From: Eledone cirrhosa
Lineage: Eukaryota
Reading direction: 5' to 3'
Assembly (NCBI GenBank): GCA_964016885.1
Contig: OZ024741.1
Span: 356,190,001 to 356,254,000, forward strand
Length of the DNA stretch: 64,000 nt
Part shown: piece after piece, positions 1 through 64,000 of the stretch
Layout of the letters: each line of letters opens with the position of its first letter
Position numbering within the stretch: the stretch's first letter is position 1
Notes under the pieces: generated by a model
Told to the model about the DNA's origin: nothing
Databases searched by the model: none
The model's input: only the letters and a program-made list of their open reading frames with translations
Position numbers and translations under genes: made by a program

Positions 1-37
1 AAACATGTGCGTGTGTGTGTGTGTTTGTGTGTGTGAA

Positions 38-377
38 GGCGCATGACATGGTGGTTAGAGCGTTGGGCGTGCGATCATGTGGTTGTGAGTTTGATTCTCG
101 GACAGGTGATGCGTTGTCTTCGAGAAAAATATTTTATTTCACGTTGCTCCAGTTTACTCAGCTGTAGAAATATGTTGCAGCGTCATTGGTGCCGAGTTTT
201 ATGGGCCTTTGCCTTTCTCTTGGATAGTATTAGTAGCGTGGGGAGGGGAGAGTGCTATGCATGAGTGGCTACCGGTCTTCCATAATCAACCTTGACGGGA
301 CATGTGCCTCGGAGGGGGAACGTTCTAGGCGCAAATCCCATGGTCATTCGTGACCAAAGGGTATTTTTTACCCTTTA

Positions 378-379
<2 letters not shown>
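38..379 (+). mobile_element. tRNA-derived SINE (CORE-like central domain)
   Basis: A-box-like TGGTGGTTAGAGCG and B-box-like GAGTTTGATTC, then TTTATTTCACGTTGCTCCAGTTTACTCAGCTGTAGAAAT, shared with copies at ~34090-34220 and ~36790-36930; ends at (TA)n. Confidence 0.75.
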
Positions 380-419
<40 letters not shown>

Positions 420-489
420 ATACATCATCGCCCATTGCCTCAAACTTTATTTATTACTAAATTTCCACATATCTGTTCATACATATATA

Positions 490-1505
490 TCATCATCATC
501 ATCATCGTCGTTTTACGTCCGTTCTTCCACGCTAGCATTGGTTAGACAAGTTGTCCGGTTGTGGGCAGTGTCCAGTTGGCTGACCTTGTCTTGCTCATAT
601 GTGAACTGATTCTGGCTTGATTTCTACAGCTGGATGCCCTTCCTAACACCAACCTCATTTACAGTGAGGGCTGGTAGCTTTTTTTCCGTGGCGCCTACAC
701 GTCCACTTTACAGTGTGGGTTGGGTGCTTTTTTGCCGTGGCACGACCACTTTGCAGTGGGAGGGGGGGGGGGGGGTATTGTCTATATGCTTCAGCTTCGG
801 CTTGTACCCGTGGGAAGTCGGGTATTCTGTATTACTGCGTGACGCTAGAGGTCACGGTCGTGTGTCATCACCTTTGAGAGGTGCAATTGGGTAAGGTCAG
901 CTTTTATCACCTCATCCCAGGTCTTCTTTTGTCTCCCCACTCCGCGGCTTCCATCGACTTCTAGTGCTCTGCACCTTTTTATGCAGCTGTCATCCTTCAT
1001 ACGCATCACATGTCCATACTAACGCAACCTCCTCTCCTGCACACAGCATCTGATTCCTCTTATGCTTAGTCTCTCTCTCAATTCGTTTACGCATGCAAGC
1101 TTTGTTTCTTTCTAATCTACGCAAGTCTTCTACAGACAGCGCCCAGGTCTCACTACCATGTAACATTGCTGTTCGTATACACGCATCATACAGCCTGTCT
1201 TTCATTTTGAGGGAACAGCCTTTTGCAGCTAGCAGCGGCAATAGCTCCCTGAACTTCTTCCATCCCGTTCTTACCCCAGTTATTGTACTTTCCGAACACC
1301 CATCTCCGCTGCTAATTCGGTCACCTAGGTAGCAGAAGCTGTCTACTGTTTCTACAGAGCCCTCCCAGAGTTTGGTGGTGCTTGTTTCCTGTGGTCGTTT
1401 GCTGCTTGCTGTCTCAGCGCAGCTGCTACATGTGAAGCCTACATTCTTAATTAAGCTTCCTGAGATCCCACTACATCTCTTGTGTACCCATTGTTTGCAT
1501 TTGTG
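490..1505 (-). mobile_element. RTE-clade LINE, degraded 3' fragment
   Basis: ORF 990-1514 shows post-RT RTE motifs (FCYLGD, GWKKFRELLPLL, MLHGSETW) and a Cys/His cluster (CKQWVHKRC...CSSC); 3' UTR has GGATGCCCTTCCTAACACCAACC on the + strand and ends in a (GAT)n tail at ~490-510. Confidence 0.8.
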
Positions 1506-1954
1506 TGTGTGCATATGTGAAAATTTATAGATAATAAATTTACAAACGAGTGTGTACGTTGTGGAATAATATATATTTTATGTATACGAATCTAAGAGAA
1601 ACCAAAACTGTTTGTGGTAGAAGTAAGTTTTTTTCAGTTTTATCCTTGGTGGTGTTTATTTTGGTTTCTCTACTAAGAATTTTTATTTTATCAGTTGATA
1701 TGCCTTCCTTGTGCATTTTTTTAATTTTTTGGAGAAGTCAACCTCAATGTCGTCACATTTCTCTGCTCTTCATCGTTGCTTTGTTTCCTATATTTCATTC
1801 TTAATTTCCTAACTAATGTTCTTAGACTGTGTTCTTCCATTTGTTGTTTCCTTTTCTTTCATCGATTATCAGCACTAAAATTACTTAGTTTATAATTTCT
1901 TAACTTTCGGAGAAAATAAAAGCAGCGTTGAACAGGTGTGAGAATTTAATGTGT

Positions 1955-2225
1955 ATATGGCTGAGTATTCCACAGACACGTGTCCCCTTAACGTAATTTT
2001 CAGTGAAATTTAGCATGATACAATGTGTGGCAAGATTGGCCCATAAAATTACAGGTATATTCCATACGATGGGCTTTCTAACAGTTTCCATCTACCCAAC
2101 TTCTCCGACAAAGCATGAGTCATCCTGTGGCTATGGTAAATGACACTTGTCCAAGAGCCCATACTGTGGGATAGAACCCTAGACTTAATGATTTCAAAGC
2201 AAACCTCTTAACCATTCTATCATGC
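1955..2225 (-). mobile_element. Degraded SINE
   Basis: GACACTTGTCCAAG core-like motif and GGGATAGAACCC (reverse complement of a B-box) reading leftward; heavily diverged. Confidence 0.5.
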
Positions 2226-3436
2226 TGTCTCCCCTGTTGTCATCTAACATATTATAGAAGAGCAAAGCTCACATCTTGAAATTATATAATCGAATATCTA
2301 TTTATTAATAGTATATCTTACTTAAATAAGAAAGAAAAGGAAACAAGAAATTAGCCATGTTCAAACCTGGAAAGAGATGGGATCCGCCAGCTTTAAATTG
2401 CTAAGGAGTTACGTGTCCATAAACACACACGCGCATATATAAGATCGAGATTTTGATGGATAACATTGGACAAGTTTACAAAAAAGGCATGAGTGTACTT
2501 CGAGGTTGTATTTTTAGCTTCAGAAACATGGTCGTATAATACTTAAGTCGGATTATACACAAAGAGATACAGTAATAGTGCTTATGGATTTGTGAGGCCT
2601 CGTTTGACTTTATTTATTTTTTTTTTTTTTCTATTCCTCCACACGGAGTAGGTTATTTTCTGTACATTTTAAACTAAGGCTGATTAGTCGCAGCCAATAT
2701 TATTCTTTTTCTAAAGTAAAAAAAGTAGCTTCTAATGCACTTTATGCTAAAAATATATCATATTTTTTCTTGTTTATGAGATCGACCCTGTTAATATTAA
2801 ACAGAACGTTGTTCAAAAGTGGAATGAAACAGAGAGAACGCATGTTTAATAAAGGGAAAGGAAATCACGAGAGATTTGTGTAGAAAAAATAGAACTAAAT
2901 TATAAGAGAGAGATGAGGAGGTGCAGCAAGAGAAAAGAGAGAATGTAAGACATGAATATGAAGAGATAGAGAGAGAAGTGTATAAAAGTAAGTAAGAATA
3001 AATAGGGAGGCGTAATTTAGAAGAGTTGAAAATATCTAGATAGTTGAATGACTGTAAAGAGAAGCAAGGGATGAGAGAGAGTAAATAAAAGGCAGAATGA
3101 GAAAGAGAGAGAGAGACAAGGAGAGAAGGGTGTATGTGCATATATATATTCTTTGTAGTTTAGCTTTTTGCACTCTAAAATGGTCAGATAACTACGATAT
3201 CCGATAAACATAACATGAAGATTAATTGGAGCGCATATCCAAATAGAAGTGTGTGTTAAGTTTGGGGAGAAAAAGAATTATTGGGGTGGGGGCATTGCCC
3301 TTCCCAGTTCCACCACCCCTGTATATATATATATGTAATTTTAAAATAATTATGGTCTGTATCCTTTCCTAAGAGCTTCGCATTTAGTATTATACCCAAT
3401 TTATTCATCTCCGATATATATATATATATATATCCC

Positions 3437-5112
3437 AAGGAATGCGCAGGACTCATTGCTGAATGCTATGCAGGAATTTTCACTGTTGAAGTGAAGACCA
3501 GAGTGTACCATCTCCACCACTTCTGACATCGGATTCTATTACAACTATGGAATTTACACCTGCAATGCTGCGATGTCACCTTAAAAATAAACGCAACCAT
3601 GCCTCTCCTGGTCTTGATGGTGTTACGTACCTGCTTCTCAAACGTGGTGAGTACTTCCTTCTGCACCAGTTATCACGCTTCTTCCAATTCTGTCTGAACA
3701 ACGGTGCTACTCCAGAACAGTGGAAAACTGCCAGTGTCATTTCACTGTTCAAAAAGGGTGACCGCACATCACCTGTGAACTATCGTCCAGTAAATCTTAC
3801 TAGCTGCATTTCCAAACTGATGGAATCCTGTGTCAGAGAAACACTTTGGAACTTCTGGAACTCTCGCAGTCTTATCCGGCCCTCGCAATTTGGATTTATG
3901 CCTAACATAAGCTGCTGTGATCAACTTATCGAGTTTCTTGAAGACATCACCCGGATCACTGATGGCGGCTCATGGGTGGATGTTGTTTACCTTGACTTTG
4001 CTAAAGCTTTCAATTCTGTGCCACACAAAAGACTTATGGCAAAACTCTCTGCAATGGGTGTGAAGGATGATCTTTTTAACTGCTTGAAGTCCTTCATTGT
4101 CAGTCGAAGAGAGGTAGTACGGTTCTAGGACAGCATTCCTCACCGTATGAGATGTCATCTGGTGTACCACAGGGATGTGTTCTTGACCCCTTTTTGTTTG
4201 TGGCATATATTAATGACATAGATGCCAACTTAAAGAATGCCACAGTACTGAAATATGCAGATGACATCAAGCTGTACCTTGAGATAAAAAGGACAGATCC
4301 TGAACACTAGATCTTGCCTGCAATCTGACCTGGACACAATGCAACAATGGATCACGGACTGGCAACTCAAGCTGGCTGTGGACAAATGTACCACTATGCA
4401 CATTTTGGGAGTAAAAACCCAGCGTCCACATACTCCCTCTACAACACTAATATCAAGAAGTCTTCTTGTGAATGTGATCTGGGCATTACTGTCAGCAGCG
4501 ATTTGCGTTGAACAAAGCACGCCTCTAAAATTGTCAAGAAAGCCGAGGGTGTCTTAGCATCACAGAGCAAGACCTTTGTCAGCTGCTCTCCATATATCTA
4601 TTTAAAGCTGTATATAGCTATGGTGCGGCTACACTTAGAATTTGCATCACCAGTCTGGAATCCCTATCTTGATCAGAACATTGACCGCCTGGAAACTGTT
4701 CAGAGACGTGCAACCAAGCGAATACCCTCCATCAGACACCTACCATACTCTGAACGCCTTGCTTCCCTGGGCATGGATACATTAAAGCACCGACGTCTGG
4801 CAACTGACTTGGTAAGCACGCAGCACAGCTCCCATGACTTTCGGAAATATTTTTTCACGCTCAGAGTTGCTGAAGCATGGAACAATCTACCTGCATCAGT
4901 TGTTAGCTGTTGAGACACTGCATCCTTTAAAACCTCCATGCTTCCTGAGATTCGCCAACACTACACCTAATATTCCCCCTCCATACACATACACACATGT
5001 ATATCATGACTCGTACACTATTCACTTCCCTGATATTTGTATATTATTCTATGTACTATACATGCACCTTTGATGAGTTGTAGTGCACGTGAGCACTCTA
5101 CACAATAATTTC

Positions 5113-5118
<6 letters not shown>
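3437..5118 (+). mobile_element. CR1/L2-group LINE, 5'-truncated and frameshifted
   Basis: RT motifs spread over ORFs 3547-4128 ([22 protein letters not shown]), 4254-4265 (YADD) and 4620-4913 (LEFASPVWNP, YSERLASLG); ends in (ATT)/(TA)n. Confidence 0.85.
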
Positions 5119-5161
<43 letters not shown>

Positions 5162-5164
5162 TAA

Positions 5165-5303
5165 TTTATTATGGCTGTTGGTGGGTTTTGTTACTCTAAA
5201 GTTTCACCTGCGCACTCAGAGGATCATCAGTCATGTCTGATAGTCCTGTGAGTACGCAGGTGAAACTCCAGAGTAGCAAGGCTCTTCACTTAGCCATAAT
5301 AAA
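5165..5303. ncRNA. Inverted pair of hammerhead-ribozyme-like motifs (Penelope pLTR-type foldback)
   Basis: Minus strand: CTGATGA-tcctctgagtgcgcagg-tGAAACtttagaGTA. Plus strand: CTGATAG-tcctgtg agta cgcagg-tGAAACtccagaGTA. Each is followed ~25 nt later by AATAAA; the whole is an imperfect palindrome centred at ~5233. Confidence 0.6.
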
Positions 5304-5365
5304 CGAATAGTTAAACTCTACTTCGATATTAAATTTTCATTCTTACACCCGACAATAATTCACTT

Positions 5366-5693
5366 ACTCTGAGGTCTTGAATGTTCCCCCTCACGCTTAT
5401 TAATTTTTCAGATCTCTCCCCACCCCCTGCTTATTAAATTTTGCTAATCTATCTCCGGTGAAATTTTATTATAAGTGATTTATATTGATATAGCAGCTGG
5501 AAAATCTAATAATTATTTAATTTTACATCAAACAAACATTATATATGACAAAAAAAGAACATTACAAGAAATCCCATATTTACGAACGTACACTATACAA
5601 TAGCTAATTCCCCACCCTTCACTTACAAGAATTTAAACAAATGACCACTCCCTGCTTGTTCCAACCCATCCTATTATTTGGTACCCGAGAGTA
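5366..5693. mobile_element. Possible MITE / non-autonomous DNA transposon relic
   Basis: Imperfect terminal inverted repeats TACTCTGAGGT...ACCCGAGAGTA with internal repeated GCTTATTAA motifs. Confidence 0.3.
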
Positions 5694-5694
5694 C

Positions 5695-6044
5695 TACCAA
5701 AATCTCCTCCTCTCTATATTTATCACACAAAACTCTCTTTTAATACACATCTCTATATCTACTACCACCATATTCCCCCCTCACTATAGTTACCATGTGA
5801 CTGCCTCTCTTATGTCCCCTCGCTATATCTAACACTAACATATCATCCCCCTCTCTATATTTACAACACGGAACTCTCTTCCAATCCTCCTTTCTATATT
5901 AATTAACACCAAACTCTGCCCCTCTCTACATCTACTATGTAACTCTCTTCCAACCCCTCTCAATAAATCAATTAACACCAAACTCTCCCGCTCTCTATAT
6001 CTACTACACGGAACTCTCTTCTAACCCCCTCTCTATATCAATTA
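5695..6044. repeat. Degenerate ~30/60-bp minisatellite (left part, interrupted by Tx1)
   Basis: Recurring CTCTCTATATCAATTAACACCAAACTCTCC / CTCTATATCTACTACAC units; resumes at 11713. Confidence 0.75.
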
Positions 6045-6245
6045 CCACTTGATATAGACGTGATTTACTTTGCTCCGGATTTTTGCGGATTGTTGTAAAA
6101 AAGAACTGTGAGTTTATTGATCAATTTAATAACATTGTTTGGTTTAGCCCCTTGCCTTGGCCGTCAGACGTTAAGTCAACAAATTTTCGCCCCTTTCTGG
6201 GGCGAAATTTTCAATTTTCATCTAAAAACTGTAGACTTGGTGGCA

Positions 6246-8006
6246 ATGGATGCCATTTCCACCTCGCACACTGTCGTGAGTGCCACGCCCACTAAGAAAA
6301 GTGGTGGAGGGAAGGTAGGAGTGCAAAGCTTGCAGCCATCCCCCCTCGCATCATCGAAAAACGTGGAAAATATCGAAACCGCGAAAGCAAATCCGGCAAA
6401 TAATAGCAGCACCAACAACAAGAACAATGACAACACCACAACCAACAACTGCAACAATAGCAACACCAATATTACCAACAGTGACAGTAACATGGAAGAC
6501 AACAACACCAAAACAACATTTGCGCAGACCGTAAAAAAAAACGAACTATACACGCCAATAGACATAACAAATGCTAAACAACTATTACAAGACGCAAAAC
6601 AATTCGTAACTTTTGGTGAAAACGGTGCTTTTAGCATTAATTCTCCACAGGAATTATGTAGAGAGGCTGTCCTGAAAACTGTGGTTTTCAGGACAATATC
6701 GAACGTAACAAGAAAACCAGCGCAATTATCACAAAATGAGATTGAGCTGGTTCTAAAAGACGCAATGAAGGACTTAACCTTCATACAAAAAGGTAAACTG
6801 TTTGGTAGCATTTCGGTGCTGATGAACAACCAGTCAACAGCTCAAAAGTACTCGATAGCACCTATTGTGTCCCCCCACTTCACCTTTTACCCCACATACA
6901 GGGGAAAAAGGACACAAAGAATAAAAATAATGAGTATCACACCAAATGTAAACATTTGGTGAATACTATGTGGAATAATAAACTTTGACGAAGACAATAT
7001 AATTTCAATTGGAAAGTGCTCCGGAGGTGTATTTGGTGGGACCACAGTAGAAGTTCTGGTGCAAATGAGCCCAGAACGAATAGCGAATATCCCACAACGC
7101 GTGCCTCTGGACGGGCTAACTTATATAAACATTTCAGTGGAGGGAAGGCGGCCGTCATGTTTCCACTGCTTAAGCAGGGGTCACCTGAGGGCTGCCTGTC
7201 CTCAATTAACGAGTCAAAAAAAAAAGGCTCTTCTGCCAACCCCGAACACAGCAACACCACCACCACCACCACCACAACACGGAAAAATAACAACACAAAA
7301 CACTGTTCCACCCAACCCCTCCCCACCTAAAACAAATACAAAAGCAACCACAACAAAACCCCAAAATATACCCCTCCCCAACAACACGGAAGAGGACTCC
7401 GTATCAACGTCACCCAGTGACGACGAGGGAGAACCCTTTCAACAGGTGAAAAGGAAAAAAAAAAGGCACCACATTAACAAAAATGCCACAAACACACAGC
7501 CACCAGCACAAACAAAACAAACATCACAAATAAAAAAAACCACCCCTCCCCAAAACATAACACGTACTATAAAACGCAAACACCCACAAGAACAACAAAC
7601 AAAAACAAACACAACACAACAAAAACTCTATACATACATTAACAAGAACAATAAAACGTTGATGAAAGCGATAGAAAATAACCCTTCGGTGGAAACCGAA
7701 GGGATCACTTTCACCTACGCAGCGAACAAACCGCACCTAATGATGATTAGGGTCCCAACGGAAACCTATGTAACTTTGAAAAACAACCATCCAATGCATG
7801 TGGGGACCAACTGCACCAAACCACATAACAGCGTCCTATTGAGATGTTTCCCCACCCCCACACCAGACACCCACACCCCACCAAACACCCTAATCCCACC
7901 ACACACTGATGTCCTCACCCCACTACAAACCACCACCCCACCAAACAACCCTTCCAACACCCCCATGGAAATTGTGCAGCCTGGCCCCCAGGAGACGAAG
8001 AGGTAA
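6246..8006 (+). pseudogene. Tx1 ORF1 (gag-like, CCHC zinc knuckle) with one in-frame stop
   Basis: Track ORFs 6108-6962 and 7059-8006 share a frame and the gap reads open (ILCGIINFDEDNIISIGKCSGGVFGGTTVEVLV) after a single TGA at 6960-6962; contains CFHCLSRGHLRAAC. Confidence 0.85.
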
Positions 8007-8048
8007 GTAATTTCCTTTCCTCTTCCTTTTTACCTCTTCAGCACCAAC

Positions 8049-11000
8049 ATGGCCAATATAAGAGTTGGATGTGTGAATGCACGCGGCTTGGGGATGTCCT
8101 GGAAACAGGGCAAACTCTTAAATGACCTCAGGTCGCACAGAGTGGATGTAATGGTTATTTGCGAGTCCAGGATCAGCAGCGAGCGCCAACTGGCCCCCAT
8201 CTTCGACGACTTTGAGATCTACGCATGGTGTGGGGGTGGGGTTGTCGTTCTGCTGCGAAAATACCTGGGTCTTGCCACACAGAAGGTACACCTGGACCCG
8301 GAGGGTCGACTGGTGGTTTTAGACGTCGGCAGTGGTGAAGGTGGAGCTTTCAGGCTGGTGGCAGCGTATGCCCCATCGGGGACACCGCGACCAGACTTCT
8401 TCCGACGCCTGGAGAATTTCCTGGGAACGTCTCGCTCCTTGCTTTTAGTGGGGGACTGGAATGGTATCCTGGATGCACGTTGGGACTATGTAGGGGCATG
8501 TCCCGATAGAGGGGGGTGTAACAGCCTCAAACGATTAATCGGCCGATTTGATCTGGCCGATAGATATCGACTGGATTTTCCGACTGTGCCACGGTGGACG
8601 TGGAGTAATCGCAGTGGAACATCCAGGTCGTACCTAGATAGGTTCCTAGTTAGAAATAAGGATAGGGACATATTAAGCTGTCCACGAATGTTCATGGTTG
8701 ACTATTCGGATCACAAGTTGTTGACCGGAGTGGTCAACCTTGATAGAACTCATAGACAGGGACCCGGTTACTGGAAGCTAAACTTGTCTTTACCGACAAA
8801 CAAAGCTTACAGTAAGCGGATTAGCACACTAGTTAAGCAGCGTTTGACGGGGGCAATTGTCAACAACAGGTGGTGGGGCTCTCTCAAGAGAGAAATTAGA
8901 ATAGAATCGATAGGTTTTAGTCGGGAATTAGCATCAGATAGGAATAGAACTGAAAGGGAATTAACAAATAGAGTAGAAGAGGCGATTAGGAGTGGCAACG
9001 TAGCCGGCGTGCTGGCGTCAAGAACGGCCCTAGACCAGTTCTTTGATGCGAAGCACGAGGGCTGCGTTGTCAGGAGTAAAATACGTGCTCTGGGTAACGA
9101 GGGAGCCAAAGCTGTTAGCTGGGCCCGAGTGACAGAGGCAAAAAGTGGTAACAAGTCCACGATTCGGTCTTTGAAGGACCAGGATGGACGCGTGATCCTT
9201 GAACCGGAGCGGATGAGCGCGGCCTTTCAACGGCGCTTTGCACGACTGTTCGGGAGGGGAGGCGGGCCGGGTGGGGCCATGGATTTCGGTCCATACCTCG
9301 ACGGTCTGGCGCGGCTCTCGGACGGGGAGGCGAAGTCCTGCGAGAGGCCGATTTCAGCCGCTGAAATGGGGAAAGCGCTGAGCCAATGCGGCAAACGCAA
9401 ATCTCCGGGTCTCGATGGTCTACCATACGAACTTTATGTAGCGATGCCGGGCTTGTTCTCCGGTCTCCTCGAGTCGGTCTACTGCAACTGGCAACAGAAC
9501 GGGAGAATTCCCAGTTCTGTGACCAAGGGCGTAGTCACGCTGGTGAGGAAGGACGAGAACAAGGGGGATGACATAGATAACTTCAGGCCCATAACTCTGC
9601 TAAACACAGAGTTAAAGATTTTGGCCAAGGTGTTAGCGAAGAGGTTGGCGCTTGTCGTCGGGAACCTGGTGGGAGAAGCGCAGACATGCGCAATCCCGTG
9701 CAGGTCCATACACGACAACCTCCACCTCATGCGATACATCGTAGAGAGGGTAGGGAACGAACCCGGCTTTGGTGGGGCCCTGATCAACTTGGATCAATCT
9801 AAAGCGTTCGATAGGGTTGACCATCGGTACCTGGATGCGGTGCTCGCGGCGGCAGGCTTCGGACCCGTTTTCAGGGGCTGGATTGCTGCAATGCACAGCA
9901 GCAACACCTGCTCGAGGGTCAAGGTGAACGGCTACCTCTCGGAGCCGTTCCAAATCACGCGATCCATTCGACAGGGATGCCTTCTCTCCTCCCTCCTGTA
10001 TGTGCTGGCTCTCGAGCCACTACTGAGGAAGCTGGAGCTGTTGCAGGGCATCCCCTTGGAACCGGGATTGCGGAAAGCGGTGTCGGCCTACGCCGATGAC
10101 GTGACAGTAATGGTGTCGTGCGCCTCGGAAATCGGGCAGATCGGCACCTTACTGGAGGAATATGAAAGGTTCACAGGAGCCAAGCTGAACCGGGACAAGT
10201 CCGTCGGTTTGCAACTCGGAACGTGGAGGGGCAAAACGATGCCCTCCGACGGCATCGTCGGACGCTGGACGGAGGGACCGGTGAAGCTGCTCGGGGTCTT
10301 GTTCGGACCGGACCTCCAGGTGGAGAAAAACTGGGACGAGGTAACGGGCAAGGTGTTAGCACTCGCCCAGAAGTGGGCCGAGTGCAAACTATCCCTGAAA
10401 GGTCGAGCGGAGGTGGCGAACGCTTATATAGCGTCCGTCATCTACTACCGCTTGACCGTCGTGCCTTGCCCAGAGAAAACACTCGCCAAAATGGAGCGCG
10501 CGCTCTTCCGATTTCTTTGGAAGAAGCGGGCTCCTTTGGTGAGAAGATCCATCTGCTGTCAACACCCTTCGAACGGAGGGCTGGGGCTGCCGTGGCTGAC
10601 GATGCGTAGACACGCATTAAGGCTACGGCACCTCCAGGTATTCCTCACCGGTCAGCCGGTGTGGACCCTGTTTGTGAGGCGAGCCTTTCCGAGACTCGTC
10701 TCACTCACCGAGCTGCAATCCTGGATCAAGCAAAGACCGAGAAAAATGGGCGACTGGCACATTGAATGTGCCCAGGCGCTCACGGCCCTCTGGCAAGCGG
10801 ATCCGGCAATCAGTGGAGACTCAACCTCAACATTCTATAGAGGGTTGGTGCGCAGTAAGTGCGACGACGCTCTCGGACAGGCTCTGGGCATGGAGGAAGA
10901 CGAGCTGGCCAGTCTGTTCGGTAGGACGTTTGGCCCGGGACCGATGGACAACTTCCAAAAGTCCCTGGCTTGGCAATGTTACCGAGGAGCTCTACCCGTT

Positions 11001-11471
11001 CGGGACAAGCTCTACAGACATGGGCGCCCGGGTAGGGACCCCTCGAAGAAGATCTGTCCAAGATGCGTGCGTGACAAGGAAACCGTCGCACACGCATTCG
11101 TACACTGCCCGGGCGTTGCTGACCTGTGGGGCTATGTAGAACGACTACTGTCGCGGGTGGGACCAATCCGGTTGACCACCGAGAACATTGTGACAATCAA
11201 ACCGCCTCCCCCTTTCAAAAACGAAGGAGAGGCGGTTTTCCTCTGTGTGATAGCCATGGCGAAAGAAGTTGTATGGTGGACAAGGTTGAAAGGGCTGAGG
11301 TCAGACACCTATCTCTCCGGCCAACAACTGGTCTTTTTTTTCAAGTACCACTTTAGAAGAAGGATCAGAATGGAGAGAGAGGTGCTCTACCCCAGCAAGT
11401 TTTATGAAAGATGGGTGAAAGTAGCGAGAATGGCCCGAGTGAATGGGCCTTCTCTCTATATCAGCCTGTAG
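8049..11471 (+). CDS. Tx1 ORF2: APE endonuclease + reverse transcriptase + C-terminal zinc finger
   Basis: GCVNARGL, GDWNG, YLDR, SDH (APE); FRPITLLN, LDQSKAFDRVDH, IRQGC, YADD (RT); CPRC...HAFVHC; 1140 aa uninterrupted. Confidence 0.95.
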   Translation: MANIRVGCVNARGLGMSWKQGKLLNDLRSHRVDVMVICESRISSERQLAPIFDDFEIYAWCGGGVVVLLRKYLGLATQKVHLDPEGRLVVLDVGSGEGGAFRLVAAYAPSGTPRPDFFRRLENFLGTSRSLLLVGDWNGILDARWDYVGACPDRGGCNSLKRLIGRFDLADRYRLDFPTVPRWTWSNRSGTSRSYLDRFLVRNKDRDILSCPRMFMVDYSDHKLLTGVVNLDRTHRQGPGYWKLNLSLPTNKAYSKRISTLVKQRLTGAIVNNRWWGSLKREIRIESIGFSRELASDRNRTERELTNRVEEAIRSGNVAGVLASRTALDQFFDAKHEGCVVRSKIRALGNEGAKAVSWARVTEAKSGNKSTIRSLKDQDGRVILEPERMSAAFQRRFARLFGRGGGPGGAMDFGPYLDGLARLSDGEAKSCERPISAAEMGKALSQCGKRKSPGLDGLPYELYVAMPGLFSGLLESVYCNWQQNGRIPSSVTKGVVTLVRKDENKGDDIDNFRPITLLNTELKILAKVLAKRLALVVGNLVGEAQTCAIPCRSIHDNLHLMRYIVERVGNEPGFGGALINLDQSKAFDRVDHRYLDAVLAAAGFGPVFRGWIAAMHSSNTCSRVKVNGYLSEPFQITRSIRQGCLLSSLLYVLALEPLLRKLELLQGIPLEPGLRKAVSAYADDVTVMVSCASEIGQIGTLLEEYERFTGAKLNRDKSVGLQLGTWRGKTMPSDGIVGRWTEGPVKLLGVLFGPDLQVEKNWDEVTGKVLALAQKWAECKLSLKGRAEVANAYIASVIYYRLTVVPCPEKTLAKMERALFRFLWKKRAPLVRRSICCQHPSNGGLGLPWLTMRRHALRLRHLQVFLTGQPVWTLFVRRAFPRLVSLTELQSWIKQRPRKMGDWHIECAQALTALWQADPAISGDSTSTFYRGLVRSKCDDALGQALGMEEDELASLFGRTFGPGPMDNFQKSLAWQCYRGALPVRDKLYRHGRPGRDPSKKICPRCVRDKETVAHAFVHCPGVADLWGYVERLLSRVGPIRLTTENIVTIKPPPPFKNEGEAVFLCVIAMAKEVVWWTRLKGLRSDTYLSGQQLVFFFKYHFRRRIRMEREVLYPSKFYERWVKVARMARVNGPSLYISL

Positions 11472-11712
11472 GTGAGAGAGGAGAAGAATGAGGAGAGGAA
11501 GGAAGCACCCGCTCTTTGTGCTCCTGAAGAGGAGGGTTGCACATTTTTTCGGGGGTGTGTGCGACCCATGTCAACGCCCCTCCCTATTGAGGACATCGAT
11601 TGTTAAATTTAATTTGTTATATGTTTTTTACACGTCTTTTTAAATGTATGTAAACTCCCCCCTTTGTATTTGTCCCAATCTTTGATACCCTGGTGGCAAA
11701 TAAATAGAAATA

Positions 11713-11995
11713 TATATCAATTAACATCTAACTCTCCTCCTCTCTATATCTACTACACAAATCTCTCTTCCAGTACCCTTCTCTATATATGAATTAACAC
11801 CAAACCTTCCCCCTCTCTATATCTAATATACAACACACTCTCCCAACCCCCTCTCTATACCAATAACCACCAAACTCTCCACCTCTCTCTATTTACCCTA
11901 CAACACTCTCATTATCTCCCTCTCTATATCAATTAACATTAAACTCTCCTCCTCTCTATATCTACCACACAACCTTCTCTCCCAATCCCCTCTCT
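11713..11995. repeat. Degenerate minisatellite (right part)
   Basis: Same units as 5695-6044. Confidence 0.75.
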
Positions 11996-12009
11996 AAAAA
12001 GCAGGCCCA

Positions 12010-12400
12010 CTCCCAATAAAGAATGGACCCCCCCCCCCCCATCTTAATAAAAACGGATTCTCCTCTTCCCCAATAAAAAACGGACCCCCTCTTCCCCAAT
12101 AAAAAACTGAGCCCTTTCCCCCAATAAAAGACGGACCCCCTCATATAAACGGAACCACCCTTCCCCCATAATAAACAAACTCCCACCCCAATAAAAAGCC
12201 CCCCCCCCTAAAACATGGACCCACCCCCAATAAAAACCGGACCCTCCCCGATAAAAAACGGATCTCCCGCAATAAAAATTGAACCCGCCCCCTAAAAAAA
12301 ATAAAAACGGATTCCCCCCAATAAAAATCGGAGCCCCCTCATAAAAACGCCCCCCGCCCTCCATAAAAATAGACCCACCCACCCCTCCAATAAAAAACGC
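12010..12400. repeat. Degenerate ~22-25-bp minisatellite CCCCAATAAAAAACGGA
   Basis: Many irregular copies of C-run + AATAAAA + ACGGA. Confidence 0.75.
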
Positions 12401-12401
12401 A

Positions 12402-12860
12402 ATGATTTGTTCGGCGACATCTTAGCGGACGAACGTTTACGCCAACTGGCAGCAGAACAGGAGAATTCCCAGTTCTGTGAACCGAGGGGCGGTTGCGTTG
12501 CTCAGAAAATATCCGAACAAAGGGGACTATACAGATAATTTCAGGCCCATAACTCTGCTAAATGCAGAGTGTAAGATTTTGGCCAGTGTGTTAGCGACGA
12601 TGTTGGTGCTTGTCGTTGATGGTCTGGTAGGAGAGGCGCAAACATGTGCCATTCCGCATAGTTCCATTCACGACAACCTCCACCATATGTGATATATCAT
12701 AGAGATGATGGCTAAAGAACCTGGCACGCGTGGGGCCTCGATCAACCTAGATCAGTCGAAAGATTTCGACGTGGTCGATACCTGGCTGCAGTCCTGAAGG
12801 CAACGGGCTTCGGGCCTGTATTCAGAGGATGGATTCCTGCAATGCACAGCGACATCTGTT
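12402..12860 (+). mobile_element. Tx1 RT relic
   Basis: Diverged match to 9450-9905 (NWQQNRRIP, DNFRPITLLN, AQTCAIP, IHDNLH). Confidence 0.8.
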
Positions 12861-13689
12861 CACTGTGTTTTGATTCTGATGGCTTGCCTAATGAGTGATA
12901 GAATGCGTATATCACTTCTTTATACTCTTTTGATACGTCGAGATTTTGTCTTCCTTGTGATACTGAACGTGGAGGGCTTGAATAGAGATTATTTTCGTTC
13001 AAGTGAGAACAGCTTGTTTCAGCTGCAGACTTTTCGACCCTAAACTGATTCCTCCCTAAGGATCGCGGTCCTTGTTTACCCGGGTGACAACCGAGCCGGT
13101 ATGTGTTTTTGACTGTAACAGCAATTATAATTGTTTCTACTGTAACAGCAATAATAATGGTAATAATAAAATTAATAATGATGATGGTAATGATTTTTTT
13201 ATTAACCACAAAGGGTTTACATAAAAAAACATTAGGTACAGCATTAATGATAATAAAACCCGTGGCCAAAAAATAACTGGCTGGCACTCGGTAGGGGGCA
13301 GCTGTTTCTCATGGGGACGAGAAGCTCACTAATCTTGGTGGATAATGGTCCTAGAGGTGGTATCTTGAATAAAATTACTCCTTGGTGGTGAAGGATAAAA
13401 CGCATAAAGAAACAAAAAAAGATCTAATGGCTCTAATATCACGAAGTAAAGTGATCAAGAAAAAGGGGGAAAGTAATCAAGAAAAAAAGTTTTTTGGCAC
13501 CAACACATTTAAAGTGCCAGAATCCTTTATGACTGTACGGGTATCACTAGGTGCCTACAAGAACATTAGCGAGAGATTTCCTTGGGACGTGGGAATCCAT
13601 AACATTTGACCAACGAGCAGACTCTTTAAAGGGTTCCCAAAAGAAATCTCACCAAACATGGTAGTCGAACCACCTGATTTCCAACAGAG

Positions 13690-14510
13690 CCCGGAGGGTA
13701 AGTAACTCTCCCCATTTTCTCTCTCTCTTGATCAACCAGCCATAATCATAAGAGTATGTTGCATAAATGTTCGTAGCCTGGGGGTCATCATGGAAGTAGG
13801 GTCGCTTGCTGAACGAATTCAGATCACTAGATATGGATGTGACTGCCGTCAGCGAGACCAGGATTTCCGGCACGCTCGCATGAGACTCCATTTTCGACGA
13901 GTATCAGAACTTCGCATCTCTTAGTCGAACGGGAATGGGAGGTGGGGTGGCAATAGCGAAGATGGTGTCTTTAGTCTGTTGGCCGTCTACGCTCCGACTG
14001 AGACCGGGCGGCCAGATTTGTTTAGGCGCCTGGAGTGGGGGACTGGAACGGCATCTTAGACGTACGCTGGGATTGTATAGGAGTAGCTGATAGGAGCTGC
14101 GGGTGAAAAAGTATCAAGTACCTGATCAGACAGTTCCAAATATCTGATAGGTACCGATTAGATTTCCGGAATGTGCTAGTGTGGACCTTGACCAACCGCA
14201 TAGTGTCATCTAGATCGTATATAGGTAGGTTTTTCGTTGGGTCAGTAGATATGGAGTCGCCTATTCAGATTTCAAATTTGTGATCTGCATAGTAAACCTA
14301 AATAGAACATATAGACGAAGACCTGATTATTTGAAACTTAACACGTCATTCCCGGCGCGTAAAGCCTACAAAGACAAGGTCACAACTTTACTTAAGTATA
14401 AGTTGACAGGAGGGGTCGTCAACAACATGTCGTTGGGTTCTCTTAAGCATGCGCTCTTAAGCATGTGCTTATCAGTAGTTAATCCAACTCTGGCATCAGG
14501 TAGGGAGTAA
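13690..14510 (+). mobile_element. Tx1 relic: ORF1/ORF2 junction and endonuclease region
   Basis: IRVCCINVRSLG, GDWNGILDVRWD and SDRYRLDF remnants match 8058-8950; sequence upstream to ~12950 may be its decayed ORF1. Confidence 0.75.
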
Positions 14511-15072
14511 TAGAATCTATGGAATCTGATCTCAAAAACCCTCCTGGGTCTGAAAATATTTATTTAGTAACTTCACTGTTGCACCTTGTTTCTCTCAATC
14601 AATACTGGAAATACATTCAACAAATGTTTATTCCATAATATTTATCAACTAAACATCCAGTTCATATATATGTTTTAATATTAGGATAATTTAGTTACAT
14701 AATACTGGAAATAGGTCAAATTTGATATTCTGTAAACTTGTCAATTTGTGTGAATCCAGCGATAACACATTTTAGTAATTCTGCAGTTTGCATTTAAATA
14801 AAAGATAATCTATTTATTCAGCACTATTATTTATACATATCAGTAACTGAGCACTATTTATACATAACATACACAGTGTGTGCGAGTGAGTGTGGCTGCA
14901 TTAGCGGATGTTTACTCTGAAGGATTCGGGCTGCATCTCCGGTTTAAGTGTATCTCCCTCCTGTTTTCCCTCCGAGATATCTAGGAGGGCCTGAAAATGA
15001 TCATGAACCTATTCTTCCTCACGAAACTGTGTTAAAGAAATAAAAGTAAAATATAAGAAGGAAGAAAACAAA

Positions 15073-15211
15073 ATGAAATCTTCCCAAATTGATGTTGATG
15101 GAATCATGAGTGGTCTGGGAGAATCTAAATTCTTCCACACGACACAATACATCTTGATCTGTGCCCCTATAATTATTGCGACCACTAATAGTTTTTTCTA
15201 TGTATTCTTTG
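15073..15211 (+). CDS. SLC22-like organic cation/anion transporter, coding exon 1
   Basis: Manual translation MKSSQIDVDGIMSGLGESKFFHTTQYILICAPIIIATTNSFFYVFF(G) fits the SLC22 N-terminus (D-x-D-x-I/L-x-x-x-G then TM1); donor G|GTATGT, phase 1. Confidence 0.8.
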
Positions 15212-15250
15212 GTATGTATGAATATGGATTTATTATTTTATGATACGTGC

Positions 15251-16408
<1,158 letters not shown>

Positions 16409-16410
<2 letters not shown>

Positions 16411-16575
16411 ACTGATTCCAGACTTTATGAAAATCAATATACTGATTGCGGACTTTATAAAAATCAATATACTGATTGCGGACTTTATAAAAATCAATAT
16501 ACTGATTCCAGACTTTATGAAAATCAATATACTGATTGCGGACTTTATAAAAATCAATATACTGATTGCGGACTT
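16409..16575. repeat. 30-bp tandem repeat (~5.5 copies)
   Basis: ATACTGATTGCGGACTTTATAAAAATCAAT units with CCA/GCG variants. Confidence 0.95.
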
Positions 16576-16765
16576 AGTAATAGTGATGAGGAATATGTCC
16601 TGCATGTTCAACCCCAAAGAATTAGAGAGACACACACAACACTTCATCCACTGCATGCAGTTCTCTGGCTACAATCAGAGAGACAAGATCAGGGTATATA
16701 AAGGAGCCAGAAGCAAATGGGCGAAGATTATAGAAGATGATGCAAATGGGACTTGCTCCATGTAG
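16550..16765 (+). mobile_element. Penelope-like RT thumb fragment, inverted relative to 15445-16410
   Basis: KINILIADLVIVMRNMS...MQFSGY...A...II resembles the PLE post-RT region. Confidence 0.55.
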
Positions 16766-17250
16766 GACCGCTACTTCTCCGAATTGAGAGATCACAGCTC
16801 CGATGCTATGGGTATGTGGTTAGAATATCTCAGAAAAGAATTGCTGGACCGATTTTACGAGCAAAACCAACCGGCATGAGACCCAGTGGTAGAGCCCGGG
16901 CAAGATGGTTGGATAACATCAATAAGCTTGGCTGGTCTCGATTAGGGATCCAGCCGGATCAGCTGGAGATGGTTGCTTCTGGAGATCACATCTCCGTTAC
17001 TACGGATATGAAGTCAAAATATCATAGGAAAGAATCGCTGGACAGATTTTAAAGGCAAAACGAGTCGACAGAAGACTCATAAGACGACTCCGAGAAAGAT
17101 AATAGCATCAGATCCATGAGCTTGACTGGTCTCGCTTGGGGATCCAGTCGGATCAATTGGGGACCCTCTGGAATGTGTGCTTGAGGTGTATGCCGCCACA
17201 ACTCTCCCAGAAATAAGTAAGCGAAGAAGTAGAAGAAGAAGAAGAAGAAT
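16766..17250 (+). mobile_element. RTE-clade 3' fragment(s) with (GAA)n tail
   Basis: LLLRIERSQLRCYGYV...RPSGRARARWLDNI; GCTTGGCTGGTCTCG...GGGATCCAG is duplicated at ~16926 and ~17120; ends GAAGAAGAAG. Confidence 0.65.
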
Positions 17251-17330
17251 TTGTATAGTGTTTCGTTGTTTCAGAATTATCCTTTTTCCTTGGGTCATGA
17301 TAGAAATATTTCTCGCGACTTTGATCCTGT

Positions 17331-20300
17331 TTCAGTCTGTGATATGACCACTGTTTTATACGTTGACTCTACATCTATGGACGTTACTTTCCTGTCATCA
17401 CTGGAGGTCTTACTCCGGTCTGTGATATGACCACTGTTTTATATGTTGACTCTACATCTATGAACGTTACTTTCCTGTCAATACTGGAGGTCTTACTTCG
17501 GTCTGTGATATTACCACTGTTTTATACGTTGACTCTACATCTATGAACGTTAGTTTCCTGTCAATACTGGAGGTCTTACTTCGGTCTGTGATATGACCAC
17601 TGTTTTATATGTTGACTCTACATCTATGAACGTTACTTTCCTGTCAATACTGGAGGTCTTACTTCGGTCTGTGATATGACCACTGTTTTATATGTTGACT
17701 CTACATCTATGGACGTTACTTTCCTGTCAATACTGGAGGTCTTACTTCGGTCTGTGATATTACCACTGTTTTATATGTTGACTCTACATCTATGGACGTT
17801 ATTTTCCTGTCAATACTGGAGGTCTTACTTCGGTCTGTGATATTACCACTGTTTTATAGGTTGACTCTACATCTATGAACGTTATTTTCCTGTCATCACT
17901 GGAAGTCTTACTTCGGTCTGTGATATTACCACTGTTTTATACGTTGACTCTACATCTATGGACGTTATTTTCCTGTCATTACTGAAGGTCTTACTTCGGT
18001 CTGTGATATTACCACTGTTTTATATGTTGACTCTACATCTATGAACGTTATTTTCCTGTCATCACTGGAGGTCTTACTTCGGTCTGTGATATGACCACTG
18101 TTTTATACGTTGACTCTACATCTATGAACGTTACTTTCCTGTCAATACTGGAGGTCTTACTTCGGTCTGTGATATTACCACTGTTTTATATGTTGACTCT
18201 ACATCTATGAACGTTACTTTCCTGTCAATACTGGAGGTCTTACTTCGGTCTGTGATATTACCACTGTTTTATACGTTGACTCTACATCTATGAACGTTAC
18301 TTTCCTGTCATTACTGGAGGTCTTACTTCGGTCTGTGATATTACCACTGTTTTATACGTTGACTCTACATCTATGAACGTTACTTTCCTGTCATTACTGG
18401 AGGTCTTACTTCGGTCTGTGATATTACCACTGTTTTATACGTTGACTCTACATCTATGAACGTTAGTTTCCTGTCAATACTGGAGGTCTTACTTCGGTCT
18501 GTGATATTACCACTGTTTTATACGTTGACTCTACATCTATGAACGTTAGTTTCCTGTCATTACTGAAGATCTTACTTCGGTCTGTGATATTACCACTGTT
18601 TTATACGTTGACTCTACATCTATGAACGTTATTTTCCTGTCATCACTGGAGGTCTTACTTCGGTCTGTGATATTACCACTGTTTTATATGTTGACTCTAC
18701 ATCTATGGACGTTATTTTCCTGTCATTACTGGAGGTCTTACTTCGGTCTGTGATATTACCACTGTTTTATATGTTGACTCTACATCTATGAACGTTATTT
18801 TCCTGTCATTACTGGAGGTCTTACTTCGGTCTGTGATATTACCACTGTTTTATATGTTGACTCTACATCTATGAACGTTATTTTCCTGTCATTACTGGAG
18901 GTCTTACTTCGGTCTGTGATATTACCACTGTTTTATATGTTGACTCTACATCTATGAACGTTATTTTCCTGTCATTACTGGAGGTCTTACTTCGGTCTGT
19001 GATATTACCACTGTTTTATATGTTGACTCTACATCTATGGACGTTATTTTCCTGTCATTACTGGAGGTCTTACTTCGGTCTGTGATATTACCACTGTTTT
19101 ATATGTTGACTCTACATCTATGAACGTTATTTTCCTGTCATTACTGGAGGTCTTACTTCGGTCTGTGATATTACCACTGTTTTATATGTTGACTCTACAT
19201 CTATGAACGTTATTTTCCTGTCATTACTGGAGGTCTTACTTCGGTCTGTGATATTACCACTGTTTTATATGTTGACTCTACATCTATGAACGTTATTTTC
19301 CTGTCATTACTGGAGGTCTTACTTCGGTCTGTGATATTACCACTGTTTTATATGTTGACTCTACATCTATGAACGTTATTTTCCTGTCAATACTGGAGGT
19401 CTTACTTCGGTCTGTGATATTACCACTGTTTTATATGTTGACTCTACATCTATGAACGTTATTTTCCTGTCATTACTGGAGGTCTTACTTCGGTCTGTGA
19501 TATTACCACTGTTTTATATGTTGACTCTACATCTATGAACGTTATTTTCCTGTCATCACTGGAGGTCTTACTTCGGTCTGTGATATTACCACTGTTTTAT
19601 ATGTTGACTCTACATCTATGGACGTTAGTTTCCTGTCATCACTGGAGGTCTTACTTCGGTCTGTGATATTACCACTGTTTTATACGTTGACTCTACATCT
19701 ATGAACGTTACTTTCCTGTCAATACTGGAGGTCTTACTTCGGTCTGTGATATTACCACTGTTTTATATGTTGACTCTACATCTATGAACGTTACTTTCCT
19801 GTCAATACTGGAGGTCTTACTTCGGTCTGTGATATTACCACTGTTTTATACGTTGACTCTACATCTATGAACGTTACTTTCCTGTCAATACTGGAGGTCT
19901 TACTTCGGTCTGTGATATTACCACTGTTTTATACGTTGACTCTACATCTATGAACGTTACTTTCCTGTCATTACTGGAGGTCTTACTTCGGTCTGTGATA
20001 TTACCACTGTTTTATACGTTGACTCTACATCTATGAACGTTACTTTCCTGTCATTACTGGAGGTCTTACTTCGGTCTGTGATATTACCACTGTTTTATAC
20101 GTTGACTCTACATCTATGAACGTTAGTTTCCTGTCAATACTGGAGGTCTTACTTCGGTCTGTGATATTACCACTGTTTTATACGTTGACTCTACATCTAT
20201 GAACGTTAGTTTCCTGTCATTACTGAAGATCTTACTTCGGTCTGTGATATTACCACTGTTTTATACGTTGACTCTACATCTATGAACGTTATTTTCCTGT

Positions 20301-23300
20301 CATCACTGGAGGTCTTACTTCGGTCTGTGATATTACCACTGTTTTATATGTTGACTCTACATCTATGGACGTTATTTTCCTGTCATTACTGGAGGTCTTA
20401 CTTCGGTCTGTGATATTACCACTGTTTTATATGTTGACTCTACATCTATGAACGTTATTTTCCTGTCATTACTGGAGGTCTTACTTCGGTCTGTGATATT
20501 ACCACTGTTTTATATGTTGACTCTACATCTATGAACGTTATTTTCCTGTCATTACTGGAGGTCTTACTTCGGTCTGTGATATTACCACTGTTTTATATGT
20601 TGACTCTACATCTATGAACGTTATTTTCCTGTCATTACTGGAGGTCTTACTTCGGTCTGTGATATTACCACTGTTTTATATGTTGACTCTACATCTATGG
20701 ACGTTATTTTCCTGTCATTACTGGAGGTCTTACTTCGGTCTGTGATATTACCACTGTTTTATATGTTGACTCTACATCTATGAACGTTATTTTCCTGTCA
20801 TTACTGGAGGTCTTACTTCGGTCTGTGATATTACCACTGTTTTATATGTTGACTCTACATCTATGAACGTTATTTTCCTGTCATTACTGGAGGTCTTACT
20901 TCGGTCTGTGATATTACCACTGTTTTATATGTTGACTCTACATCTATGAACGTTATTTTCCTGTCATTACTGGAGGTCTTACTTCGGTCTGTGATATTAC
21001 CACTGTTTTATATGTTGACTCTACATCTATGAACGTTATTTTCCTGTCAATACTGGAGGTCTTACTTCGGTCTGTGATATTACCACTGTTTTATATGTTG
21101 ACTCTACATCTATGAACGTTATTTTCCTGTCATTACTGGAGGTCTTACTTCGGTCTGTGATATTACCACTGTTTTATATGTTGACTCTACATCTATGAAC
21201 GTTATTTTCCTGTCATCACTGGAGGTCTTACTTCGGTCTGTGATATTACCACTGTTTTATATGTTGACTCTACATCTATGGACGTTAGTTTCCTGTCATC
21301 ACTGGAGGTCTTACTTCGGTCTGTGATATTACCACTGTTTTATACGTTGACTCTACATCTATGAACGTTACTTTCCTGTCAATACTGGAGGTCTTACTTC
21401 GGTCTGTGATATTACCACTGTTTTATATGTTGACTCTACATCTATGAACGTTACTTTCCTGTCATTACTGGAGGTCTTACTTCGGTCTGTGATATTACCA
21501 CTGTTCTATATGTTGACTCTACATCTATGAACGTTAGTTTCCTGTCATCACTGGAGGTCTTACTCCGGTCTGTGATACTACCACTGTTTTATATGTTGAC
21601 TCTACATCTATGAACGTTAGTTTCCTGTCAATACTGGAGGTCTTACTTCGGTCTGTGATATTACCACTGTTTTATATGTTGACTCTACATCTATGAACGT
21701 TAGTTTCCTGTCAATACTGGAGGTCTTACTCCGGTCTGTGATATGACCACCCGTTTTATACGTTGACTCTACATCTATGAACGTTACTTTCCTGTCATCA
21801 CTGGAGGTCTTACTTCGGTCTGTGATATTACCACTGTTTTATACGTTGACTCTACATCTATGAACGTTAGTTTCCTGTCAATACTGGAGGTCTTACTTCG
21901 GTCTGTGATATTACCACTGTTTTATATGTTGACTCTACATCTATGAACGTTATTTTCCTGTCATCACTGGAGGTCTTACTTCGGTCTGTGATATTACCAC
22001 TGTTTTATACGTTGACTCTACATCTATGAACGTTAGTTTCCTGTCAATACTGGAGGTCTTACTTCGGTCTGTGATATTACCACTGTTTTATATGTTGACT
22101 CTACATCTATGAACGTTAGTTTCCTGTCAATACTGGAGGTCTTACTCCGGTCTGTGATATGACCACCCGTTTTATACGTTGACTCTACATCTATGAACGT
22201 TACTTTCCTGTCATCACTGGAGGTCTTACTTCGGTCTGTGATATTACCACTGTTTTATACGTTGACTCTACATCTATGGACGTTATTTTCCTGTCATCAC
22301 TGGAGGTCTTACTTCGGTCTGTGATATTACCACTGTTTTATACGTTGACTCTACATCTATGAACGTTAGTTTCCTGTCATTACTGAAGGTCTTACTTCGG
22401 TCTGTGATATTACCACTGTTTTATAGGTTGACTCTACATCTATGAACGTTACTTTCCTGTCATTACTGGAGGTCTTACTTCGGTCTGTGATATTACCACT
22501 GTTTTATACGTTGACTCTACATCTATGAACGTTTCTTTCCTGTCATTACTGGAGGTCTTACTCCGGTCTGTGATATTACCACTGTTTTATATGTTGACTC
22601 TACATCTATGAACGTTTCTTTCCTGTCATTACTGGAGGTCTTACTCCGGTCTGTGATATTACCACTGTTTTATAGGTTGACTCTACATCTATGAACGTTA
22701 CATTCCTGTCAATACTGGAGGTCTTACTTCGGTCTGTGATATGACCACTGTTTTATATGTTGACTCTACATCTATGAACGTTAGTTTCCTGTCATCACTG
22801 GAGGTCTTACTTCGGTCTGTGATATTACCACTGTTTTATATGTTGACTCTACATCTATGGACGTTATTTTCCTGTCATCACTGGAGGTCTTACTTCGGTC
22901 TGTGATATGACCACTGTTTTATATGTTGACTCTACATCTATGAACGTTACTTTCCTGTCATCACTGGAGGTCTTACTTCGGTCTGTGATATGACCACTGT
23001 TTTATATGTTGACTCTACATCTATGGACGTTATTTTCCTGTCATCACTGGAGGTCTTACTTCGGTCTGTGATATGACCACTGTTTTATATGTTGACTCTA
23101 CATCTATGAACGTTACTTTCCTGTCATCACTGGAGGTCTTACTTCGGTCTGTGATATGACCACTGTTTTATATGTTGACTCTACATCTATGGACGTTATT
23201 TTCCTGTCATCACTGGAGGTCTTACTTCGGTCTGTGATATGACCACTGTTTTATATGTTGACTCTACATCCATGGACGTTATTTTCCTGTCATCACTGGA

Positions 23301-25115
23301 GGTCTTACTTCGGTCTGTGATATGACCACTGTTTTATATGTTGACTCTACATCTATGAACGTTACTTTCCTGTCATCACTGGAGGTCTTACTTCGGTCTG
23401 TGATATGACCACTGTTTTATATGTTGACTCTACATCTATGGACGTTATTTTCCTGTCATCACTGGAGGTCTTACTTCGGTCTGTGATATGACCACTGTTT
23501 TATATGTTGACTCTACATCTATGAACGTTACTTTCCTGTCATCACTGTATGTCTTACTTCGGTCTGTGATATTACCACTGTTTTATACGTTGACTCTACA
23601 TCTATGAACGTTACTTTCCTGTCATCACTGGAGGTCTTACTTCGGTCTGTGATATTACCACTGTTTTATATGTTGACTCTACATCTATGGACGTTACTTT
23701 CCTGTCAATACTGGAGGTCTTACTTCGGTCTGTGATATGACCACTGTTTTATACGTTGACTCTACATCTATGAACGTTACATTCCTGTCAATACTGGAGG
23801 TCTTACTTCGGTCTGTGATATTACCACTGTTTTATATGTTGACTCTACATCTATGAACGTTACTTTCCTGTCAATACTGGAGGTCTTACTTCGGTCTGTG
23901 ATATGACCACTGTTTTATACGTTGACTCTACATCTATGAACGTTACTTTCCTGTCAATACTGGAGGTCTTACTTCGGTATGTGATATTACCACTGTTTTA
24001 TATGTTGACTCTACATCTATGAACGTTACTTTCCTGTCAATACTGGAGGTCTTACTTCGGTCTGTGATATGACCACTGTTTTATACGTTGACTCTACATC
24101 TATGAACGTTACTTTCCTGTCAATACTGGAGGTCTTACTTCGGTCTGTGATATTACCACTGTTTTATATGTTGACTCTATATCTATGAACGTTACTTTCC
24201 TGTCAATACTGGAGGTCTTACTTCGGTCTGTGATATTACCACTGTTTTATATGTTGACTCTACATCTATGAACGTTACTTTCCTGTCAATACTGGAGGTC
24301 TTACTTCGGTCTGTGATATTACCACTGTTTTATACGTTGACTCTACATCTATGAACGTTACTTTCCTGTCATCACTGGAGGTCTTACTTCGGTCTGTGAT
24401 ATTACCACTGTTTTATATGTTGACTCTACATCTATGAACGTTACTTTCCTGTCATCACTGGAGGTCTTACTTCGGTCTGTGATATTACCACTGTTTTATA
24501 CGTTGACTCTACATCTATGAACGTTAGTTTCCTGTCATCACTGGAGGTCTTACTTCGGTCTGTGATATTACCACTGTTTTATACGTTGACTCTACATCTA
24601 TGAACGTTATTTTCCTGTCATCACTGGAGGTCTTACTTCGGTCTGTGATATTACCACTGTTTTATACGTTGACTCTACATCTATGAACGTTAGTTTCCTG
24701 TCATCACTGGAGGTCTTACTTCGGTCTGTGATATTACCACTGTTTGATACGTTGACTCTACATCTATGAACGTTACTTTCCTGTCATTACTGAAGCTCTT
24801 ACTTCGGTCTGTGATATTACCACTGTTTTATATGTTGACTCTACATCTATAAACGTTACTTTCCAGCCATCACTGAAGGTCATACTTCGGTCTGTGATAT
24901 TACCACTGTTTTATACGTTGACACTACATCTATGAACGTTACTTTCCTGTCATTACTGAAGCTCTTACTTCGGTCTGTGATATTACCACTGTTTTATATG
25001 TTGACTCTACATCTATAAACGTTACTTTCCAGCCATCACTGAAGGTCTTACTTCGGTCTGTGATATTACCACTGTCTTATACATTGACTCTACATCTACG
25101 TACCTTATTTTCCAG
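17331..25115. repeat. Tandem satellite, 83-bp unit, ~94 copies, in SLC22 intron 1
   Basis: Unit GGTCTGTGATATTACCACTGTTTTATAYGTTGACTCTACATCTATGAACGTTAHTTTCCTGTCAWYACTGGAGGTCTTACTTC; 83-nt period checked at 17417/17500 and 19741/19824. Confidence 0.98.
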
Positions 25116-25324
25116 CTCTCACTCCTGAATATCGATGTGACAATCTGACACAGTTTCAACTCAATCAATATAACATATCAATCACTGATGTCAACCTGGT
25201 CTATGATAAATGTTCCATAGACATCATTAGTTCTGATGAATGCATTACAACCGAGAATCGAACGCTGGGATGTCTGAATGGTTATCACTATACCACACCT
25301 ATTGATAAGTCGATACTTTCACAG
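25116..25324 (+). CDS. SLC22-like transporter, coding exon 2 (large extracellular loop)
   Basis: Acceptor TTATTTTCCAG|, phase-compatible with exon 1: (A)LTPEYRCDNLTQFQLNQYNISITDVNLVYDKCSIDIISSDECITTENRTLGCLNGYHYTTPIDKSILSQ, donor CAG|GTATGT. PxYRC, C-x-x-GYxY and SI-x-S-Q (before WDLVC) are SLC22 hallmarks; N-glycosylation sequons NLT, NIS, NRT. Confidence 0.85.
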
Positions 25325-25824
25325 GTATGTTGATTTGTATTACGATATTAAACCATTTTCCCAGTATTTCAGAATTAGTCTGTGCAAGCATGACTGAGTG
25401 AAACTGGGTTGGCGGAAACTTAATGGAAACCACTCGATTAGATTATCCAGCTTTGTCACATCGTACCATTTTGATTCTGCCTGATAAGGATAAACGTGTC
25501 TATAGAGTACTCTTACTTTCCCCGTTGATTTAACAGTAGGACGCTCTGTTGAGTGAACAGCTAAATACTGGTCGTCGAAAACAACGGAGGATCTGACAGG
25601 AAATATGTAAACATCGTGTTATTTTAGTATACAGCTTTAAGAAAAGTCATACATTTCATAGCATTTAGTATTTCTTCTATACATATAAATATGTAAAGGG
25701 ATTAACGAATCAGTCGACAATTAAAATAAATGAATTGCTTAATAAGTGAATGAAAATGAAACATGCTATTTAAAAAGTTGTTTCTACTGCCTCAATGTGT
25801 AAGCATTGAAACAATTTTTGCGGC

Positions 25825-47100: not shown

Positions 47101-50100
47101 CCTATCCAAGATGGCTTTACTAACAACCCCCAGATCAGATTTAGAGGGGGCGATTAATCTAACAGGTAGTTCAGTGCGAAAATTGCTTTTGTGATCCTTG
47201 AGATTTATCCTCGGAGTTCTTGGGAGGAATGGTTCGGTCTTTTTTTCAATGCCAAGTTTTGACATAATCTCATAGGCTTCAAGGTTTATGCATTCTAAAT
47301 TTTCATGGTTGGTTTTACGATACTTTTTCCTAAGTTCCTTTAGGATAAGGTTGTTATAATTATCCTTGGAAATACCATATAGGTTATTGGTTTTGTCAGA
47401 GTGGACTAAAACATTTTTTGAGGAATTTAGGTTAGAGATTGTGTTCTTGAGATTTACAAGGTGCTCTTGTCCTTTGTAAGGGTATCTCTTGAATTTAAGA
47501 TTTTTTATTATTTTAGTTAATTTTTCCTCGAATTGTGCTAGATTTTTGTTGGAAGGAGGATTTCGTCTAGAATTAAAAAGATGATCGAGGAAGTTGTGTT
47601 CTTTGGTATGAAAGTTCCCTTTTAGGCGCTGGTCATAGAAATAGGCTGTCCATCTAAGTCTTCTTACGAAGGAGTCAGTTTTTTCAATAAGAAGTTTGGT
47701 GAATTCGGATTTACCAGGTATAGGAATGTCTTTAGTTGAATTGGTTATGTTGTAATAATCCATGTTGTAGAAGAAGAGGTGAAGGACCATCAAAAGGTAT
47801 CCAATATGAGAGTAAGCGCTCAACCGTTAAGGAGCAAGTTAATGTAGGAGGTGAGTTTTATTGTAGTACAATAAAGCAATGCAGATATCGGATAAGAAGC
47901 ACTCTACAGTTTGTGGGACTGGAGTATGCATAATATAAGATCAAAAGATGGTTAAAGGAGTTCCATATATTTTATTATGCGCATTTCAAAAACAAACATC
48001 ATCAAGCAATAATATTTGTGTTTTCATCAGATAAAACAGGAGAACGTGATATGAAGGCTAAAAAAAAAAACACTTGTTGATAGTGCAGTTTTAAATCAAC
48101 ATATGAAAAGTGGTTTTAGATTGATGTGTGATATTGGGAAAAATATTTTATTTAGAGAGGGGGGGGGAGAAGGATGAAAAGGGAAGGAGATGAGAGGGAG
48201 AGATGGGTGATAGAGAGAAAGAGATAGTTTTTATAACTGAGAGGAGATATATTTTTTACATAGAGGGGTTGAAAACCGTTGGAAGATACTGTATAAATTA
48301 AAAATTTTGAAAATTAACGAAGGGAGGATATGTGCGAGGAAAAAATATTTTATTTAGGGAGGGTGGGGTGGAAAGGATGAAAAAAAGGGGGAGGAGATGA
48401 GAGTGAAGGTGGAGAGGGAGAGATGGGTGATAGAGAGAAAGAGATAGTTTTTATAACTGAGAAAAAGATATATTGTTTTAATATAGAGAGGTTGGGAACC
48501 GTTGGAAGATAATGTATAAATTAAAGGGATTTGAAAATTAACGAAGGGAAATTATGTATGAAGATAGAGAGAAAAAAATAATAATTGTGGGTGAATATTC
48601 TAACGTCAAAAGAAGAAATGTATGTATTGTGGCAATTTCAAAATTAGCGAAGAGAAAAATTGTTAAGGTAGACGGATTTGAGAAGTGTAGAAGGATTTGA
48701 GAAAAATAATGTGAAGTTAAAGTTTGTATATTGAATTGATATGTATTAATAATGAGTTCGTTGATGGGGAGAAAAAAATAATAATAAATTAAGGATGAAA
48801 TTGAGATTAAAAAGATTTATGATAGAGAGAAAAAATAATAATGATTGCGGATGAATATTCAAAATGTCAAAAACAAATGTTATTATTTTACGAGAAGATA
48901 GAATGAGGGTAATGAGTAAACAAGTATTATAGAGTGTATAATGCCCTTTAAAGTAAGGTAGATGGGTATATTTTAAAGAGGTGTATGTATATGTGCCTTT
49001 GAGAAAAGATTCTAAATTGATAAAGAATTGAATATTAACTGTATACTTTGTGAAAAGTTCTATGAAATTTATGCAGGCAGATAGAAAACAAATCTGAGCG
49101 TCTATTTATTATAGATTCTAGGTTAGAGATAATGGTAAATTTTTCATTTAGGCAGAGATTACAGATTTTAGATAGAGAGCTGTTCAAGTATGAGGATGCA
49201 GAAGAAATCTTTTTCCAAAAGATGTTATATTTAATGTTTTTGTCTTTTAAGGACCATATGAGTTCTGAGAGAGCAGTGTTAGTTCTTTTAAGTTTGTATT
49301 TGAAAGATGAATGATGATTATAGAGACGAGCTTTAAAAGAGGTGGAAGTGGAGCCAAAATAGGTGAAGGAATTGGTGCTAGTTATAATTTTACATTCATA
49401 AATTAAGTTTTTATCGAGGCAATGGTTGTTGAGAGGACATTTATTTTTAATGCGGCAGTTGCAATTAGAGAGATTATTAATTATTTTTTTCTCCCCATCA
49501 ACGAACTCATTATTAATACATATCAATTCAATATACAAACATTAACTTCACATTATTTTTCTCAAATCCTTCTACACTTCTCAAATCCTTCTACCTTAAC
49601 AATTTTTCTCTTCGCTAATTTTGAAATTGCCACAATACATACATTTCTTCTTTTGACGTTAGAATATTCACCCACAATTATTATTTTTTTCTCTCTATCT
49701 TCATACATAATTTCCCTTCGTTAATTTTCAAATCCCTTTAATTTATACATTATCTTCCAACGGTTCCCAACCTCTCTATATTAAAACAATATATCTTTTT
49801 CTCAGTTATAAAAACTATCTCTTTCTCTCTATCACCCATCTCTCCCTCTCCACCTTCACTCTCATCTCCTCCCCCTTTTTTTCATCCTTTCCACCCCACC
49901 CTCCCTAAATAAAATATTTTTTCCTCGCACATATCCTCCCTTCGTTAATTTTCAAAATTTTTAATTTATACAGTATCTTCCAACGGTTTTCAACCCCTCT
50001 ATGTAAAAAATATATCTCCTCTCAGTTATAAAAACTATCTCTTTCTCTCTATCACCCATCTCTCCCTCTCATCTCCTTCCCTTTTCATCCTTCTCCCCCC

Positions 50101-50336
50101 CTCTCTAAATAAAATATTTTTCCCAATATCACACATCAATCTAAAACCACTTTTCATATGTTGATTTAAAACTGCACTATCAACAAGTGTTTTTTTTTTT
50201 TTTTTTTTTTTTTTAGCCTTCATATCATGTTCTCCTGTTTTATCTGATGAAAACACAAATATTATTGCTTGATGATGTTTGTTTTTGAAATGCGCATAAT
50301 AAAATATATGGAACTCCTTTAACCATCTTTTGATCT

Positions 50337-50343
<7 letters not shown>
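44171..50343 (-). mobile_element. Penelope-like element (Naiad-like) with partial-tandem and inverted pseudo-LTRs
   Basis: 44171-45805 is repeated at 47842-49480; 49480-50343 is an inverted copy of 47933-48785; both ends lie in (TA)n. Confidence 0.92.
45361..47763 (-). CDS. PLE reverse transcriptase + C-terminal GIY-YIG endonuclease
   Basis: STKDIPIP, FDIASYYSSI, FDITMGASDS, YRDDG, NFLDVSLNL, CNCRxxxxCPLxxxCL, LIYECKI...YFGST, CNLCLNEK; ~800 aa from ATG 47763, uninterrupted. Confidence 0.92.
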   Translation of the reverse strand: MDYYNITNSTKDIPIPGKSEFTKLLIEKTDSFVRRLRWTAYFYDQRLKGNFHTKEHNFLDHLFNSRRNPPSNKNLAQFEEKLTKIIKNLKFKRYPYKGQEHLVNLKNTISNLNSSKNVLVHSDKTNNLYGISKDNYNNLILKELRKKYRKTNHENLECINLEAYEIMSKLGIEKKTEPFLPRTPRINLKDHKSNFRTELPVRLIAPSKSDLGVVSKAILDRIIPQVSSNCSSLNLNLWFGTSEVIGWFNKLDNKNKLKFIQFDIASYYSSISPSLLNNALSFALKYSDITTDELHIILTARKTILEFNNEYWTRADTSNNFDITMGASDSSQLTDLIGIFILNSLSRKIPQLRGGIYRDDGLFTILNCNIVKLNIIKNNIRNLFNQHNLKIEFDNSIKLANFLDVSLNLDTGLYYPYHKNNENLNYVNFKFNHPTNIKNAIVNNIGNRISNISSNKNIFDANANYYNNALSKAGYPDKIKYNKETNSRKTYSRIINLDHSNNFNKRPRYKNIIWYNAPFSISINNNIPKLFFSALNKCFPPSHIYSKIFNKHTIKFSYSTSSNISNIISKHNNKILNTKSLPSNIEFHNNSNSTPDVIVNPRLTSVNPNTTSNTTSLNVHNPTLNQETIIPIIPIANNFSNPIPSIDNTRSLINNLSNCNCRIKNKCPLNNHCLDKNLIYECKIITSTNSFTYFGSTSTSFKARLYNHHSSFKYKLKRTNTALSELIWSLTDKNIKYNIFWKKISSASSYLNSSLSKICNLCLNEKFTIISNLESIINRRSDLFSICLHKFHRTFHKVYS

Positions 50344-50367
<24 letters not shown>

Positions 50368-50420
50368 CATTTATATATATATATATATATATACATTTAT
50401 ATATATATATATATATATAC

Positions 50421-50471
<51 letters not shown>

Positions 50472-50536
50472 CATTTATATATATATATATATATACATTT
50501 ATATATATATATATATATACATTTATATATATATAC

Positions 50537-50576
<40 letters not shown>

Positions 50577-50857
50577 TTATATATATATATATATATACAT
50601 TTATATATATATATATATATATACATTTATATATATATATATATATATATACATTTATATATATATATATATACATTTATATATATATATATATATATAT
50701 ACATTTATATATATATATATATATACATTTATATATATATATATATATACATTTATATATATATATATATATACATTTATATATATATATATACATTTAT
50801 ATATATATATATATATATACATTTATATATATATATATATATATACATTTATATATA

Positions 50858-53853
50858 TAACTTTGAATAACTTTGAAATGTTTTGGCCAGTATTGGCCCA
50901 GGCCATGTCTAACTTAATAGCACCACCTGGCGAAGTCTTTCAATTCAGGATTTGGGCACCATGGCCCATTCGAGAAGAGAATTACTGTTTGCGGAGACAT
51001 ATCCGGGTGTGGGTGGTTTGTCCGGGATTACTTGGAGGAATTTGTCCAAAGACTTCTTGAATTTTGAGTGGTCAGTTTCTGTTTTGACGTGTTCTGGTGT
51101 GATGTTGAAGAGAGCAGGGCCGATTGAGGTGAAATAATTGTGCCGTATTGTTGTTATGAGTTGCGATTTAGATTTTTTAATGGGACGGATAGCACGGGGC
51201 CCAAGCCTTGGGTGTATCTTGAAGGCGATGCCAACATCATTTGGGCAGTGATGATGGAACATTTTCCACATCATGCAGATAATATAACGCTCACGGCGAC
51301 GTTGGAGTGAGTAAAGTTTCAGGTTTTCCAATCGACCCCAGTAGTCAAGGTCTGACATGCCATCTATCTTTTTCGTGATTGCCCTTTGAGGAGCTTCAAG
51401 TTTCATGATACTTGGTTTCGTGTGGGGAGACCACAGTGGACAACAGTATTCAAGGTGTGGTCGGGCGAAAGTAGAGAAGAGAAGGATAATGGTGCGGGAA
51501 TCTCTCGACTGGAAGGTTCTGAGGATCCAGGAACACATTCTGCGGGCCATGTCAACTTTGCTGCTTATATGCGTGGTCCAGCTTATGTTGCTGTCCACGG
51601 TTACTCCCAAGTCTCTGATGTTGTTAGATGCCACGAGAGTTTCCCCGGAGGGAAGGGAGTACGGGAGTTTCAGAGCATCCTCTTTTCCAAAGTGGATCAG
51701 TTCGAATTTGTCCTCGTTCAGTAACATGTTGTTCTTTTCTGCCCATTGGGTAACAGCCAGTAGGTCTGACTGAAGGCTTATCCGGTCATCCACGCCATTG
51801 ATGACCTTTTGGAGCTTGGAATCATCAGCGAAAATTTTAATGTTGCTGTGTTTGATGATGTCAGTGATGTCATTAATATAGATGATGAAGAGAAGTGGGC
51901 CCAACACAGTGCCTTGTGGGACTCCACTACTGACTTTGGCTGGGCTTGATTTGACTCCCTCAACTACAACATGTTGGGTTCTGTTTGACAGGAAGCTCTT
52001 GATCCACTGCAGCAGCTTTCCAGTGACACCAATATTGGACAGCTTCTCAGTAGAATGTTATGATCAACCCTGTCAAAGGCCTTGCTGAAATCAAGGTAGA
52101 TAACATCAGTGTTGGAACCCTCTCCCAAGGCTCTCAAAATGTCATCAAACTGATGCAGTAGTTGCGTCAGGCAATCCCTTCCATTACGGAATCCATGCTG
52201 GTTGGAGTTCAGCATATTGTTACTCTCAAGGAAGTGGGTCATTCGCGATCTCACCACTCGCTCAAATACCTTAATGATATGAGAGGTGAGTGAGATTGGA
52301 CGGTAATTCACGGCAAGGATTTGTTTCCCTTTTGAAAACTGGGACAACAGACTGGATAGAAGGTTTTCTGGCACATATCCAGTATCCAGTGAGTTCCGCC
52401 ACAGATTGGCAAGAGGAGAAGCAAGTTGGTGTTGACACGCCTTCAGGACACAAGCAGGGAACCTATCGGGACCTACTGCTGAATTATGCTTGATTTCCTT
52501 TATTGCCGCCAAGACATCAGGGGCGCCAAACGTTATGTCCGATAAGGTGTAATGGGGAGTAACATCGCCGATACAGCCCAGATCGGCCATATCAGGATTG
52601 CTGAAAACAGAGCAGTATTGTTTCTGCAGTATCTCACCCATGGTTTTAGCATTGTCTTGAAGAGTGCCATTTTCATCAATTAGAGGGCCAACAGTAGAGC
52701 CAGTGATTTTGTGTTTTTTTTGCAAATGAAAAGAACACTTTGGGATTGAGTTTGATCTTCTCAATGGCCCAGGCCTCTTCAGCTCTTCTCTGATTGTTGA
52801 TGAGGGACATTATGTTGTTTTGGAGGTTATGTTTTTTAATCTCTAGTGATGAAATGGCAGTCAAGTTGATGTGTTGCTGCTGACAGTATTTCAGCTTGTT
52901 GATTTTTTTGTTCGTTCTCTTAATTTTTCTGATGAGCGTTTTTCTATTTCTAGGGATTCTGCTCTTAGATTTGTTTATAGTTCTTAATGGGGTGTGTTTA
53001 GCACATATGTTTGTAACAGTGTCCACAAATGTCTGCCAGGACTTTTTGATGTTAGTGGTGTATGAGTGTGCGTGAAGGACCAGTCGACATGTGCAAGATC
53101 ATGACTGATCGCTTCCCAGTTTGCATTGTGGAAATCCATAGCGTCAAACGGATGGACAGGAGAGATGACATTGGGTTTGTATATTGGACGGTGGAATCTC
53201 AGATCACAGAGAACCATGTCATGATCAGAGAGTAGAGTTTTCTCCACTGCAATATTGTGGATATTGTCAGTGTGATTGCTGAAAATTAAGTCTAGGACGT
53301 TTTTGTGGCACCTCGTTGGTTCGAGCACTAGTTGGGATAGGAAGAAATCATCCATGAAGTCAAGAAGTGATTCCACAGCTTCCCTGTCAGAGGTTGAGGC
53401 AGAAGAACCTGGTGGCAGGGTGTTTGTGGACCAGTCAACTCCGGGGAGGTTGAAGTCCCCCATCATTAAGATGTTGTCAGGGTGACACTCTTGGATGAAA
53501 CACTTTATGCTGTTGAGGCATTCCTTGAAGCATGGTACAGGCGTTTGGGGTGGCCTATAGAGCCCAACTACTAATAGGTTGTTGGTTTGACTGAATACAG
53601 TGACTGCCTCACAGTATCCATTAGTGAATATGTTCATAGCCTCTGTTGAGAAAGAATTATGGACATAAATGGCAGTTCCGCCCTTTCTTCTGCCAGCGCG
53701 ATCAGCACGGATGGCTTTGAAATTTTTCACTTTCACCTCGGCTTCCAAGTGGAGGTTACTGAGATGGGTTTCAGTGAGGACGAAGAAAGGGATGTGGTTT
53801 GGATGGACATCAATCCAGTCCTCCAGGAATTTGATCTTCCATTTTTGAGTATT
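50858..53853 (-). mobile_element. CR1-group LINE family B, frameshifted, lacks 5' end
   Basis: APE (LTETHL, YRPP, GDFNLP, SDH) and RT (LDFSKAFDRVDH, FADD, YSLQRRRERY) split across ORFs; 3' tail (TTCAAAGTTA)x2 against (TA)n; distinct from family A. Confidence 0.9.
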
Positions 53854-55583
<1,730 letters not shown>

Positions 55584-55739
55584 TTGTTATACTTTGGGAG
55601 GGTCATGTTGCCAATAAGAAACACACGCACCAGTTGCTTTCACTTCAATTTAATTTAATATATATTTATAAATTTACAAATTTATAAATTTCTGGTTGGT
55701 TGGTTGGTTCCACAACCAGATAGTTGTTTATATATATAT

Positions 55740-55784
55740 AGTCATAGTTCTTTCGTCACACACTCTGTGACCTCTTCAGTGACT
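55740..55784 (-). ncRNA. Type I hammerhead ribozyme in a Penelope pLTR fragment (55685-55910)
   Basis: AGTCA-CTGAAGA-g-GTCACA gagtg TGTGAC-GAAAG aa CTA-TGACT: 5-bp stem I, 6-bp stem II, short stem III, CUA cleavage triplet. Confidence 0.7.
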
Positions 55785-55910
55785 GGGGATTTCTTTCTTC
55801 GTTTCTGTGCCTTTCCTTTCTTCTATCCTACGCCATTTTGTTTGTGTGTGGGTTGCGTGCTCAGTTTGCGCATGCGCCACATCCGGGTGTCTGTGTGTGT
55901 TTGTGTTCAT

Positions 55911-56110
55911 NNNNNNNNNNNNNNNNNNNNNNNNNNNNNNNNNNNNNNNNNNNNNNNNNNNNNNNNNNNNNNNNNNNNNNNNNNNNNNNNNNNNNNNNNN
56001 NNNNNNNNNNNNNNNNNNNNNNNNNNNNNNNNNNNNNNNNNNNNNNNNNNNNNNNNNNNNNNNNNNNNNNNNNNNNNNNNNNNNNNNNNNNNNNNNNNNN
56101 NNNNNNNNNN
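55911..56110. other. Assembly gap (200 N)
   Basis: Run of N. Confidence 1.
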
Positions 56111-56567
56111 ATGTAAAATGACTTGACCTCCGTGTATTTGTTGCAATGGTATAGATATTTTTTCAACACAATTTTTTCAACACAATTTAGTTCTATATGA
56201 TTTTTTTCTTACCCTGTGTAAAACTTTATACTATTTGTTAACCTTGAATTATATATATGATGTAATTTTGTATATCTTTTGATGCCAATATATTATAATA
56301 TTGTTATTATAATGTTATTATAATGTTTTTATATTGTTTATGCACACTGACAGGGAATTATATATTATATTTTATTTTTATTTTTATCTTTATTCTTATT
56401 TTTATCTTTATTATATTATACTGTAAACAATATATATATATATATATTTAAATACTTAATAAGTGTTAGTTTGTGTTTGTACTAATGTATATATGTATAG
56501 ATATATATATATATACATATATGATAAAGAACACAAGAGCGTCTACAACATCAAAAGATTTTTATTG

Positions 56568-56612
56568 GCTTACAATGTTTCTTCCTTACGTAACCGTAGG
56601 ATTCGTCAGAGC
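56568..56612 (-). ncRNA. Minimal hammerhead ribozyme motif
   Basis: GCT-CTGACGA-atcctacg gtta cgtaagga-aGAAAC att GTA-AGC followed by CAATAAA. Confidence 0.65.
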
Positions 56613-57744
56613 TATAAAAGGGGTTTGATTGGTGTTATGGACTCTACCAACCAAACATTCAAGAACAAAGGGTAAAGAGAGTAAAGAGCAAAAGTAGGGG
56701 ACGATAAGTCTAATTTTGGTGCGGGAGGATGGGGTGTGGGTCCTTGTTTACTAGCTGCGGTCATATTCATTCCCGGGAGTCGAGTGCTTAGCTGAACCAT
56801 AGATGGGGTGGCGTCGATAGTATGGTGCAGAGGGTGTGCAGAGGCTACACAAACACAAAGGGCATACAATATATATATAACGGAGGAGAAAGTACATGAG
56901 GTAATTAGAAATGGAAAATGAGTAATAATAATAATCTATAATTAATAATGTATAATAAGGCATGGGGAAGATTACACTATAATAAGGTGTAAAAGTAAGA
57001 ATAAGGTAAAATATAAAGGAGGATAAAAGTGGAAATAATAAAGATAAAAAAATATATATGTAAAAAAATATATAGAGAATATATAAAGAAATATAAGCGA
57101 ATATTTGGAGGGGAAAACAATGTAAAAAAAACCGATTTTTTCAAATAAAAATAAAAATATTATAATTATGGGGGGAGAAAACGGGATAGAGAAATATGAT
57201 CAAATGTGATTATTTGAGAGAATATAAGATGATAATAGTTATGTCAAGTTTATACATCTTAATAATAAATAATCTGTGTATCAGAGTTACAGAACCTTCA
57301 ATTCACTTACAGGTTCAAGCCACGTGGCATAGTCCATTGTTTATCTGTGCGGTCATGCGCGTTTGTTTTTGACACCACAGCAGATGCACAAGTTCGTAAA
57401 TTCCAATGCAGATAGAAATCTATTTTTGCTCACCCGGACATTGACGGAGGATCCAATATTCCTAGTTCAATATGTGTGTGGTGTTATTTCGATCGCACAA
57501 ATCAATCACTTGGTTCAATATTATGGAGTATGGTTTTCTGGTCTTCGTAACAGTGTCAGTGGTTGTATATCTCGAAATCACAAGGATCACAGTACTCCGG
57601 TTTGGTGTGATTATCGGTCATCCAGCTATGTTGTTGGTGGTTGGATTCAATTCTATTAGCCCGAACGTTGAACATATATTAAGCTTTTTATTATCACCAT
57701 TATTATATTATATTATATTCTATATCGTACTGTAATTCTTGCAT

Positions 57745-57932
57745 GGTGGATTGGCAGTATCGGTAGAGGATCGGACGTCATGCTTTCCAGCATAGTTACG
57801 TCCCTTTACGATCTGAGTTCAAATCCCGCCGAGGTTGACTTTGCCTTTCATCCTTACGGGGTCGATAAAATAAAGTACCAGTAATGCACTGGGTAATTAC
57901 TGGCCTTGTGCCTAAAGTAGAAACAATTATAT
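57745..57932 (+). mobile_element. SINE with GCCTTTCATCCTT.CGGGGTCGATAAA...GTACCAG central domain
   Basis: B-box GAGTTCAAATCCC, conserved central domain, (ATT)n tail. Confidence 0.8.
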
Positions 57933-58158
57933 TACCTTTTGTGTTTCAAGTTTTTGCATTATACAATATTTACAATGTGGGTTCAACATGTTAATCACTT
58001 CCTTGCTATTTGGTCTATATCTATGTTTGTAACTGCTCACTCTTAATCTTAGCCAACTTTTCCTTGATATCTTTCCTAGGCTTTAATAGATGTATACTCC
58101 ATATTCTTCTGAGTTTTTGGCTTGTATTGGCAGATAGTGCTTCTTGTAGCTTTACCTT

Positions 58159-58194
58159 CCCTGATGAGTCCTTAATAGGACGAAACATTGTTGG
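58159..58194 (+). ncRNA. Minimal hammerhead ribozyme motif
   Basis: CC-CTGATGA-GTCCT taat AGGAC-GAAAC att GTT-GG, then AATAAA at 58197; canonical core and perfect stem II. Confidence 0.75.
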
Positions 58195-58358
58195 CTAATA
58201 AAAACTTTTGATGTATTGAAGGCTTCTTTGGTTTATTTTTTATAATTCTTCGGCTCTGTTTAATTACATTGAGCTATATCTTATACTGTCATTTCTATAA
58301 TATGAAGAGGGTGTTTAACTCAACCACACTCTAGTATTTTAATTCTTATATATATGTG

Positions 58359-58409
<51 letters not shown>

Positions 58410-58424
58410 GTATATATATATATG

Positions 58425-58471
<47 letters not shown>

Positions 58472-58500
58472 GTATATATATATGTATATATATATATATG

Positions 58501-58817
<317 letters not shown>

Positions 58818-58852
58818 ATTGGCTGTATTATTTCAAATGAGACATATCTAAT

Positions 58853-58950
<98 letters not shown>

Positions 58951-58958
58951 CTAATATA

Positions 58959-59073
<115 letters not shown>

Positions 59074-59081
59074 CTAATATA

Positions 59082-59140
<59 letters not shown>

Positions 59141-59158
59141 CTAATATATCTCTATATA

Positions 59159-59225
<67 letters not shown>

Positions 59226-59415
59226 GTATATGTATATATATATATGTATATATATATAGATACATATCTATATATTTATATATGTATATATCTATATATC
59301 TATCTATATATGTATATCTATATATGTATATATATATATATGTATCTATATATGTATATCTATATATGTATATCTATATGTATCTATATATGTATATATA
59401 TATGTATATATATAT

Positions 59416-60398
59416 TTTTACTCTTTTACTCTTTTACCTGTTTCAGCCATCCGGCTGAGGCCATGCTGGGGCACCGCCCTTGTTGCTACACATTTTATCT
59501 CCAGCCTGTATAGGTTGGCCACTGGTGTAAGAGGGAGTTTGTTGCTGCTGCCCTTAGGTTTCCCTCGTATCTTGCTGTGGGCTCATCCGGGATCCTGGAT
59601 AACAAGGTGTCGAAATGTTTCTTGAAGACATCCACCTCCACGTCATGCAAATCTCTCAGATCCCTCGGCAGCCTGTTGAAGAGTTGAGGGCCCTTGAATC
59701 CTAGGCTATTGCAATACCTGCTCCTTATTCTAGATGTGGAAGACGGGACCTTTGGCACTACACAGTGACGTCCTGTTCGACGGTTGGTCCAGCTCCCAAT
59801 GCCAAAGTTTGGTGCTAGTCCCTCCAGCATTTTCCACATGTAGATCACTGCGTATCTCTCCCGTCTTCGCTCCAAGGAGTAGAGGTTCAGTTCCTTTAGC
59901 CTCTCCCAGTAGCTTGTCTCCCTCATCTTGGCAATCCTCTTGGTGTAGCTTCGCTGGATTGCCTCAAGTTCCGTGGTTAGTTTGACACTATGGGGTGACC
60001 ACAACTCGGAGCAGTAGTCCAGGCGGCTTAGGACAAATGTCCTCCATAGTGTCAAGATGGTGTCTCGATCTCTTGTCCGGAAAGTCCTCAAGATCCAGCC
60101 AGCGAGTCGTCTGCACATTGTCGCCACTTTCATGATGTGTGAAGAAAAAGATGCATCATCGCTCATGTCTATTCCCAGGTCTCGTCCTGTGTAGTTGTGT
60201 TCCACTATATTTGTGTTTGCAGGTTTGTTTGGAGGTTTGTATTGTAGGGCTTGGAATTTGCCAGCATTAAACTGCATGTTGTTTTCTTCCGCCCATTTGT
60301 ATATGGCATCCAGATCCTGCTGTAAAAGGGCAGCGTCAGCCGGGTTTTTCATTGCCTGTGCTACCTTAGTGTCATCAGCATAGCTCGTGAGGGATGTT

Positions 60399-60403
<5 letters not shown>
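59416..60403 (-). mobile_element. CR1-group LINE family A, short 3' copy
   Basis: Matches 38957-39976, with an internal deletion (NYTG|RDLG); tail (GTAAAAGA)n; both ends in (TA)n. Confidence 0.92.
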
Positions 60404-60460
<57 letters not shown>

Positions 60461-60502
60461 CATATATATGCATATGTATATATATATATGTATATATATA
60501 TA

Positions 60503-60551
<49 letters not shown>

Positions 60552-60554
60552 GTT

Positions 60555-60589
<35 letters not shown>

Positions 60590-60609
60590 GTTTATATATA
60601 TATATGTAT

Positions 60610-60749
<140 letters not shown>

Positions 60750-60906
60750 GTATATATATATGTATATATATGTATATATATATGTATATATATGTATATA
60801 TATATGTATATATATGTATATATATATGTATATATATGTATATATATATGTATATATATGTATATATATATATGTATATATATGTATATATATATGTATA
60901 TATATG

Positions 60907-60956
<50 letters not shown>

Positions 60957-60991
60957 GTTAAAAGAATAGAGGTGTAATACACAAGTTATTA

Positions 60992-61363
60992 TATATTGGT
61001 AAACGGAATAGAAAATGCTGACAAATTGTTCACAGTTGAAAAATGGTTTAATTAGGAATAAAAGAGTATTAGTGATTGTATGGGTTAGTATTCAGTTGTG
61101 GTTTTAAGTTTTTAAGTTTTTACCGGTTGCGCATTTCTAAATTCTTTTCAAAAATAATTTTGAGATAGAGTGTCCGTGCTGTTTGCTCTGATCTGATTAG
61201 TTTTGGGAATTCTACCTGTTTTTATGTTAAAAAAAGTGGCTCCAGCGTAATTTTTGTGTTGCAAAAATGCTTGTGGTCAAAACAATTTTGATTGGTCGGT
61301 AGAGGTCATGTGGATAAAAAATTGGTTTTGCCCCAAGATTGAGAAATGACTCTTTCACAACAA

Positions 61364-61432
<69 letters not shown>

Positions 61433-61528
61433 TGTGTGTGTAGTAGTAGTAGTAGTAAGGTGTTCGATGCTGCGACAATGGCCAGCAGTGATGTAAATGG
61501 CTATTAAGATGAGTGTGTGTGTGTGTGT

Positions 61529-61571
<43 letters not shown>

Positions 61572-61693
61572 GCAGAGTCATTCGAAGGTCAAAAGATATT
61601 TTTCAGCTTTTGTCTTATACGGAGAAGTGCGTGTGTGTGTGTGTGTGTATAAGTCTCTTTGTATGTTGATGTACGCGTGTGTATGTGTTTGTG

Positions 61694-61727
<34 letters not shown>

Positions 61728-62510
61728 GGGGTGGACCAGTATTTTTTTCCCCCTGGTAAAATGGTGTACATTATTCGATTTTTTCAGTAAAATCGGTTCT
61801 CTTAATAGAACATCAAAAATCTTAACAATAAAAGGTGTGAAATGATATTCACTATATATATATACACACATACATATATTCACCACATATATATATATAT
61901 ATATATACATATATACATACATATATATGCACATATATTTTTTTGTATTGCACCATAGAGCATGTGTGTTTACGTGTGTCATTGTGTTTATATGTGGGTA
62001 GAGATGTGTGCTGATGTAGGTATGTATGTTGACGTGTGTATGTTGTGGGTTCGTCTTAGGGAGAAGTGTTTAGACGGGGTCCGTATTTGTTAATGAAGTA
62101 AGATTCCTTGCTGATGCGCTGGGTGTGGGTGGCATTATCATTAAATTTGTAGATAAAAACAGTCTTGGCGCAAAATCAACTTTTTACATTCACATGACCT
62201 CTACCGACCAATCAAAATTGTTTTGACCGCAAGCATTTTTGCAACACAAAAATAACGCTGGAGCCACTTTTTTAACATAAAAACAGGTAGAATTCCCAAA
62301 ACTAATCAGATCAGAGCAAACAGCACGGACACTCTATCTCAAAATTATTTTTGAAAAGCATTTAGAAATGCGCAACCGGTAAAAACTTAAAAACATAAAA
62401 CCACAACTGAATACTAACCCATACAATCACTAATACTCTTTTATTCCTAATTAAACCATTTTTCAACTGTGAACAATTTGTCAGCATTTTCTATTCCGTT
62501 TACCAATATA
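60992..62510. mobile_element. Foldback structure with ~345-bp inverted arms
   Basis: 60992-61338 is the near-perfect reverse complement of 62163-62510; spacer is (TG)n-rich. Confidence 0.75.
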
Positions 62511-62524
62511 TATATCTATATATA

Positions 62525-62594
<70 letters not shown>

Positions 62595-62787
62595 ATCGGA
62601 GAAAGCTTTTTAGCGATACTCCGGCCAAATTCCAACTCACTCAACAAACATTAGGAAATAAGTGATTATATTCCCAATTATACGTTCGGGGTGCTAACTA
62701 AAAGTATTGCGTGGAAAATATCTATATATCTATATATATACATAAATATATATATATATATATACACATATATATATATATATAAAT

Positions 62788-62866
<79 letters not shown>

Positions 62867-62872
62867 TATATG

Positions 62873-63217
<345 letters not shown>

Positions 63218-63257
63218 GTATATATATATGTATATGTATATATATGTATATATATAC

Positions 63258-63320
<63 letters not shown>

Positions 63321-63323
<3 letters not shown>

Positions 63324-64000
63324 TAATATAAGATCAAAAGATGGTTAAAGGAGTTCCATGTATTTTATTATGCGCATTTCAAAAACAAACATCATCATGC
63401 AATAATATTTGTGTTTTCATCAGATAAAACAGGAGAACATGATATGAAGGCTAAAAAACACTTGTGGATAGTGCTGTTTTAAATCAACATATGAAAAGTG
63501 GTTTTAGATTGATGTGTGATATTGGGAAAAATATTTTATTTAGAGAGGGGGGTGGAAAGGATGAAAAAGGGGAGGAGATGAGAGGGAGAGATGGGTGATA
63601 GAGAGAAAGAGATAGTTTTTATAACTGAGAGGAGATATATTGTTTTACATAGAGAGGTTGAAAACCGTTGGAAGATAATGTATAAATTAAAAGAATTTGA
63701 AAATTAACGAAGAAAAAATATTTTATTTAGGGAGGGGGGGTGGAAAGGATGAAAAAAGGGGGAGGAGATGAGAGTGAAGGTGGAGAGGGAGAGATGGGTG
63801 ATAGAGAGAAAGAGATAGTTTTTATAACTGAGAAAAAGATATATTGTTTTATATAGAGAGGTTGAGAACCGTTGGAAGATAATGTATAAATTAAAGGAAT
63901 TTGAAAATTAACGAAGGGAATTTATGTATGAAGATAGAGAGAAAAAAATAATAATTGTGGATGAATATTCTAACGTCAAAAAAAGTGTATGTTGATAAGT
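63321..64000 (-). mobile_element. Naiad-like PLE 3' UTR/pLTR, second locus, cut by the window end
   Basis: Diverged match to 47933-48620, starting at a (TA)n junction. Confidence 0.9.

Follow-up and report, generated by a model that had tools for sequence, protein, structure and literature searches.

The LINE copy in the window and its relatives

The window, a 64,000-nucleotide stretch of Eledone cirrhosa DNA (contig OZ024741.1), contains a full-length, inactivated copy of an L1-group LINE, assigned here to a family named A1, for which 3,199 first-look candidates were found genome-wide. The features of this copy, together with a degenerate relic of the sister family B3 located downstream, are collected in Table 1. 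A separate ORF1 followed by an ORF2 with an APE endonuclease, a reverse transcriptase (RT) and a C-terminal zinc-binding domain characterizes the element as a non-LTR retrotransposon of the L1 group, and the best solved relative of ORF2 is human LINE-1 ORF2p (E 4e-45). The label Tx1 comes from an earlier annotation of the same DNA (the sequence-only reading), and no named Tx1 reference is present among the ORF2 matches. The zf-CCHC of ORF1 is a sub-threshold Pfam match only, and no database relative of ORF1 was found at E ≤ 0.001 among proteins of 350–1117 aa; the sister families carry intact ORF1s of 587–698 aa. As regards outgroups, a metagenome scan led to one unrelated locus, without the ORF2 start, and a search with distant endonucleases returned only the same LINE clade.

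The window copy is dead. Besides the premature TGA of ORF1 (TGG in the compared contigs), it differs from two sister copies by a 15-nt deletion after base 178 of ORF2 and by a Pro-to-Leu change in the QGCP motif of the RT. The copy is bordered by a candidate 11-bp target duplication (6034–6044 and 11713–11723), which is weak because the flank is repetitive. Copies of the LINE are flanked by simple repeats with tandem stacking (runs of ATT, TATC and TGTC), a qualitative observation. A second donor-like site lies in the 5' UTR, and a like site is found in 11 of 16 other copies, from the A2, C, F, G, H and I lineages, and in none of the five B, D and E copies scanned.

Table 1. Features of the LINE copy and of the relic downstream (positions in the window; the slash marks the exon–intron border of a splice site)
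Feature	Position	Strand	Basis or remark
Full-length inactivated L1-group (Tx1-like) LINE copy, family A1	6045..11712	+	inside ~70-bp minisatellite
Second donor-like GTRAGT, then T-rich run, in 5' UTR	6108..6113	+	motif scan
ORF1, one CCHC knuckle	6246..8006	+	TGA 6960-6962 breaks the reading frame in the window copy
Predicted hairpin core, last ORF1 codons	7980..7992 (extends 7972-7998)	+	ends 11 nt before stop
U1-type 5' splice-site motif G/GTAAGT on ORF1 stop	8002..8008	+	family alignments
AUG-free pyrimidine spacer	8009..8048	+	CAAC context directly before ORF2 ATG
CAG, proposed acceptor	8039..8041	+	kept only in A1/A2 lineage
ORF2: APE endonuclease, reverse transcriptase, zf-RVT; 1140 aa	8049..11471	+	Pfam PF03372, PF00078, PF13966
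ORF2 stop in TAG/GT context + purine run, candidate distant acceptor (unsupported)	11469..11490	+	not in family D
Degenerate relic of sister family B3	13400..14500 (bounds approximate)	+	same donor motif at 13697-13703

Conservation at the ORF1–ORF2 junction

The 39-nt GT–AG segment described in the sequence-only reading (8003–8041) is real: it begins with GT at 8003–8004 and ends with AG at 8040–8041, and its removal would join ORF1 to ORF2 in frame. As also stated there, the donor overlaps the ORF1 stop codon TAA (8004–8006), and ORF2 opens with the ATG at 8049–8051; both ORFs of the window copy share one frame, with a single stop between them. The relic does keep the GT (13698–13699) and a pyrimidine tract, with an AG at 13738–13739 (42 nt). 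However, its upstream sequence, reported earlier as dissimilar, is in fact homologous though diverged, with the motif ME[IV]xxP in both ORF1 ends, and in the family of the relic the ORF1 stop is the second TAA (13703–13705), not the first.

The claim that the donor is under selection holds far more widely than was originally proposed. The motif GGT[AG][AG]GT is present in 134 of 147 copies chosen independently of it and in 25 of 30 further copies; in the 18 copies that miss it the site is still recognisable, with one or two bases altered. All 12 family representatives carry G/GTRRGT, invariant at −1, +1, +2, +5 and +6 and varying at +3 and +4 only by A-to-G changes; every one of the 21 flanking columns (−12 to −2 and +7 to +16) varies. 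The consensus donor of each representative makes 7–9 Watson–Crick matches to the 11-nt U1 complement. Conservation is confined to the U1-pairing span and admits wobble-type changes, as expected of a lone U1 docking site; the span of the motif and the changes tolerated in it are exactly those of a 5' splice site. The ORF1 stop is located at +2 in A1, A2a, A2c, C, D, F, G, H and I, and at +6 in A2b, B and E, both positions being confirmed with intact ORF1s. Since, with these two stop frames, every base of the motif is either silent or outside the coding sequence in some of the families, the conservation is not due to the stop codon. One group of loci (L061–L078) was at first taken for a family with ORF1 continuing across the donor; this was rejected, as intact C copies have the stop on the donor.

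Invariant four-fold sites number 12 of 49 in a first set, from which one sequence (L032) was omitted because its alignment is frameshifted, and 30 of 153 in a 15-row set, in which seven rows were chosen by the donor pattern and families F and B3 are absent. The chance of motif invariance is about 3e-4 for five free sites and 8e-3 for three; these probabilities are rough, because the families are related (four-fold identity 0.42–0.94) and single decayed copies were compared. Genome-wide, the pattern of donor, spacer and ORF2 start is matched 11,583 times, and the reversed pattern 284 times. A covarying partner for the donor motif was sought in ORF2 and the 3' UTR, and none was found there.

In all 12 representatives pyrimidines make up 0.70–1.00 of positions +9 to +28; across families the distance from GT to ATG is 25–46 nt and the AUG-free spacer 21–42 nt. 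The proposed acceptor was compared in 20 copies of 18 subfamilies: 9 of the 18 (10 of the 20 rows) have no AG in the spacer, the families and subfamilies noted as lacking it being F, H, C1, C2, C3, G, B1, D1, D2, E and I. Among the first 100 genome-wide matches listed, any spacer AG is found in 19 of 98 element rows. Only four subfamilies have an AG clearly in frame for fusion, namely A1, A2a, A2c and B3, with would-be introns of 28–39 nt; this is short for an animal intron, a literature search having yielded no figure for molluscs. In three others, A2b, B2 and B4, the AG is out of frame, and A2b is represented by two copies with an intact ORF1 (638–639 aa). The CAG 7 nt before the ATG is retained in A1, A2a and A2c, and an AG joining in frame in 69 of 74 scorable A copies; a branch-like YTAAC is located just 8–9 nt from the AG. 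That 39 nt is a multiple of three, on which the earlier argument leaned, is true but not the relevant test, because the frame of a fusion is given by the donor phase plus the AG-to-ATG distance; removal of the 37-nt segment found in 24 of 80 sister copies would fuse in frame too. Across families, the donor motif is kept, whereas acceptor and frame are not. All three ORF1–ORF2 frame offsets, 0, 1 and 2, are present, 14 of the 20 rows having an offset of 1 or 2; neither read-through nor a single frameshift can therefore be the general route to ORF2. Judged from these comparisons, segment 8003–8041 is an inter-gene spacer of the LINE and not a conserved intron.

The last ORF1 codons are predicted to form a hairpin, which sits 11–20 nt before the stop across families. 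The last 16 codons give better folds than their synonymous recodings, with a mean z of −2.06 over 18 copies, 13 of which have z < −1.64; such low values are found in 4 of 15 copies in the window 16 codons upstream, and in 0 of 16, 2 of 17 and 2 of 17 at 32, 48 and 64 codons. In A/C/F/H/I sequences four core pairs are kept in 11 of 11, with one pair changed from U–A to C–G in five, and the B/G and D/E hairpins, of 9 and 8 bp, each have two pairs with double changes. This covariation amounts to about five events, in a structure derived from the same sequences. Across all 20 rows of alignment A3, no more than 84% of cells are retained in the B/G-type stem, and the shuffle counts range from 9 to 409 of 500. 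An Rfam search gave no match at E ≤ 1.

Spliced or unspliced RNA

In the sequence-only reading the 39-nt segment was taken to be spliced out, producing an ORF1–ORF2 polyprotein. Family A1 does possess a perfect donor, a pyrimidine run, a CAG and an in-frame join, and B3 is in frame as well; still, in most families the spacer AG is missing or out of frame. Among retrocopies, 516 are unspliced and none with the 8002/8042 joint was found (95% upper bound about 0.6%), by a pattern able to catch the spliced form, all 18 of its matches belonging to a sister family; a search from the acceptor side gave no match either. These missing retrocopies count against the fusion, because the RNA that makes ORF2 should be copied in cis. 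The GT–AG segment in the 5' UTR of C/G families (about 68 nt) likewise gave no spliced retrocopy, with an unmeasured denominator, and the retrocopy test is therefore one without a positive control in this genome. Three sequencing runs of unrecorded kind, from one sample, look genomic, with depth rising toward the 3' end, and thus their contigs say nothing about expression; the 8002–8042 joint is absent among two joints in these DNA-like contigs, and in a separate comparison 15 of 215 joints were inspected. One join, of the ORF1 end to ORF2 +396 in L182, was rejected as a splice product, as it shows 3-nt microhomology and is not GT–AG. A close fused protein of 1,700 aa is absent among 79 ORF2 matches, a set nearly devoid of close relatives. 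Polyprotein splicing is largely refuted as a family-wide mechanism, and we regard it as highly improbable; a gag-pol-like fusion is not supported. The sequence-only reading as a whole is partly supported. Variation between families, which it named as part of its refutation, is what the acceptor and the frame show, and its own caveat, that 39 nt is very short and the donor may act without this acceptor, points in the right direction.

The explanation that we favour, with a probability of about 0.5, is that the donor motif, the pyrimidine run and the predicted hairpin act on unspliced RNA, as a docking site for a lone U1 snRNP and in the making of ORF2 by re-initiation. U1 would bind the donor motif, helped by the U-rich run, in the way that TIA-1-type proteins assist U1 at such runs. 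Bound without splicing, it would protect the two-gene RNA from premature cleavage at the AATAAA signals of the A-rich ORF1. AATAAA or ATTAAA is present 200–400 nt upstream in 30 of 31 A1, 41 of 48 B and all 36 D copies, and is rare in E (2/5) and G (2/6), in a sequence that is 39% A and at sites that are non-homologous. Ribosomes ending ORF1 would cross the short AUG-free spacer and restart at ORF2, the hairpin refolding at the ribosome exit side, and the CAG responsible for the 39-nt "intron" would be a lineage-specific by-product. Both halves of this scheme have precedents: U1 at a conserved Ty1/Copia donor prevents premature termination of unspliced RNA (PMC5580714), and ORF2 of L1 and SART1 is translated by termination–reinitiation (PMC5972666). 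More tentatively, U1 at the ORF1 stop might switch the element from full-length to ORF1-only RNA and back, through cleavage protection or through splicing out of ORF2, coupled to a ribosome-handing hairpin; this would be a copia-like control of the protein ratio, independently arisen in a non-LTR element.

It is rather unlikely that the donor is spliced to a distant acceptor, removing ORF2 and leaving an ORF1-only mRNA like the gag-only RNA of copia. The acceptor candidates are the TAG stop of ORF2, a 3' UTR CAG in family D and a YTAG at ORF2 codon 138. ORF2 does end with TAG in all families read but D, usually as TAG/G[TC] with a purine run, and the 3' UTR of family D contains a CAG as well as a long T tract; as read from the sequence, a stop would follow within 0–3 codons in A1, A2b, C1, H, I, B1, B2, B4, E and E2, but there is no quick stop in A2a, A2c, C2 and most C3 and G copies. 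At codon 138 all 15 sequences have a final A followed by G, yet another Leu column is also A-ending in 15 of 15, and only one donor phase would put the site in frame. Nor does ORF2 show an island of synonymous constraint (best window P 0.36), and of the downstream candidates at +414, +1840 and the stop none is clearly constrained. No retrocopy with such a join was found in A (80 of 80 fetched are unspliced) or C (0 matches), and in D the 11 distinct odd places are 10 small indels and one microhomology deletion ending in CG; this is a weak argument, because RNA without ORF2 is copied only in trans.

We give a similarly low likelihood to the whole junction being a translation-coupling signal, in which the 7-mer serves as a binding site for the ribosome or for a factor, its likeness to a donor being accidental. 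The position of the hairpin, the AUG-free spacer and the good start context fit a stop–restart element, which in caliciviruses pairs with 18S rRNA (PMC5972666). Moreover, in many families a second, weak hairpin places AAGU in its loop, although this hairpin is mostly compositional (z < −1.64 in 4 of 22). Against this explanation, conservation covers exactly −1 to +6, the A-to-G changes at +3 and +4 are those tolerated by a U1 site, the motif is kept independently of the stop position, and the 5' UTR of many families has its second GTRAGT with a T run at a place away from any stop. Finally, the motif could lack any function, being an ancestral legacy that stop-codon constraint has preserved: the families share ancestry and the four-fold sites are unsaturated (20–25% invariant). 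This we consider very doubtful, as the flanks, spacer length and ORF1 C-termini diverged freely, with the 7-mer unchanged in both stop frames.

Relation to known systems

The means by which LINEs obtain abundant ORF1 protein but little ORF2 protein from a single RNA are only partly settled, and a donor motif with a predicted hairpin at the ORF1 stop, shared by a dozen families or more and by about 11,000 copies, offers a precise, mutable target for this question. If lone U1 docking is true, the U1-based control known from copia-type elements would also exist in a LINE; it is also worth mentioning that thousands of perfect donors across a 3-Gb genome could disturb host splicing.

Kibi and Koshi, microsatellite-targeting LINEs of the Tx1 clade, have an L1-group ORF2 and copies that sit in simple repeats and stack in tandem, as here; no junction motif is mentioned in the passages of their description that were consulted (PMC4494074). 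Repbase entries may already record the motif. Arabidopsis Ty1/Copia elements such as EVD likewise have a conserved U1-type donor ending the structural gene, at the gag/pol boundary; they are, however, LTR elements whose single ORF contains a genuine intron, spliced and provided with an acceptor (PMC5580714), whereas the LINE described here has two ORFs, its donor coincides with a stop that is there anyway, and no acceptor was found to be conserved. Human L1 is also a LINE with splice signals, located in the 5' UTR and ORF1, whose products (SpIREs) are dead ends and account for 131 of 6,609 retrocopies (PMC5860796); here the site lies on the ORF1 stop, and no spliced retrocopy was found. Further parallels at the junction are L1 and SART1, where the spacer between the ORFs is likewise short (63 nt in L1, compared with 21–42 nt here) and ORF2 has a separate AUG (PMC5972666). 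SART1 also has an RNA structure near the junction, downstream of its overlapping stop–start, while in the LINE of E. cirrhosa the predicted hairpin lies upstream and is joined by the donor motif.

The junction in the window and across the LINE clade

The 39-nt GT-AG segment described in the sequence-only reading was confirmed on rereading the window; the ORF1 and ORF2 that it separates are in the same frame. The A1 family to which this copy belongs is large and young, with 3,199 first-look candidates in the genome, the top 40 at 96–100%, and the spacer is identical in 29 of the 30 loci viewed, the window included, while the 30th row showed a wrong place. The Tx1 label is taken over from the same reading.

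Features of the window and their positions
Feature	Positions	Strand	Remarks
LINE copy	about 6045-11712		full-length, dead; ORF2 of L1-group type
5' UTR GTRAGT/T-run	6108-6113		
5' UTR hairpin	6182-6209		
Segment GT	8003-8004		
ORF1 stop	8004-8006		
Segment AG	8040-8041		
ORF2 ATG	8049		
RT fragment	12400-12860		short, degenerate, related LINE family; between full copy and relic
Tandem array	17331-25113		83-bp unit, about 94 copies, 96% matches
Second LINE, of another kind	39039-43186	-	endonuclease and RT, 1075-aa frame; ORF1/ORF2 overlap, junction without donor motif

By querying with the relic (a degenerate downstream copy), an upstream anchor, and two distant endonucleases, and by adding fetched places, subfamilies A1, A2a–c, B1–B4, C1–C3, D1–D2, E, F, G, H, and I were recognised; the relic clusters with B3 (support 95/93). 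In every one of them a donor-like motif lies 25–46 nt upstream of the ORF2 ATG, accompanied by a pyrimidine run and a start context resembling CAAC. A search pattern joining the donor to the spacer and the start of ORF2 has 11,583 genome matches versus 284 for its reversed form; the first 100, sorted by eye, comprised D (35), C (30), A (16), B (7), E (5), G (4), F (1), and two unrelated sequences. Database searches with the clade's ORF1 (587–698 aa; L157:960-2873) found no relative at E ≤ 0.001, and the only domain match was a sub-threshold zinc knuckle.

The elements land in simple-repeat tails of older copies, forming head-to-tail stacks (L111–L128, L151, L153, L156, L161), in ATT runs for B/D/E and in TATC, TACC, or TGTC runs for A/C/G. 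In 18 C-type copies (L061–L078), possibly a chimeric lineage that nonetheless spread, the ORF1 tail contains an A-type piece that shifts the frame, so that ORF1 would continue beyond the donor and overlap the start of ORF2. The 5' UTRs of A2, C, F, G, H, and I carry GTRAGT with a T-rich run near the 5' end (L151, L153, L162, L218) and a hairpin upstream of the ORF1 ATG. About 68 nt after GTRAGT, C1, C2, and G have a T-rich TAG, which makes the interval resemble a short intron; no spliced retrocopy of the C-type candidate was found.

Conservation of the donor motif and a predicted hairpin

Sequence comparison indicates that the donor motif on the ORF1 stop is selected, as had been proposed from the relic: it is kept across subfamilies while its flanks vary. 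GGT[AG][AG]GT is present in 134 of 147 copies chosen independently of the motif and in 25 of a further 30. Among 12 representatives, positions -1, +1, +2, +5, and +6 are invariant, +3 and +4 show only A-to-G changes, and the flanking sequence varies freely. Four-fold sites are ~50% identical between deep families, with 12/49 and 30/153 invariant columns in two sets. The stop codon cannot explain this conservation, since the ORF1 terminus falls at +2 or +6 depending on the family, as intact ORF1s confirm, and the D and E tails are unrelated. That the motif has no function is highly improbable. D2 and E copies (L111, L113, L164, L165) have a second perfect donor motif in the ORF2 endonuclease region, about +307 from the donor.

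By folding, the second conserved part of the junction is a predicted hairpin ending 11–20 nt upstream of the ORF1 stop. Its predicted stem has 9 bp in B/G and 8 bp in D/E, each with two pairs changed on both sides; in A/C/F/H/I it is a 4-bp core at a shifted position, present in 11/11, with one U-A to C-G switch. Placed on all 20 rows, the B/G-type stem is kept only in part, and the independent changes behind the covariation are few, about five. For the last 16 ORF1 codons, predicted folding is stronger than in synonymous recodings (mean z -2.06; 13/18 below -1.64); windows farther upstream give mean z of -0.55 to 0.18.

Splicing and its alternatives

Unlike the donor, an intron between ORF1 and ORF2 is not conserved in the sequences compared. 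The proposed splicing-controlled fusion, in which the 39-nt segment is removed to give an ORF1-ORF2 polyprotein, did not hold up in the cross-family comparison: the donor is kept, but 10 of the 20 rows lack an AG in the stretch from donor to ATG, and where one exists (would-be introns of 28–39 nt) splicing would keep the frame in A1, A2a, A2c, and B3 but break it in A2b, B2, and B4. Sister copies have CG, CA, or TG at the B3 AG position, suggestive of CpG decay. Were ORF2 protein made from spliced RNA, intron-less daughter copies would be expected from LINE cis-preference (PMC5860796). A pattern able to catch spliced retrocopies had 18 matches, all from a C-type sister family, an acceptor-side pattern had none, and DNA-like contigs contained no joint of the spliced form, against 516 places retaining GT; all 80 fetched from these were unspliced, with segments of 39 nt in 35 and 37 nt in 24. 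The fusion is very improbable; its sole remaining support is the CAG that the A1/A2a/A2c lineage has kept 7 nt from the ATG, and within this lineage the segment might be spliced at a low level.

Splicing to a distant acceptor is unlikely, though less so. A crude pyrimidine score, applied to every AG in an alignment of 14 ORF2/3' UTRs, gave candidates at ORF2 +414, +1840, and the ORF2 stop TAG, followed in most families by G[TC] and purines; family D has a TAA stop, and a T tract with CAG in its 3' UTR. Against it, no ORF2 synonymous-constraint island was significant and no retrocopy with such a join was found, although this absence says little about RNAs without ORF2.

A proposed junction element on unspliced RNA

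The span and tolerated changes of the 7-mer are those of a U1 site and point to U1. Since neither a partner acceptor nor a spliced copy was found, U1 most likely docks there on unspliced RNA without splicing. The junction consists of a predicted hairpin, a stop inside the U1-type site, an AUG-free pyrimidine spacer, and the AUG, with ORF2 probably starting by re-initiation after the ORF1 stop, as proposed for L1 and SART1 (PMC5972666); all three ORF1-ORF2 frame offsets occur, which rules out fusion or read-through as the general mechanism and fits re-initiation. We infer these functional steps, lone U1 docking and ORF2 re-initiation, with a probability of about 0.5; a purely translational signal is an unlikely account, on a par with distant splicing. 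Most A, B, and D copies have poly(A) hexamers 200–400 nt upstream, but these may be compositional.

The literature covered on splicing or fusion of ORF1 and ORF2 in Tx1/LINE elements, or on U1 sites in them, contained no such motif (related: PMC4494074, PMC12316389, PMC1636488), and the available text of two cephalopod repeat papers (PMC13282606, PMC8967140) names L1-Tx1 only as a class, without 'splic'. The conserved junction element is real and, within the literature covered, apparently undescribed, so that its novelty is provisional. Its proposed U1 docking would resemble that in Ty1/Copia, in which a donor is bound by U1 on unspliced RNA (PMC5580714).
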